Below, piece after piece: positions 1 to 60,524 of a stretch of DNA of 60,524 nt. This stretch comes from Hyphobacterium sp. Its GTDB lineage: Bacteria; Pseudomonadota; Alphaproteobacteria; Caulobacterales; Maricaulaceae. Where the stretch lies: positions 1 to 60,524 of the forward strand of contig BQJI01000001.1 of the NCBI GenBank assembly GCA_021604625.1, given 5' to 3'. Numbering within the stretch: position 1 is the stretch's first letter; each line of letters begins with the position of its first letter. Position numbers and translations under genes: made by a program. The notes under the pieces are model-generated. The model saw only the letters and a list, made by a program, of their open reading frames with translations, was not told the DNA's origin and made no database searches.

Positions 1-647
1 GACCCGCCGACGCCGCGATCATCCAGCCGCAAAGTCGCAATCCCGCGGGTCGTCAGCGCGTCGGCCAGCACCTCGAAAACCGGCTGACCGGCGACGGTGG
101 AATTGCGATCCTGAGCGCCGGAGCCGTTCAACAACAGCAAGGCCGGGTAGGAGTCGTCATCGCCGGGAATGCTCAGCGTACCGGCCAGTCTGACATCTCC
201 TGACAACACAATGAAATCGTCCGCCATCGCTTCTTCGTTCAACATTGTCTCAGCCCGCAATGAATCGCGGTCCAGCGTCAGGGGAAAGTTTGCACCGCCT
301 TGAGAGAATGTGCCGGACAGCGTGTCTGGATGGGTGCGCTCAAACTCCATCGAAGCGCCGACAGTCGCGATAGATCCGGCAAACCTTGCCTCATCGCGCT
401 GCGACACGTCGACGGGCAGGCGTGCGCCGCTTTGATCGACGCTGATCAGAACAACGTTCTCGCCGCGCACTTCCAGCACCAGATGCAATTGCGCCGATCC
501 CACATCCAGCACGCCAGACCAGTCGCCCTCATAGGTCAATTCCGCCTCTGTTTCGGTATCCACGACGTCTGACCCTGCGGTGGGCGCGTCAGAACAGGCC
601 GCGAGTGAAAGGGCGAAAACGGATAGAAACAGGGCGGGCAGACGCAT
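1..647 (-). CDS. Alpha/beta hydrolase family lipoprotein (runs off the window start)
   Basis: Manual translation from the CAT at 645-647: MRLPALFLSVFALSLAAC (lipobox) ... LAGTLSIP ... LLLNGSGAQDRN ... GIATLRLDDRGVGGS, typical of secreted alpha/beta hydrolases. Not in the ORF track because it is truncated. Confidence 0.8.
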   Translation of the reverse strand, partial: MRLPALFLSVFALSLAACSDAPTAGSDVVDTETEAELTYEGDWSGVLDVGSAQLHLVLEVRGENVVLISVDQSGARLPVDVSQRDEARFAGSIATVGASMEFERTHPDTLSGTFSQGGANFPLTLDRDSLRAETMLNEEAMADDFIVLSGDVRLAGTLSIPGDDDSYPALLLLNGSGAQDRNSTVAGQPVFEVLADALTTRGIATLRLDDRGVGG

Positions 648-717
648 GGCAGGCTCCAATTTCGTAATTTCACTAATTAGTCTTGACGCTAAATAAGCTT
701 TCTGTCAATCAAACGCC

Positions 718-990
718 ATGAGTGACGTTTTCAAGGCGCTGGCCCATCCGGTCCGGCGTCAGGTTTTGAAGAAATTGCGCGATGGACCGATGACGGCCGG
801 CGATCTGGCCGGGGCCTTCCCTGTGTCCAAACCGACCATGTCCGGTCATTTCACCGCGCTGAAAGAGGCCGGGCTGATCCTGGCGGAGCGTCACGGCACA
901 ATTATTCGCTATCGGCTGAATGCCGGAGCCGCCGAAGAAGCCATCGCCCTGTTGATGGGGCTGATTGGCGATAAGGAGCAAGACACATGA
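718..990 (+). CDS. ArsR/SmtB family repressor, SdpR-like
   Basis: FKALAHPVRRQVL...SKPTMSGHFTALKEAGLI winged HTH; overlaps the SdpI-like gene start (ATGA). Confidence 0.85.
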   Translation: MSDVFKALAHPVRRQVLKKLRDGPMTAGDLAGAFPVSKPTMSGHFTALKEAGLILAERHGTIIRYRLNAGAAEEAIALLMGLIGDKEQDT

Positions 991-1676
991 TCCGTTTGGG
1001 CCTGATAATCTCCACTTTTGCCTTGGTACTGACCATAATGTTCTCGGTCTATGGCTGGATCAACACCCCTGAAGGCGCGAGCATTCCGGTGCATTTCAAT
1101 CTTTCCGGCGAGGCTGATCGCTACGGCTCGAAGGCCGAAGCCTTCCTGTTTCTGCCTGCACTGCTGGTTGGCATCACATTCCTGTTGTCGATTGCCCCGG
1201 CCATAGACCCGCGCGGAAAAAATCTGCGTCGGTCTCGCCCCATCTACATTGTCGGCTGGATCATCGGCGTTGTGGCACTGGCGGGCGCGCAGGGCTTCCT
1301 CACCTGGACCGCCATTGGCGGGGGCGTGGAGGGTGAGACGATGGCGCGCGGTGTGGGCGTTTTCATCTCTGGCATACTTCTGCTCGTGGGGCTGGTGATT
1401 GCCCGGGCGCGGCCCAATTTCTTTGCCGGTATTCGCACGCCCTGGACGCTGACCTCGGATTTGTCCTGGGACAAGACACATCGCTGGGCCAGCCGGGTAT
1501 TCACACTGCTCGGGCTGGTTGGTCTGGTCTCGGCACTGCTCTTGTCACCTGAGCCGGTCACGATCAGCCTGATCGCGGCGCTGCTGGCCTCGACGCTCGG
1601 CCTTATCGTCTATTCCTTCTTCGTCTGGAAGAATGATCCGGCGCGCGAAACGCTCAATCCGGACGACGCCGACTGA
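987..1676 (+). CDS. SdpI family membrane immunity protein (DUF1648 + SdpI)
   Basis: IPVHFNLSGEADRYGSK and PNFFAGIRTPWTLTSDLSWDKTHR motifs; several TM helices. Confidence 0.85.
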   Translation: MIRLGLIISTFALVLTIMFSVYGWINTPEGASIPVHFNLSGEADRYGSKAEAFLFLPALLVGITFLLSIAPAIDPRGKNLRRSRPIYIVGWIIGVVALAGAQGFLTWTAIGGGVEGETMARGVGVFISGILLLVGLVIARARPNFFAGIRTPWTLTSDLSWDKTHRWASRVFTLLGLVGLVSALLLSPEPVTISLIAALLASTLGLIVYSFFVWKNDPARETLNPDDAD

Positions 1677-1750
1677 CCAACTGACGCTGGGCTTGCATGG
1701 GTCTTGGCTTGCGATAGTTTTCGCGCGCATTCGGTTTCAGGAGACGCGGC

Positions 1751-2986
1751 ATGGCGCGCAAGGATATCAAGCGGATTGTACTGGCCTATTCGGGCGGTCT
1801 GGACACGTCCATCGCGGTCAAATGGTTGCAGGAAGAATATGACGCCGAAGTCGTCACTTTCACCGCCGATCTGGGGCAGGGCGAAGAGATCGAACCGGCC
1901 CGGGAAAAAGCCCTCGCCGCCGGGGTCAAACCCGAACACGTCTTCATCGAGGATGTTCGTGAGGAATTTGCCCGCGATTACATCTATCCAATGGTTCGCG
2001 CCAATGCGGTTTATGAAGGCCTCTATTTGCTCGGCACGTCTATTGCCCGCCCGCTGATTTCCAAACGCATGGTGGAAATTGCCCATGAGACCGGCGCTGA
2101 TGCGGTCTCTCACGGGGCCACCGGCAAAGGCAATGATCAGGTCCGTTTCGAGCTCGGTTTTGCCGCCCTCGACCCGTCCCTGCATGTCATTGCGCCCTGG
2201 CGGGAATGGGATCTGACCTCGCGTACGAAACTGATCGCCTATGCCGAAAGCCGGGGGCTGCAAATCCCCAAGGACAAGCGCGGCGAAGCGCCCTTCTCGG
2301 TCGATGCCAATCTCTGGCACACCTCATCAGAAGGCAAGAATCTCGAAGACCCGTCTGCGCAGGCGTTTGAAGACACCTTCCAGCGAACTTTGGCGCCCGA
2401 AGATGCGCCAAACGAGGCTGAATACATTGTGATTTCCTTTGAAAAGGGCGATGCCGTTGCCATCAATGGCGAAAAGCTGTCGCCTGCAACCCTGATCGAG
2501 CGGTTGAACGATCTCGGTCGCGCGCACGGGATTGGCCGCCTTGATCTGGTGGAAAACCGCTTCGTCGGCATGAAATCACGCGGTATTTATGAAACCCCGG
2601 GCGGTTCCATCCTGATGGCGGCGCATCGCGGCATCGAACAGATCACGCTGGATCGCGGCGCCATGCATCTGAAAGACGAGCTGATGCCGAAATACGCCAA
2701 AATCCTCTATGAAGGATTCTGGTTCTCGCCCGAGCGTGAAATGCTCCAGGCGGCGATTGATCACTCCCAGCGCTATGTGACCGGCGATGTGCGCCTGCGC
2801 CTCTTCAAGGGCTCGGTCAATGTGGTTGGGCGTCATTCGCCAGCGTCACTTTACAGCCTTGAGCACGTCACATTTGAAGATGATGATGTCTATGACCAGA
2901 AGGATGCTCAAGGCTTTATCCGCCTGAATGCGCTGCGCCTGCAGCTATTGGCGGCGCGCAAGAAACGCCTGGGAGAGAATGACTGA
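1751..2986 (+). CDS. argG: Argininosuccinate synthase
   Basis: [24 protein letters not shown] and [10 protein letters not shown] motifs. Confidence 0.98.
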
Positions 2987-3476
2987 TATTGCCGACAAGA
3001 GACTTTATCCGCTGATCCGTGTTGCATCAGTTGTGCGTGCGCTGGCGGCGTTAGCTCTTTTGTCTCCGGTCATAATTCTCACAGATTGGTCAGTACTCAC
3101 GCAATCTCGCTTGTATGATTTCAACCATGGCGTTGGCTCGATAATGATCTTGTTCATTGTCCTGTTTCCACCCGGCTGGTTTGCAATGATGATCGTCTAT
3201 TTCGCCAATCCGGATCGTCTCGCAGCATGGCAAAAAACCGCAGTCGCGACAGGCGGAATTCTACTTCTCTGGTTGCTTCTGGCGATCTGGGTGCCGGGCA
3301 TTATTGAAATGGCGCGAATTGCATTCGACAGCGGGCTTGGTGAATTGCTGGGCTCAGGATTCGGTTGGCTGGTTATGGCGATTATCATATCAGGGCAGCT
3401 AATGGCCTGGATCACAGCTTGTTATACCCTGCGCAGCCTGCCGCCGCCGCTCGGCCATCGCGTCGACGCCTACTGA
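2979..3476 (+). CDS. Hypothetical membrane protein (about 4 TM)
   Basis: ATG at 2979 overlaps the end of argG; four hydrophobic segments. Confidence 0.6.
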
Positions 3477-3551
3477 AACCTCTCGAAATTGTCAGGTGCA
3501 TTTTCTGCGCAATTATCTTCCAATACAAACAAGCCAGTTATGAGAGTTTAG

Positions 3552-4847
3552 ATGATCCGTTCATTGACCGCCGCCCTTCTGCTTGCCGCCAGCCCGGCCG
3601 CCCTGATGGCGCAGGATGAGACGCCCGACGCTTTTGCCCCGTTTGAAACCTCCGTTGAACTGCGCACCGAGGCCCGTCGGGCGCTGGAAGCCGGGGATTA
3701 TGAAGCCGCACGCCGGGCGATGCAGGCCGCAAGCGGCCTTCAACCTGGCAGCCCGGCCATATTGCTGGGTCTGGCGCAGATTGCCCTCACCAGCGGCGAC
3801 GATGAATTGCTGCTCTCATCACTGGAAGCCACAGCTGCCGCCGGCATCTATTTCGACCTTTCGCGTCTGGAAGAAAATGACGCCCGCCTGCGCGAAACCT
3901 TCCCCGACCGATATGCCGAGCTGGACGCCCTGTTTGCGCGCCATTCCGGCCCGGCCGGAGAAGCAGAACGTGTTTTGCAGGTCGATGTGCCCGACAGTCT
4001 GATTGAAGGCGTCGCGGTCGAGATCGAGACCGACCGTATTTTTCTCTCCGACGTCATTGGACGCCAGATACTGGTGGTGGAACCGTTTGACCGTTCGTCG
4101 GCGGATGTCTTCGCCGATGCCGAAGACGGTCTGCAATCCGTGTTCGGGATTGTTTCCGATGATGTGAACCGGGTGATCTGGGCAGCGACCGGCGTTTTGC
4201 CCCAAACCCCTCTGGAAGAGGGCGAGGAGGCGACCACAGCGTTGATTGCCTTCGACATGATTACCGGCGATGTCTATCGCCGCTATGAATATGAGGGCGC
4301 CGAGCGCATTGCCGACATCGTCACCCGCGATGGCATTGTCTATGCGGTCGATAGCGGCGCGAACCGCGTCTACCAGCTCAATTCCATCTCCGGCGAGTTG
4401 CAGCTTTTATCCGAAGATCCCCGCTTTGCCAGCTTGCAGGGCGCGGCGCTGGCCGATGGCGCGCTCTATGTTTCCGATTACGGTCTCGGATTGTGGCGGG
4501 TCGATCTTGCCGACGGCACGGCGCTGCAGGTGCGCCCCGGCGCGGAAAGCTTGATCGGCATTGACGGGCTCTCGGCCACGCGCGACGGACGACTGATCGC
4601 CGTGCGCAATGGCATGGCCCCGAATGCGGTCTTTGCGATTGATCTGGCGGAAGACGGCGTCAGCGTGGCCGGCACCGAAATCCTGTTGCGCAATCACCCG
4701 GACTTTGGTGAACCGACGCTGATCGATGTGCAGGATGACCGGATTTTCATGGTCGCCAATGCGCCGTGGGCGCTATGGCCGAATGATGGCAGCGGCCCGA
4801 CCGAAGCCGTGCCGCCACTCGTGGTTCTAGAATACGATCTGGATTGA
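3552..4847 (+). CDS. Secreted protein: TPR-like N-terminus plus SMP-30/gluconolactonase-like beta-propeller
   Basis: Signal peptide, helical N-terminal region, then repeated EGVAV/GIVS/GAAL/GIDGL blade motifs. Confidence 0.6.
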   Translation: MIRSLTAALLLAASPAALMAQDETPDAFAPFETSVELRTEARRALEAGDYEAARRAMQAASGLQPGSPAILLGLAQIALTSGDDELLLSSLEATAAAGIYFDLSRLEENDARLRETFPDRYAELDALFARHSGPAGEAERVLQVDVPDSLIEGVAVEIETDRIFLSDVIGRQILVVEPFDRSSADVFADAEDGLQSVFGIVSDDVNRVIWAATGVLPQTPLEEGEEATTALIAFDMITGDVYRRYEYEGAERIADIVTRDGIVYAVDSGANRVYQLNSISGELQLLSEDPRFASLQGAALADGALYVSDYGLGLWRVDLADGTALQVRPGAESLIGIDGLSATRDGRLIAVRNGMAPNAVFAIDLAEDGVSVAGTEILLRNHPDFGEPTLIDVQDDRIFMVANAPWALWPNDGSGPTEAVPPLVVLEYDLD

Positions 4848-4848
4848 T

Positions 4849-5187
4849 CTATTCAAACTCGTCAATGCCGCACTGTTCGCGCATGATCGGCTCGGCGACC
4901 TGCATTTTCTGACCCATCACCATGATGTCGGCCAGCTCCATATTATTGGCAGCGGCAATCGTCATCACTTCGGTGGGCTCGTTGGTGTCGGCCTCCATCA
5001 CCGCCATCATGAAGGACAGCTCATTCTCGTCGAGCGTGTCGACAATAACATCGGCGGCGCAGCTGCACTGAACGGCGTCATTGCCGGAATCGGTGCACGC
5101 ATCCGTCAGATCTTCCTGCGGTGTCAGGGCAAAAGCAGCGGCATTCAGGGCGACAACAGCGACGCTGCCGGCAATCAATCGAAACAT
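4849..5187 (-). CDS. Small secreted Cys-containing hypothetical protein
   Basis: MFRLIAGSVAVVALNAAAFA signal peptide; C-x9-CSC...C pattern. Confidence 0.65.
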   Translation of the reverse strand: MFRLIAGSVAVVALNAAAFALTPQEDLTDACTDSGNDAVQCSCAADVIVDTLDENELSFMMAVMEADTNEPTEVMTIAAANNMELADIMVMGQKMQVAEPIMREQCGIDEFE

Positions 5188-5322
5188 GAAAATATCCTCG
5201 TCTGATGTGTTCAGCCGCCAGACTAGCGCGATTTTTATGAACCCGGAATGACACCCACTGGAAAAACCCGGCTTTGCAGCGCATACTCGCACCCGCGAGG
5301 ACACAGAAACGGAGCGACCGCC

Positions 5323-5850
5323 ATGCGGATCACCGCGACCCTATTGCTGGCCAGCGCCCTGCTGAGCGCCTGCGCCACACCCACGCCCTACCAACAGGCC
5401 GGACAACCCGGCGGCAGCGTTTATGGCTATTCTGAACAGGCCATCGAGCGCGATCGCTATCGCATCACCTTTTCCGGCAATTCCATCACCGACCGCGAAA
5501 CTGTCGAGACCTATCTCCTCTATCGCGCGGCGGAACTGACCCGCGAACGCGGCCACAACCACTTCACCGTGGTCCAGCGCGCCACCGATGAAAACACGCG
5601 CACCTGGGGCGGCGACCCGTATTATTCCCGCTTTTACGTGGATTATCGCTATTTCCATCCGCGCTATGGCTGGTATGGCTGGCACGACCCGTTCTGGAAT
5701 GACACCCGCTATCACGAGACCACCCGCTATGAAGCCACAGCTGAAATCGTCATGGGCCGACGCCCGTCCGGCGATGACAGCAATGATTTTAATGCCGGCG
5801 AGGTCCTGCAGAATCTCGGCCCGGATATCGTTCGGCCGGAAGTGGGTTAA
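5323..5850 (+). CDS. Lipoprotein, CC0125/CC1285-like family
   Basis: LLSAC lipobox; GYSEQAIERDRYRITFSGN...VETYLLYRAAELT motif; GGAG RBS upstream. Confidence 0.75.
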   Translation: MRITATLLLASALLSACATPTPYQQAGQPGGSVYGYSEQAIERDRYRITFSGNSITDRETVETYLLYRAAELTRERGHNHFTVVQRATDENTRTWGGDPYYSRFYVDYRYFHPRYGWYGWHDPFWNDTRYHETTRYEATAEIVMGRRPSGDDSNDFNAGEVLQNLGPDIVRPEVG

Positions 5851-5937
5851 ACCGCATCCCACCACTGCGCGGCACAACGCCGCTAGGCACGCACCCCGGA
5901 ATGTCCCTATAGTCGCGATGGATATGCGGGGGATGAC

Positions 5938-6702
5938 ATGGCAGTGATCGAGATCAGGGATATACGGCCGGATGCGCCGATGCGCTGGCTGAAAGCCGGG
6001 GCCGGGGATATCGCTCGCGCGCCCTTCGTCTCGATTGGCTATGGGTTGATCTTTGTTGTGGTCGGCGCGCTGGTTGCGGCTGGTTTGCTGTATTTTGGCT
6101 GGGGCGCGTGGATCCCGGTGGCGCTGGCGGGTTTTGCGCTCGTCGCACCTTTCTTTGCGGTCGGGTTTTACCAGATCTCCAAACACCTCGATGACGGCGA
6201 GGCGGTAACGTTCAACGATGTCTGGCTGGTCTCCGGCGAGAAAATCAGTCAGGTCGCCTTTCTCGGGCTCTTGCTGTTTATCCTGCTGCTGATCTGGGCG
6301 CAGATTGCCCATTTTCTCTATGCGTATTTCGTCTCGCAAAACCATGCGTCGCTGATGGAATTTACAAGCTGGTTGCTGGATGATCCGGCTGGCCTCAGCA
6401 TGGCAATTGTCGGCACCGCGATTGGTGCCGGCCTGGCGCTGGCCGCGTTTTCGATCTCTGTAATTTCATTTCCGATGCTGATTGATCGCGAGATCGACGC
6501 CGCCACTGCGCTCATTGCCTCGGTCAAGGCGGTGCGTCGCAATCCATTCTCCCTACTGGTCTGGGCTTGGCTGATCGCTTTCTGGACGACGCTTTCCATT
6601 GTGTTCGGCGGTATCGGGCTGGCGATTGTCTTTCCCTGGCTGGGTCATGCCAGCTGGCGCGCCTATCAGGATTTGACGGAAGTGCCGCCAACAGCCGATT
6701 GA
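5938..6702 (+). CDS. DUF2189 family integral membrane protein
   Basis: PMRWLKAGAGD, GFALVAPFFAVGFYQIS and PWLGHASWRAY motifs; the family often lies near cbb3 oxidase genes. Confidence 0.8.
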   Translation: MAVIEIRDIRPDAPMRWLKAGAGDIARAPFVSIGYGLIFVVVGALVAAGLLYFGWGAWIPVALAGFALVAPFFAVGFYQISKHLDDGEAVTFNDVWLVSGEKISQVAFLGLLLFILLLIWAQIAHFLYAYFVSQNHASLMEFTSWLLDDPAGLSMAIVGTAIGAGLALAAFSISVISFPMLIDREIDAATALIASVKAVRRNPFSLLVWAWLIAFWTTLSIVFGGIGLAIVFPWLGHASWRAYQDLTEVPPTAD

Positions 6703-6745
6703 ATTTCAGGACATGCGTCCCCCGGGCCACGATTCCGTCAACAGG

Positions 6746-7150
6746 TTAGACGAACAGATCGGCGAGAATGATCAAAATCCCGAATTGGGCCAGCATCCAG
6801 CAGGCCGGTCGCCAGCCTGCTGGTGCGAAAGCATAGGCGGGTAGATAAAGTGCTCGTCCGATGAAAAATAGCGCCGCACCGATGGCGGCAAGGCTCGATG
6901 GCATGCCAGCAGTATGAACAAGAAACAAAGCCGCAGCGAATTGTGCGAAACTTTCGAGCCAGTTGCGATAGGCGCGGGCAATACGCCCGGCCAGCCCCTG
7001 TGGCAGGCGCTCGTTTGAACGATCGCTAAGGATATAGCTGGCGCCCAATTGGCGCAGCGAAAACATGCTGGACAGACCGAGATGCAAAACGCCGAAAATG
7101 ATCGAGGCGAACAGGAACCACAAATCCGGTGTCATCCCTGTCTCATTCAT
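6746..7150 (-). CDS. MAPEG family membrane protein
   Basis: GRIARAYRNWLESFAQF and GRALYLPAY motifs. Confidence 0.8.
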   Translation of the reverse strand: MNETGMTPDLWFLFASIIFGVLHLGLSSMFSLRQLGASYILSDRSNERLPQGLAGRIARAYRNWLESFAQFAAALFLVHTAGMPSSLAAIGAALFFIGRALYLPAYAFAPAGWRPACWMLAQFGILIILADLFV

Positions 7151-7556
7151 CAACTATCTTTCGTCTGCCGGTCAATCGCCTGACGAGGAACGCGACCAGA
7201 AGACTCAAGCCACCCGCCAGAACAGCCGCCGCTGGCGCAAACGCCAGTGTCCAGACGCGCGCCGACAGCCCCAGCGGAATTTCGACATCGGCATAGGCCG
7301 GATTATTGGCAAAATAGGCGGTGAGGAATACGCCTTGTAACCAGATGGCCGTGAGTACCGCCAGAAAACCACCCAGCATCGCTGTCTGGCCCGCACGGGC
7401 AGGTGCAGCCAGGGCCGCCACAATCCCGATTCCGGCGATCATGGCCAACATGAAAAAGTGTTCCAAGCCTTGAATCCAGGCGAAAATTGTTGCGACGCCG
7501 AACCCCACGCCGGGTAGCGCCAGTAGCATTATCAATTTCCAGTCGAAATGACGCAT
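7143..7556 (-). CDS. Hypothetical membrane protein (4 TM)
   Basis: Hydrophobic ORF overlapping the MAPEG start, divergent from TetR. Confidence 0.65.
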   Translation of the reverse strand: MRHFDWKLIMLLALPGVGFGVATIFAWIQGLEHFFMLAMIAGIGIVAALAAPARAGQTAMLGGFLAVLTAIWLQGVFLTAYFANNPAYADVEIPLGLSARVWTLAFAPAAAVLAGGLSLLVAFLVRRLTGRRKIVDE

Positions 7557-7587
7557 GGTCTGCTTCCTTAGTTTTACATATGACCAA

Positions 7588-7604
7588 TTGACCTTTTGAG
7601 TCAA
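7588..7604. promoter_or_regulatory. Putative TetR operator (TTGAC-N7-GTCAA)
   Basis: Inverted repeat in the AT-rich 65-bp gap between the divergent TetR and membrane-protein genes. Confidence 0.5.
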
Positions 7605-7621
7605 ATATATTTCACTAAAGC

Positions 7622-8221
7622 ATGCCAAGAGCCTTCAATTCCCGCGAAGAAACAGCGATACGCGATAGTTTGCGCAAATCGGGACGCGATCTGTTTTGTC
7701 GTAATGGCCTTGCCGGCACCACGATTGACGCGCTCGCCCGGGCGGCGGGCATCGCAAAAGGGTCTTTCTATAAATTCTATTCGAGCAAGGAAGTTCTGTA
7801 TTTCGATCTGCTCGAAGACGCCAACGAGGCGCTTCGCCAACCATTGCTAAAAGTAGAAGCGGAGACACATCGCGATCGCGCCTGGCTTACGGCCCAGTTC
7901 AGAATTCTGATGCAAAAAAGCCTTGAAGAACCGCTCATCCGCAATCTAACGGATGCCGCGACGATGCAGGCCCTTTATCGCCGCATTCCATCCGCGCGCC
8001 TGAAGGCCCACGAACAGAAAGATCAGCTGTTTCTCGACGAACTCATTAAAAACTGGTCCCCGTCCGAAAACCGCCCCGATCGCGATGAGATTGCCGCCCG
8101 TTTGACGATGGCAGTAATGGTCGCACTACAGCCCCAATTCTTCGGCGAACACCTGCATGGTCTGGCTCTCGACGCTGCCATCGCAAGTCTGGTCGACGGC
8201 CTCTATCCCGGATTGAATTAA
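7622..8221 (+). CDS. TetR/AcrR family transcriptional regulator
   Basis: GTTIDALARAAGIAKGSFYKFYSSKE HTH. Confidence 0.9.
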   Translation: MPRAFNSREETAIRDSLRKSGRDLFCRNGLAGTTIDALARAAGIAKGSFYKFYSSKEVLYFDLLEDANEALRQPLLKVEAETHRDRAWLTAQFRILMQKSLEEPLIRNLTDAATMQALYRRIPSARLKAHEQKDQLFLDELIKNWSPSENRPDRDEIAARLTMAVMVALQPQFFGEHLHGLALDAAIASLVDGLYPGLN

Positions 8222-8409
8222 TCGGACGTGTCGGACGTCTCGGCGCGATCCGCATCGGTGAGCGGGCGGTCGTCGTCTTCCATCAGAATACGCTGCGCGG
8301 CGCCGTCCAGATCCTCATACTGGCCCGATTTCAACGACCAGAGGAAAGCGCCCAGCCCCAGAAGGCCCATACCGAGCGCAATCGGAATGAGATAGATCAG
8401 CACATCCAT
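8218..8409 (-). CDS. ccoS: cbb3-type oxidase maturation protein
   Basis: FLWSLKSGQYEDLDGAAQRIL motif; last gene of the operon. Confidence 0.95.
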   Translation of the reverse strand: MDVLIYLIPIALGMGLLGLGAFLWSLKSGQYEDLDGAAQRILMEDDDRPLTDADRAETSDTSD

Positions 8410-10568
8410 CAGCGCGCGAGCCTCAACGCATTGAGCGTTACCAGAAGCGATGAGGCCGACATGGCGATGGCGGCGACCAGCGGTGTGACAAAGCCGAACA
8501 CCGCCAATGGTACGGCAATCATGTTGTAGAGGGCAGCCAGTCCGAAATTCTCCAGCACACGCCGCCTTGCCTTGCGGGCGATTTCAATCGTTTCGCGAAT
8601 GGCGTCCAGCCGGTCGCGTTGAATGACGAAATCCGCAGCGGCCTGGGAAATGTCGGTGGCACTCGCCAGTGACATGGAGACATGCGCCGAAGCCAATGCC
8701 GGCGCATCATTCAGCCCGTCGCCGACCATCAGCACATGACGTCCATCGGTTTTCGCGGCTTCAAGGGCCGATATTTTCTCTGCCGGTTTCAACTCCGCTG
8801 ACCAGTCCGTCATGCCCAGACGCCTGGCCATGGCGTCGACGGCTTCGCGGCGATCTCCGGACAACATTTGCGCCGGCAGGCCCAGCGCTTCAACGTCCGC
8901 CACAGCCTCAGCCGCGCCGGGCCGTTCCTGATCGGCAAAGACAAACCGCACTGGCGCGTTATCGCCGCGCTGTAACCAGACTTCCGAGGCCGCATCGCCG
9001 CGCGCATCCACACCCAGCCAGCGCGCAGAGCCCAGTCGGACGTCTTCGCCGTCAATTTCGGCCTGCAATCCGCCACCGGGTATTTCGCTCACCTGATGCG
9101 CCGCTGTGCCCATACCGGCCAGATCGGCGATGGCACGAGACAATGGATGATGGCTGGTGCGGGCCAAAGTCGCCGCCAGCTCGAAATCCTCATCCGCGAT
9201 CGCCGCGCGATTGGTCAATTGCGGCTTGCCGATGGTCAACGTGCCGGTCTTGTCGAAAGCAGCGGCATCGGCTTCGGCGAGACGCTCCAGCGCATCGCCG
9301 GACTTCACCAGCACGCCGGATTTGTAGAGCCGACCGGAGGCCACCACCTGAACAGCGGGCACCGCCAGCCCCAGCGCGCACGGGCAGGTAATGATCAGGA
9401 CGGCAATGGCATTGATAATGGCAATGCGCGGTTCCGCGCCCGCCAGCAACCATCCGACCAGCGTTAGCGCCGCCAGCGAGTGAACGACCGGCACATAGAC
9501 GCGCGCGGCATGATCGGCCAACTTCACATAGCGAGACCGGCTCTGCTCGCCCGCCTCGACCAGCCGGGTGATTTCGGCCAGCAGGGAATCGTCGCGTTTG
9601 GCCGTTGCCCGTACTCGCAATGGCGCTTCCAGATTGACCATGCCGGAGAAAATCTGTGTGCCCGGTTTTGCCTCAACCGGCCGGGTTTCGCCGGTGACCA
9701 GTGCGGCATCAAGCTGGCTGTTGCCGCTTTCAATCTCTGCATCAACGGGGACTTTCTCGCCCGCCGCGATCAGTAACAGATCGCCGGGTTGAACCTCGCG
9801 CGCCGGAATGGATTTGACCTGCCCCGTCGCATCCAGCCGGTTGGCTGACGCCGCCTGCATCGCGGCCAATCGGCGCGCAGCGGCGCCCGCCTTTGCCCGC
9901 AATCGACTGTCCAGCCAGCGTCCGATAAGAAGGAAAAACAACAACATGGCTGCAGCGTCAAAATAGGTATGGCCGCTGCCAACCAGCATTTCATAAATCG
10001 ACAGGCCGCACGCCAGCAGCACGCCAAGCGAAATCGGCACATCCATATTGACGTGGCGGGTTTTCAGCGCTGCCCAGGCGGAGGTGAAGAAGGGGCGTCC
10101 CGAATAGGCGACGGTGGGCAAAACGATCAGCGCCGACAGCCAATGAAACCACTGCCGTGTCTGCTCGTCCATGTCCGCTCCAGCCCAGACCGGAATGGAA
10201 AACATCATGACATTCGCGGACGCAAAGGCAGCGACCGCCATGGCTCGCAACAGGCGTTTTTCTTCCTGCGACCCGGCATCCGCGCCGGTTTCCGGTTCGA
10301 ACGGCGTCGCGGGATATCCAATCTCGCCAAGACGCCGGACCATGTCGTGCGCCTGACTGCTCGCCCCGGTCCAGGACAGGGATAAGCGCCCGGTCGAGAG
10401 ATTCAGCCGCGCATTTGAAACGCCGGAAAATTCGCGCATTGCCGTCTCGATCCGTGAAATACAGACCGCGCAATGCGCACCGGAAACAAGCAGATCCATC
10501 TCCTGATGTCCGTTACGCGTCCGGACGAAGGCTTCGGGATCAGCGCCGCTGGCAGTTATTGAAGCCAT
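8409..10568 (-). CDS. ccoI: Cu-translocating P1B-type ATPase FixI/CcoI
   Basis: CAVC metal-binding domain, TGE, CPC, DKTGT and GDGLND motifs. Confidence 0.95.
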   Translation of the reverse strand: MASITASGADPEAFVRTRNGHQEMDLLVSGAHCAVCISRIETAMREFSGVSNARLNLSTGRLSLSWTGASSQAHDMVRRLGEIGYPATPFEPETGADAGSQEEKRLLRAMAVAAFASANVMMFSIPVWAGADMDEQTRQWFHWLSALIVLPTVAYSGRPFFTSAWAALKTRHVNMDVPISLGVLLACGLSIYEMLVGSGHTYFDAAAMLLFFLLIGRWLDSRLRAKAGAAARRLAAMQAASANRLDATGQVKSIPAREVQPGDLLLIAAGEKVPVDAEIESGNSQLDAALVTGETRPVEAKPGTQIFSGMVNLEAPLRVRATAKRDDSLLAEITRLVEAGEQSRSRYVKLADHAARVYVPVVHSLAALTLVGWLLAGAEPRIAIINAIAVLIITCPCALGLAVPAVQVVASGRLYKSGVLVKSGDALERLAEADAAAFDKTGTLTIGKPQLTNRAAIADEDFELAATLARTSHHPLSRAIADLAGMGTAAHQVSEIPGGGLQAEIDGEDVRLGSARWLGVDARGDAASEVWLQRGDNAPVRFVFADQERPGAAEAVADVEALGLPAQMLSGDRREAVDAMARRLGMTDWSAELKPAEKISALEAAKTDGRHVLMVGDGLNDAPALASAHVSMSLASATDISQAAADFVIQRDRLDAIRETIEIARKARRRVLENFGLAALYNMIAVPLAVFGFVTPLVAAIAMSASSLLVTLNALRLAR

Positions 10569-11014
10569 ATCTCCTGTTCCATCTCGAAAGGTGGTCCCTC
10601 GGGGGTCGAGACCAGCAAGGTCCAGCGACCGGCCGGAATATCAGCCTCTGCCAGATATAGCCCGGCACCAGAGGTTTGCAGGTCCAGCATTATATCCAGA
10701 CCTGAATCCGTCGGGTGACGAAGATAGGCATCCATGATCAATCCTGTAACAGGCAGACCGTCCGCGTCGGCAATGGCCAGCCGCACGCCGCTTCGCGTGA
10801 CTGTGCTGTCCGCCGACCAACCGAGTGCGGCTTGCGCTTCGCGGCGTTCCAGCACGTCATTGTAGTGGATGCCCTGAATGTAGGAACGTGGCTCATCCTC
10901 ACCGCTAAAAGTGCGAAACGCCTGGGCGACGAAAATGATGTTCACCAGAATCACGACGCCAAAAAAAGCGATCAGGGCGAACAGGACGTGATGGCCCTTG
11001 ATTTCACGGATCAT
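10556..11014 (-). CDS. ccoH: FixH/CcoH family protein
   Basis: IKGHHVL...FFGVVILVN...TFSG...AQAALGW; lies between ccoG and ccoI. Confidence 0.9.
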   Translation of the reverse strand: MIREIKGHHVLFALIAFFGVVILVNIIFVAQAFRTFSGEDEPRSYIQGIHYNDVLERREAQAALGWSADSTVTRSGVRLAIADADGLPVTGLIMDAYLRHPTDSGLDIMLDLQTSGAGLYLAEADIPAGRWTLLVSTPEGPPFEMEQEIWLQ

Positions 11015-12495
11015 CGTGATCCTCCCGATAGAAAAACAGTGTCGGCGGACAGGGTCTCATCCGAGCCTTGCGGGGACACCGTGAAGGTCACCGGCTGATT
11101 GGCGGCCGTGATCGCCGATCGTGGCACAGTCAGGAATATCCGGAAATCCTGGGTCCGGCCAGCTGGCACATCAACGATGAGCCCGCGCGCTTCATTCTGC
11201 CCGAGTATGCGCCAGTTCAGACCGTCGGGACCGTCAATGGTAATCGAATACTCCAGCACGTCATGTGTCCGGTTGATGACTTTCAGCGTATAGCCGTTTC
11301 GTACCGAACCATCTGACAGGGTGACGAAATTCGGATTGCGGTCGCGCGTTACATTGACGTCCAGATGCGCCCGGCTGGTCAGTCCGAACAACATGACAGA
11401 TGACACGATCACCAGCGAGATCGCATAGACCAGAACCCGCGGCCTCAAGAACCGATAAACCGGTTTCTTGCCCTCGATCCGGCGGTCAATATTGACGTCG
11501 GTATCATAGGTGATCAGTCCGGTGGGCCGGTCGACTTTCAGCATGATGTCATCACAGGCATCGATGCACAGCGCACACTGGATACACTCCAGTTGCGAGC
11601 CATTGCGGATATCAATGCCCATCGGGCAGGCGACCACGCAGGCCTTGCAATCGATACAATCGCCACGTCCGTCCCAGCTGTCATTTTTCTTGTGTGCACC
11701 ACGCGGTTCACCGCGATCCACGCGGTAGGCGACGTTCAGCGCGTCGCGGTCGGTCATCGCCGCCTGAATGCGCGGCCACGGGCACATATAGGTGCAGACC
11801 TGCTCGCGCATCGTCCCCGCCAGCGTATAGGTCATGAAGGTCAGAATACCGAAGAAAAGATAGGCCGAAAGCGGCGATCCGCCGGTGAAGAAGTGCGACA
11901 GCGTGTCATAGGCGTCGTGGAAATAGAGGATCCACGCCCCGCCGGTTGCGGCAGCGATGAACAGCCACACAATGTGCTTGCCGGTCTTGCGCCACGCCTT
12001 GTTGAAGGACCATCTGGCGCGGTCCAGCTTGATCCGCTTGTTGCGATCGCCTTCGAACATTCGCTCGACGGCGATGAAGAGGTCGGTCCAGACGGTTTGC
12101 GGGCAGGCATAACCACACCACACCCGGCCAAACAGGGCTGTGACCAGAAACAGCGCCAGCGCCGCCATGATCAACAGGCCGGAGACAAAATAGATCTCTT
12201 GCGGCCAGATCTCGATGAAGAAGAAATAGAAGCGATGCCCTTCAAAATCGATCAGCACGGCCTGATCCGGTGCCGACGGTCCGCGATCCCAGCGCAGGAA
12301 GGGAATGAAATAATACGCACCCAGCGATAACAGCAGGAAAACCCACTTCGCCAGCCGGAATTTGCCCTGCACAAGTTGCGGATAGATGGGCTCGCGCTTT
12401 TTGTAGAGCTTGCGCCGCGAAGCATCATTCACCGCTTCAACGCGGTGTTGACGGATGCCCGGTGCAGCAGACTCGCGATTTGGGGCGGTGCTCAT
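11011..12495 (-). CDS. ccoG: cbb3 oxidase accessory protein FixG/CcoG (4Fe-4S)
   Basis: GRVWCGYACPQT, CTYMCPW and two CxxCxxCxxxC ferredoxin motifs. Confidence 0.95.
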   Translation of the reverse strand: MSTAPNRESAAPGIRQHRVEAVNDASRRKLYKKREPIYPQLVQGKFRLAKWVFLLLSLGAYYFIPFLRWDRGPSAPDQAVLIDFEGHRFYFFFIEIWPQEIYFVSGLLIMAALALFLVTALFGRVWCGYACPQTVWTDLFIAVERMFEGDRNKRIKLDRARWSFNKAWRKTGKHIVWLFIAAATGGAWILYFHDAYDTLSHFFTGGSPLSAYLFFGILTFMTYTLAGTMREQVCTYMCPWPRIQAAMTDRDALNVAYRVDRGEPRGAHKKNDSWDGRGDCIDCKACVVACPMGIDIRNGSQLECIQCALCIDACDDIMLKVDRPTGLITYDTDVNIDRRIEGKKPVYRFLRPRVLVYAISLVIVSSVMLFGLTSRAHLDVNVTRDRNPNFVTLSDGSVRNGYTLKVINRTHDVLEYSITIDGPDGLNWRILGQNEARGLIVDVPAGRTQDFRIFLTVPRSAITAANQPVTFTVSPQGSDETLSADTVFLSGGSR

Positions 12496-12537
12496 GCCGG
12501 CACTCTAGCCTTTATTGTCAGACAACGGGGGTGCGGC

Positions 12538-13452
12538 TTATTCTCCGCCTGCACCATTATTCGCGGGCGCAATCTCGCCCCCGCCCAGAGAATAGACATA
12601 GGTGGCCAGCGCGGTGATGGTCGGATCGTCAAGGCGTCCTTCCCAGGCTGGCATCACGCCAAAGGGGCCACGCCAGATCGAGGCCTCGACCTGTTCGGCG
12701 CTGCCGCCATAAAGCCAGATCGCATCGGTCAGGTCCGGTGCGCCCTGAGACACATCGCCGGTGCCATTATCGCCGTGACATGTGGCGCACTGGCTGGCGA
12801 AAATCTCACCGCCAGCGTTCAGCGCCGCAGCTTCAAAACCGGCATTGCCGGACAGGCTGAGCACATAATCGCGGACATGGCGTACATCCTCGCGGCTGAG
12901 CAGGCCATCGGCGCCAAAGGCCGGCATTTGCGAGAAATGCGTGTCCGGATGATCCGAGCGGATGCCATAGCGGATGGTTGTGCGGATCGCATCAAACGAC
13001 CCGCCCCACAGCCAGACATCATCGTTGAGATTGGGGTAGCCGACAAAGCCTTGCGCCCCGGCACCATGACAGGTCGCACAGAAATTCCCGAAGGCCGATT
13101 CCCCGGCCGCCAGCGCAAAGCGGAACAGCACCGGGTCAGCTTCAATGACGTCATATCCTGATGCCGATTCCAGTTCCGCGAAGCTGTCGGCACGCGACGA
13201 TTGCAGGGCATCAAGATCCGCCGCGACATTGACGCGTTCCGAATTGCCGACAACACCGGTCGTATGCCCCTGCATGCCGGGCAGGGCAGGCCAGGCCGGC
13301 ATCAGCACCCAATAGCCGATCGACCACACGATCGAGGCATAGAAGACCCATAACCACCAGCGCGGCATCGGATTGTCGAGCTCGCGGATACCGTCCCATT
13401 CATGGCCGGTTGTCGCAATGCCGGATTCCTCGTCGATATGATCGTCAGACAT
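12538..13452 (-). CDS. ccoP: cbb3 cytochrome c oxidase subunit III
   Basis: TTGHEWDGIRELDNPMPRWW; two CATCH haem motifs. Confidence 0.97.
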   Translation of the reverse strand: MSDDHIDEESGIATTGHEWDGIRELDNPMPRWWLWVFYASIVWSIGYWVLMPAWPALPGMQGHTTGVVGNSERVNVAADLDALQSSRADSFAELESASGYDVIEADPVLFRFALAAGESAFGNFCATCHGAGAQGFVGYPNLNDDVWLWGGSFDAIRTTIRYGIRSDHPDTHFSQMPAFGADGLLSREDVRHVRDYVLSLSGNAGFEAAALNAGGEIFASQCATCHGDNGTGDVSQGAPDLTDAIWLYGGSAEQVEASIWRGPFGVMPAWEGRLDDPTITALATYVYSLGGGEIAPANNGAGGE

Positions 13453-13633
13453 GCGTTTCGTCCTTCTTCCCGTCATCTGTCGACGGGTCGTCATCACTCA
13501 GCGGCATGCGGGCAGCCGCGTCAAATTTGGCACCATTCTTCGGCCACAGCGCATAGACCAGAACACCGAGAAAAACGGTGAAAAAGAAGAGCAAGCCCCA
13601 GGTTTGCGCAAAACTGGCGAGAGTCTGGTACAT
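13445..13633 (-). CDS. ccoQ: cbb3 cytochrome c oxidase subunit IV
   Basis: Small TM protein, FAQTWGLL...FDAAARMPL; lies between ccoO and ccoP. Confidence 0.92.
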   Translation of the reverse strand: MYQTLASFAQTWGLLFFFTVFLGVLVYALWPKNGAKFDAAARMPLSDDDPSTDDGKKDETHV

Positions 13634-13641
13634 GCCGCCTC

Positions 13642-14397
13642 CTAGCGCTGGTTCTCGGGCGCATCCGGGTCATAGGTGGAGAAGTCCACCATCGTGCCGA
13701 GCACCTGAAGATAGGCGATCAGCGCATCCATTTCCGTGATCACAGCGGCATTGCCGTCAAAATTCCGGATCTGGGCGCCGGGATAACGGGCCAGCAAATC
13801 GTCATAGCCGGATGAAAACTCATCGACCTGCGCTTCCAGATCGGTAGCCGCATTTTCAATGGCTTCATCGGAATATGGCACGCCGAGAAACTGATTGACC
13901 CGCAAATGCGCGGCGACCGTCGAATAATCCAGCGCCGCATCCGCCAGAAAGGCGTAAGGCGGCATGATCGATTCCGGCACCACCGATTGCGGATTGATCA
14001 GATGGTCGCGATGCCATTCATCCGAATAGCGTCCACCGACCCGCGCCAGATCCGGCCCGGTGCGTTTCGACCCCCACAGGAAGGGCCGGTCATACATGCT
14101 TTCCGCCGCCAGCGAGTAATGGCCATAGCGCTCAACTTCGTCGCGCAAGGGGCGGATCATTTGCGAGTGGCAATTCACACAGCCTTCGCGAATGTAGATT
14201 TGTCGACCCATCAGCTCCAGCGGCGAATAGGGGCGCACGCCTTCAACCTCTTCAATCGTGGAATTGAGGTAGAAAAGCGGAGCAATCTCGACCAGGCCGC
14301 CAATGGAAATGGTGACGATAATGCCCAGCGTCAGCAGCAGGGATTTTGTTTCCAGGAACTTCTGGTGGAAGCTCTGTTTTTGCGGTGTGTCAGACAT
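13642..14397 (-). CDS. ccoO: cbb3 cytochrome c oxidase subunit II
   Basis: [17 protein letters not shown] and [14 protein letters not shown] motifs. Confidence 0.97.
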
Positions 14398-14407
14398 TCA
14401 ACCGCTC

Positions 14408-16063
14408 CTATTCCGCCGGGATCGCTTGCGGCTGTGGCTCGACGATATCTTCTGTCTCGCTCACATCACCGGTGATCGTTTTGTACATGTTGAAGGCCAT
14501 CACCAGCGCCCCGGCCAGGAACAGCAGGCCGCCAATGGCGCGAATGATGTAATAGGGGTGCATGGCCTCGACCACTTCCACAAACGAGTATTCAAGGAAG
14601 CCGAGCTCGTTATAGGCGCGCCACATCATGCCCTGATTGATGCCCGCAGGCCAAAGCGCGGCGACGTAGAAAACGATGCCGAAAGTGGCGAGCCAGAAAT
14701 GCCATTCGATCAGCGATCGACTCCACATTCCCTTCTTCTTCCACAGCCACGGCACCATGCAATAGATGGCGGCGAAAGATATCATCCCCACCCAGCCCAG
14801 CGCACCGGAATGCACGTGACCGACGGTCCATTCAGTATAGTGCGACAGCGCATTGACCGCGCGCACACTCATCAGCGGTCCTTCGAAGGTCGACATGCCG
14901 TAAAAGGCCAGCGCCAGCACCATCATCCGCACGACCGGATCGGTACGCAGCTTGTCCCATGCGCCGGACAGCGTCATCACGCCATTGATCATCCCGCCCC
15001 AGGACGGCATCCACAGCATGATCGAGAAGGTCATGCCCAGCGTCTGCGCCCATTCCGGCAGAGCGGTGTAGTGCAGATGGTGCGGGCCAGCCCAGATATA
15101 GATGAAGATCAGCGACCAGAAATGCAGGATGGACAGGCGGTAGGAATACACCGGACGTCCGACCCGCTTGGGCACGAAATAATACATGATGCCGAGAAAG
15201 CCGGCGGTCAGGAAGAACCCGACGGCATTGTGGCCATACCACCATTGCGTCAGCGCGTTCTGCACACCGGCGAATACCGAATAGCTGTACGAGCCGAAGG
15301 CATCGACCGGAATCGCCAGATTATTCACGATATGGAGGACGGCGATGGTGACGATGAAAGCGAGATAGAACCAGTTTGCCACATAGATATGCGGCTCCTT
15401 GCGCTTCCACAGCGTACCTAGAAAGACCAGCAGATAGGCGACCCAGACAATGGTTAGCCAGATATCCGCATACCATTCCGGTTCAGCATATTCGAGCGTT
15501 TGCGTAACGCCCATCACATAGCCGGTTGCCGCAATGACGATGAAGAATTGATAGCCCCAGAACACGAACCACGGCCACAAACCGCCCGCCAGACGCGCCC
15601 GGCAAGTGCGCTGGACGACATAGAAAGAGGTGGCGATCAGTGCATTGCCACCAAAGGCAAAGACGACGGCGGAGGTGTGAAGCGGGCGCAATCGACCGAA
15701 GTTCAGAAATCCGAGCTGCTCGAAATAGAACAGGCCCGGCCAGGTCAGCTGCAGCGCGATGAACAGGCCGACGACAAGGCCGGCAACCGCCCAGAAAATG
15801 GTCGCGATCGCCCCGGCCTTGATGACATTGTCATGATAGAAGCCGCTTTCCTCATACCTCCCGTGCCCCGTATAGGCGTTGACCAGAAGGTAAAGTCCGA
15901 CGACAAAGCCGATCAACATCAGCCAGCCATGGGCCACAATTTGCGGGTCCACGCCGCGTGCCGCCGCAATCAGGCTCCAGAAAGCACCGAGAATACAGAT
16001 CAGCCCGATCAGCATTCCGTCGAGACCGGATGATTTTACCGGCATCGCATTGGCTTGCGACAT
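14408..16063 (-). CDS. ccoN: cbb3 cytochrome c oxidase subunit I
   Basis: [29 protein letters not shown] and [10 protein letters not shown] motifs. Confidence 0.98.
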
Positions 16064-16306
16064 CGAATGTCCCCCAAAAGTAAAAATTCGTCCTGCGAGA
16101 TTATTTCACAGGTGACGCAAGGGTAAAACGGAAAATCCCCTATGAAGAATGTGGCGTTCTGCCACACGGCAGCGCAGCGCGCCCGAGCCTCGCAAGGCGC
16201 ATTGAACATTAACCTTCCGCAACATGCGGCGTTGAAGCATTTGCGCTTTTCGCCTGCGGCGTTAGGTTCCCCGCCAGATTTTAAAGCCTCGAAGGGGAGC
16301 AACCCG

Positions 16307-18565
16307 ATGAAACGTATTCTGATCACCACGACCTGTCTGGCCGCACTCACGCTTGCCGCCTGTTCACAGGACACAGCAGACACGTCCGATACCGCGCCCG
16401 ATGCATCCGCCAATACAGACGCTGTGACCACTGAAGACACCGCCACCGGAGGCACGTCCTCGGAGGAGACAACCGCGTTGGATTGGCAGGCCGAGCTTGA
16501 ATCCAATCCACTGCTCGCCGAAATGTCCGGCCCCTATGGCGGTGTTCCTAACTTTGACGACGCCCGCCTGGAAGACCTCGCGCCGGCGATCCGCGCTGGC
16601 ATGGCCGCCCACCTTGCCGAAATAGACGCCATCGCAAGCAATCCGGACGCCCCGACCTTCGAGAACACCATTGTTGCCATGGAGCGTGCCGGTCAGCCCT
16701 TGGGTCGTGCGTTCAATTACTGGGGTATCTGGTCGTCGAACATGAACAGCCCGGAATTCCGCGCTATTCAGGGCGAGTTGTTGCCAGAGCTTTCAGCCTA
16801 TGGTTCGCAAATCACCCAGAACACAGCCCTGCTTGCACGCGTTCGCGCTGTTTATGAGGGCGATGAGATGGCCAGCTTGCGTGACGATCAGCGCCGTGTG
16901 GTCGAGCTGACCTATGACGGCTTCGCTCATAATGGTGCCCTGCTGGAAGGCGACGACGCGACGCGGTTTGCCGAAATCAATGCGCAGCTTTCCGAATTGC
17001 AGACGAATTTTGCCAATAACGTCCTGCATGACGAAGAAAATTACGTCACCTATATCACCGAAGACCAGCTTTCCGGCCTGCCGGCGTCTTTTGTCGCTGC
17101 CTCCGCCGCTGCCGCTGAATCACGGGAGCATGCCGGTGAATACGCCATCACAAATTCGCGCTCGTCGATGGATCCCTTCCTGACGTTTTCGGACGAGCGG
17201 GATCTGCGCGAGACTGTCTGGCGCAATTATTACAATCGCGGTGACAATGGCGACGAGTATGACAACAATGCCATCATCACCCAGATTCTGACCCTGCGTC
17301 AGGAGCGGTCTGAAATCCTCGGCTATGCCAACTTTGCCGAGTGGCAATTGTCCAATCGTATGGCGCAAACGCCGGATCGCGCGATGGAATTGATGGAAAC
17401 CGTCTGGGAAGCCTCGATTGCCCGCGTTCGCGAGGAAGTCGCCGACATGCAGGCGCTGGCTGATGAGCGGGGTGACAACATCACCATCGAGCCCTGGGAT
17501 TATCGCTATTACATGGAGAAAATCCGTCAGGATCGATATGATCTGGATGCATCAGAAGTCAGCCAGTATCTCGAACTGAACAATCTGCGCGAAGCCATGT
17601 TCTATGTGGCGGGCGAATTGTTCGGCTTTGATTTCGTGCCCGTCGCGGACGGCACGATTCCGGTCTGGCACCCGACCGTGCGCGTCTGGGAGGTCAATAA
17701 CCGTGAAACCGGCGAGAATGTCGGCCTCTGGTATCTCGACCCCTTCGCCCGCCAGGGCAAACGCTCGGGCGCCTGGGCCAATTCCTTCCGCAGCCACACC
17801 ACATTTGACGGGCCGCAAAATGTCCTCGCGACCAATAACTCGAACTTCGTGGAAGGCGCGCCCGGCGAGGCCGTCCTGATTTCCTGGTCAGATGCCGAGA
17901 CCTATTTCCACGAATTCGGTCATGCCTTGCATTACCTGTCCTCCAATGTCGCCTATCCGACCCTGAATGGCGGCGTGCGCGACTACACCGAATTCCAGTC
18001 GCAATTGCTGGAGCGCTGGTTGACCACGGATCCGGTGATCGAGAACTACCTGGTGCATTACGAAACCGGCGAACCCATCCCGGATGATCTGGTGGCCCGA
18101 ATCCGTGCGGCTTCGACCTTCAATCAGGGTTTTGCCACAACCGAATATCTCGCCTCGGCCCTGATGGACATGTATTACCATACCGCTGATCCGGAAGGGC
18201 TGGACCCGGATGCGTTCGAACGTGAAACGCTGGAGCGATTGAATATGCCGGGTGAATTGGTGATGCGTCACCGCAGCCCGCATTTCGGTCACATCTTCTC
18301 CGGTTCCGCCTATTCCGCCGGCTATTACGGCTATATGTGGGCCGATGTGCTCACCTCGGATGCGGCAGAAGCCTTCGCTGAATCGCCCGGCGGATTCTAT
18401 GACGCAGACGTCGCCGCCGCACTGGTCGAACATCTGTTCGCACCGCGCAATTCGGTGGATCCGGCAGATGCCTACCGTGCCTTCCGGGGGCGTGATGCGG
18501 ATATCGCACCACTGATGCGCGATCGCGGCTTCCCGGTTCCGGGTGAAGGCGACGGCGAGGAATAA
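16307..18565 (+). CDS. M3 family metallopeptidase (peptidyl-dipeptidase Dcp-like), lipoprotein
   Basis: LAAC lipobox, KRSGAW, FHEFGHALH zinc motif, YSAGYY. Confidence 0.92.
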   Translation: MKRILITTTCLAALTLAACSQDTADTSDTAPDASANTDAVTTEDTATGGTSSEETTALDWQAELESNPLLAEMSGPYGGVPNFDDARLEDLAPAIRAGMAAHLAEIDAIASNPDAPTFENTIVAMERAGQPLGRAFNYWGIWSSNMNSPEFRAIQGELLPELSAYGSQITQNTALLARVRAVYEGDEMASLRDDQRRVVELTYDGFAHNGALLEGDDATRFAEINAQLSELQTNFANNVLHDEENYVTYITEDQLSGLPASFVAASAAAAESREHAGEYAITNSRSSMDPFLTFSDERDLRETVWRNYYNRGDNGDEYDNNAIITQILTLRQERSEILGYANFAEWQLSNRMAQTPDRAMELMETVWEASIARVREEVADMQALADERGDNITIEPWDYRYYMEKIRQDRYDLDASEVSQYLELNNLREAMFYVAGELFGFDFVPVADGTIPVWHPTVRVWEVNNRETGENVGLWYLDPFARQGKRSGAWANSFRSHTTFDGPQNVLATNNSNFVEGAPGEAVLISWSDAETYFHEFGHALHYLSSNVAYPTLNGGVRDYTEFQSQLLERWLTTDPVIENYLVHYETGEPIPDDLVARIRAASTFNQGFATTEYLASALMDMYYHTADPEGLDPDAFERETLERLNMPGELVMRHRSPHFGHIFSGSAYSAGYYGYMWADVLTSDAAEAFAESPGGFYDADVAAALVEHLFAPRNSVDPADAYRAFRGRDADIAPLMRDRGFPVPGEGDGEE

Positions 18566-18581
18566 GCTCGCCAAAACAATT

Positions 18582-18611
18582 GGCCCGGAGCAAACTGTTC
18601 CGGGCCTTTTT
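18582..18611 (+). terminator. Rho-independent terminator
   Basis: GGCCCGGA-loop-TCCGGGCC followed by a T-run, just after the M3 stop. Confidence 0.7.
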
Positions 18612-18653
18612 GTATCTGCATACAATTCATCGCCTGCCAGACCGGGGATAGTC

Positions 18654-21317
18654 ATGTCATATCGTATTCTGCTTGCCGCACTCACCGGGCTTTGCCTGAC
18701 CGCTTCTGCCTTTGCGCAAACCGCACAAACGCCGCTGCAGGCTCGATACTCCGGCGACATTCCTGATCTGGAAACGACGCTGGGACATGATTTCGGCGAT
18801 GAGATCACCCCGCCGGAGGACGCGGTTGATTATATCCGCACCCTCGCGTCTGTTGCGCCCGAACGGATGCAGGTCTTCGATTATGCGACCAGCTGGGAAG
18901 GCCGCGACCTCGTCTATGCCGTGATCGGTAGCGAAGCGAACATGGCGCGCCTTGATGATATCCGTGCCGATTTGCAGCAATTAGCCGATCCGCGGGGCCT
19001 GTCCGGCAGCGACCGTGACGCCTTGATTGACCGCCTGCCGGTCGTCGTCTGGCTCGCCTATGGCGTTCATGGTGACGAGATTTCCTCGACCGATGCCGCC
19101 TTGTGGACGGCCTATCATCTACTCGCCGCAGAAAATGATCCGGTCGCCGACACCATTCTCGAAGATGCGCTGGTCATTATTGATCCCACGCAAAACCCGG
19201 ATGGGCGCAACCGGTTCGTCAATTCCTTCGCCCAGGCACGCGGGCTTCAGGCGGACGGTTATCGCTATTCCGCCGAACATGACCAGCCCTGGCCCGGTGG
19301 GCGCGTCAATCACTATCATTTCGATATGAATCGCGACTGGTTCATCATGACCCAGCCTGAAACCCGTGGCCGCACTGCGGCGATGCTGGAATGGCGCCCC
19401 ATGGTGATCGTCGATGCCCATGAAATGGGCGGCGATCAGTCCTATTTCTTCCCGCCGGTCGCCGATCCGGTGAATCCGATCCTGACAGACGATCAGATGG
19501 CAGCCCAGGACGTGATCGGCCTCAATCATGCCAGCTGGTTTGATCGCCTCGGATTTGACTATTTCACCCGCGAAATCTTTGACGCTTTCTATCCCGGCTA
19601 TGGCGATACTTGGCCGATGATGCAGGGCGGTGTCGCCATGACCTATGAGCAGGGCTCGGCACGCGGTCTGGTCTGGACCCGACGCAATGGCGAGGATCTG
19701 ACCTATGCCGACGGTGTCACCCGCCATTTCATCGCCAGCCTCTCGACCGCAGAGGTCGCGGCGGCCAATCGCGAACGTTTTGTGCGCGGCTTTTATGACG
19801 TGCGGGCCAATGCCAGCGACGGAATGGCCGGTCCGGCAGCAATTCTGCTTTCACGTGAAACAAATCGCTGGGGTGCCGAACAACTGGCGCGCCTGATTGC
19901 CCGGCAGGGAATTGAAATTTCGCGTATCGAGAATGGCGCAAATGCCTGCGGCACCGATTTGCCTGATGGTGGCTTTCTGATCAATCTCAACCAGCCTGCC
20001 GGCCAGCTGGCCCGCGCGCTGTTGCAGCGGGATACACCTTTGCCGCCGGATTTCCTTGAGCTTCAGGAAGATCGCCGCACACGCGGGCTCGACCACGAGC
20101 TTTATGATGTCACCGCCTGGTCCCTGCCGGTCATGTTCAATGTTGCCGCCACTGAATGTATCAGCGCACCCGGCCTGTCGGGCGATGCGGTGCAGGCTGA
20201 CGATCCGGTTGAAGCTGACGTCGCGGCCAGCGCGACCTTTGGCTATGTCATTCCCTGGACCGATGCGGGACAGGCCCGTCTTGTGGCCGCTCTGGCGGCG
20301 GACGGCGTTCCGATGCGCACTTCCAGCGGGGCGTTCACGATTGACGGCGTGACCTGGCCGCAAGGCTCTGTCGTGGTCGCTCGCACCAGCGCACCGGCCA
20401 ATCTGGATTCGCTGATGCGCCTTCATGCGCGCCGTATCGGGGCCAGCTATTCAGGGCTCTCGACCAGCTGGACCGAAAGCGGGCCGAACTTCGGCTCTTT
20501 CCAGTTTGCCGACATTGTTGCGCCGCGTATTGCTATGGCCTGGGGCGAGGGCACGGATGCCAATTCCGTGGGCGGCCTGCGCTATGTGCTCGAACAACGC
20601 CATGGCCTGCCCGTGACCGTGATCCGGGCCGGGTCTCTGGCGCGCGCCGACCTGTCGGCATTTGACGTCTTGATTCTCCCCGAGCAGGGCGGCGGCGGAT
20701 ATAGCGCCGAGCTTGGCAGTCGCGGCGCCGCCAGCCTCACCCGTTTTGCTCAGGGCGGCGGTACGTTGATCGCGCTGGGCGATGCCACCCGCTTTATTAC
20801 CGATCCCGATATTGATCTCCTGCCCGTGCGCCGCGAACTGGCCGCCGATACGCCCTCTTCATCCGCTGCAGAAGGCGCGACGGTATCAGGCAGCATTATC
20901 GAGGACGAGACCGCCCTGCAGGCGGCGCTCGAACCTCGCAATGCCCGGCCGGACACCTCTCCGGGCGCTTTGCTGAACATCACCGCCAATGCCGACAGCT
21001 TCCTGTCGGCCGGTTATAGCAATGGTGCAGCTGCGATGGTCACCGGGTCCGACATTTACACCGCCATCCCGCTGGATGAAGCCGATACGGTTCTCCGCTT
21101 TGCCGGACCGGACGATCTTCTGGCGTCGGGCTATCTCTGGGAAGAAAACATCGCCCAGATCGCGTTCAAACCCTTTGTGGTCGCGCGGCGTACAGGGGCG
21201 GGTTTTGTGGTTGCCTTCACGCAGGATCCGACGGCGAGGGGCTATCAGGCGGGGCTGGATCTGGCAGTTCTGAACGCTGTGATCCTCGGTCCGGCACGCT
21301 CACGCCGCCTGCGATAG
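18654..21317 (+). CDS. M14 family zinc carboxypeptidase with C-terminal GATase-like domain
   Basis: Signal peptide; HGDE, NPDGR, DMNRD and DAHEMG motifs. Confidence 0.88.
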   Translation: MSYRILLAALTGLCLTASAFAQTAQTPLQARYSGDIPDLETTLGHDFGDEITPPEDAVDYIRTLASVAPERMQVFDYATSWEGRDLVYAVIGSEANMARLDDIRADLQQLADPRGLSGSDRDALIDRLPVVVWLAYGVHGDEISSTDAALWTAYHLLAAENDPVADTILEDALVIIDPTQNPDGRNRFVNSFAQARGLQADGYRYSAEHDQPWPGGRVNHYHFDMNRDWFIMTQPETRGRTAAMLEWRPMVIVDAHEMGGDQSYFFPPVADPVNPILTDDQMAAQDVIGLNHASWFDRLGFDYFTREIFDAFYPGYGDTWPMMQGGVAMTYEQGSARGLVWTRRNGEDLTYADGVTRHFIASLSTAEVAAANRERFVRGFYDVRANASDGMAGPAAILLSRETNRWGAEQLARLIARQGIEISRIENGANACGTDLPDGGFLINLNQPAGQLARALLQRDTPLPPDFLELQEDRRTRGLDHELYDVTAWSLPVMFNVAATECISAPGLSGDAVQADDPVEADVAASATFGYVIPWTDAGQARLVAALAADGVPMRTSSGAFTIDGVTWPQGSVVVARTSAPANLDSLMRLHARRIGASYSGLSTSWTESGPNFGSFQFADIVAPRIAMAWGEGTDANSVGGLRYVLEQRHGLPVTVIRAGSLARADLSAFDVLILPEQGGGGYSAELGSRGAASLTRFAQGGGTLIALGDATRFITDPDIDLLPVRRELAADTPSSSAAEGATVSGSIIEDETALQAALEPRNARPDTSPGALLNITANADSFLSAGYSNGAAAMVTGSDIYTAIPLDEADTVLRFAGPDDLLASGYLWEENIAQIAFKPFVVARRTGAGFVVAFTQDPTARGYQAGLDLAVLNAVILGPARSRRLR

Positions 21318-21464
21318 CCGCCACGCTGATCATTTTCGAAAAACGCAGCGCGTTTTTGAAAAACATCGCGCGATTTTCGAAATCGCGGAGCATTCGGATG
21401 TGTCAGCCCCCAGTTTGATCTCGTCAGCCGCCTCCCCCGCGGCAAATAACAAACGAGGTCGATT

Positions 21465-21800
21465 ATGTTGAACGCACTCCTTCCCGCCCTGTTTCTGGGC
21501 AGCGCCGCCATCGCCGGGCAACCGGCCAGCGCCGAACTCGCCTATACACAGGCCGAACTGACCACCGAAAGCGGCACACAAGCCGTCTATCAGCGCGTCG
21601 TGAATGTCGCGGAAACCGTCTGCGAAACCGAAAACCGCCATGCCGTCATGTCGGCCCGTGCAACGCGCACCTGCGTCGCCGACACAATCGACCGGGCGCT
21701 CGCACAGATTTCCGCACCCCGACTGGATGAAATTCACGCCTCCCGGAGCATCTCCCCAGATGGACGGGACCGTGTTTTGCTGGCCGCTTCGAGCGACTAG
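21465..21800 (+). CDS. UrcA family periplasmic protein
   Basis: Signal peptide; L-TTESG...VYQRV...AETVC...C...DRALAQI pattern with two Cys. Confidence 0.75.
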   Translation: MLNALLPALFLGSAAIAGQPASAELAYTQAELTTESGTQAVYQRVVNVAETVCETENRHAVMSARATRTCVADTIDRALAQISAPRLDEIHASRSISPDGRDRVLLAASSD

Positions 21801-21808
21801 CTCTATCA

Positions 21809-21860
21809 CCTGCCAGCTTCTTCGAACCGTTTCGGACGGAAAAGCTGGCAGGATTTTTTT
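21809..21860 (+). terminator. Rho-independent terminator
   Basis: CCTGCCAGCT...AGCTGGCAGG stem followed by ATTTTTTT. Confidence 0.65.
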
Positions 21861-21880
21861 GTCGAGGGCATAATGGCGTC

Positions 21881-22939
21881 ATGACGAATGCCGCATTGAT
21901 TGAAATCATCGCTCGCAGCTCAGCGGGCATTTTGTGTTTGCTGACCTGTGCGATCCTGCTCGCCAATGCGCGCCAGTCGCTGGCCGGCAAGCTGGGCGCG
22001 CTGTTCGGTTTGGGCGCCTTTGCCTACATTATCTGCGCGTCGCCGGAACTCACCGCTCTGCTGGGCGTGTGGCAATTGCCGCTCATTCCCTTCTCGTGGC
22101 TCGATAGCGTCTTTTTCTGGTGGTTCTGTCTGGCGCTATTCTGCGACCATTACCGCTTCCGCGTCGCGCATATCTTCCCGGCCATTCCGATCCTAATTCT
22201 TGTGGCGCTTCGCCCCGTCGTCACCGACCCGTTCTGGCTCGACCAGATGACCCTGCTCAAACAGCTCATCGGCGTTCTGCTGTTCATGCACGCCACCTAT
22301 TTTGCCCTGCTCAGCCTGAAAGATGACCTCGTCGACAGTCGTCGGCGATTCCGGGTGGTCATTGCCGTTTCGGTTGGCCTGTCGGGTATTTTCCTGATGG
22401 GGCTGGAACGCATCACCAATGGCTCACAGGTCGCCGAACTGTATCAGGTCGGATCGGCTGTGTGGTTGTTGATTCTGGCCTTTGCTTTCGCCATGTGGGC
22501 GCTGCGCGCCAGCCCCAGCATGTTCATCGAACGACCGGTTCAACCTCATCGCCATGACATCGAGGAAGTGACCGCCCGTATCGATCCTGTCGACCGGCCC
22601 TTGCTGGCGCGGTTGGAAGCGGCGATCACAGACGGGGCCTATCTGGAAGCCGGGCTCACCGTTGGCAAGCTGGCGGAACGGTTGGGGACGCCGGAACATC
22701 GCTTGCGCAAATTGATCAATTCCGGGCTCGGCTACCGGAATTTCTCCAGCTATATCAACTCACACAGAGTGGAAGACGCCAAGGAAATTCTCGCCGATCC
22801 CGAACGCGCGCGCCTCCAGATCCTGCAGGTCGCGCTGGACCTTGGTTATGGCTCTATCGCGTCTTTCAACCGGGCGTTTCGTGAAGCCACTGGTGAAGCC
22901 CCGACAAGCTTCCGGCGCAAGGCCCTGCTGGCCGATTAG
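21881..22939 (+). CDS. Membrane-anchored AraC family transcriptional regulator
   Basis: About 7 TM N-terminus; C-terminal LGYRNFSSYIN...ALDLGYGSIASFNRAFREATGEAPTSFR double HTH. Confidence 0.9.
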   Translation: MTNAALIEIIARSSAGILCLLTCAILLANARQSLAGKLGALFGLGAFAYIICASPELTALLGVWQLPLIPFSWLDSVFFWWFCLALFCDHYRFRVAHIFPAIPILILVALRPVVTDPFWLDQMTLLKQLIGVLLFMHATYFALLSLKDDLVDSRRRFRVVIAVSVGLSGIFLMGLERITNGSQVAELYQVGSAVWLLILAFAFAMWALRASPSMFIERPVQPHRHDIEEVTARIDPVDRPLLARLEAAITDGAYLEAGLTVGKLAERLGTPEHRLRKLINSGLGYRNFSSYINSHRVEDAKEILADPERARLQILQVALDLGYGSIASFNRAFREATGEAPTSFRRKALLAD

Positions 22940-23391
22940 CGGTAAATCGTGATCAGAATACCGATGAAAGCGATGAGCGGTAATAGTACGACCGGCACAA
23001 TGCAGATCTGAACAAGTGCAGCCCATCCGGGGATCGCGCCGGTATTGGTGTCCACCTTCTCATGCAGAAAATCGCCCCAGCTTTTGGTTTTCGACTTGCG
23101 ACCCGAGACGCGGTAAAGCGCCAGCGGCGCGCCGAAGAACAGCACGCCGTAAACCGTGCAGACGCCGACCGCAAATACGGTCTGGGCACTATTCATGAAG
23201 GTCAGGAAAAACAACAGGATCATGCCGCCAAACAGACCGGCAAACAGATAGAATACAGCATGGTGAATACCGGCGACGGCGATCTCTGCCGGTGGGGAGT
23301 CTGCGCCGGCTTCGGTGGCTATGTCAGCCAGGGTCCGATACGGCGCATCCCCCCGCAATTCCAGTTCATGTACGCGGTTCATTTCATCCAT
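22936..23391 (-). CDS. Hypothetical membrane protein (about 3 TM)
   Basis: AGGAGG RBS; hydrophobic segments; divergent from the Rrf2 gene. Confidence 0.7.
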   Translation of the reverse strand: MDEMNRVHELELRGDAPYRTLADIATEAGADSPPAEIAVAGIHHAVFYLFAGLFGGMILLFFLTFMNSAQTVFAVGVCTVYGVLFFGAPLALYRVSGRKSKTKSWGDFLHEKVDTNTGAIPGWAALVQICIVPVVLLPLIAFIGILITIYR

Positions 23392-23402
23392 GACCGCCTC
23401 CT

Positions 23403-23433
23403 TTATAACAGGTATATAATATGCATGTTATAA
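23403..23433. promoter_or_regulatory. NsrR/Rrf2-type operator palindrome
   Basis: TTATAACAGGTATATAATATGCATGTTATAA: 26 of 31 positions are dyad-symmetric; the core resembles the NsrR box. Confidence 0.7.
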
Positions 23434-23487
23434 CCTTGAGCCATGACAAAAAGCAATATATGAAATGCATAATTACAGGAGATGGCG

Positions 23488-23928
23488 ATGCGCCTGACAG
23501 CCCAAACCGATTATGCCTTGCGCATGCTGATGCATCTGGCGGTCAATTCCGATCGCTGGGTCACGATCAGTGAAATCGCCGAACGTTTTGATATTTCAAA
23601 GAACCATTTGATGAAAATCGCCCAGACTCTGGTCGCCCGAAAAGTGGTGCAGTCCTTGCGCGGGCGCGGCGGCGGACTTCGTCTGGCGCGGCCGGCGAAC
23701 GCGATTCATGTCGGCGAGATTGCGCGCCCGCTTGAGGCGGCCAGCGTACTCGTCGAATGTTTCCCCGGCGGCGCCAATGAATGTCTCATCACCCCGTCCT
23801 GCAAGCTGAAAGGTGTTCTGCGCGAAGCTCAGGCGGCGTTTTACGATGTTCTGGATCAGTATTCGATCGCTGACCTGGTCGGCGGAAATCAGGGCCTGGA
23901 AGCCTTGCTGGCAGAGGTTGCAGCATGA
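23488..23928 (+). CDS. nsrR: Rrf2 family regulator, NsrR-like
   Basis: MRLTAQTDYALRML, SKNHLMKI, RGRGGG and three Fe-S Cys (ECF...CLITPSC). Confidence 0.75.
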   Translation: MRLTAQTDYALRMLMHLAVNSDRWVTISEIAERFDISKNHLMKIAQTLVARKVVQSLRGRGGGLRLARPANAIHVGEIARPLEAASVLVECFPGGANECLITPSCKLKGVLREAQAAFYDVLDQYSIADLVGGNQGLEALLAEVAA

Positions 23929-24389
23929 GTGACACACAAATTCGAAGCGTCTCCCAGCGCCGGGAAGCAATTCGCGCCCAGGCCGCCTCGCTGGGTATTG
24001 ATGATGCCTATATCTCCACCCTGGTCGACACATTCTATGATCGTATCCGCGCGCATGGCCTGATTGGCCCGATCTTCGATACGGCAATTGGCGACAATTG
24101 GGACACCCACCTTGCGCGCATGAAGGATTTCTGGGCGTCGGTGGCTCTCAATGCGGGACGCTATTCCGGCAAACCCGTACCGGCGCATCGCAAGCATACC
24201 GCGATACAGCCCTGGCATTTCCGGATCTGGCTGACCTTGTTCGAGGACACGCTGCGCGATACGGCCCCGACCCCGGGTGCCATTGACTATTTCATGGAGC
24301 GCGCCGAGCGGATTGCGCAGAGCCTGCAAATGGCCATGTTCGGCATCCCCGGCCTGCCGCCGGAAAGCGCCCCCGCAAAAGAGGCCTAG
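23925..24389 (+). CDS. Group III truncated haemoglobin (trHbP)
   Basis: VDTFYDRIR...IGPIF...WDTHLARMKDFW...YSGKPVPAH...HFRIWLTLF. Confidence 0.9.
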   Translation: MSDTQIRSVSQRREAIRAQAASLGIDDAYISTLVDTFYDRIRAHGLIGPIFDTAIGDNWDTHLARMKDFWASVALNAGRYSGKPVPAHRKHTAIQPWHFRIWLTLFEDTLRDTAPTPGAIDYFMERAERIAQSLQMAMFGIPGLPPESAPAKEA

Positions 24390-25609
24390 TCCTCAATCCG
24401 GAAAGTCAGTCCCGCTTTCTCCTGCAGGCGATTCACGAGCTTGCCACCCATCGCCGCGCCGGCAGTCCAGACGCCGCCGCCGGTGGTCTGGCGATCAACA
24501 TCAAACACCAATGCCGCCGCGCATTCGGAAATCATTTTAGAGGTTGAGCCATAGCCGGGGTCCTTGTCGCCCTGCACCGAGGCTTTCAACCGCACACCGC
24601 TTTCATCTTCGCCGATAAACAGAACATCGTAAAAACCGGTCTCCCGCGCTTCCTTGTCCGGCCCGTCGCCGGGCTTGGGCAGGGCAAATGTCCTGATCAG
24701 CCAGCGTGTTGGCGCAATCGCCAGCAGAATGTTCTGGACTTTATCCTGCCGGGCGGCGGCCTTGGCGCGTTTTTCACCCTTCGGGCCATCCCCCGTCATC
24801 ATTCGCTCGTCATAGACAAAGGCCTCGCCATAGGCATGGCCCGTCAACGCATTGGTGCGGTGGACATTCTTTGTGTTGATGGGGGCCATGATGAATGGCG
24901 CAGTCCAGGATTGCGCGGTCGCATCATATTCTGCCTTGTCCGAATGCGGTTGCTTCGGGCCTTTGAAGCCCGGCACCAGCGAAAACGGATTGGTCAGCAA
25001 TTTGATGATGGATTTGTCTTTTGAGGCGGCTTCAAGTGTCGCCATCAGACTGGCGGCCGTGCCACCGGAAAAAGTCCCTTTCATTTTACGCACCCGGCCT
25101 TTGACGCGTGGCAAGGTCAGGCCAAAACGCGATTTGGCCTCGCGCTGCAAGAACCAGACGCCCAGATCAAATGGCACGGAGTCAAAGCCGCAGGAAAACA
25201 CCAGCCGCGCCCCGCTCTGCTCAGCACGGGCCTGATATTTGCGGATCATCTGCGCCATCCACGCCGGCTCGCCGCACAGATCGACATAATCCGTGCCCGC
25301 CTCGGCGCAGGCCGCCAGCAGCGGTTCGCCATAAAACTGATAGGGACCAACCGTGGTGAGAATGACGTGGGCGCCGTCTGCCATGACTTTCAAAGTCTCT
25401 GGCTGGCCAGCATCAGCGATCACCAGGGGTATGTCGTCGGGAATACCCATCTCGTCGCGTACGGATTTCAGCTTCGACGCTGACCGTCCGGCCATCGCCC
25501 ATTTCAGATCACCACCAACACCATAAGTGGCGTTGAGATATTCCGCGACCAGCCGCCCGGTAAAACCGGTTGCGCCGTAGACGACAATGTCGAATGTCCG
25601 ATCTGTCAT
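24386..25609 (-). CDS. Saccharopine dehydrogenase-like / trans-acting enoyl reductase
   Basis: YGATGFTG, TTVGPY, YVDLCGE, CGFDSVP and DPGYGSTSKM motifs. Confidence 0.88.
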   Translation of the reverse strand: MTDRTFDIVVYGATGFTGRLVAEYLNATYGVGGDLKWAMAGRSASKLKSVRDEMGIPDDIPLVIADAGQPETLKVMADGAHVILTTVGPYQFYGEPLLAACAEAGTDYVDLCGEPAWMAQMIRKYQARAEQSGARLVFSCGFDSVPFDLGVWFLQREAKSRFGLTLPRVKGRVRKMKGTFSGGTAASLMATLEAASKDKSIIKLLTNPFSLVPGFKGPKQPHSDKAEYDATAQSWTAPFIMAPINTKNVHRTNALTGHAYGEAFVYDERMMTGDGPKGEKRAKAAARQDKVQNILLAIAPTRWLIRTFALPKPGDGPDKEARETGFYDVLFIGEDESGVRLKASVQGDKDPGYGSTSKMISECAAALVFDVDRQTTGGGVWTAGAAMGGKLVNRLQEKAGLTFRIED

Positions 25610-25704
25610 GGTGGTCCTCCTTGGTTTCGGGAGCATCACGCCTGCGCGCACCGGGTCAAGACCATAAACTCCCACGCCTTTCCATCGTCCGGCAGTCGTA
25701 AAAT

Positions 25705-25729
25705 GGAACCGACCCCTCAAGCAGGCGTT
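25705..25729 (+). promoter_or_regulatory. EcfG/SigT-type general-stress promoter GGAAC-N16-CGTT
   Basis: Exact match to the alphaproteobacterial ECF15 consensus, 33 bp upstream of the ATG at 25763. Confidence 0.65.
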
Positions 25730-25762
25730 CTCTTCTTGCACGCAGTAAAAGGAGAACCTGCT

Positions 25763-26452
25763 ATGAAACTTTCAGCAACCAGTCTCACCTTGGCCCTGCT
25801 TCTGCCGTCCGCGGCGTTTGCTCAGGTGACCGATTTGACCGCCGAGGCACAAAGCCAGACCCGCGGCGCTGTCTCGGCAACGTCCCGTCAGTCGGTTCAG
25901 GGCCCGCTCGATCAGCAAGGCAATCTGGATTCACGCCTCGACACCGATCTTCAGTCACAGATCGAAACCGGTCTGAATTCAAATCTGGAGGTCGAGGATT
26001 CGCTCGACGCGGAAGGTCGCGCAGACCTTGCCACACAAACCCGCCTGCGCGAGAGCCTCAACACCTCGCTGACCGCCTATGATCGCAGCACCGCCAATGC
26101 GCGGCTGGCAAGCGCGTTGGAACAGCGCTCGCAAATGTACGCGGGTAACCAGGCGTCCGCTTCGGCCAGCGCCAGCGTTGATCGTCCCCGCAATCCGCGC
26201 ATGACGATGCGGTCCGGCGACCAGGGCGGCCATACCTATGTGATTGTCTATTCACGCGATGGCTACCGGATCGGTTCGGTTACGCGCTATGACGCGCAAA
26301 CCGATAATCGGGTCTATTTCAACCGGTCCGACATTGATGCCACCGGTGAGGTCGCGATGCCGCAATCGAGCGCCATGTTTGATGCCGAGGCACAGGCCCT
26401 GATCCTGAACGCCACGCGCGCTGACATCGCCGGAATGACGGCCGTCGGGTAA
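25763..26452 (+). CDS. Secreted low-complexity protein with possible C-terminal PRC-barrel-like domain
   Basis: AAGGAG RBS, signal peptide; VIVYSRDGYRIGSV resembles the start of a PRC-barrel. Confidence 0.6.
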   Translation: MKLSATSLTLALLLPSAAFAQVTDLTAEAQSQTRGAVSATSRQSVQGPLDQQGNLDSRLDTDLQSQIETGLNSNLEVEDSLDAEGRADLATQTRLRESLNTSLTAYDRSTANARLASALEQRSQMYAGNQASASASASVDRPRNPRMTMRSGDQGGHTYVIVYSRDGYRIGSVTRYDAQTDNRVYFNRSDIDATGEVAMPQSSAMFDAEAQALILNATRADIAGMTAVG

Positions 26453-26476
26453 CACCGCAGAACCGTCATTTCAAAG

Positions 26477-26506
26477 GGAAAGGCACGGCACCGTCCGTGC
26501 CTTTTT
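26477..26506. terminator. Bidirectional terminator between convergent genes
   Basis: AAAGGCACGG-loop-CCGTGCCTTT. Confidence 0.65.
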
Positions 26507-27298
26507 CTATTCCAGAGTCAATCGCCTGAGCTCGACCGTCACGCCGCCAAAACCCGCTCGCGTGTGCAGGCGTACCGGCAGATAAGCCGTGCCATCGGCA
26601 ATCGGTGCAATCCACATGCGCAAGGGGTGACGGGTCTCGCCGGGCGTCGGCCAGTCTTCCACATCATATCCGGAAACCGGGATATAATAGGCATCGCAAA
26701 CCAGCGCATCGCCGCGCCAACCCCTTGTCCGGATGCGTTCCGTCCCGCGTGAAGCCAGACGCAGATCATAGCGCTGTTTGCCGTCAAAGACCGGGATAGA
26801 GCCTTCACAGGGCGTACCGCCGGAGGCGGCAACCATTTCAGACAATAACAACGTCGCTGTCATCGGATCCACCACGCCGGTCCGGTCCAGGTCAGACGCG
26901 GGCGGGTCGCCCCAGGACGAAAATTCCGGTGTCGCGGTGGGGTGTGCCAGCCGGTTCTCGAACGCCACTTCAATGCGGCGGGTCTTGTCGCCGGTCCGCT
27001 CGACATGGACGTAATGGCTTGGCTGTGGCCCAGTGGCCATGAATTGCCCCTCGACCTCGGAATCAATATCGAAATCGGTAAACAATGCCGCCAGCCCTGC
27101 CGCTTCGACATGGGCCTGAGCAGCGTAGTTGTCCGGTTCGAGCTCGGCATTCAAGGTCACGCGACCAACCCGGAAAATCAGCACAGACGCCGAATAATCC
27201 GCTTCGATTGTCAGCGGTGTCTCCCGATCGAGAGCGAATGCCGGGGTGTGGGAGAATATCAGCCAGCCAGCAATGAACAGGACACGCAACAGGAGCAT
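26507..27298 (-). CDS. DUF3108 domain protein
   Basis: Signal peptide; DRTGVVDPMTA, C...IPVFDGKQRYDL and YLPVRL motifs. Confidence 0.8.
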   Translation of the reverse strand: MLLLRVLFIAGWLIFSHTPAFALDRETPLTIEADYSASVLIFRVGRVTLNAELEPDNYAAQAHVEAAGLAALFTDFDIDSEVEGQFMATGPQPSHYVHVERTGDKTRRIEVAFENRLAHPTATPEFSSWGDPPASDLDRTGVVDPMTATLLLSEMVAASGGTPCEGSIPVFDGKQRYDLRLASRGTERIRTRGWRGDALVCDAYYIPVSGYDVEDWPTPGETRHPLRMWIAPIADGTAYLPVRLHTRAGFGGVTVELRRLTLE

Positions 27299-27371
27299 CA
27301 GACAGGCTTTCCGCAGTTTCGATCTTAACTCTAGAACAACCCGGCCATCTGTCGACCCGCTCCGCGTCGCG

Positions 27372-27400
27372 AAAAAAAAGGAGCGGCCGAAGCCGCCCCG
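27372..27400 (-). terminator. Rho-independent terminator
   Basis: GCGGC-CGAA-GCCGC hairpin (UUCG loop on the minus strand) followed by a run of 8 T on the minus strand. Confidence 0.65.
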
Positions 27401-27425
27401 ATAATTCGCAAGCTATCTGCTGCCT

Positions 27426-28325
27426 TTAGGCACGGCGGCGGCGCGGCGCTGCCAACAGGCGCAAGGCCAGCAACATCGACAGGATGAGCAGCAGGGCACA
27501 GCCCAGCGGAAAGGCATGCTCACCGATGCTGTAACGGCTGATCCACATCGTGTCATTCGACCGCGACGCGGCCCGATTGGCGACAGGCGGTGGTGTAGCG
27601 GACCGTGACTGAGCCGGCGCTTGTGTCGCAGTGCGATCCTCGACAATACGGCGATCACGGATGACGACCGTATCCGAGCGCGTCACCGGCCCGGTATAGG
27701 TGCGGCTCGGGCCTTGCGACACGACAACCGCGCCGGGCGTCTGGACCTGCACGCGCGGTGTTTCCGGCACAGCCGCCGAAACCGATGCCGGCGCGGCGCG
27801 GGCCGCAATTTCTGCGGCGGTCAGAACCCGGCTGGTGGCGGGATCAATGGGCGAGGTGCTCGGCTCGACAATGGCAGAAGCCTGACCCGACACCGTGCTG
27901 TCCACAAAATCCCCGGCCACCACATCGCCATTGGCCGTAGCCGCACCACCAATGCGGTCGCGGCGGGCGGAGAGACCCGATTGCGTCTGTGCGGCGGCAT
28001 GTGCGGTGTCTTCGACGTCCAGCGTGGTTTGGGTCACCGCGCTGGTTTGTGCTTGCGGCGCTGCCGCGTCATTTGCCGTGGTTTCGCGCGCGGCAACGGC
28101 GGCCCGGCGGGCGTCTCGCACGGCTCGTTGCTGACGCATCAGCTCCAGGCGCGAAGTGGGTCGACCGGTTTGCAGGCGCGATCCGAGGCGGCTGGTGGAC
28201 TCCAGCTGTAATTCTTCGCGCTCCAGATCGGTGGTTTGCTGGACCGTGCCGGTGACAGACCCCAATTGTGCTTCGGCGAGTGAGGCACTTGCCAGAACAG
28301 TACAGATTGAAAGCAGGATACGCAT
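27426..28325 (-). CDS. Secreted Ala/Thr/Ser-rich protein with C-terminal TM and Arg tail
   Basis: GGGAG RBS; signal peptide; ends FPLGCALLLILSMLLALRLLAAPRRRRA. Confidence 0.7.
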   Translation of the reverse strand: MRILLSICTVLASASLAEAQLGSVTGTVQQTTDLEREELQLESTSRLGSRLQTGRPTSRLELMRQQRAVRDARRAAVAARETTANDAAAPQAQTSAVTQTTLDVEDTAHAAAQTQSGLSARRDRIGGAATANGDVVAGDFVDSTVSGQASAIVEPSTSPIDPATSRVLTAAEIAARAAPASVSAAVPETPRVQVQTPGAVVVSQGPSRTYTGPVTRSDTVVIRDRRIVEDRTATQAPAQSRSATPPPVANRAASRSNDTMWISRYSIGEHAFPLGCALLLILSMLLALRLLAAPRRRRA

Positions 28326-28381
28326 GAGACTCTCCCTTCTTCGTGTCTTCGGCCTGCCGCTCTCAGCGGGCCGTTCAGGAA

Positions 28382-28410
28382 GACAACGATTGGGGGAGTG
28401 GATTTATTCC
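28382..28410 (-). promoter_or_regulatory. Putative ECF promoter GGAATAAATCC-N10-TCGTTGTC
   Basis: Same motif and spacing as at 29763 and 31010. Confidence 0.7.
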
Positions 28411-28422
28411 CGGCCGGAAAAA

Positions 28423-29700
28423 TCAGTTCCCAGCGAGGCGGGCAGAGGCGGGCTGAAACACGCTGTCGCCGACCAGACCATGCCCGTAGACGCGGTCGTG
28501 TCCGCGCCGGCCCAGATCCTCGGCGCGCGCGGTCAGCGCGCTTAATGCGGCCTCGGTCGAGCCGGACAGCATCGTCTGATGCGCCAGCAAACCGGCAACA
28601 ATGGGCGAGGCGAAAGACGTGCCTCTGACCTGAACATAGTCATTGTTCAGCGACGGCCACACCATATCCATGCCGCGCGCGGCAAAATCGACATGATCGC
28701 CCTGCACCGCTTCCGGCAGAATCTCGTCATCGGCATTGACGCCGGTGACCGCAACCACGTCGTCATAGGCCGCCGGATAGAGCGGTCGCGCATTGGCGCC
28801 GTCATTTCCGACCGCCGCGACAATCAGGCGTCCCTGCGCGGTAAAGCGGCGCACCGCCGCCCGCAAAGCCAGATTTTCAGGCCCGACGATGGAGATATTC
28901 ACAACCCGCACATCCGCTTCGGCCATCCAGCCGAGCGCCCGGATCAGCGTGTCGGCGGATCCGCCGGTAGGTTGGCCACCATAGACATCCGCCGCCAGAA
29001 TTTGCGCGCCGGGAATGACGCCATTTCCCGATCCCAGAATGGCCGCAACCTGCAAGCCGTGATCATGCGGTACCACGGACGTGCCGCGAAAATGCCGGGC
29101 CTCGACCTGGCCCGCAGCGAAGACCGGTGACCGGGCGGGAACACCGGCATCGATAATACCAACGGTCAGATTGCGATGGATCTGCGCTGCAAATCCGCCC
29201 TGATAGGCTGTGGCCATTCCCGACGGCATATAAATCGTGTTGTAGTCAAACAACCCGTCCGGATCCAAACCCCGGAGAATTTGCAAGGCAAGCTGCACGC
29301 GTGTGCCGTTGGGTGCGCGAAGCCGCACATAACGAAGCCCGAGTGCGGGTTCTGTGCGGTCCTCAATGATGCGAAACCCGCTTTGTTGCGCCAGCGTCAG
29401 AAGCACGATGTCCGGATCGACGACCAGCACTTCACCGCGCAGGACGACGCTTCCGCCTGGCCCGCGTTCCAGAAGATCGCCATTGGCGCGCACCAGCGTG
29501 TTGAGTGCGTCATTGCGGGCATCCTCGATCTCGTCCAGCACCCGGTCTTCAAGCTGATCGATAAGGCTCTCGGTCGGATCAAGCGGCGTATCGGGCAGAA
29601 GGTCCGGAACCCGTGTCGGCAGTCGTGTTGGCAGTCGGAACTGCGCCTCGGCAATTCCGGCAAATCCGACCAGAAGGATCATCAGCACATGAATTCGCAT
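28423..29700 (-). CDS. S8 family (subtilase) serine peptidase
   Basis: Intact triad: IIDAG (Asp), HDHG (His), GTSFASP (Ser); AAVGN oxyanion motif; signal peptide. Confidence 0.92.
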   Translation of the reverse strand: MRIHVLMILLVGFAGIAEAQFRLPTRLPTRVPDLLPDTPLDPTESLIDQLEDRVLDEIEDARNDALNTLVRANGDLLERGPGGSVVLRGEVLVVDPDIVLLTLAQQSGFRIIEDRTEPALGLRYVRLRAPNGTRVQLALQILRGLDPDGLFDYNTIYMPSGMATAYQGGFAAQIHRNLTVGIIDAGVPARSPVFAAGQVEARHFRGTSVVPHDHGLQVAAILGSGNGVIPGAQILAADVYGGQPTGGSADTLIRALGWMAEADVRVVNISIVGPENLALRAAVRRFTAQGRLIVAAVGNDGANARPLYPAAYDDVVAVTGVNADDEILPEAVQGDHVDFAARGMDMVWPSLNNDYVQVRGTSFASPIVAGLLAHQTMLSGSTEAALSALTARAEDLGRRGHDRVYGHGLVGDSVFQPASARLAGN

Positions 29701-29755
29701 ATCGGTTCCACCTGTTTGCCCGCCACCCCGCTATGACAGCAGGGGCTGATCAGAT

Positions 29756-29791
29756 AACGTATGGAAGAAACCGGTTCTTCCAATCGTTGTC
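29756..29791. promoter_or_regulatory. Interlocked divergent ECF promoters (GGAA-N18-CGTT on both strands)
   Basis: AACG-TAT-GGAAGAAACCGGTTCTTCC-AAT-CGTTGTC. Plus strand: GGAA 29763-66 with CGTT 29785-88. Minus strand: GGAA 29781-78 with CGTT 29759-56. Confidence 0.7.
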
Positions 29792-29802
29792 GAGATAATA
29801 GC

Positions 29803-30315
29803 ATGCCCACGAAAGATGCCGAATTTCGGGCAGGCCTGATGGAAATTCTGCCACGTTTGCGGCGATTCTCCAGGTCTTTGACCCGCCATGAAGCGGATGC
29901 TGACGATCTGTTGCAGACAGCGCTGGAACGGGCATTGAAGCGGTCTGACCAGTTTCAGGCCGGAACCCGACTGGACAGCTGGATGTACCGGATGATCAAG
30001 AATATCTGGATTGATGAAATAAGAGCCCGCACTCGCCGCGCGCAGACCTTTGCGCCCGAAGAGGCGGGTGAGGGTATGGGCGCAGAAGACCCGACATTTG
30101 ACCGGCAGATACGCGCCATGTCGATCGAACGGGCCATGGACACCTTGCCGGAAGATCAACGCATTGCGGTCTCGCTCGTGCTGGTCGAAGGCCTGTCCTA
30201 CAAGGAAGCGGCGAAGGTGATGGACGTGCCGATGGGCACGTTGACCAGCCGTCTGGCGCGGGGCCGTCAAGCCTTGTCCGATCAACTGGCCGACCAGGAA
30301 GGAGCGCGCGCATGA
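29803..30315 (+). CDS. ECF RNA polymerase sigma factor
   Basis: DADDLLQTALERAL (region 2), SWMYRMIKN.WID, EGLSYKEAA...PMGTLTSRLARGR (region 4). Confidence 0.93.
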   Translation: MPTKDAEFRAGLMEILPRLRRFSRSLTRHEADADDLLQTALERALKRSDQFQAGTRLDSWMYRMIKNIWIDEIRARTRRAQTFAPEEAGEGMGAEDPTFDRQIRAMSIERAMDTLPEDQRIAVSLVLVEGLSYKEAAKVMDVPMGTLTSRLARGRQALSDQLADQEGARA

Positions 30316-31016
30316 CCTATACCGACGAAGATATTCTCGCCTATATTGACGGCGAAATGCCCGCCGCCGACCGCACCGCGTTCGAAACTGCTCTGGCAGC
30401 GGATGCCGACCTCGCCGCCCGCACTGAACACCATCGGCGGCTCGGAAATTCGGTGAAATCGCATTATGCGCCAATCGCCAACGCGCCGGTCCCCGACCGC
30501 ATTGCCGAGATGCTGGCACTCCGCGATGAGGCCCCGGCAGGCGACACGCTGATCGACCGGTTCAAGGCCTGGTTCGCGCATCCGCTGGCCATGCCCGGAG
30601 CCTCGGCGATGGCCAGTCTGGCGATCGGTATTCTGGTGGGCGCGCAATTCATGCCGCTGCAGACCGGCATTTCCGGCGATACCAGTCTTGCCAGCGCAAA
30701 TCTGGCAGCGGCACTGAGCGCCGCTGACGGCACGCAAGCCTGGCAAATGCCGGTGACGTTTCGCGACGAAACCGGGCGCTATTGCCGGGCATTCCGCGGC
30801 ACAGAAACCGGAACGAGCGGACTGGCCTGCCGCGAGGGCGAGAGTTGGCAGGTGAATTTGCTGGTCACCGGTAATGGCGGCGAAGCAGTTGGGTATCAGC
30901 TGGCCAGTTCGCCCCTGCCAGCCATCATCCTCGAAAGCGTGGACGGGCTGATCGAGGGGGATCCGCTGGATGCAGAGGCCATAGAAACCGCCGCGCAGTC
31001 CAACTGGATGGAATAA
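30312..31016 (+). CDS. Transmembrane anti-sigma factor
   Basis: ILAYIDGEM N-terminus, a single TM and a periplasmic domain with two Cys; ATGA overlap with the sigma gene. Confidence 0.85.
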   Translation: MTYTDEDILAYIDGEMPAADRTAFETALAADADLAARTEHHRRLGNSVKSHYAPIANAPVPDRIAEMLALRDEAPAGDTLIDRFKAWFAHPLAMPGASAMASLAIGILVGAQFMPLQTGISGDTSLASANLAAALSAADGTQAWQMPVTFRDETGRYCRAFRGTETGTSGLACREGESWQVNLLVTGNGGEAVGYQLASSPLPAIILESVDGLIEGDPLDAEAIETAAQSNWME

Positions 31017-31038
31017 ATCCCGCCACCCATTCGTTGTC
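31010..31038 (+). promoter_or_regulatory. Putative ECF promoter GGAATAAATCC-N10-TCGTTGTC
   Basis: Overlaps the anti-sigma stop codon; 35 bp upstream of the ATG at 31074. Confidence 0.7.
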
Positions 31039-31073
31039 CTCTTTGCAAGACGCCAATTGCAAAGGAGGATGTC

Positions 31074-31592
31074 ATGCAAATTCAACAGTTTCTTCTGGCC
31101 GCGGCACTGCCAATGGCGATCATTACGGCGACGCCGGTTGAAGCGCAATCGCGTCACTCGACCAGCTTCAGCTATCATCAGAGCTATCACGATCATGGCT
31201 ATGATCGCCGCGCTTTCCGCTATAATCAACGGGCTTGTGAAACCCGCTCCGCAAGCGGATTGGGCCTGGGTGCCATTCTCGATGCCGGACCGGTGATCCG
31301 CGTCAATGTCCGGCTGGGCGGTCGTTTCAATGATTGTGATCATCGCCAATATGCCTGGGCGTCAGGCTGGTCGGCGCAAACCCGCAATTCCGCCTATTGG
31401 GAAAACCCGAACTCCGGCGCGCGCGGCGTCGTTCGTCCCCGCGATTACTATGATCGGGGCAACCGCACCTGCGCCCGCTTCGAATCGGAATCCTGGTCCG
31501 GATATGGCGATTATGATCGCGGCGAATTTGAAATGTGCCGCAATCATCGCGGCGAGTGGGACTTCAGCGGCGGATATGAAAGCCGTCGCTAA
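31074..31592 (+). CDS. Secreted protein, 17-kDa surface antigen (RT0821/Lpp0805)-like
   Basis: AGGAGG RBS; signal peptide; YWENPNSGARGVV...CARF...MCRNHRGEW. Confidence 0.7.
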   Translation: MQIQQFLLAAALPMAIITATPVEAQSRHSTSFSYHQSYHDHGYDRRAFRYNQRACETRSASGLGLGAILDAGPVIRVNVRLGGRFNDCDHRQYAWASGWSAQTRNSAYWENPNSGARGVVRPRDYYDRGNRTCARFESESWSGYGDYDRGEFEMCRNHRGEWDFSGGYESRR

Positions 31593-31616
31593 CCCGCCCT
31601 CACCCACTTGCCGAAA

Positions 31617-31650
31617 GGAAGGCCGGAGCTACGCGCTCCGGCCTTTTTCC
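31617..31650. terminator. Bidirectional terminator
   Basis: AAGGCCGGAGC-loop-GCTCCGGCCTT between convergent genes. Confidence 0.7.
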
Positions 31651-31663
31651 CGACTAGGCCTGA

Positions 31664-32281
31664 TTATTCGTCGCAGAATTCCTGATCCGGGCCGCTCGAA
31701 GGGTTGCGCCATTCGCAATCTTCATCGTCATCCGGTGCTTCCGATGTCGGCTCCTGCGGGCGCGGTGTATTATCGATCGGACCTTGAGGTTCGTCCTCGT
31801 CATCATCGCAATTCTCGCACTCCATGGCTTCGGGGGCCGATGCCGTCCCGCCGGTAGCAAAGCCGACATCACCGCCGCCAAATTGCGTGCCGGGACGCTC
31901 GCGAACTTCCCAACCCGGATCCCCTCCGCCCAGATTATGGGTTGTGGGATCGACCCCGTCGGCGGGTGCAGTGGCAAAGCCGACATCATCGCCGCCAAAT
32001 TGTGTGCCGTGCTGTTCCCGCACTTCCCAGCCCGGATCTCCCCCGCCAAGATTGTTCGTGGTTGGCGCTTCGCGTTCTGTCGGTGCCGGACGGCCTCGCC
32101 TTACACGAATTTCGCCGGAGCGCGTGCGGCAGGTCTCGCCGGGATCAGCCACCCGGCACAAGGGCAGGTTTCGATCCGGTGCGGATTGTTGTGCGCTTTG
32201 CCGCTGCGCATTGGCCGGTGCTGACATCGCCAGACTGCTCGCGCCAACCAAAAGCATGGACAGAATTCGGATGTTCGACAT
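31664..32281 (-). CDS. Secreted acidic hypothetical protein with a 39-aa tandem duplication
   Basis: GGGGAG RBS; signal peptide; repeat PTT.NLGGGDPGWEVRE..GTQFGG.DVGFAT present twice. Confidence 0.7.
   Translation of the reverse strand: MSNIRILSMLLVGASSLAMSAPANAQRQSAQQSAPDRNLPLCRVADPGETCRTRSGEIRVRRGRPAPTEREAPTTNNLGGGDPGWEVREQHGTQFGGDDVGFATAPADGVDPTTHNLGGGDPGWEVRERPGTQFGGGDVGFATGGTASAPEAMECENCDDDEDEPQGPIDNTPRPQEPTSEAPDDDEDCEWRNPSSGPDQEFCDE
31854..32065. repeat. Diverged 117-bp-period tandem duplication inside the CDS
   Basis: GCAAAGCCGACATC recurs at 31857 and 31974. Confidence 0.85.
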
Positions 32282-32327
32282 GGTAGGTCTCCCCTGTTTG
32301 CGGCGATACTAGCACAATTGCTGATGA

Positions 32328-33335
32328 TCAGTCGGACAATCGACGGGCCAGTCGCCGCGCCGGCTTTTCAACCAGATAGTGAAACACTGTCGCGAGCAGG
32401 ATGATGCCGATCATGTCCAGCACGAAGGCCGTAGCACCTGAAAATCCGAAATGGCGCACCGTATTTAATACTGGCAAGTGCAAGAGATAGACGGCAAAGC
32501 TGATATGGCCGAGGAAACGCGCGACCGGATTGGAAAATAGGCTTGAAAACAGGCGCCCCGAATGCGCGGCGGACAGGATAAGGACACCATACAGCCCACC
32601 GAATATCAGTGGCGCATACCACATCGGATTGACCCACCCGGTCACCGCCGACATCGGCGGCAAGGTCAGAACCAGCCCGGCCAGCCCGATCAGCAATCCC
32701 GCATTGGCGATACGGCGAATCCAGTCTGACGACCCGAATTGCGCGCGAAGCGCATGGTGCAGTGTGCCCGCCAGCATGCCGAAGCCGAAAAACGCAACCC
32801 CGCGCAACAGCGATGTGCGGTCTGGCACATCATAGATCATCAGCATCAACGCGAGAACGGCCGTGTAAAACAGCACGCGATTCCAGCCGGTCGCAAACAG
32901 GCCGCCAATCACCGCAATCACCGGGAAGGCGAGGTAGAATTTCATCTCGACCGGAATGGTCCAGAAGATCAGGTAATCGGCGCGCAAAAGCGCCAGATTC
33001 ACCATCAGGTCCCGGTCAACCGCACCATAGATGAAGCTCAGACCGAGCTGATGCGCCAGAAAGGCCAGAATCACCACAACCAGATAGAGCGGATAAACCC
33101 GCATCACCCGGCGAATGCCATAGCCTACCCAGTTGGAAAAACCCGTCTGCCTATTGCCATAGAGCCAGCTCATCAGGAAACCGGACAGGACGAAAAACAA
33201 CATCACCCCATGCTGGCCAGTGCCGCGTATTTCGATGAAATGCCCGATATTGCCCATATGGCCCAGCGCCACCATCAGGGCGGCCAGGCCTCTTATGCCA
33301 TCAAGCGCTGGAATGGATTTGCGATCACCCGTCAT
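32328..33335 (-). CDS. Acyltransferase family 3 (OafA-like O-acyltransferase)
   Basis: LDGIRGLAALMV, FFVLSGF, FWTIPVEMKFY, LGHISFAVYLLH and VEKP motifs. Confidence 0.9.
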   Translation of the reverse strand: MTGDRKSIPALDGIRGLAALMVALGHMGNIGHFIEIRGTGQHGVMLFFVLSGFLMSWLYGNRQTGFSNWVGYGIRRVMRVYPLYLVVVILAFLAHQLGLSFIYGAVDRDLMVNLALLRADYLIFWTIPVEMKFYLAFPVIAVIGGLFATGWNRVLFYTAVLALMLMIYDVPDRTSLLRGVAFFGFGMLAGTLHHALRAQFGSSDWIRRIANAGLLIGLAGLVLTLPPMSAVTGWVNPMWYAPLIFGGLYGVLILSAAHSGRLFSSLFSNPVARFLGHISFAVYLLHLPVLNTVRHFGFSGATAFVLDMIGIILLATVFHYLVEKPARRLARRLSD

Positions 33336-33472
33336 CAACGCGATGCTAGCCGATCCAGCGCGTCGCACAATGCGTCGGCTGCCGCGTCTTCGGGTCGACA
33401 CGGGAATGGCGAATTAGATTCGCTAATGGCGCGCAAACTTTCAGGCCATTCACGTGCTCGGACCATGTGTAG

Positions 33473-33524
33473 AGAATGGAGCGGGCGATGAGATTCGAAC
33501 TCACGACATTCACCTTGGCAAGGT
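33473..33524 (-). repeat. att site: displaced 3' part of tRNA-Gly (52-bp direct repeat)
   Basis: Identical to 40779-40830. Confidence 0.97.
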
Positions 33525-33666
33525 ATTGACGCCCCTTACCCTCGTTACTTGATGCCATACATGTTATTGAATCTCTTCGGAAACACCTGACCGCAGGTTC
33601 TGGAGAGACAGGCACGTTTTTCCACCGCAAGGACGTTCCGAGTGGAACTTTGGTGGAACAAAAAGC

Positions 33667-33695
33667 TTGACATTTAGTCAAAAATAGTATACTAT
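33667..33695 (+). promoter_or_regulatory. Sigma70-like promoter of the integrase (TTGACA-N17-TACTAT)
   Basis: Near-consensus hexamers at 17-bp spacing, upstream of the AAGGAG RBS. Confidence 0.6.
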
Positions 33696-33751
33696 ATAAG
33701 AGTAGGGTTCAGTGTGAATTGCCTACAATTTCAAGACAAAAAGGAGTGACG

Positions 33752-34945
33752 ATGCCGCGACCGCGTCCGGGTAAGCATGCCCGATTCATCAAGCTGCTTG
33801 AAGAGATCAGAAAAGACCGTCCATCCCGTGCAAGATACTTAGAGGGAGTTGGCATCAGGAGCGGCGGTAAGACAGAAACTGCATACTTGAAAATACGACT
33901 GCCGAATGGCGGGCAATATCGCCAGAAATACTACAAACCCGGTTCAGCTATCGAGCTTTCTCTTGGCCGCCTGTCCTCTTGGCCATGGGATCGGCTTCTA
34001 CAGGAGCGGGACAGGCTTCAAGGGCTCGCCGACAGGGGAGAGCCGCTGGAAGAAAAGACGACAGATACCTTCCGTGAAGCTGCAATGACTTGGCTCAACA
34101 CCAAGCGGAATGTTCCCAGCCACACACTAATGAAGGGGCATATCGAAAACTACTTGCTGCCGACTTTTGGCCAAATACCGCTTGACCAGATCGACCTCGA
34201 CCACATTCACCTTTGGCAGGCTAATCTTCTCGAAGACCTCTCTCCGGCGACTGTAAAGCGTATCAGAGGCACTTTCAGCACCATTCTGGCCTATCAGGTC
34301 CGCAAGGGCACTTTGGACCGCAACTGGGTGAAATATGCAGATCCGATCAGGGGGATTGAACCTCGCACCCGGCACCTGACTCGTGAGGAGGTCGGCAAAA
34401 TATTAGAGGCTGCCCGCAAGCTGGAAGGTTTGAAAGACAAGGCTGAACCGTGGAAACACACAGCGCCTTGGCTGGAAGATTTCATAAGATGGCAGCTGGC
34501 AACCGGAATGCGTAAGGGTGAGGCGCTCAGGTTGAAATGGTCAGACATAGACCGGACCTCCAATCAGCCATGCGTAAGGATATCTCAGACCAAGACAGGA
34601 CAGCCCCGAGCCGTTCCTCTCGGTTCGACGACACTCTCAATTCTCGACAGGATGATGGAGTATCCACGCGCTGAAAACGACAGGCGGATATTTCCGGTCT
34701 CCCTGTCCACGGTAACACGCACCCTCAAACTACTATGGGACAAAAGTGACATTGAGGACGTCAGGCTGCATGACCTACGCCGGACTTGCCTCACTTGGCT
34801 GGCAGGGGATGGAATTGATCTCAGAACCGTCCAGTCAATCGCGGGGCATGCAGATTTGAACATGCTCCAGCGACACTATGCGCAACCCCTAAACCATCAA
34901 GCGGCTGCCATAGCAATGGAAGAACGATTTAAAGCAATAGGATAA
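33752..34945 (+). CDS. Tyrosine recombinase / phage-type integrase
   Basis: Catalytic set R (TGMRKGE), K (TKTG), HxxR (LHDLRR), H (AGH) and Y (RHY) is complete; AAGGAG RBS before the ATG at 33752. Confidence 0.95.
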   Translation: MPRPRPGKHARFIKLLEEIRKDRPSRARYLEGVGIRSGGKTETAYLKIRLPNGGQYRQKYYKPGSAIELSLGRLSSWPWDRLLQERDRLQGLADRGEPLEEKTTDTFREAAMTWLNTKRNVPSHTLMKGHIENYLLPTFGQIPLDQIDLDHIHLWQANLLEDLSPATVKRIRGTFSTILAYQVRKGTLDRNWVKYADPIRGIEPRTRHLTREEVGKILEAARKLEGLKDKAEPWKHTAPWLEDFIRWQLATGMRKGEALRLKWSDIDRTSNQPCVRISQTKTGQPRAVPLGSTTLSILDRMMEYPRAENDRRIFPVSLSTVTRTLKLLWDKSDIEDVRLHDLRRTCLTWLAGDGIDLRTVQSIAGHADLNMLQRHYAQPLNHQAAAIAMEERFKAIG

Positions 34946-34949
34946 TGAA

Positions 34950-35144
34950 ATGAAATTGATAAATGACACCGAAATTGCAGAGCAACTTGGAATGTCAGAG
35001 TCTTGGGTGCGCGTGCAGCGGCACAAGCGAAAGCATGGCGAAGATCACTGGTTAGCAATCGACCCGATCTATGTGGGGGAACGCTGCCCACGTTACAGAC
35101 AGGATATGTTTGATTGTTTTATGGAGACGGTCTGTGTCACATGA
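34950..35144 (+). CDS. Excisionase/AlpA-like small HTH protein
   Basis: LINDTEIAEQLGMSESWVR...PIYVGERCPRYR; directly follows the integrase. Confidence 0.7.
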   Translation: MKLINDTEIAEQLGMSESWVRVQRHKRKHGEDHWLAIDPIYVGERCPRYRQDMFDCFMETVCVT

Positions 35145-35210
35145 TTGGTCAGCCTGACCACGTATTTAAATAACTGTATTTATTATAATTTCTAGACAAA
35201 TAGAAGAAGA

Positions 35211-36554
35211 ATGACCGACGCAAGCAATCTATCATTATTGGTGCCGGATGAGCCCGATAAAGATCCCCTAAGCCTCGTGCGTGACCCGCGCTTCAGACAC
35301 GACCTTCAGATACGTACACCAGCGCTCGACCTTTTGGCGGACCGTTTTTTCCCTCTGCTAGAGGCACATCGCGAGCAACACAGCCAAAGAGGCTTTGGAC
35401 ACAAATTACGGCTCAGCTACGATCACGCGCTGAGGTCCATTCTAGCGAACCTCCTGAACAACTCTCGGCCGGAAGAGCGCCGAAGTGTCTGTTACTCTCG
35501 TGCGTGGGCTGACTACGAAACATCAATATATCGTAGCAATGCTCCCGGCAGAGACGTGTTCACAAACTGCTTGGATATATTGGCATCCGAGGGGCTGGTC
35601 GAATTAACGGCGGGCGAATGGGGCCCATTTGGAGAAAAGGGGAAGCTGTCCACTTTCCGCCTGACAGACGTCGGCGCAAAACTATTTCAAGAACTGGGCG
35701 TTCTCGATTCCTGGGTGCCACTCGATTTGACCCAACCCGGCTTAGTCGAGATCAAGAATGCCAAGAAAAAGAAGCTGGAATTCGATCCAGAAACCCCAGA
35801 AATACGCCAGATTCTCGATCAGCTTTTAGCGATCAATCAATTCCTGCGCGATGCGGACATAAGCATAGACGAAAGCGCCAAGACGACCCGGCATTATGGG
35901 CCACTTATTACAGCGAACCCAGCTCTTCAGGCCTATAAACGCATCTTCAACAATGGTGACCTAGCGCAGAACGGACGCTTCTACGGGCCGTGGTGGCTAA
36001 ATATGAAGTCGGCAGACCGACACGCCATTCGCATAGATGGGCAGCCAGTTGCCGGACTGGATTTCTCCGCCTTCAATGCCCGCATTCTATACGCTCAGGA
36101 GAAGCAGGAAGCGCCAGACTGTCCTTACTCTCCGCCAGACCTTGTCGCTCGTGCTGACGCGGTCGGTATTGACTGGCAGGACTTACGACCCGGAATGAAA
36201 GAGCTCTTCAACCGGCTGCTCAATTCAAAAGGTCGCGGAAGCACCAAGGACTACGAAGACTCATTCGCCCTCCATCGAATTACGACTATCGACGAAGCGT
36301 TGAACTTGCTCACAGCCCATAACGATCACATCAGGCATCGGTTCTTCTCGCAGGTAGGAGTGCGAATTTCTCGGCTGGAATCAGAGATTGCTTTGCGTAT
36401 CATGCTTGATGGTTTGACCGACTTTAAGGCCGTTCTTTCTATCCATGATGGCTTTTTCGTTCGGCAGGAGGAAAGCGACTGGTTGTTGGATAGAATGCAT
36501 TACCACTATCTAAGTATCGTAGGAGGTGAGCCAGTAGTTGAAGAGATGTGGTAG
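35211..36554 (+). CDS. Hypothetical protein with family-A/T7-like polymerase palm motifs and a probable N-terminal winged HTH
   Basis: GRFY (255-258), LDFSAFNARILY (motif A-like, D284), R326xxxK330 (motif B-like), LSIHDGF (motif C-like, H412-D413). Confidence 0.65.
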   Translation: MTDASNLSLLVPDEPDKDPLSLVRDPRFRHDLQIRTPALDLLADRFFPLLEAHREQHSQRGFGHKLRLSYDHALRSILANLLNNSRPEERRSVCYSRAWADYETSIYRSNAPGRDVFTNCLDILASEGLVELTAGEWGPFGEKGKLSTFRLTDVGAKLFQELGVLDSWVPLDLTQPGLVEIKNAKKKKLEFDPETPEIRQILDQLLAINQFLRDADISIDESAKTTRHYGPLITANPALQAYKRIFNNGDLAQNGRFYGPWWLNMKSADRHAIRIDGQPVAGLDFSAFNARILYAQEKQEAPDCPYSPPDLVARADAVGIDWQDLRPGMKELFNRLLNSKGRGSTKDYEDSFALHRITTIDEALNLLTAHNDHIRHRFFSQVGVRISRLESEIALRIMLDGLTDFKAVLSIHDGFFVRQEESDWLLDRMHYHYLSIVGGEPVVEEMW

Positions 36555-37111
36555 GTAGGGGTGGGGAGAGATATCGGGGGAATTTGAAGCGCTTAGCTAT
36601 ACACTAGGGTTACCATCCTCTGGTTCTCTTCATTGTAGGGGGTTTAAGCACACACATTCATAAACCGCATAATCAGATCAGCTAAACTAGAGCAGCAAGT
36701 AGGACATTGAAATATATACCCTATTTCTGACTCTATCTCATAAAAATCGGTTTGAATCAAAACATCTCATATTGATTTGGAGCCTTTTTATCAGGTCCAC
36801 GGCACCTTCCTCTGAAGGAAATGATGCGTTCATACTGCTTATCCGTTGACCCAGCCCCTGATCCGGGCCGATCGTTAGTAGAGTCTGTTCGCCTTTCTTT
36901 CTGGTTTTGGTTCAAGGTTCAAGGCCCGGTGAGCGGAGCCCATGCGTAGCTCACGCGAACCGGGCCGGTGTTTGCGGGTTTGCTGGGCGTAGATGGCTGG
37001 CGCCAGCGACATAGCGTGCTAACTTGTGGTAGAGTCGGTTCGGATTTACCAATACATTTTGTCGTGCAACGGGTCTGAATGGAATGACGCGCGGGTGATG
37101 AGGAAAACGGT

Positions 37112-40100
37112 ATGAATGATGATCGCACCTGTATTGCTAAAACCCTGTTCGCTGCCTTTTCGGGATTAATACTCACAAGCACGGTGTTCGCCCAAGGCAA
37201 TTCAGCGCCTGATGCGGTGGATGATGTCATCATTGCCGGTATAGCTCACGATCCTCCAGCACAGGGCATCACCCGATTAGTCGAGCAAATAGATTATTCT
37301 CTATTTGCTGGAACGGTCGTGGCCCGTTTTACAGCGTTAGAAGGCGGCGGATTTGTAATGATTTGGGAGTCGCTCTCTTGGGATAACGACGACATCTATT
37401 CCCAGCAATATAGCGCCACTGGCTCTCCGGTTGGCACAAGAATCAACGCGACAATAGAAGATCTTGAAAATGGCTCTGAGAAGGCCACGCTTGTCGGCGG
37501 CGGGTACGTGTATGCTTATACGGATTTTGTCTGCACATTTTATCTGGGAGTACCGCCAACGTGTAGAGGGGGCGATCACAGACTCAACTTTAGGCTAGTT
37601 TTGCCTGCTCCTCTGTTAGTAGACTCGTCTTATCCGCTCGACGTGTTCGCCAATGACAGCGACCCGAACGGAGATGTGCTGACCCTCACCCATGTGAACG
37701 GGAATGCCATTGTCGAGGATGGATCAGTGACACTGCCATCTGGCGTAAGCATCACTCTGTTGGGCGGTGAGCTGGTCTATGACCCTCGGTCCGCCCCGTT
37801 TGCCATTGCCCTGCCCAAAGATGTCAGCGCCGACGATAATTTTACTTACACAATCAGCGATGGGGTTTTGACCGACACGGCCAATGTCACCGTCACACTG
37901 ACTGGCGTGAATGATGCTCCTTCCGCGGAAAGCGATGAATTGAGCGCCGGAGAGGATGCAGATGGCGCGGATGTCACCGCTACACTTCTTTCCAATGACA
38001 CCGACCCCGACACTGGCACAACTGCGCAATTGGCCATTTCCGCTATCGACACAACTGGCACGCAGGGACAGGTCAATTTCAACGCTGGCAACGTTACCTA
38101 CAGTCCGAATGGCGCTTACGAGAGTCTAGCTGTGGGCCAAACTAGCAGCGACACGTTCCATTACACGATCACTGATCCCGACGGGCTGATTGCTACAGCG
38201 GCAGTGACCGTAACGATAAGCGGTGCCAATGATGCGCCGACCGCAGATGATGACGCGCTCTCATTTTCTGAAGAAGAGGGCGCTAAGGACGTGACGGCGT
38301 TGCTTCTCGCCAGCGATTTTGACCTTGACGATGGCGAGACCGCGCAGCTTTTGATCACAGCGATAGATTCGAGCTCGGCCAACGGACTCGTGACGCTTTC
38401 AAATGGAAGCGTGTCATACGATCCGAACGGCGCTTTCAACTGGTTGGAAGATGGCCAATCCATCACCGACCAGTTTCAGTATACGATTTCTGATCCTCAC
38501 GGTGCGACCGCGACGGCGACAGCGACCGTCACCATTCAGGGCTTTGCTGGATACAGGCTTACGATTGATCGGACCGGGCTGGGCGCTGGTAGTATCACGA
38601 GTGAGCCATCTGGAATCGGGTGTGGAAGCGGCGGCGCTTGCGAAGCTTTGTTCCCTCAGGATGAAAACGTCACGCTTTCCGTTGAAGTCGAGCCAACGAC
38701 CCGCTTCCAAAGTTGGGGAGGCGATTGCGCGAGCGCGAACCAAAGTGCCTGCGCCTTGACCATGAACCAAAACCGTTACGCTTTCGCGCGGTTCGAGTTG
38801 GAAAACCCGCCCGCAGGCCGCATCGTGGCCGCCACGCTTCCCGGTGCTCGTTCTGGATATATTGGAGGCGGAGATATCACCGTGTTCATGACGGTTCTCA
38901 GTCGGCAATCTACCCCAGCCCAAAGCTGTCGCGTAACAGCACCGAATAATCCACCCTTCACGCTGTCTTATCGTCAGGTGAATGCACGAAACGAAGTCAT
39001 CGGCGATGCCAATCCGCTCTTTGATCTGGGCAATGGCGGGGCCATCAACTTTGTGATCGCCCTGACGCCAACACAAACGACCGACGCGAATGGTTATACA
39101 TTCTTGCCGCAGATTGAATGTGAGAATGCCAATCTCTCACCCATTGAAGGCGTGAACTCGGTCTTAGTTTCGATTGGAGCGGCGCCTGTTCCGGATATCC
39201 TCTCCATTGGTGCAACGCCAACAGCCGATGGTGTGGTTCGTATTTCGGCAACGGGTAACCGTATCAGCTTCATGTCTGCCGCAGCATTGAACATCGGCGC
39301 TGGTGATGGATCAGCAGGTGCTGGCGAAGCGACTGTGACGGCCAGCGTGGATACAGGCGCAGCATCCCTGCCTCTCACGCTGGAAGTTTGTGAAACCACC
39401 AGCACAGGCGGTTGTATCACGCCAAGGGGCGTCGATAATGTCACGACCGTTTTTGAGAGCAATGTGGTGAAGTATTTCGGGGTGTTTGTTCGTGCCAATG
39501 GCGATTCAACCGTGCCGTTTAGCCCGGCTAATGCCCGTGTCTTCCTGCGGTTTGCGGATGCCAATGGCACGATCCGTTCTGCAACGAGTGCCGCAGTCTT
39601 TGCCCCCTCACCCGCGGGTGATCAGCCCGAATTTCAATCCGCAATGCCTGTGGGCCGATGGAGCGTATTGGTTAGACAGGGTGATGGCGAATGGCCAAGC
39701 CTGACCCGGGGATCGCTTTACGTTTTGCCTAATGGAACAGCTATCCTTGATGATAGTCAGTCCGTTTCTCGACTGAGTTTTGAAGGCTTTGTCGCCGCCA
39801 ATGATATCGGGCGCTTCGCAGCAAATGAATCAGACGGTGCTTGGACACCAGAAGGTTCAATTCAAACCGGCCCCATCTTAAGTGAATTCCCCGGCGATCT
39901 GTGGGGCGTTCGTGATGCCAGAAGTGAAATTGCACCAGATTGGGGTGATTTATCGGGACGGTATGGTGATGGCATCCAGATCGCATCAGATGGATCGATA
40001 TCTGGCACGATAGCGGGATGCATGATTTCCGGCCGGTCTCGGGCAGATAACGAGACTGCAACGGGACTCCGGGTCGCAAGTGTGAACCTGATGAGATGTG

Positions 40101-40210
40101 AAGCTTCCGGGGAATATCATGCCATTATCGATGCGCCCGCAAACGATCAGGCACCGGCATTACTGCTTTCCGGCTCTGACCATGGATGGCGAATGGTGAG
40201 GAACCAATAG
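37112..40210 (+). CDS. Large secreted surface protein: cadherin/VCBS (Ig-like) repeats, InlB-B-like repeat and an uncharacterised C-terminal region
   Basis: Signal peptide; repeated NDAP.A..D / NDxDPD / DxFxYTISD units; GAGSITSEPSGIGC...FQSWGGDC. Confidence 0.8.
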   Translation: MNDDRTCIAKTLFAAFSGLILTSTVFAQGNSAPDAVDDVIIAGIAHDPPAQGITRLVEQIDYSLFAGTVVARFTALEGGGFVMIWESLSWDNDDIYSQQYSATGSPVGTRINATIEDLENGSEKATLVGGGYVYAYTDFVCTFYLGVPPTCRGGDHRLNFRLVLPAPLLVDSSYPLDVFANDSDPNGDVLTLTHVNGNAIVEDGSVTLPSGVSITLLGGELVYDPRSAPFAIALPKDVSADDNFTYTISDGVLTDTANVTVTLTGVNDAPSAESDELSAGEDADGADVTATLLSNDTDPDTGTTAQLAISAIDTTGTQGQVNFNAGNVTYSPNGAYESLAVGQTSSDTFHYTITDPDGLIATAAVTVTISGANDAPTADDDALSFSEEEGAKDVTALLLASDFDLDDGETAQLLITAIDSSSANGLVTLSNGSVSYDPNGAFNWLEDGQSITDQFQYTISDPHGATATATATVTIQGFAGYRLTIDRTGLGAGSITSEPSGIGCGSGGACEALFPQDENVTLSVEVEPTTRFQSWGGDCASANQSACALTMNQNRYAFARFELENPPAGRIVAATLPGARSGYIGGGDITVFMTVLSRQSTPAQSCRVTAPNNPPFTLSYRQVNARNEVIGDANPLFDLGNGGAINFVIALTPTQTTDANGYTFLPQIECENANLSPIEGVNSVLVSIGAAPVPDILSIGATPTADGVVRISATGNRISFMSAAALNIGAGDGSAGAGEATVTASVDTGAASLPLTLEVCETTSTGGCITPRGVDNVTTVFESNVVKYFGVFVRANGDSTVPFSPANARVFLRFADANGTIRSATSAAVFAPSPAGDQPEFQSAMPVGRWSVLVRQGDGEWPSLTRGSLYVLPNGTAILDDSQSVSRLSFEGFVAANDIGRFAANESDGAWTPEGSIQTGPILSEFPGDLWGVRDARSEIAPDWGDLSGRYGDGIQIASDGSISGTIAGCMISGRSRADNETATGLRVASVNLMRCEASGEYHAIIDAPANDQAPALLLSGSDHGWRMVRNQ

Positions 40211-40232
40211 ATCATCAGAAGAAGGCTTGTCG

Positions 40233-40460
40233 TTAGCCATCTTCCCATACACACGATCCCGCATCATCGACACCCCCACCATGGACATACGGATTACGGT
40301 TGCCGGTGACCGCAAAGATGCGTGCTTCCCTTTCTGCTTCCCATGGCGATATCGGATCGTTCTCCGACCATTCAACAAACATTTCCCACTCTTCGTCTAG
40401 CATGCGAACGCCATGGGTATTGTCCATGTAGAACCACACCCGTGCGACATCGCCTCGATG
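40233..40460 (-). pseudogene. C-terminal fragment of endonuclease I (EndA/Dns family)
   Basis: HRGDVARVWFYM...W...DPISPWEAERE.RI...GNRNPYV matches the endonuclease I C-terminus; the N-terminal part is missing. Confidence 0.75.
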
Positions 40461-40549
40461 GCAAGGCGGCGATAACCGAAGCGACGACGCTCCCCGGCCA
40501 GATCACGCAGGCGCCCACGCAAAGGCGCATCGCCCGCATCGCGCTTGCT
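40461..40549 (-). pseudogene. IS3-family transposase OrfB fragment
   Basis: Manual translation SKRDAGDAPLRGRLRDLAGERRRFGYRRL, typical of the IS3/IS407-group OrfB N-terminus; GC-richer than its surroundings. Confidence 0.75.
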
Positions 40550-40782
40550 GTTCCCCGTCAGCGTTCGGGAGACTGGTAGAACATCTTGGCCAAAGGCCGG
40601 GTATTTCTACGAGAAAAATTCTCGGCATACCTTGCAATAGAAACCGCACCCCCGGCAGCCCCTGCCCACCCCACTATTCATAAGACTTACTGTCAGCGCC
40701 AACCACGGACGGTGTTGGTGGAAATCCAGTGGAACCAAACTTTTTACAGTTTGGCCTTTTGCAGATAAGTTATTGAAAAGAA

Positions 40783-40857
40783 TGGAGCGGGCGATGAGAT
40801 TCGAACTCACGACATTCACCTTGGCAAGGTGACGCTCTACCCCTGAGCTACGCCCGC
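40783..40857 (-). tRNA. tRNA-Gly(GCC)
   Basis: GCGGGCGTAGCTCAGGGGTAGAGCGTCACCTTGCCAAGGTGAATGTCGTGAGTTCGAATCTCATCGCCCGCTCCA: cloverleaf, anticodon GCC, encoded CCA. Confidence 0.98.
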
Positions 40858-40936
40858 TCAACATGGGGTTCCGACTTTCGCCGGGAGGCCGGGTATATCG
40901 CGCAATCCCGGCTTAAAGGCAAGACGCTAGATTCAG

Positions 40937-41503
40937 CTAGCCGGAAAGCGTTTCCAGATAGAGGTCGAACCGGTCCTGCCCCCAGTATTTCTGGCCGTCC
41001 GCGATCAGGAAGGGAATACCGAACACGCCGTGTTCATTGACGGCCTCGCGGGCTTTGTCTGTCGCCGATATTATCGCTGCAGATGCTTTCAGATCGTCAG
41101 CGCCCGGTAAATCCAGATCCAGCGTCGCGGCAATGTCGGCCAGAACATCATGCCGGTTGAGGTCGCGTCCTTCGCCCCATCGCGCGTCGGAAGCGGCACA
41201 CGCAAACGCGAATCCCTTTCCGGCGAGATCGGCAAAGTGAAAGGCGCGATTGGCCATCAGATTGGTCAGCTCGAACGGGTCGGGAAACGCCATCTTCAAG
41301 CCCGCCCGCGCTGTCATGCGTGGAATGTCTTCCAGATAATAATCCAGCTTGGGGCGACTGTCGGTCGGGTTGAAGAAGGGCGCGCCATCGGGCGGGCCGG
41401 TGAAGGGAATCATGGTCGGCGAAACACCCGCGGCTTTCAGCTTGGACAGACCGATCCGGGAATAGGGGCTGCGAAAAGCGAAAAAACAAATCGGCGATGT
41501 CAT
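40937..41503 (-). CDS. 2-hydroxychromene-2-carboxylate isomerase / DsbA-like (GST kappa)
   Basis: FAFRSPYS and GVFGIPF...YWGQDRF motifs. Confidence 0.85.
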
Positions 41504-41584
41504 GTCGGCTCACTCCTGTATCGGCAGGCTGGCGCGCGCGAATTTGCGCTTGATCCCTGCACTCTATGCCCCATAACGCCAGAC

Positions 41585-42094
41585 ATGCCTGCTACCCGAG
41601 ATGAATTATTCGCATTCCTCGATGAATTGGACATCGCCCACTCAACGCTCGACCATGCGCCGGTTTTTACCGTCGATGAAGGTCAGGCGATCAAGAAAAA
41701 CTTGCCCGGCGGCCATACCAAGAATTTGTTCCTGAAAGACAAGAAGGGACATCTGGTGCTGGTCTCCGCGCTCGGCGATACGCCGGTCCGGGTCAATCGC
41801 CTGCACCGTCTGATCGGCTGTCAGCGCCTGTCATTTGCGAAGGAAAACGACCTGCTCGAAGCGTTGGGCGTGCGTCCCGGATCGGTGACCGCCCTTGCCC
41901 TCATCAATGACCCCGATGCGCGCGTTACTTTTGTGTTGGATGCGGAGTTGCTGGCGACCGACCCGGTCAATTTCCATCCCTTGTTGAATGACGCCACCAC
42001 GGCGATATCGCGCGATGATCTGCTGAAATTTGCGCAGGCCACCGGCCATGACCCGTTAATCGTGGATTTTGCCGCGCTGGCGGCAGACGACTGA
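41585..42094 (+). CDS. Prolyl-tRNA editing protein (ProX/PrdX, YbaK-like)
   Basis: [31 protein letters not shown] and NFHPL motifs. Confidence 0.9.
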
Positions 42095-42156
42095 CCTTGT
42101 AAAGCAACGCTGCTCGCGCCAAGTAAACCCTGACAACAGACAGACGGACGTCCATC

Positions 42157-43089
42157 ATGAGCGAATTCTTCACGACCAACCCCGACGCGGCCCCTTCTGC
42201 GCCGCAGGCCCCCGCCGGAGATCTGGTAAAAGACGGCAGTGATCAGGGCTTCATGGCCGATGTCGTCGAGCCGTCCAAAGAAATTCCTGTCATTGTCGAT
42301 TTCTGGGCGCCCTGGTGCGGTCCGTGTCGCCAGCTTGGACCGGCCATCGAAAATGCTGTGCGCAAGGCGCAAGGCAAAGTCCGTCTGGTCAAGATCAATA
42401 TCGATGAAAATCCGGGCATTGCCGGTCAGTTGCAGGTGAAATCCATCCCCGCCGTCTTTGCCTTCAAGGACGGTCAGCCGGTGGATGGTTTCATGGGTGC
42501 GCTGCCGGAAAGCCAGATCAAAGACTTCATCAAGCGCCTGACCGGCGACGGTCCGGACAAGGCGGAAATCGACGCCATGCTGACACGCGCCGAGGACAGT
42601 CTCGCCTCCGGCGATCTCGGCGGTGCGGCACAGGACTTTTCACTCGCCGCACAGTCCGATCCGGAAAATCCGGCCCCGATTGCCGGCATGGCGCGGGTCT
42701 TCCTTGCGGGCGGTGAAGCCGACAAGGCGAAGGAGGTCTTGCAGCACATTCCGGAAGACAAGATGTCGGACCCGGCGGTCCAGGCTGTTTTGACGGCATT
42801 GAAGCTGGCGGAAGAAGCCGGTGAGGCGGGCGAGGTATCCGAGCTGGAACAGAAGCTGGCTGATAATCCCGGTGATCATGAAACCCGGTTCGAACTGGCC
42901 AATGCTTTGGTCGGCAAGGGCGATCTGCAAGGCGCAACCGATCAGCTCTTCCTGATCCTGGAAGCCGAGGCCGAGTGGGAAGAGGGCAAGGCGAAAGCCC
43001 GTCTTCTGGAGGTGTTCGAGGCCGCAGGCTTTGCCTCGCCCGTCGCCAAGGCTGGTCGCCGCCGCCTCTCCACTATGCTGTTCTCCTGA
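42157..43089 (+). CDS. ybbN: Thioredoxin-TPR chaperedoxin (YbbN/CnoX)
   Basis: WAPWCGPC thioredoxin domain, TPR region, C-terminal GRRRLSTMLFS. Confidence 0.9.
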   Translation: MSEFFTTNPDAAPSAPQAPAGDLVKDGSDQGFMADVVEPSKEIPVIVDFWAPWCGPCRQLGPAIENAVRKAQGKVRLVKINIDENPGIAGQLQVKSIPAVFAFKDGQPVDGFMGALPESQIKDFIKRLTGDGPDKAEIDAMLTRAEDSLASGDLGGAAQDFSLAAQSDPENPAPIAGMARVFLAGGEADKAKEVLQHIPEDKMSDPAVQAVLTALKLAEEAGEAGEVSELEQKLADNPGDHETRFELANALVGKGDLQGATDQLFLILEAEAEWEEGKAKARLLEVFEAAGFASPVAKAGRRRLSTMLFS

Positions 43090-43131
43090 CCAGCCCTTGG
43101 CAAATGCCTTCTAGAGCCCTAGCTCTTGGGT

Positions 43132-43761
43132 ATGACCCGTTTGCCGACATCCCTGCCGATTTTTCCACTGGGCGGTGCCATTTTGCTGCCCGGCGAGATC
43201 CTGCCGCTCAATATTTTCGAGCCGCGCTATCTCAACATGATTGATGATGTGATGGCGGCAGACAAATTGCTGGGCATTGTCCAGACCCGCGCGGGTGGAC
43301 CCGCTGATGCGCCTTTCATCGAGGCGATTGGCGGAGCCGGCATCATAACCGGATATACCGAGACCGAAGACGGGCGATATATGATCGAGCTGGAGGGCGT
43401 ATCCCGTTTCGAGATCACGGCCGAGCTTGACGAGAAAACGCCCTATCGCACGGCACGTATCGACTGGTCGCTTTTTGACGGTGACCGGGCCGCACCTGAT
43501 GCCCTGCTCACGGCTGACCGGCAACGTTTCACAGCTCTTCTGCGCGGCTGGTTTGCGCAGGAATCGATCAAGTGTGACTGGTCGACCGTCGAGGCCGCAC
43601 CGGTGATCCGGATTGTCGACCAGATTGCGATGTCCGCCCCGTTTGCGGCGAAGGAAAAACAGGCTTTGCTGGAAGCCGAAGACGGGCGCGCCCGCTTTGA
43701 TCTGATGACCGCGCTTCTGGAAAAGAAGCTGGCGGAAGGCGCAGGCGGCACGCCGAACTAG
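43132..43761 (+). CDS. LON peptidase substrate-binding domain protein
   Basis: LPIFPL...LPLNIFEPRYLNMI...DGRYMI.L.GVSRF. Confidence 0.9.
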   Translation: MTRLPTSLPIFPLGGAILLPGEILPLNIFEPRYLNMIDDVMAADKLLGIVQTRAGGPADAPFIEAIGGAGIITGYTETEDGRYMIELEGVSRFEITAELDEKTPYRTARIDWSLFDGDRAAPDALLTADRQRFTALLRGWFAQESIKCDWSTVEAAPVIRIVDQIAMSAPFAAKEKQALLEAEDGRARFDLMTALLEKKLAEGAGGTPN

Positions 43762-43793
43762 GCAGGACCATTGGGACGCGATAGAAGACAATC

Positions 43794-44006
43794 ATGATCG
43801 AACAATCCGAAACTCCGTCTAGGGACGTTGATCCGAAGCTGCTGGAAGTGTTGGTCTGTCCGGTCACGCGCGGCCCGCTCGTCTATGACCGCAAAGCCAA
43901 TGAACTGGTCTCGAAATCCGCGCGGCTGGCCTATCCGATCCGCGAGGGCGTGCCGATCATGCTCGCCGATGAAGCGCGCGAATTGAGCGATAAAGAAACC
44001 AAATGA
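43794..44006 (+). CDS. Trm112 family protein (YcaR-like)
   Basis: [13 protein letters not shown]...[12 protein letters not shown]. Confidence 0.92.
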
Positions 44007-44302
44007 GCCGTCCCTGGCCGACGAGGATTGATTTCTCCGCCTCCCGCAAAATCCTGACCGTTGAATTCGACGACGGACAGACCGGCGAAATTTCCTTTGA
44101 ACATCTGCGCACGCATTCACCGAGCGCCGAGGTTCAGGGCCATTCCCCGGACCAGAGAAAAATCGTCACCGGCAAGGAAAATGTCGGCGTGACCGCGGCC
44201 AATCCCGTCGGTCGCTATGCCATCCAGATCGTCTTCGATGATGGCCATGACACCGGCATTTTTACCTGGGACTATCTGCGCGAACTCGCCGGGCTGGCGT
44301 AA
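44003..44302 (+). CDS. DUF971 / GBBH-like N-terminal domain protein
   Basis: [18 protein letters not shown] and [15 protein letters not shown] motifs. Confidence 0.9.
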
Positions 44303-44307
44303 GCCGC

Positions 44308-44435
44308 ATCACCTCGCCCTTCGAGGCTCGCCTCCCCGCTTTCGCGGGGATAAGCCGTTCGCCCCTCAGGATGAGGTGATTTTCAACCCTCAACTCACCT
44401 CAGGCTGAGGCGCTTTCCCAAGGAAAGCCTCGAAG
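44308..44435. repeat. REP/MITE-like palindromic intergenic element
   Basis: Nested inverted repeats: ATCACCTC/GAGGTGAT, CTTCGAGGC/GCCTCGAAG, TCCCCGC/GCGGGGA, GCTTTCC/GGAAAGC. Confidence 0.6.
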
Positions 44436-44444
44436 CACGCATGA

Positions 44445-45455
44445 CTATTCCGCTGCCCGCTCGGAAGGCGCAGATGGAGCCACCATCGGCTCCAGCCCGA
44501 GATCACTGAACAGCGCACCATCCAATTCCATGTCCGGATTGGGCGTGGTCAGTAATTCCTCGCCGACAAAAATCGAATTCGCCCCGGCCAGAAAACACAA
44601 GGCCTGCAGTTCGCGACTCATGCCTTCGCGGCCCGCCGACAGGCGCACCACCGATTGCGGCATCATCAAACGCGCTGTGGCTATGGCGCGGACAAAATCA
44701 AACCCGTCTAGCGGTTTCGCATGACCCAGCGGTGTGCCCTCGACCGCCACCAGATGATTGATCGGCACGCTTTCCGGATGCGGTGAAAGCGTGGCCAGCT
44801 CGACCAGCAGGCCGATCCGGTCATCTTCGCTTTCGCCCATGCCGATAATCCCGCCGCAGCAGATATTGATCCCGGCCTCGCGCACCAGGCCAAGCGTTTC
44901 CAGCCGGTCGTCATAGGTGCGGGTGGTGATCACGCTGTCATAATATTCGCGGCTCGTATCCAGATTGTGATTGTAATAATCCAGTCCCGCAGATTTCAGG
45001 CGTTTGGCCTGATTTTCTTCCAGCATGCCGAGCGTGACACAGGTCTCCAGCCCTTCCGATTTCACCCCCGAAATCATTTCGCAGACGACCTCGACATCGC
45101 GATCCTTCAGCGATCGCCAGGCCGCGCCCATGCAAAACCGTGTCGCGCCACCGGCTTTCGCTTTTCGCGCTGCATCAAGGACATCATCAACCGGCATCAG
45201 CTTGGAGGCCTTCAGTCCGGTCTGGTGAAAGGCGGACTGGCTGCAATAACCGCAATCTTCCGCGCAGCCGCCGGTCTTGATCGACAGAAGCTGGGATTTT
45301 TGCACCGCATTGGCCTGATGGTGCTGGCGATGAACGCTTTGCGCCGTAAACAGCAAATCGTTAAACGGTGCGCGATATATCGAACCCGCCTCGTCTGCAG
45401 TCCAGTCAAAGCGGGGCTTTGACAAAGCGCTGATATCAAGGACATTTGCGGACAT
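44445..45455 (-). CDS. bioB: Biotin synthase
   Basis: [17 protein letters not shown] radical SAM motif, [15 protein letters not shown] and VRLSAGR. Confidence 0.97.
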
Positions 45456-45846
45456 GACGCCTCACCCGTTTTCTTCGCCGCCGGACCCTAGAAAGAGCCA
45501 GGCCTTGCGGCAAGCAGCGAAAGGCATGTTCTGGTTTGCCTTTGCAGCAATCACCGTTCTGGCCTTGCTGCCGGGTCCGGCCGCGCCGCCACGGATTTTC
45601 GGAACAGACAAGATCGAGCACGCGCTGGCGTTTCTGGTGCTGACTTTGCTGGCAAGTTTTGGGTGGCGCGGCCTGCCATTGTGGTTTCTGGCGCTGGCCA
45701 TGCTCACCTACGGGCTTGTGATCGAACTGGTGCAGGGCTCGCCCATCCTCCAGCGCACCATGTCCTTTGCTGATGTGGTCGCGGATGGTGTCGGCATTGC
45801 ACTCGCCATCATCCTCGCATTCCTGCTCGGACTTCGGAAATGGTGA
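45454..45846 (+). CDS. VanZ-like membrane protein (start uncertain)
   Basis: [18 protein letters not shown] and [12 protein letters not shown] motifs. Confidence 0.75.
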
Positions 45847-46667
45847 CGCGCCCGCCCTATAAAGCCTACTATAATGGCCCGCCTCTGTTTCAGGTTGGCC
45901 TGCAACGCATTGATCCCGCGCTCTGGCTGTCACCCGACCCGGAATCAGACTGGCTCGATCTCAAAAGCCAACGCCTGGATGCCGCGCCGGAGCGCTATTA
46001 TCGCGCATTGCCCTCAGCGGCGCTCGCCGAGGCCGAAGCATTGGCGCGCATCGAGGCCGCAACGGGCCACACCAGCTCCAGCCGGGACGAATCCGCCCTG
46101 ATCGCAGCGGGCCGACTGGTCTCCGATGATCTGGTGGTGATGGAAAACGCCGGCGAGGGCTGGGTTTCGACCAGTCTTTTGCTTACCCAGCCGACTTTCT
46201 TTTCACTGAATGATGCCTTCAATCGCGAGCTTCACGATCTGCATGCGCCGGTGCCGGACGGTTCACCGGCTCTGGCCGGAAAAATTGCCCGCGTTTTTGA
46301 TCGCATGCCCGCAGGCGAGGTGTTTGAGCGCTTTAACTGGACCGTCCAGCTGGGCCTGGAACGCCACTGGCCGCATGGCACGGCAATGCGCGAACAATTG
46401 AATACCACGCCGCTCGATGCCGCGCTTCAGGCGCTGACCCTGCGGGTCGAACGCCAGACGCTTGTCCGGCTGGAGGCGACAAACGCCATTCTGTTTTGTA
46501 TCCGGATTTGCCTTGATCCGATTGCCGAGGCGCTGGCCGATCCCGAAGACCGCGCTGTTTTCGCGAAAAACTGGCGCGCCGCGTCCGATGATGCGCTGGC
46601 CTACAAGCGCTGGGGTCTGTTCAGCGCCCATGTCGAGGCCGCGCTTGCGGCACTGGACGGCCCATAG
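45840..46667 (+). CDS. DUF3445 / haem-dependent oxidative N-demethylase alpha-like protein
   Basis: GRLVSDDLVVM, LHAPVP, ERFNWT and LRVERQTL.RL motifs. Confidence 0.8.
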   Translation: MVTRPPYKAYYNGPPLFQVGLQRIDPALWLSPDPESDWLDLKSQRLDAAPERYYRALPSAALAEAEALARIEAATGHTSSSRDESALIAAGRLVSDDLVVMENAGEGWVSTSLLLTQPTFFSLNDAFNRELHDLHAPVPDGSPALAGKIARVFDRMPAGEVFERFNWTVQLGLERHWPHGTAMREQLNTTPLDAALQALTLRVERQTLVRLEATNAILFCIRICLDPIAEALADPEDRAVFAKNWRAASDDALAYKRWGLFSAHVEAALAALDGP

Positions 46668-46698
46668 AAAAAGGCCCCGCCATTCGGCAGGGCCTTCT
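46668..46698. terminator. Terminator hairpin between convergent genes
   Basis: AAAAAGGCCC...GGGCCTT stem. Confidence 0.55.
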
Positions 46699-46720
46699 CC
46701 GTTTCAGATGCTGTCGACGC

Positions 46721-48229
46721 CTAATTGTCGGGTGTATCGTCACCCGCATCGACATTGATTGCCGCCTGCGCGGCCGCTTCCTTGCCTTCACCGGCATCAA
46801 GTTTCGCAAAATACTCGCGCGTCATCTTGAAGATCAGCGGTGACAGAACCAGCAGCGCAATCAGGTTCGGCGCCGCCATCAGCCCGGTCAATGTATCAGT
46901 GGTCAACCATACCGTATTCATCAGCGCCGTGACGTTATCACCCGCATAGAGCAGCGCCGTGGCACCCAGAATCATCAGGATCCAGGTAATCCGGAATGGC
47001 AGGATGATTTTCACGCCGAACAAATATTCCGCACAACGCTCGCCATAATAGGACCAGCCCAGAATGGTGGTGAAGGCGAACAGCGCCAGCGCAATGGTGA
47101 CGAATTCATCACCAAAAGGCAGATTTGACCCAAAGGCCGCTGCAGTGATGCGGGCACCGGTTTCGCAGATTTGTGGCAAATCGCCACTCAGCGCGATAAG
47201 GCCGGCATTACATTCGGGCGGAATGACGCCGGAAGTCAGAATGGCCAGACCGGTAATCGAACACACCATGATCGTGTCGATGAAAGTTCCGAGCATGGCG
47301 ATAATGCCCTGATCGACCGGGCTGTCATTCTGCGCCGCCGCGTGGGCGATCGGCGCCGAGCCCTGCCCGGCTTCGTTCGAGAAAATACCGCGTGCGACGC
47401 CGCGTTGCATGGCCAGCATCAACAACGCGCCGGAGAACCCGCCCAGCGCGGCATCATAACCGAAAGCGCTTGTGAAAACGCCGCTGAGCGCGGCAGGAAT
47501 GGCATCGACATTCATGCCGACAATCACAAGGCCAACTATGATGTAGAGCCCGGCCATGGACGGGACCAGCGCACTGGCCACGCTGGCAATTCGCTTGATG
47601 CCGCCAAGGATTACTGCACCGGCAAGCACAGCAATCAGCGCGCCTGTCATCCAGTATTCCACGCCCCACGTATCATTGACGGTGCGTACAACTTCGGCGG
47701 TCTGGATGGCATTGCCTGTGCCCAACCCGGCCATGACGCCGAAAAAGGCGAATATGCCGCCCAGCCAGACCCATTTCTTGCCCATGCCATTCTTGATGTA
47801 ATACATCGGACCACCGACCCGGCGCCCTTCGGAGTCAACTTCGCGGAACTTCACCGCCAGCACGCCTTCGGCAAACTTTGTCGCCATGCCGACCAGCGCC
47901 GTCATCCACATCCAGAACAGAGCGCCCGGTCCGCCAATGGCAATCGCCACGGCCACACCGGCAATATTTCCGGTACCAATGGTCGACGACAACGCCGTCA
48001 TCAGCGCTGCAAACGGCGTGACATCCCCTTCACCGCTGGCTTTCCGGCCCTTCATCAGCTCACCAAAGGCAAAGCCGATTTTTCTGAGCGGCATGAATTT
48101 CAGGAACACTGTCAGATACAGACCGGTCCCCAATAACAGGACCAGCATCGGCGGACCCCAGACGAAGTTGTTCACTTCGCCGACATAGCCGGAAATGATC
48201 TGTCCAAATGTTGCGGCTTCAGCGTCCAT
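46721..48229 (-). CDS. Alanine/glycine:cation symporter (AGCS family)
   Basis: IGTGNIAGVA, GGPGALFWMW, GGPMYYI and RGIFSNEAGQGSAPIAH motifs. Confidence 0.93.
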   Translation of the reverse strand: MDAEAATFGQIISGYVGEVNNFVWGPPMLVLLLGTGLYLTVFLKFMPLRKIGFAFGELMKGRKASGEGDVTPFAALMTALSSTIGTGNIAGVAVAIAIGGPGALFWMWMTALVGMATKFAEGVLAVKFREVDSEGRRVGGPMYYIKNGMGKKWVWLGGIFAFFGVMAGLGTGNAIQTAEVVRTVNDTWGVEYWMTGALIAVLAGAVILGGIKRIASVASALVPSMAGLYIIVGLVIVGMNVDAIPAALSGVFTSAFGYDAALGGFSGALLMLAMQRGVARGIFSNEAGQGSAPIAHAAAQNDSPVDQGIIAMLGTFIDTIMVCSITGLAILTSGVIPPECNAGLIALSGDLPQICETGARITAAAFGSNLPFGDEFVTIALALFAFTTILGWSYYGERCAEYLFGVKIILPFRITWILMILGATALLYAGDNVTALMNTVWLTTDTLTGLMAAPNLIALLVLSPLIFKMTREYFAKLDAGEGKEAAAQAAINVDAGDDTPDN

Positions 48230-48386
48230 AATCTCTCCCCAGGATTTATTCGAAGCGCAGATTAGGAAGGTCTGACTATGACGCAACGGGTTTTTGCGGA
48301 GAGTGACGTAATCGTGTCCGAAATTTAACGGGCGCCATTGCGCGCCTTCGACCATAATTGGCAAAATATTGCGGAGTTTATCGATT

Positions 48387-49694
48387 ATGAGCAATCATGC
48401 ACTCGTTGGTTTTCTGGCCGTCATTTTTCTTTCGGCCCCGGCCCTCGGGCAGGATAATCCTTCCATTGACGCCGCGATGCGCGCCCGCGTCGTAAATGGT
48501 GTGGCAGAGCAGGTTGAAGCAAATTTCTACGATTCAGGCCTTGGCGCGGAGATCGCCACCGATCTCAGGGCCCGCCTTGCAAACGGTGAATTTGACGATG
48601 CGGCCGATGCCGCCAGCCTGTCCGACCAGCTGACGGCCATTCTATACCCGTCGGATTCTCATTTCGCCGTCCGATATTTTGGACCGCCTCCACCGACGAA
48701 TGGTGCGGGTCAACCCGACCAGCGCGGCAATCCCTTCGCGGCGGGAAGCCGCGTCAATTACGGCTTTCAGGAAGTTTCCATTCTGCCGGGCAATGTCGGC
48801 TATATCGACATGCGTCTGTTTTTCCCCGTCCAGCAGGGTGGTGACACCGCCTTGGCAGCTCTGAATTTCATTGAACATACCGACGCTGTGATTTTCGACA
48901 TGCGCCAGAATGGCGGCGGCACGCCGCAAATGGTGCAATTCCTGATCAGTCACTTCCTCGACCCGAACTCGCCAACCGTGATCAATACGTTCAGGGCCAG
49001 CAATCGCGACTATCCGGGGGAGCTTCTTTCCCTGGCCTATCTGCCGGGCGCAGCACGGCCTGATGTCCCGCTTTATGTCCTGACCAGCAGCCGGACCGGC
49101 TCGGCGGGCGAAGCCTTCCCCTACCATCTGCAAGCGATGGAGCGCGCGACCATTGTGGGAGAGACAACATACGGCGCTGGCAATCCCGGCGGGTTTGTTC
49201 CCGCTGGCGAGGGGTTCGGCGTGTTCGTTTCAAATGCGCGGACCCAGAATCCGGTCACAGGCACAAACTGGGAAGGTGTGGGCGTTGTACCGGACGTGGC
49301 GACAACAAGCGACGACGCGTTGGAGACCGCCCTCGGGCTCGCCTATGGCGCCATCCTTGAAACCGCAGAAGAACCCGGACATCGCCAATCCATCGAATGG
49401 GCACGAGAAGTGATCAATGCACGCCTCGATCCACCGGCTTTCGATGTCGCCGCCAATATGGACATCGCCGGACAGTATGGCGAACGCCGGATCTATGCAG
49501 AAGATGGCACGTTATTCTATCGACGCGGCGATCAATCGGGCCGACCGCTGATCTATCTGGGCGACGATCGCTTTATGATCGAAGGGCTGGAAGATATTCG
49601 CGTGACCATTCAGCGCCAAAACAACCGCGTCATATCAATTTCACTGCAGCAAGCGGGTGGGCCAGCAGATGTGTCGATGCGAACGGGCGATTAA
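48387..49694 (+). CDS. S41 family peptidase (IRBP-like)
   Basis: GNVGYI, IFDMRQNGGG, TGSAGE and WEGVGVVPD motifs. Confidence 0.88.
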   Translation: MSNHALVGFLAVIFLSAPALGQDNPSIDAAMRARVVNGVAEQVEANFYDSGLGAEIATDLRARLANGEFDDAADAASLSDQLTAILYPSDSHFAVRYFGPPPPTNGAGQPDQRGNPFAAGSRVNYGFQEVSILPGNVGYIDMRLFFPVQQGGDTALAALNFIEHTDAVIFDMRQNGGGTPQMVQFLISHFLDPNSPTVINTFRASNRDYPGELLSLAYLPGAARPDVPLYVLTSSRTGSAGEAFPYHLQAMERATIVGETTYGAGNPGGFVPAGEGFGVFVSNARTQNPVTGTNWEGVGVVPDVATTSDDALETALGLAYGAILETAEEPGHRQSIEWAREVINARLDPPAFDVAANMDIAGQYGERRIYAEDGTLFYRRGDQSGRPLIYLGDDRFMIEGLEDIRVTIQRQNNRVISISLQQAGGPADVSMRTGD

Positions 49695-50236
49695 TTCACT
49701 TCGATCGCAAACACGCCCCACACCCAGTCACTGTCATCTGTCCCGGCGAGCGCATCATCGCTTTCGCGGGGCCAGACGATCATCGCCGGGCCGAAACCGC
49801 CAATATTCAACGCCTGCCCATCCATGCGGATGGCGAGGATGACATCGTGATCATTGATCCGGGCCAGTTCGATATCGCGTTGATAGCCGTCCAGCGCCGT
49901 GATGGTCAGCGTATCGCCTTCCGGACCAGCCACCGCCAGCACATCGCGCAAAAGCGGGCCGGAAAAGGTCCGCATTTCGCCGCCCATCGGATAGGCCACC
50001 CGAATTGTGTGCTGGTCCATATCGGCCAGGCTGGCAAACGGCATCACACACGCCGCGTCGAATTCAATGCCATAGGCGCGGAATAAAGGCTCCGTGACAG
50101 CATCGACGGGGCCGCGATCCACCGTGCTGATATCGCCATACAGGGTGACGAGATCGCCGCCTTCGGCAAAGTCCGGATCGCCGGAACACGCCGCCAAACT
50201 TAACGCTGCGAGAATGGATGCTGCGAACCGGATCAT
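49691..50236 (-). CDS. Lipoprotein, molybdopterin-dependent oxidoreductase-like domain
   Basis: LAAC lipobox; FSGPLLRDVL, ALDGY and GGFGP..IVWP...WVW motifs. Confidence 0.7.
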   Translation of the reverse strand: MIRFAASILAALSLAACSGDPDFAEGGDLVTLYGDISTVDRGPVDAVTEPLFRAYGIEFDAACVMPFASLADMDQHTIRVAYPMGGEMRTFSGPLLRDVLAVAGPEGDTLTITALDGYQRDIELARINDHDVILAIRMDGQALNIGGFGPAMIVWPRESDDALAGTDDSDWVWGVFAIEVN

Positions 50237-50311
50237 GTTTGCCCCCTTGTTTGCAGCGCAGCATAGATGAGTCGCGACGCGGTTTGAATGGGGGGTGAGG
50301 CGAATTTCCGC

Positions 50312-50863
50312 TTACTGGAATAATTGCCGGTAACGGCTTTCATCCTGCAGAGTGAGGATAACGGAGGTTTCGCCCATCGGACGGTTGAGAATATTGCCCC
50401 CGCCAAAGCGCCAGCCTTCGCCGGATTCGGCCATCGCCGCATATTCGGTCAGTTCTTCCTCGACATTTTCATAGCGCGTGCGGAACATCAAAAACACATA
50501 GCGCACGCCGGGCCGGTAACAATGCCCGCGCTCGGTGCAGGGCAAGGTCCCGGCATCAATCGCGCCCGCCTGCAAGACCTCGATGGAGGTCAGCGCCCCG
50601 GTACGATTACGGCTATCAGTCATGAAACGCAGATAACGTTCGCGTGGCCACCATTGGCGGATGCGGCGGTCGGTCAGCTGGTATTGCGCGTAATGATCTT
50701 CTTCCTGCCAGGCATTCAGCCAGTCGAGAAAAACGCCATAGGCTTCGCGCACGTCGGCGTCGCTGGCAGGCTCGACATCCTGAGCGAACGCCGGCGCAGA
50801 AGCACACAAGACCGCCATCAGCAGGATCAATCTCGGCAGGGAAAAGGCATGCAAGGCTTTCAT
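50312..50863 (-). CDS. Secreted hypothetical protein (DUF4019-like)
   Basis: Signal peptide; R..GAL...Y....FRTRYEN...E pattern. Confidence 0.55.
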   Translation of the reverse strand: MKALHAFSLPRLILLMAVLCASAPAFAQDVEPASDADVREAYGVFLDWLNAWQEEDHYAQYQLTDRRIRQWWPRERYLRFMTDSRNRTGALTSIEVLQAGAIDAGTLPCTERGHCYRPGVRYVFLMFRTRYENVEEELTEYAAMAESGEGWRFGGGNILNRPMGETSVILTLQDESRYRQLFQ

Positions 50864-51009
50864 GGGCGCAGAATTGGACGCGTCTGCCCGCAGCGCAACT
50901 CACGATAGGGTGAGGGATGGGTTAGCGGAATTGGGCCCTGGCGGGACAGCCATCGCTCGCACTTAATTTTTGGCTTGCCTGGCCGAAACTCGCGATAGCG
51001 AGCGAAGGC

Positions 51010-51086
<77 letters not shown>

Positions 51087-51132
51087 ATTGGAGCGGTGGA
51101 ATAACCCAATGACGGCGAGGGTGCAATCACGT

Positions 51133-52188
51133 CTAGCGCCGCCCGGACATGGCGTCCGCGCGCAAGGCGAGTTTCAGCAGTAATTCCCCGCCCAGAAGTT
51201 CGGCCGGGGCCGCTCCGGCGCGTTTCATCTGGCGTTCGGCCTCGAAGGCAGCCTGCCGCGCCTGATCCAGTGCCCGGTCCGACCACAGCGACACCTGACG
51301 CTTGAACGCATCGGCGGCCGGGCCAAAGCGCGGCGCGCCCAGACGCATGGCCGCATCGGGCCCGCCGGATTTGGCTTCCGACAACAGATCAATCCGGCGC
51401 TGGATATTTCGAACGAGCCCCACACCGCTGGCCCCGCCGGCCCGCGCACGCGCCCAGCTATCATCTGCGGCTTTGACCTGCCCGGACATGGCGGTGTCCA
51501 CCACACGGTCGAGCGCAGCCTCGCCGCCAGCCGCTGCGCTGGCCTCGATATCGGCGAGTGTCACCACATCATCACTCGGCTCGCGCACGCCTTGCGGACC
51601 TTTATAGAGAATGAGCTTGTCGATTTCCGAGCGCGCCACGCCGCGATCGCCTTCAATCAGCGGCAGGAAGCGCGCGCGGGCCTCGGCGTCAAAACTCAAA
51701 CCCTCCGCCGCCAGCGCCTCATCGGCGAAGCTGATCAGATCGCGCCCGGTCTCGGCATAGCAGGGTACCGCCAGGGCTTTTTTCGCCGGCTCGAATGTCT
51801 TGCGCAATTTGCCTGCCGGTTTCAGATCCCCGGCCTCGACGATCAGCCAGGCTTCGGCCAGTGTTTTCCCGGCTTCAAAATCCTTGAGAAATTCGGCAAT
51901 CGGCGCGCCGCCCGCCTCGGTGGCGATCTGCGCGCGCACGAGGCGGTCGCCACCCATCATCGACAGCGCCGCCATGGAATCCGACAGTGCGGCCGGATCG
52001 GCCTTCATGTCTTCATCGGTCAACTTGGTGACGTTGAAAGGGTCGTCCGGATCATCAACGAGGGTTTTGGCCAGCGCATTAGCGCGCTCGCGTACCAGTC
52101 CGCGGTCGGGTCCATAGATCAGCCATGCGGTCAGATCACGATCGGGTTTTGCCAGTCGTGCCGCAATATCGCGGCCCGTCGCCTTCAC
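51133..52188 (-). CDS. holA: DNA polymerase III subunit delta
   Basis: LIYGPDRGLVRERA, KLRKTFE, VPCY and RSEIDKLILYKG; leuS-lptE-holA order. Confidence 0.92.
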   Translation of the reverse strand: MKATGRDIAARLAKPDRDLTAWLIYGPDRGLVRERANALAKTLVDDPDDPFNVTKLTDEDMKADPAALSDSMAALSMMGGDRLVRAQIATEAGGAPIAEFLKDFEAGKTLAEAWLIVEAGDLKPAGKLRKTFEPAKKALAVPCYAETGRDLISFADEALAAEGLSFDAEARARFLPLIEGDRGVARSEIDKLILYKGPQGVREPSDDVVTLADIEASAAAGGEAALDRVVDTAMSGQVKAADDSWARARAGGASGVGLVRNIQRRIDLLSEAKSGGPDAAMRLGAPRFGPAADAFKRQVSLWSDRALDQARQAAFEAERQMKRAGAAPAELLGGELLLKLALRADAMSGRR

Positions 52189-52676
52189 TGGCCAGCGCGG
52201 TTCATGTGCCGCGCAACACGCAAGGCAATACGGTCTGCCGCTTCACGTGCGGCGCGTTCCTCGGCATCCCGGCGCGCGCTGATGGCGGCATAGGGCTGGG
52301 CGGGGATGTCAAATGTGGCTTCGGTCCGGACGCGCTCCGTCAGTAGCGGATTATCGGTCGCGACCTCGACCAGCGAAAAATCAATCGACAGCGTCAGAAC
52401 TGCGCGTGAGGCAATGTCATTGGAGCCCACGCCCAGACGACCGGTGCTATAGTCGGCTTCGGCGACCAGACGATAGCGTCCGCCGGTAGGGGATCCGAAA
52501 CGGTCATTCAGGGCTTCGCTCAACATCTGGTCGATGCGTTCCTGACCATCCACATCAATCGAGATCGACCGCAGCGCGCCCACCTGTTGCGACGTGCCAT
52601 AGAGCGGCTGGAAAGCGCAGGCCGATAAAACAAGCGCGAGGCTCGATATCAGAACAAGAAAAACGACACGTTTCAT
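52185..52676 (-). CDS. lptE: LPS assembly lipoprotein LptE
   Basis: LSACAFQPLYG lipobox; lies between leuS and holA. Confidence 0.85.
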   Translation of the reverse strand: MKRVVFLVLISSLALVLSACAFQPLYGTSQQVGALRSISIDVDGQERIDQMLSEALNDRFGSPTGGRYRLVAEADYSTGRLGVGSNDIASRAVLTLSIDFSLVEVATDNPLLTERVRTEATFDIPAQPYAAISARRDAEERAAREAADRIALRVARHMNRAGQ

Positions 52677-52678
52677 AT

Positions 52679-55264
52679 CTAGCCCGCCACAATGTTGACG
52701 ATCCGGTCCGGGACCACGATCACTTTACGCACATTAAGCCCTTCCAGCGAACGCGCCACCCCCGGATCGGCCAATGCGGCTTTTTCTGCGGCGTCCTTGT
52801 CGGTTCCCTTGGCGATTTCGATCTGCCCGCGACGTTTGCCATTCACCTGAACCGGCATTGTCACCGTGTCATCAACCAGCAAGGCCGGGTCCGCTTCCGG
52901 CCATGCGGTGGTCGCCAGAATGCCGTCCTGTCCCAGACGCTCCCAGCAGGCTTCCGCCAGGTGCGGCATGAAGGGCGCGATCAGTTGCGCCAGGATTTCC
53001 AGGGCCTCGCCATGGGCGGCGATATCCGCGTCATTCCGCGCCGTAAACTTGCGCAGACTGTTGACCAGATCATGCACTTTCGCGACAGCGGAATTGAAAC
53101 GGAAGCCTTCAATTGCGTCGGTGACATCGCGGATCGAACGGTGTGCCGCTTTGCGAAGGTCCAGCCCGGCGGCACTGACGCCGCTCAAATCCGCATCGCT
53201 CTGTCCGGTAAAGTCATCCACCAGACTCCACAGCCGTTGCACGAAGCGCCAGACGCCATCGACGCCGCCATCCGTGTATTCCACATCGCGTTCCGGCGGG
53301 CTGTCCGACAGTACGAACCAGCGCGCCGCATCGGCACCATAAGTGTCGATGAAATCATCGAGATCGACGACATTCTTTTTCGACTTGGACATTTTTTCGA
53401 TGGCACCGACCGTGACCGGTTTTCCGGTTTCGATCTCGAATGTCTTGCCGTCGCGCTCGTCAATTTCAGTCGGAGCCAGCCATTTCCCGGCTTCCGATTT
53501 GTAGGTTTCGTGCGTGACCATGCCTTGTGTGAACAATCCGGCAAATGGTTCACCGTCAGGCATGTCGATCAGGCCGCAATCGTGCAGGGCGCGGGTAAAG
53601 AAGCGCGCATAGAGCAGGTGCAGAATGGCGTGTTCGATACCGCCGACATATTGGTCCACCGGCATCCAGCGCTGGGCCTCGGCCGCATCAAACGGCTTGT
53701 CGTTCGGCCACGGCGAAGTAAAGCGCAGGAAATACCAGGACGAGCATACGAACGTATCAAGCGTATCGGTTTCGCGTTTTGCAGCGCCGCCGCATTTCGG
53801 ACAGTCGACATTACGCCAGGAATCGTGACGATCCAGCGGATTGCCGGACTTGTCGAAGGTGACATCGGCAGGCAATTCCACCGGCAATTGATCTTCCGGC
53901 ACCGGAACAACGCCGCAGCTTTTGCAATGCACGACGGGAATCGGACAGCCCCAATAGCGCTGGCGCGAGACCAGCCAGTCACGCAGCCGGTAGGTGGTGG
54001 CACCTTCGCCCAACTTGCGTTTTTCCAGCTCGTCAATCGCACGCTCGATTGCGTCTTCTGTACTCAGCCCGTCCAGAAAGCGCGAATTATAGATCGTGCC
54101 AGCACCGGTATAAGCGTCGTTCGTAATGGTGTGCGAGGCCGCGTCCGTATCGGGCGGCAAAACCACCGGCGTCACCGGCAGGCTGTATTTGCGGGCAAAA
54201 TCGAGATCGCGCTGATCACCGGCAGGCGAGCCGAAGACCGCGCCCGTGCCATAGGTCGACAGAACGAAATTGGCCGACCAGACCGGAATTTCCCAGTCCT
54301 TGTCGAAGGGATGCAGGACTTTGACGCCCAGATCGACGCCTTTCTTGGGCGCTTTCTCGATCTCTTCTTCCGTCCGGCCGGAGGCCTGACAATCGCGGGC
54401 GAAACGCTCCACCAGCGGATTGTCATCCGCCAGCGCTGTGGTGATGGCGTGATCCGACGCCAGCGCCAGAAAACTGGCCCCGAACAGCGTATCCGGACGG
54501 GTCGTGAAAACGGTAATGCCGTCGCAGCCGAACCGGATTTTATCTTCCGTGTCGGCGAACGGGAAGGTCACATGCGCGCCGCGCGACCGGCCAATCCAGT
54601 TGGCCTGCATCAGGCGCACCTTGTCCGGCCAGCGATCCAGCCTGTCGAGGCCATCCAGCAAGGCATCCGAATAATCGGTGATCTTCAGGAACCACTGGTC
54701 GAGCTCGCGCTGCACGACCAGCGCGCCGGAGCGCCAGCCGCGCCCGTCAATCACCTGCTCATTGGCGAGCACGGTATTATCGACCGGATCCCAGTTGACT
54801 TTCGCCTGCCGGCGTTCGACCAGGCCTTTTTCGAAGAATTTCAGGAAAATCGCCTGCTGATGACGGTAATAGTCGGGCTCGCAAGTTGCGATCTCGCGAT
54901 CCCAGTCCAGCGCCAGCCCCAGCCTTTGCAGCTGGCCGCGCATGACGTCGATATTTTTCAGCGTCCAGTCGCGCGGATGCACATTACGTTCGCGCGCGGC
55001 GTTCTCGGCGGGAAGGCCAAAGGCATCCCAGCCCATCGGATGCAGGACATCAAACCCACGCGCGCGCTTGTACCGCGCCACAACATCGCCCATCGCATAA
55101 TTGCGGGAATGGCCGACATGGATTTTCCCCGACGGATAGGGAAACATTTCAAGGACATAGTATTTGGGGCTATCAGACGCTTCGCGCGGCGCGCAATCCA
55201 CACCCTGATCCGCCCAGATGCTCTGCCATTTCGGCTCGGCGTCTCTGGGATTATATCGACTCAT
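52679..55264 (-). CDS. leuS: Leucine--tRNA ligase
   Basis: [14 protein letters not shown] (HIGH), KMSKS and [11 protein letters not shown] motifs. Confidence 0.99.
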
Positions 55265-55305
55265 GGAAATATCCTGAACCCGCGCAATCGGCCCGGGCGG
55301 CTAGA

Positions 55306-55791
55306 TTATTCGTCCAGTGTGGAAATCCGCAACTGCCGGGCCCGCGTCAGGATCGCATTCTCGATATCGACTGCGGTGGCTGGCGTCACGCTGGCATCAA
55401 TCCACTCACCTGTTTCATTGCGTTCCTGGCGGAACACACGAACAGAAAGCGCATCGCCGCGAAGGCGCGTGTCGAGGATATAGACCGTCACCTGAAAGCG
55501 CTCGCTGGGCAGCTCCGGGTTCGCATACCAGTCGGTGACGATGACGCCGCCAAACGGGTCGACTTCACGCAGCGGCATGAAGCTGATCGTGTCGAGGCTG
55601 GCGCGCCAAAGGAAGCTGTTGACGCCGATGCCAGCCGGGCGCTGAACCTCGGAATTATTGGACATGCCAGGGAGGCGAAGTCCGCTACGGCCTTCTGTGT
55701 CGGACTGTGACCCGCGCGAGGATGAGCATGCCGCAAGCGCCAGAACAGATAGCGCAAGAATCGGCAAGGAAAGGGAGCGGCTGAACTTCAT
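55306..55791 (-). CDS. DUF3576 domain lipoprotein
   Basis: IGVNSFLWRASLDTISFMPL...DPFGGVIVTDWY...ILTRARQLR. Confidence 0.88.
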   Translation of the reverse strand: MKFSRSLSLPILALSVLALAACSSSRGSQSDTEGRSGLRLPGMSNNSEVQRPAGIGVNSFLWRASLDTISFMPLREVDPFGGVIVTDWYANPELPSERFQVTVYILDTRLRGDALSVRVFRQERNETGEWIDASVTPATAVDIENAILTRARQLRISTLDE

Positions 55792-56058
55792 CTCTCGATC
55801 TCCATGAGAATCCGGGGGTATTCAAGCCTGACAGCCCGAATGCGTGGTGATCTATACCATTTCCTTCGCGCATGGAAACCACCCCCCGCACCTTATTCAT
55901 TGCGATCTGGCAATTTCCCATCGTGGCTTTCAGGCCACATTCGCCTTTTTCTTGCCATAATTGCCGCGCCACTCGCTTGACGCTGAGGGGGTTAGCGGTG
56001 TGGATTGCGGTCTTCGTCCGGGGGGACGGGGCCGACCGGCGGGGCCGCGAGAGGCAAA

Positions 56059-57246
56059 ATGACGCAGAAAACCAGCGCGATACTATTCTCCGCGCTTTCT
56101 GCAGCACTCGCGGCCGCGCCGGCGCATTCTTTCCAGAATTCCGATCATGAGACCGACCTGGGTTCGACGGTCGAGTTTCGCTTGCGCGCAGACGCCGCTC
56201 TTGTCCTGACCGGCGGCGATAATGGCAGCCATATTCTGGCGGATTTCGAGACCCGGTTCGAATGGGAAGGCATTTCCGATAGCGGCTGGCGCTGGGGGGT
56301 CGAACTGGGCCTCCATGCGCAGAGTGATGTCCGGCGTGAAGGCTTTGCCAATACCGCAGACCCGGCACTTGGCGCGCCGCGTCGATCTCTGGCGACCGGA
56401 CGCTATCGCGGCGGGTCGGCCGCAACCCGCCGCGATGCCTTCGCGATGGAACGTCTCAATGTTTTTCTGAAAACCGGATGGGGCGACTGGCGCGTCGGAC
56501 TGACGCCAGGCGCGGCCCGCGTAGAAGCCATAAATCTGCCGACCGGGTCGGCTTATATCAGGCTGGATGGCGGGCCGCTCGGCCTAGGCGATCAGGTCCT
56601 CACCCGCACCGAGAACGCTGGATCGGGTTTTGGTCCGTTCATTGTCTACTCCACGCCCCGTATCGTCGGGCTTCGGGCGTCGGCCTCTTTTGCACCGCAG
56701 GCACGTTATTGTGCGATCGATCTGTGTCTCAATGACGCGATACCGGGCGGCGCCGGTTCAGCCAGCCTGGAATACGTCTTCGAAACGGGCCTCAGCTTTG
56801 ATCATACTTTTCCACAGTCCGGCCGCATCGAAGCCGCCGTGAATGTCGTAACGGGCGCGCCGCTCTCGGTTGAATTTGCAGAAGATTATACCGCCTGGGG
56901 CGCGCAATTCCGGTGGTCGAGAGATGGAATGTCGCTCGGCGTGTCAGGCCTTACAGCCAATAACGGCGTGTCCGGCGCGGATTATCATGCGCTGGCGCTC
57001 GCAGCGCGCCATGATGTCGGCGACTGGAGTTTTGGCGGCGAACTGGCCTGGTCAGAGGATGATTACCTTCAGGAATCTGAAAATTCGGTGCAGATCACCC
57101 TCTCGCGCCTTGTGGGCGATCAATTCAGTGTGACCTTTGGACTACACAATGCGGATCGCGAATTCGCCATCTCTTCTGTTCAAAATGCTGTTATTATTCA
57201 GGAAAACACCACAAATGCGTTTCTGGAATTCAGTTTTCGAAACTGA
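56059..57246 (+). CDS. Outer-membrane porin-like protein
   Basis: Signal peptide, amphipathic beta strands, YSTPRIVGLRASASFAP, aromatic C-terminus. Confidence 0.7.
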   Translation: MTQKTSAILFSALSAALAAAPAHSFQNSDHETDLGSTVEFRLRADAALVLTGGDNGSHILADFETRFEWEGISDSGWRWGVELGLHAQSDVRREGFANTADPALGAPRRSLATGRYRGGSAATRRDAFAMERLNVFLKTGWGDWRVGLTPGAARVEAINLPTGSAYIRLDGGPLGLGDQVLTRTENAGSGFGPFIVYSTPRIVGLRASASFAPQARYCAIDLCLNDAIPGGAGSASLEYVFETGLSFDHTFPQSGRIEAAVNVVTGAPLSVEFAEDYTAWGAQFRWSRDGMSLGVSGLTANNGVSGADYHALALAARHDVGDWSFGGELAWSEDDYLQESENSVQITLSRLVGDQFSVTFGLHNADREFAISSVQNAVIIQENTTNAFLEFSFRN

Positions 57247-57349
57247 ACGACAGAAAGTTTGATCTTAAAACGTTGTAATTCTGAGATTCGCCTCTTCGCG
57301 TTTGACGCTTATTTGGCTAAGGTGTTTTTGCAATGAGGGGCATTATGGC

Positions 57350-57769
57350 ATGAGCCAGGTGTTAAAGGCATGGACGATCGCTATCGCGGTCGCGGGGGCA
57401 GTTGCCATCGCGCCGGGCGCTTTTGCGTCTCAGGATGTGGTCAGTGCATCGACCGATTCCGATGCCCAGCCCTGGTATGAAGCCTTTACCTTCTCGTCCG
57501 ATAGCGCACCGGGTGTGGATCTCGATCTGCCCGGTAATGAAATCGAATTTTCCGGCGGTAATAGCTGGGGCTTCACGCTCGGCATTGATGATCGCGAAGA
57601 CCAGCGCTTCGAGTTCGACTCGATCGAGGCGGGTGCCTATTTCGACCTGAATTCACGTTTCCGCTTTGGCGGTTCGGTTCGGTTTTCAAACACCGATAAT
57701 CTGATCCTTGGTCCGCAATCCAACGAGCGTGAGCCGCAGGTCAAATTCGAATCCGCTCTGCGCTTCTAG
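57350..57769 (+). CDS. NtrZ-like periplasmic protein
   Basis: Signal peptide; WGFTLGI, AGAYFDL..RFRFGGSV and PQVKFESALRF. Confidence 0.6.
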   Translation: MSQVLKAWTIAIAVAGAVAIAPGAFASQDVVSASTDSDAQPWYEAFTFSSDSAPGVDLDLPGNEIEFSGGNSWGFTLGIDDREDQRFEFDSIEAGAYFDLNSRFRFGGSVRFSNTDNLILGPQSNEREPQVKFESALRF

Positions 57770-58383
57770 ATCGACAAGCCGCCAATAGCGGCCAGTCCCG
57801 AAAATCCTGAGCCTGCCAGACGTTTTGCCGTGTCTGCAGTTATGCCGCCCAGCGCATAGACGGGCAGCGGCGCGGTTCGAACCAGCCGCCGCGCCCGCAA
57901 GACGCCCAGTCCATTGGTCCCGGCGTGACTGCGCGTTTCAAAAACCGGCGACAGGAATGCGGCATCTGCGCCAGCACGCGCCGCCCGTTCAAGTTCGCGG
58001 CGGTCATGGGCAGCCATTGTCATCACCCCATCGCCATGGGCCTGCCGCCATCGGGACGCGTCGCAAAAGCAGCGCGCCGGCCAGTGCACACCGTCCGCAT
58101 CACAGGCCGCCGCGAGGTCCGGATCGGCAGCGATGAGCAGGGTCAGACCGCGTTCGCGGGCAATCGCCGACAGTTTTGCCGCCTCCACAAACCGGTCGTC
58201 GCGGCCAAAATGGCGATAGATCAGCGCGCAACCCTTCGGCAGGCCTGCTGCATAGGCCAGCACATCCGGCGTTCGCACCGGGTCTGTCATTGCCACCAGC
58301 GCCGGAAGAGTGCCCGGCAGTCCCGGCCATCTGGCGGCGAGCCTTGCCAGCGCGGCAGCTTGGGAATAGGTGCGAGAGGCCAT
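57766..58383 (-). CDS. Thiamine-phosphate synthase-like (ThiE/TenI) protein
   Basis: ADGVHWP, AAFLSPVFETRSH and PVYALGGI motifs. Confidence 0.85.
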   Translation of the reverse strand: MASRTYSQAAALARLAARWPGLPGTLPALVAMTDPVRTPDVLAYAAGLPKGCALIYRHFGRDDRFVEAAKLSAIARERGLTLLIAADPDLAAACDADGVHWPARCFCDASRWRQAHGDGVMTMAAHDRRELERAARAGADAAFLSPVFETRSHAGTNGLGVLRARRLVRTAPLPVYALGGITADTAKRLAGSGFSGLAAIGGLSI

Positions 58384-59065
58384 GACAGATGCTGTAACCG
58401 AATTCGCCGCGCGCCGGAATGACATCCTGAAGCGTATCGGCACCGCCGCCAGAGCCGCGGACCGATCCGTCGGTGACGTTGCGCTGGTTGGCGTGTCCAA
58501 AAAACAACCCGAAGATCGTATCGAGACGGCGCTCGCGTCCGGTCATCGCGTCTTCGGCGAAAGCCGCGTGCAGGAAGCCGAGGCGCGCTGGTCGCCGCGT
58601 CGCGTAGACTACCCGGATCTGGAATTGCGACTGATTGGGCCTTTGCAGACCAACAAGGCGGAGCAGGCCGTGGCATTGTTTGACGTCATTGAAACGCTGG
58701 ACCGATTGAAACTCGCGCGCGCACTTCGCAAGGCGATGGACAGGACCGGGCGATGTCCGAGCCTTTATGTGCAGGTCAATACCGGCGAGGAAGACCAGAA
58801 AGCCGGGATCGCCCCACATGATGTCCCGGATTTTCTTGAAAATTTGCGGTCAGAATTCGGCTTCGAGATTGACGGATTGATGTGTATTCCCCCCGTCGAC
58901 GAGCCCGCCGGGCCGCATTTCGCTCTTCTGGCAGACCTCGCCGCCGCGAATGCCATTGCCAATCTCTCAATGGGCATGAGCGATGATTTTGAAACCGCCG
59001 TGAAGTTTGGCGCCACCAGTGTGCGTGTCGGCTCTGCCCTGTTCGGGACACGCCCTAGCGCCTGA
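58382..59065 (+). CDS. yggS: PLP homeostasis protein (YggS/PROSC)
   Basis: LVGVSKK, FGESRVQEA, IGPLQTNK, LSMGMS.DF and VRVGSALFG. Confidence 0.95.
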   Translation: MTDAVTEFAARRNDILKRIGTAARAADRSVGDVALVGVSKKQPEDRIETALASGHRVFGESRVQEAEARWSPRRVDYPDLELRLIGPLQTNKAEQAVALFDVIETLDRLKLARALRKAMDRTGRCPSLYVQVNTGEEDQKAGIAPHDVPDFLENLRSEFGFEIDGLMCIPPVDEPAGPHFALLADLAAANAIANLSMGMSDDFETAVKFGATSVRVGSALFGTRPSA

Positions 59066-59561
59066 TCTCCAGAATATCGCCAACTTTCGCTTGCACCAGC
59101 ACGGCCTCCAGATCCGCGCGCGCCAGCGCGACACAGCCCAGCGTCGGTGAATAATCCGGCTTCGCGCAGTGCAGGAAAACCGCCGACCCTCTGCCGGCAA
59201 CGGGCGGATCATCATTGTGCGACAGCACGACCACGATGTCGTAAAGTTCGTCCTTGCGGATCATCTCTTCAGCAGAGGCGGGATAAGGCAGCCGAACAGG
59301 CCGATTGTAGGCGGCGTCTGCCGGATCATCACACCAGCCATCATCGGCACGGATAGTTCGGACGGGCAAAACCGTCTTCGGCGCATCGCCGCGATCCACG
59401 CGATACAGCACACGCCGCAGGACATAAGTCCCGAGCGGTGTGGCGCCGTCGCCCTCCACTTTTTCGGTTTCGTGTTTCACTCCGCCCTTGCCAAGCGCCG
59501 CGCGAATCACGGTCTCGCCGATCTGAAACCGGCCATCAGAGGTCACGATGAAACGGGTCAT
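59055..59561 (-). CDS. L,D-transpeptidase family protein (YkuD-like)
   Basis: KVEGDGATPLG, GWCDDP and GSAVFLH...PTLGCV motifs. Confidence 0.88.
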   Translation of the reverse strand: MTRFIVTSDGRFQIGETVIRAALGKGGVKHETEKVEGDGATPLGTYVLRRVLYRVDRGDAPKTVLPVRTIRADDGWCDDPADAAYNRPVRLPYPASAEEMIRKDELYDIVVVLSHNDDPPVAGRGSAVFLHCAKPDYSPTLGCVALARADLEAVLVQAKVGDILEIRR

Positions 59562-59868
59562 GGCAAATGTTTTCCCGGAAATACGGCGTAATTCGAGCGG
59601 TTGGCGCGGGACGCCTGCAAGCGATTGCTCGCCCAAAGCGGCGTCCCGGTCGCCTCCCCCACCACGGAGGTTTCACGCTGCCGGGCGCACCCGCCCCCGC
59701 GTGTTGAACGTTAACCATGCAATTTTGCGGCCATTTTTCACGGAGCGATGACGGGCCGAACACGCTTTTGTGGGCTTGACCGTGATCGGCGAGGCGGTCA
59801 TTTCTGCCGGGAAATTTCAGCCGCCCGGCAGGAATTGCCTCCCGTCCAAAAAATGGCATGATCACACT

Positions 59869-60524
59869 ATGAGCGCTAAAAAGACGATTCTCTGCGTCGA
59901 TGATGACGACGATCTCCGCGAAACCCTGATCGAACAATTCGGGTTTCATGATGAATTCGAGGTTCGCGATGCGGACACGGCCACCAAGGGCATAAAGATC
60001 GCGCGCGACGAACGCGTCGATATTGTGTTGCTGGACGTCGAATTGCCGGACATGGACGGGCGCGAAGCCTGTCGATTGATGCGCAAGAATGGCGTCACCG
60101 CACCGATCGTCATGCTGACCGGGCAGGACACGGATGCCGATCAGATATTGGGGCTCGAATCCGGTGCCAATGATTATGTCACCAAGCCGTTCAAATTCTC
60201 GGTGCTTCTGGCGCGGGTCCGCGCCCATCTGCGCAGCCATGAGCAGAGCGAGGACGCCGTCTTCCAGATCGGACCGTACGAGTTTAAACCCTCGATGAAG
60301 CTGCTTTTGACAGCCGACGAGCGAAAAGTGCGCCTTACCGAGAAAGAGACCAATATCTTGAAATATCTCTATCGCTCGGGCGGCAAGCCGGTGTCGCGCG
60401 ACGAGCTTCTGCACGAGGTCTGGGGCTATAATCCCAATGTCACCACCCACACGCTGGAAACGCACATTTATCGCCTGCGGCAGAAAATCGAGCCCGATCC
60501 GTCGCGCTCGCGACTTCTGATCAC
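59869..60524 (+). CDS. cenR: OmpR-family response regulator, CenR-like (runs off the window end)
   Basis: Manual translation: MSAKKTILCVDDD...LLDVELPD...GANDYVTKPF...RSHEQSEDAVF...LTEKETNILKYLYR...THTLETHIYRLRQKIE. Confidence 0.75.
   Translation, partial: MSAKKTILCVDDDDDLRETLIEQFGFHDEFEVRDADTATKGIKIARDERVDIVLLDVELPDMDGREACRLMRKNGVTAPIVMLTGQDTDADQILGLESGANDYVTKPFKFSVLLARVRAHLRSHEQSEDAVFQIGPYEFKPSMKLLLTADERKVRLTEKETNILKYLYRSGGKPVSRDELLHEVWGYNPNVTTHTLETHIYRLRQKIEPDPSRSRLLI

Follow-up and report, generated by a model that had tools for sequence, protein, structure and literature searches.

A tRNA-Gly island of Hyphobacterium built around a minimal family-A polymerase that may prime its excised circle

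What does a mobile island only 7.3 kb long do with a polymerase of its own? The window analyzed here, a 60,524-nt stretch of Hyphobacterium sp. (contig BQJI01000001.1), contains such an island, and the original prediction suggested that it could be one of a little-characterised class of self-replicating or satellite elements with an integrase-excisionase-polymerase core and exchangeable cargo. The divPolA2/TV-Pol-like polymerase family has DNA polymerase I on one side and T7-type RNA polymerases on the other; papers of 2008 and 2024 asked whether its product is DNA, RNA or a primer.

Boundaries, genes and exchanged cargo of the island

The island is bounded by an exact 52-bp direct repeat (33473-33524 = 40779-40830) that can be extended at neither end and has only these two copies, spaced 7,306 bp apart, in the whole 2.36-Mb assembly. 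As predicted, it runs from the anticodon stem of tRNA-Gly(GCC), at position 28, through CCA plus 4 nt. The hallmarks of a tDNA island are present, namely a tyrosine integrase, a restored tRNA, a displaced 3' fragment and an empty site in a relative, the empty tRNA-Gly site being visible in relative G147. The 7.3-kb mobile island in a tRNA gene is thus confirmed as real. Its GC content is 52.7%, versus 57.3% for the genome; contig depth is 19.7 over the element and 16.0 and 17.9 over the flanks, values for assembled contigs of one study that do not amount to a copy number. Among the joints listed for these contigs, which come from two DNA runs, one of them possibly the source of the assembly, neither a circle nor an empty site appears, a result that carries no weight either way. 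The features are listed below, with a sister element at the same site (L002) as reference.

33473..33524, no strand: displaced 3' part of tRNA-Gly, att core at the distal end (52/52 identity to 40779-40830)
33620..33660, no strand: likely integrase arm-type sites, two tandem GTGGAA 11 bp apart and one inverted
33719..34945, plus strand: tyrosine integrase, starting at a TTG that gives 408 aa, with a second possible start, ATG, at 33752 (PF00589, E 6e-28)
34950..35144, plus strand: helix-turn-helix protein of 64 aa that likely acts as excisionase or regulator (HTH_23 at E 6e-4, which misses the curated cut-off)
35211..36554, plus strand: 447-aa protein joining a winged helix to a minimal family-A polymerase; TV-Pol-like member of the divPolA2 family (model of pLDDT 90, profile match)
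36620..36649, plus strand: motif copy behind the polymerase gene, candidate initiation site (cross-validated motif, kept in the sister)
36664..36689, plus strand: what is left (26 nt) of the 36-nt CRISPR repeat seen in the sister, spacers gone (25/26 identity to the L002 repeat)
36690..36846, minus strand: array flank and cas2 3' end, last 29 codons at 36760-36846 (similarity to L002)
37112..40210, plus strand: cargo gene for a VCBS-type protein of 1,032 aa with Ig/cadherin repeats, likely displayed at the cell surface (Big_9, Cadherin_4/5, VCBS)
40236..40439, minus strand: C-terminal fragment of an endonuclease I gene (PF04231 positions 197-232 of 235, E 5e-10)
40594..40778, no strand: tRNA-side arm common to the sister, tandem GTGGAA at 40718 and 40729 (L002 homology resumes at 40594)
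40779..40857, minus strand: tRNA-Gly(GCC) at 40783-40857, including the att core 40779-40830 (ARAGORN and Rfam)

The CRISPR repeat remnant, the cas2 3' end, the endonuclease I fragment and the arm-type repeats were absent from the original prediction. The GTGGAA arrangement and spacing are common to both island ends and L002. Besides its PF00589 match, the integrase has the complete catalytic set that had been read in it (R265, K293, H351, R354, H377, Y387). The 64-aa protein, 95% identical to its sister copy, had been called Xis/AlpA-like; it is a weak helix-turn-helix match, family scans gave no AlpA or Xis match for the ORF, and excisionase stays a putative label. Purifying selection acts on each of the three backbone genes, with dN/dS values against the sister of 0.084 for the integrase, 0.035 for the helix-turn-helix gene and 0.169 for the polymerase. 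In agreement with the prediction, scans of five island ORFs matched no capsid, terminase, relaxase, helicase or Rep family. An Rfam scan found no family other than tRNA, and an apparent likeness of 40397-40600 to an IS3 fragment was dropped, as no Pfam family matched.

The one large cargo gene that had been noted is the 1,032-aa ORF. Its C-terminal region has matches of 27-37% on nine other contigs of the same genome, and this surface-protein cargo was likely taken from a host gene family. Upstream of it lie traces of other cargo. Positions 36664-36846 are identical to L002 at 166 of 184 nt, the cas2 remnant equals the C terminus of the sister Cas2 (29/29 residues), and the CRISPR repeat remnant is the sole match to the L002 repeat in the window's genome; no match to cas1 or cas9 was found anywhere in the assembly. 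L002, on the other hand, carries intact cas9-cas1-cas2 and 26 repeats. Cargo has been swapped between the window island and its Cas9-carrying sister: in the former, the array has shrunk to a single partial repeat, and the surface-protein gene has taken the place of the cas genes. Side by side, the two islands give a clean snapshot of how a CRISPR-Cas9 locus is lost from a minimal element and other cargo moves in. No phage match was found for the sister's array, and its 25 spacers, when compared with the genome and the loci, had nothing beyond partial matches of ≤20 nt.

A divPolA2-family polymerase in a chromosomal element

Pfam and NCBIfam gave nothing for the 447-aa ORF, whose one hit was phrog_4756 (function unknown; E 2e-23), and a sequence search of solved structures returned nothing significant. 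In a fold search with the model, PolA and single-subunit RNA polymerases align with residues 171-447 at Z 12.0-12.7, and the top 15 matches are all family-A DNA polymerases or single-subunit RNA polymerases. The fold is equally near to RNA polymerases (Z 12.6 and 12.0) and DNA polymerases (Z 12.7), and profile comparison with T7-like RNA and DNA polymerases, which aligned motif C alone, gives no ranking between them. The N-terminal domain, modeled with helices and strands, resembles winged helices at a middling Z of 5.0-6.3; an exonuclease domain is absent from the model. By this fold, which upholds the family-A-like assignment, DNA polymerase I and T7 RNA polymerase are relatives of the enzyme, which is a reduced version of them.

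Among 231 family sequences, D284 and D413, proposed earlier as the acidic catalytic pair, are conserved in 230 and 229, K330 in 228 and R326 in 223; the conserved hairpin arginine is represented by R244 and R256. The family motifs GR[FL]Y and IHDSF compare with WRGRVY and IHDSF in T7 RNA polymerase and with TGRA and VHDE in T7 DNA polymerase. In the latter, a Glu five residues past the motif-A Asp is the sugar gate (mentioned in PMC10201439). None of the 231 members has this Glu, which fits the use of rNTPs.

Two published families bear on this enzyme. Yutin et al. (2024; PMC11348598) describe divPolA2 as divergent polymerases of family A, found in barbaviruses and phages related to them, where the gene context varies and a regular replicase is encoded as well; in their passages on the family they favor repair or RNA synthesis. 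Over both the N-terminal domain and the core, our profile aligned with the divPolA2 representative AUR84708 at 99.5% (E 6e-23) and with barbavirus gp34 at 99.7% (hhalign); HMM matches to the representative and to barbavirus members reached E 1e-33 and 1e-38, and Foldseek paired the polymerase with a Barba31A protein at E 4e-19. The 447-aa polymerase belongs to the divPolA2 family. Like the island enzyme, divPolA2 has an intact palm, no exonuclease, an extra N-terminal domain and a Z of about 12 to mitochondrial RNA polymerase. Whereas the published members come from phages that carry their own replicase, the gene is here the core of a 7.3-kb chromosomal element; and whereas the published passages report no detected similarity for the N-terminal domain (PMC11348598), that of the island matches winged helices. 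In a tree of 118 sequences, the four phage members form one clade (support 0.98). The family comprises 3,803 clusters at 50% identity and occurs in ∼7% of sampled genomes in the class; in the literature searched, we found no activity assay for a divPolA2-family enzyme.

The second is the TV-Pol subset of Iyer, Abhiman and Aravind (2008; PMC2579912), which has an N-terminal domain, lies near lambda-type integrases, resolvases and transposases, and was proposed to be the primase-polymerase of replicative elements. The island enzyme fits this description in its minimal family-A core, hairpin Arg, two Asp, RxxxK (R326/K330) and lack of a nuclease domain, and in its integrase or resolvase neighbors and nearby restriction-modification genes. 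In the fingers, TV-Pol has a conserved Asp; 211 of the 231 sequences have Asp at column 304, and the island protein and its sister have Cys304 with Asp303 next to it. TV-PolN was predicted to be all-helical; the modeled island domain has strands besides helices. No D5 helicase occurs in the island. The sequence link is weak: a profile search of 238 Ma-LMM01 ORFs gave no significant match, and gp30 of that phage, which we take to be a TV-Pol member from its IS605-type neighbors, aligned collinearly but weakly (156 core columns at E 0.014; range, 0.004 to 0.07). A fold search with the model of the gp30 family, a poor one at pLDDT 58, was uninformative. The class foreseen as little characterised is real, but its polymerase family already bears a name, divPolA2, and integrase-linked TV-Pol elements were proposed in 2008. 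The main text of the TV-Pol paper contains neither a mapping of tRNA att ends nor a cis motif.

The element class and the motif behind the polymerase gene

We examined 72 well-flanked homologous loci (at least 8 kb on both sides). A tyrosine integrase is present in 59 and a tRNA or tmRNA in 55, and 38 are att-bounded, with a tRNA on one side and the duplicate of its end on the other; among 155 background loci in the same genomes, the counts are 7, 35 and 0. The predicted linkage to integrases and tRNA att sites therefore holds across the family, although 12 of the 72 loci have neither integrase nor resolvase nearby. Bounded elements have a median length of 9 kb, form a 6.5-13-kb cluster and lack genes for virions and conjugation; as anticipated, they are small and complete rather than remnants of prophages or integrative conjugative elements (ICEs). 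Across 41 of them, only the polymerase and the integrase (39/41) are near-universal, and 15 have a resolvase. This retains two parts of the proposed integrase-excisionase-polymerase core, but not its order, as in 10/41 the integrase gene comes immediately before the polymerase gene, co-oriented and no more than 1.1 kb away, nor its excisionase, as Pfam AlpA occurs in 1/40 other bounded elements. Family scans of 287 ORFs from bounded elements turned up no D5/DnaB-type helicase, no primase or Rep, and no capsid, terminase or relaxase; with no other replication family among them, the polymerase is the sole candidate replication gene. The varied cargo of these elements and the Cas9-carrying sister bear out the claim of exchangeable cargo, which is often defensive: DNA methylase or restriction genes occur in 9/40 elements and Cas9 in 1.

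A motif lies downstream of the polymerase gene and is specific in position and strand. At a score threshold of 7, held-out hits fall in the stop-codon bin at 20 of 106 loci and in the next bin at 7; other bins have 0-3 same-strand hits each. It passes the threshold in a minority (22/106 held-out loci; 7/36 att-bounded), and the island copy scores 10.2 in-sample and 4.8 held out. It was not seen behind the polymerase gene in four of four phage members, which have a replicase of their own. K-mer counting did not reveal the motif, and a first, wider EM run hardly exceeded controls. The gene after it is on the same strand in 14 cases and on the opposite strand in 12, and for this lack of strand bias a role as promoter of the cargo was rejected. 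No sigma-70 promoter was found at 36500-37150.

Proposed priming of an excised circle and competing readings

The reading we favor, at about even confidence, is a small tRNA-Gly element whose integrase-excised circle is primed by its own polymerase at the motif. The integrase, aided by the helix-turn-helix protein, would cut the island out as a 7,306-bp circle; the winged helix would bind the motif, and the family-A core would lay down an RNA or mixed primer de novo behind its own gene. Host enzymes or the polymerase itself might extend this primer without an element helicase, and helper-phage particles or vesicles may serve for transfer. Intact active-site residues, the lack of an element helicase and a motif at the stop codon speak for priming; against it, the window copy falls below the threshold when held out, and the motif passes in a minority of loci. 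Three things missing from the phage context are supplied by the element: a 7.3-kb unit with defined ends, a candidate site of initiation and a pair of catalytic residues. Together they make the enzyme question directly testable.

Several known systems offer parallels. Family-A de novo priming on a mobile island is described for CCPol-MP-Cch2 of SCCmec and for PolA-SSB primases (PMC7581432, PMC10061031). SaPI and SCCmec origins lie immediately downstream of the rep gene, and CCPol-MP prefers a start site downstream of the replication genes, in the passages of PMC7581432 on priming, much as the island motif lies behind the polymerase gene. The same passages have CCPol depend on an OB-fold partner and work alongside a helicase, with serine recombinases; by contrast, no CCPol-like partner gene, OB-fold partner or replicative helicase recurs in the 41 bounded elements, though OB folds may evade sequence searches (PMC10061031). 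As an analogy, PICMI and marine VEIME satellites are the closest life-cycle model, being ∼6 kb long with int, alpA, one replication gene, defense cargo and no capsid genes in the descriptions given (PMC10803314, PMC9618062). PICMIs, according to the former, replicate using int, alpA and a gene annotated as primase alone, insert beside fis in Vibrionaceae and are packaged into phage particles; the island sits in tRNA-Gly and has no AlpA or primase match. The original analogy to pipolins holds for layout (direct-repeat flanks, minimal polymerase core, exchangeable defense cargo) but not for the enzyme, since pipolins are defined by a primer-independent family-B polymerase (PMC11551731) and the island's has a family-A fold.

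An unlikely alternative makes the protein a minimal single-subunit RNA polymerase with the motif as its own promoter, acting in regulation or gene expression rather than priming. Its GR[FL]Y and IHDSF motifs side with T7 RNA polymerase, the gate Glu is absent, the yeast mitochondrial and T7 RNA polymerase fold matches tie with the best DNA polymerase, and the reverse-strand motif (by eye, unscored) resembles a T7 promoter, an AT-rich block followed by purines; the divPolA2 describers raise the possibility in their account (PMC11348598). That orientation, however, faces back into the polymerase gene, and the next gene has no strand bias. The specificity loop of T7 RNA polymerase lies in the stretch equivalent to K330-D413, 181 residues there and 83 here, which leaves no space for it, and a short RNA from the motif could equally serve as a primer. 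Less probable still is an accessory role in repair or gap filling, in which the polymerase would aid integration, cargo capture or circle survival without starting replication: this would suit a model lacking an exonuclease domain, the regular replicase accompanying phage members (as described in PMC11348598) and rapid cargo turnover such as the Cas9 swap, but a position- and strand-specific motif is unexpected for a general repair enzyme, and the absent gate Glu fits DNA-only gap filling poorly.

The defense-rich neighborhoods could also mean that the polymerase is itself an effector, making an unusual nucleic acid during phage infection, and the most constant cargo of defense islands. We consider this improbable, as the gene adjoins integrase, resolvase and att ends, stays when defense cargo is lost (in the window island) and belongs to a family found in lytic phages too. 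We think it most improbable that the island is a decayed, now immobile remnant of a larger prophage or ICE. Two gene fragments lie inside (cas2 and endonuclease I), and the backbone, at 80%, is about as similar to the sister as the host DNA on its flanks is (75-79%), so long residence is possible. Yet att copies are perfect in both the window (52 bp) and the sister (56 bp) despite heavy synonymous divergence (dS 0.64-1.72), the backbone is under purifying selection, the size cluster of bounded elements lacks virion and conjugation genes, and the polymerase gene was found in 2 of 12 other genus members, one of them at another site, with the G147 site empty.

A broader form of the priming reading, tentative and to our mind doubtful, is that an uncharted, widespread class of tRNA-integrating elements of 6-13 kb consists of one-protein replicons: a winged helix would recognize a short origin just past the gene that encodes it, and an RNA-polymerase-like family-A core would prime and copy the circle without helicase or partner. 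Such elements would ferry defense genes, up to a full Cas9 locus, and the divPolA2 of lytic marine phages would have been taken from them.

The island and its insertion site

As had been claimed from the sequence, a perfect direct repeat is present at tRNA-Gly(GCC): two exact 52-bp copies (33473 to 33524 and 40779 to 40830), the only ones in the assembly, cover the tRNA, starting in the anticodon stem and ending 4 nt beyond the CCA. The island that they enclose contains the following features.

Features inside the island (33473 to 40830)
Tyrosine integrase; all six catalytic residues present, as had been noted
64-aa HTH protein
35211 to 36554, + strand: 447-aa polymerase-like protein
36620 to 36649: candidate initiation motif
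37112 to 40210: 1,032-aa Ig-repeat protein, the cargo
Endonuclease I fragment

Tandem GTGGAA copies with 11-bp spacing, putative integrase arm sites, lie at both island ends and are retained in the sister element from a related genome (G050, locus L002). The site is empty in G147, where the gene left of the window island directly follows the tRNA. Among ten other genus members fetched at tRNA-Gly, a duplicated tRNA end is found in two (G101 and G129), and all ten stretches lack the window polymerase. The tRNA-Gly site is thus a hotspot shared by the islands of the window, G101, and G129. The other two islands (L013 and L014) are polymerase-less, ∼16 kb with an integrase in G101 and ∼5 kb in G129. 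Immediately beyond the distal att (31664 to 33401), a 205-aa ORF containing repeats and a gene for an acyltransferase, with no match in the sister or empty-site loci, may be leftovers of an earlier island at tRNA-Gly. The window has a second tRNA gene, tRNA-Arg(CCG), at 51010 to 51086. A relative with 81% identity is listed as Hyphobacterium, which makes a marine alphaproteobacterium the likely host.

Cargo replacement relative to the sister element

The sister element is 10.4 kb long and occupies the same site between perfect 56-bp repeats. Window positions 33473 to 36688 are 80% identical to it, and similarity resumes in the arm from 40594. Its cargo consists of cas9, cas1, cas2, and a CRISPR array of 26 repeats and 25 spacers; the complete locus with its array spans L002:10876-17160, and the spacers have no phage match in the collection searched. 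The window retains 26 nt of this CRISPR repeat, the next 158 bp match the array flank and the 3′ end of cas2 (166/184 nt over repeat and flank), and the final 29 Cas2 residues are identical in both. Because these remnants persist without any match to cas1 or cas9 in the 88%-complete assembly, we conclude that the array has collapsed and that other cargo has taken the place of the cas genes, probably not long ago.

The C-terminal region of the new cargo (about residues 560 to 830), where Pfam gives no match, also adjoins the same tRNA in G033 (L016); within its own genome it recurs on nine further contigs, which suggests capture from a host gene family. Between window and sister, dN/dS is 0.084 for the integrase, 0.035 for the HTH gene, and 0.169 for the polymerase, with host genes at 0.09 to 0.15. 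Since element and host genes show comparable synonymous divergence, long residence is possible; the perfect att copies in window and sister argue for recent recombination.

The polymerase family and its elements

Because its profile matches the divPolA2 representative AUR84708 (PMC11348598) and a barbavirus member, both at >99%, we assign the 447-aa protein by sequence to divPolA2. The family-A group TV-Pol, described in 2008, includes a subset with an N-terminal domain and neighboring integrases or resolvases near restriction genes, for which replicative elements were proposed (PMC2579912). These features fit the 447-aa protein and its neighborhood, and TV-Pol membership is likely; the one presumed member fetched aligns weakly to the family. 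No activity assay of divPolA2 was found in the literature searched; there, with few subscription papers covered, we found no report of divPolA2 in integrative elements, of the motif behind the polymerase gene, or of Cas9 on such an element.

The predicted family-A-like polymerase is supported by the structural model (pLDDT 90), in which residues 171 to 447 resemble family-A DNA polymerases and single-subunit RNA polymerases; residues 34 to 170 have many winged-helix matches with middling scores (Z of 5.0 to 6.3).

Fold-search matches of the modeled residues 171 to 447
Apicoplast polymerase: Z 12.7, rmsd 4.5, 244 aligned
Yeast mitochondrial RNA polymerase: Z 12.6, rmsd 3.5, 236 aligned
T7 RNA polymerase: Z 12.0, rmsd 3.7, 253 aligned

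The family comprises 3,803 clusters at 50% identity, with matches in 27/400 genomes of the class, 15/400 of the order, and 5/150 of the family. ORF100 of Vibrio phage ICP1 is a member (among matches H43 to H57); ICP1 is the helper phage of a satellite. A diverged 452-aa homolog present in 4/4 sampled genomes of a small-genome family (f9) is possibly a domesticated copy: at both fetched loci (L042:9564-10919 and L056:9728-11083), it has the same downstream gene and no integrase or tRNA nearby.

Loci were fetched from a family search (5), class and order genome matches (40, excluding short fragments and some same-family repeats), a motif scan (at least 120, 80 with flanks), and viral contigs (5). 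Homologs had been expected to be tied to integrases and tRNA att sites, and they are. Of the 72 loci flanked by 8 kb or more on each side (window included; L118 duplicates L025; related loci are nonindependent), a tyrosine integrase is present in 59, a resolvase in 25, and a tRNA or tmRNA in 55; in 38, the element lies between a tRNA and a duplicated stretch of 14 bp or more. The integrase profile derives from 18 of these loci. At 155 background positions in the same genomes, the counts are 7 for integrase, 35 for tRNA or tmRNA, and 0 for enclosure. The 41 bounded elements span 2.4 to 17.3 kb (median, 9.0), use nine tRNA types, and differ in gene order. The window island is a real member of this broad element class.

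Cargo is exchangeable, as anticipated: methylase or restriction genes occur in 9/40 elements and Cas9 in 1/40, and others carry toxin-antitoxin parts, metal efflux, or surface proteins. Pfam scans of selected element ORFs (139/160 and 148/171, short ORFs dropped) revealed no replicative helicase, primase, Rep, capsid, terminase, or relaxase; helicase domains were confined to restriction enzymes. One 1,018-aa P-loop ORF has no family assignment. The thymidylate synthase-like, aGPT-Pplase3, and IrrE-like genes of L046:10999-14045 likely form a DNA modification system. A single att-bounded element with RHS-repeat cargo takes up nearly all of an 11.75-kb IMG/VR contig (L194:30-11617), and L126 holds a similar one. 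In 8/41 elements (L022, L028, L071, L075, L109, L110, L122, and L128), the polymerase starts <700 bp from an att end, so excision would bring new DNA upstream of its gene.

A candidate initiation motif and the role of the polymerase

Within ∼170 bp past the polymerase stop codon lies a motif composed of a pyrimidine-rich stretch, CCATTANTRGG, six bases, and TAAG. In 4-fold cross-validation over 106 loci, held-out hits numbered 20 in the stop-codon bin and 7 in the next, versus 0 to 3 elsewhere on the same strand and 0 to 5 on the opposite strand. The motif is found more often at loci that have an integrase close by (20/74 versus 2/32 without). Three points count against it: it is a minority feature, the window copy falls below the threshold when held out, and it is absent behind four phage members of the family. 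In sample, high scores group in the tree region around the 447-aa protein, with a shorter variant elsewhere.

We infer that the island excises and replicates. In the simplest account, to which we give an even chance, the island would be excised, the polymerase, as the sole candidate replication protein, would prime at the motif, and a helper would transfer the element. Precedents are SaPI and SCCmec, whose replication origins lie just past rep (PMC7581432), and the three-gene life cycle of PICMI (PMC10803314).

The main rival, an element-specific RNA polymerase, is distinctly less probable, at somewhat over one chance in five. Compared with T7 enzyme sequences, the family shows RNA-polymerase-like GR[FL]Y and IHDSF; its sugar-gate position holds Glu in 0/231 aligned members and His in 112, and a motif B position that is Tyr in both T7 enzymes is Asn in 202. 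The acidic pair and RxxxK are near-invariant across the 231. Of the other readings, a repair enzyme is unlikely, a defense role is more doubtful still, and a decayed element is the least probable of all.
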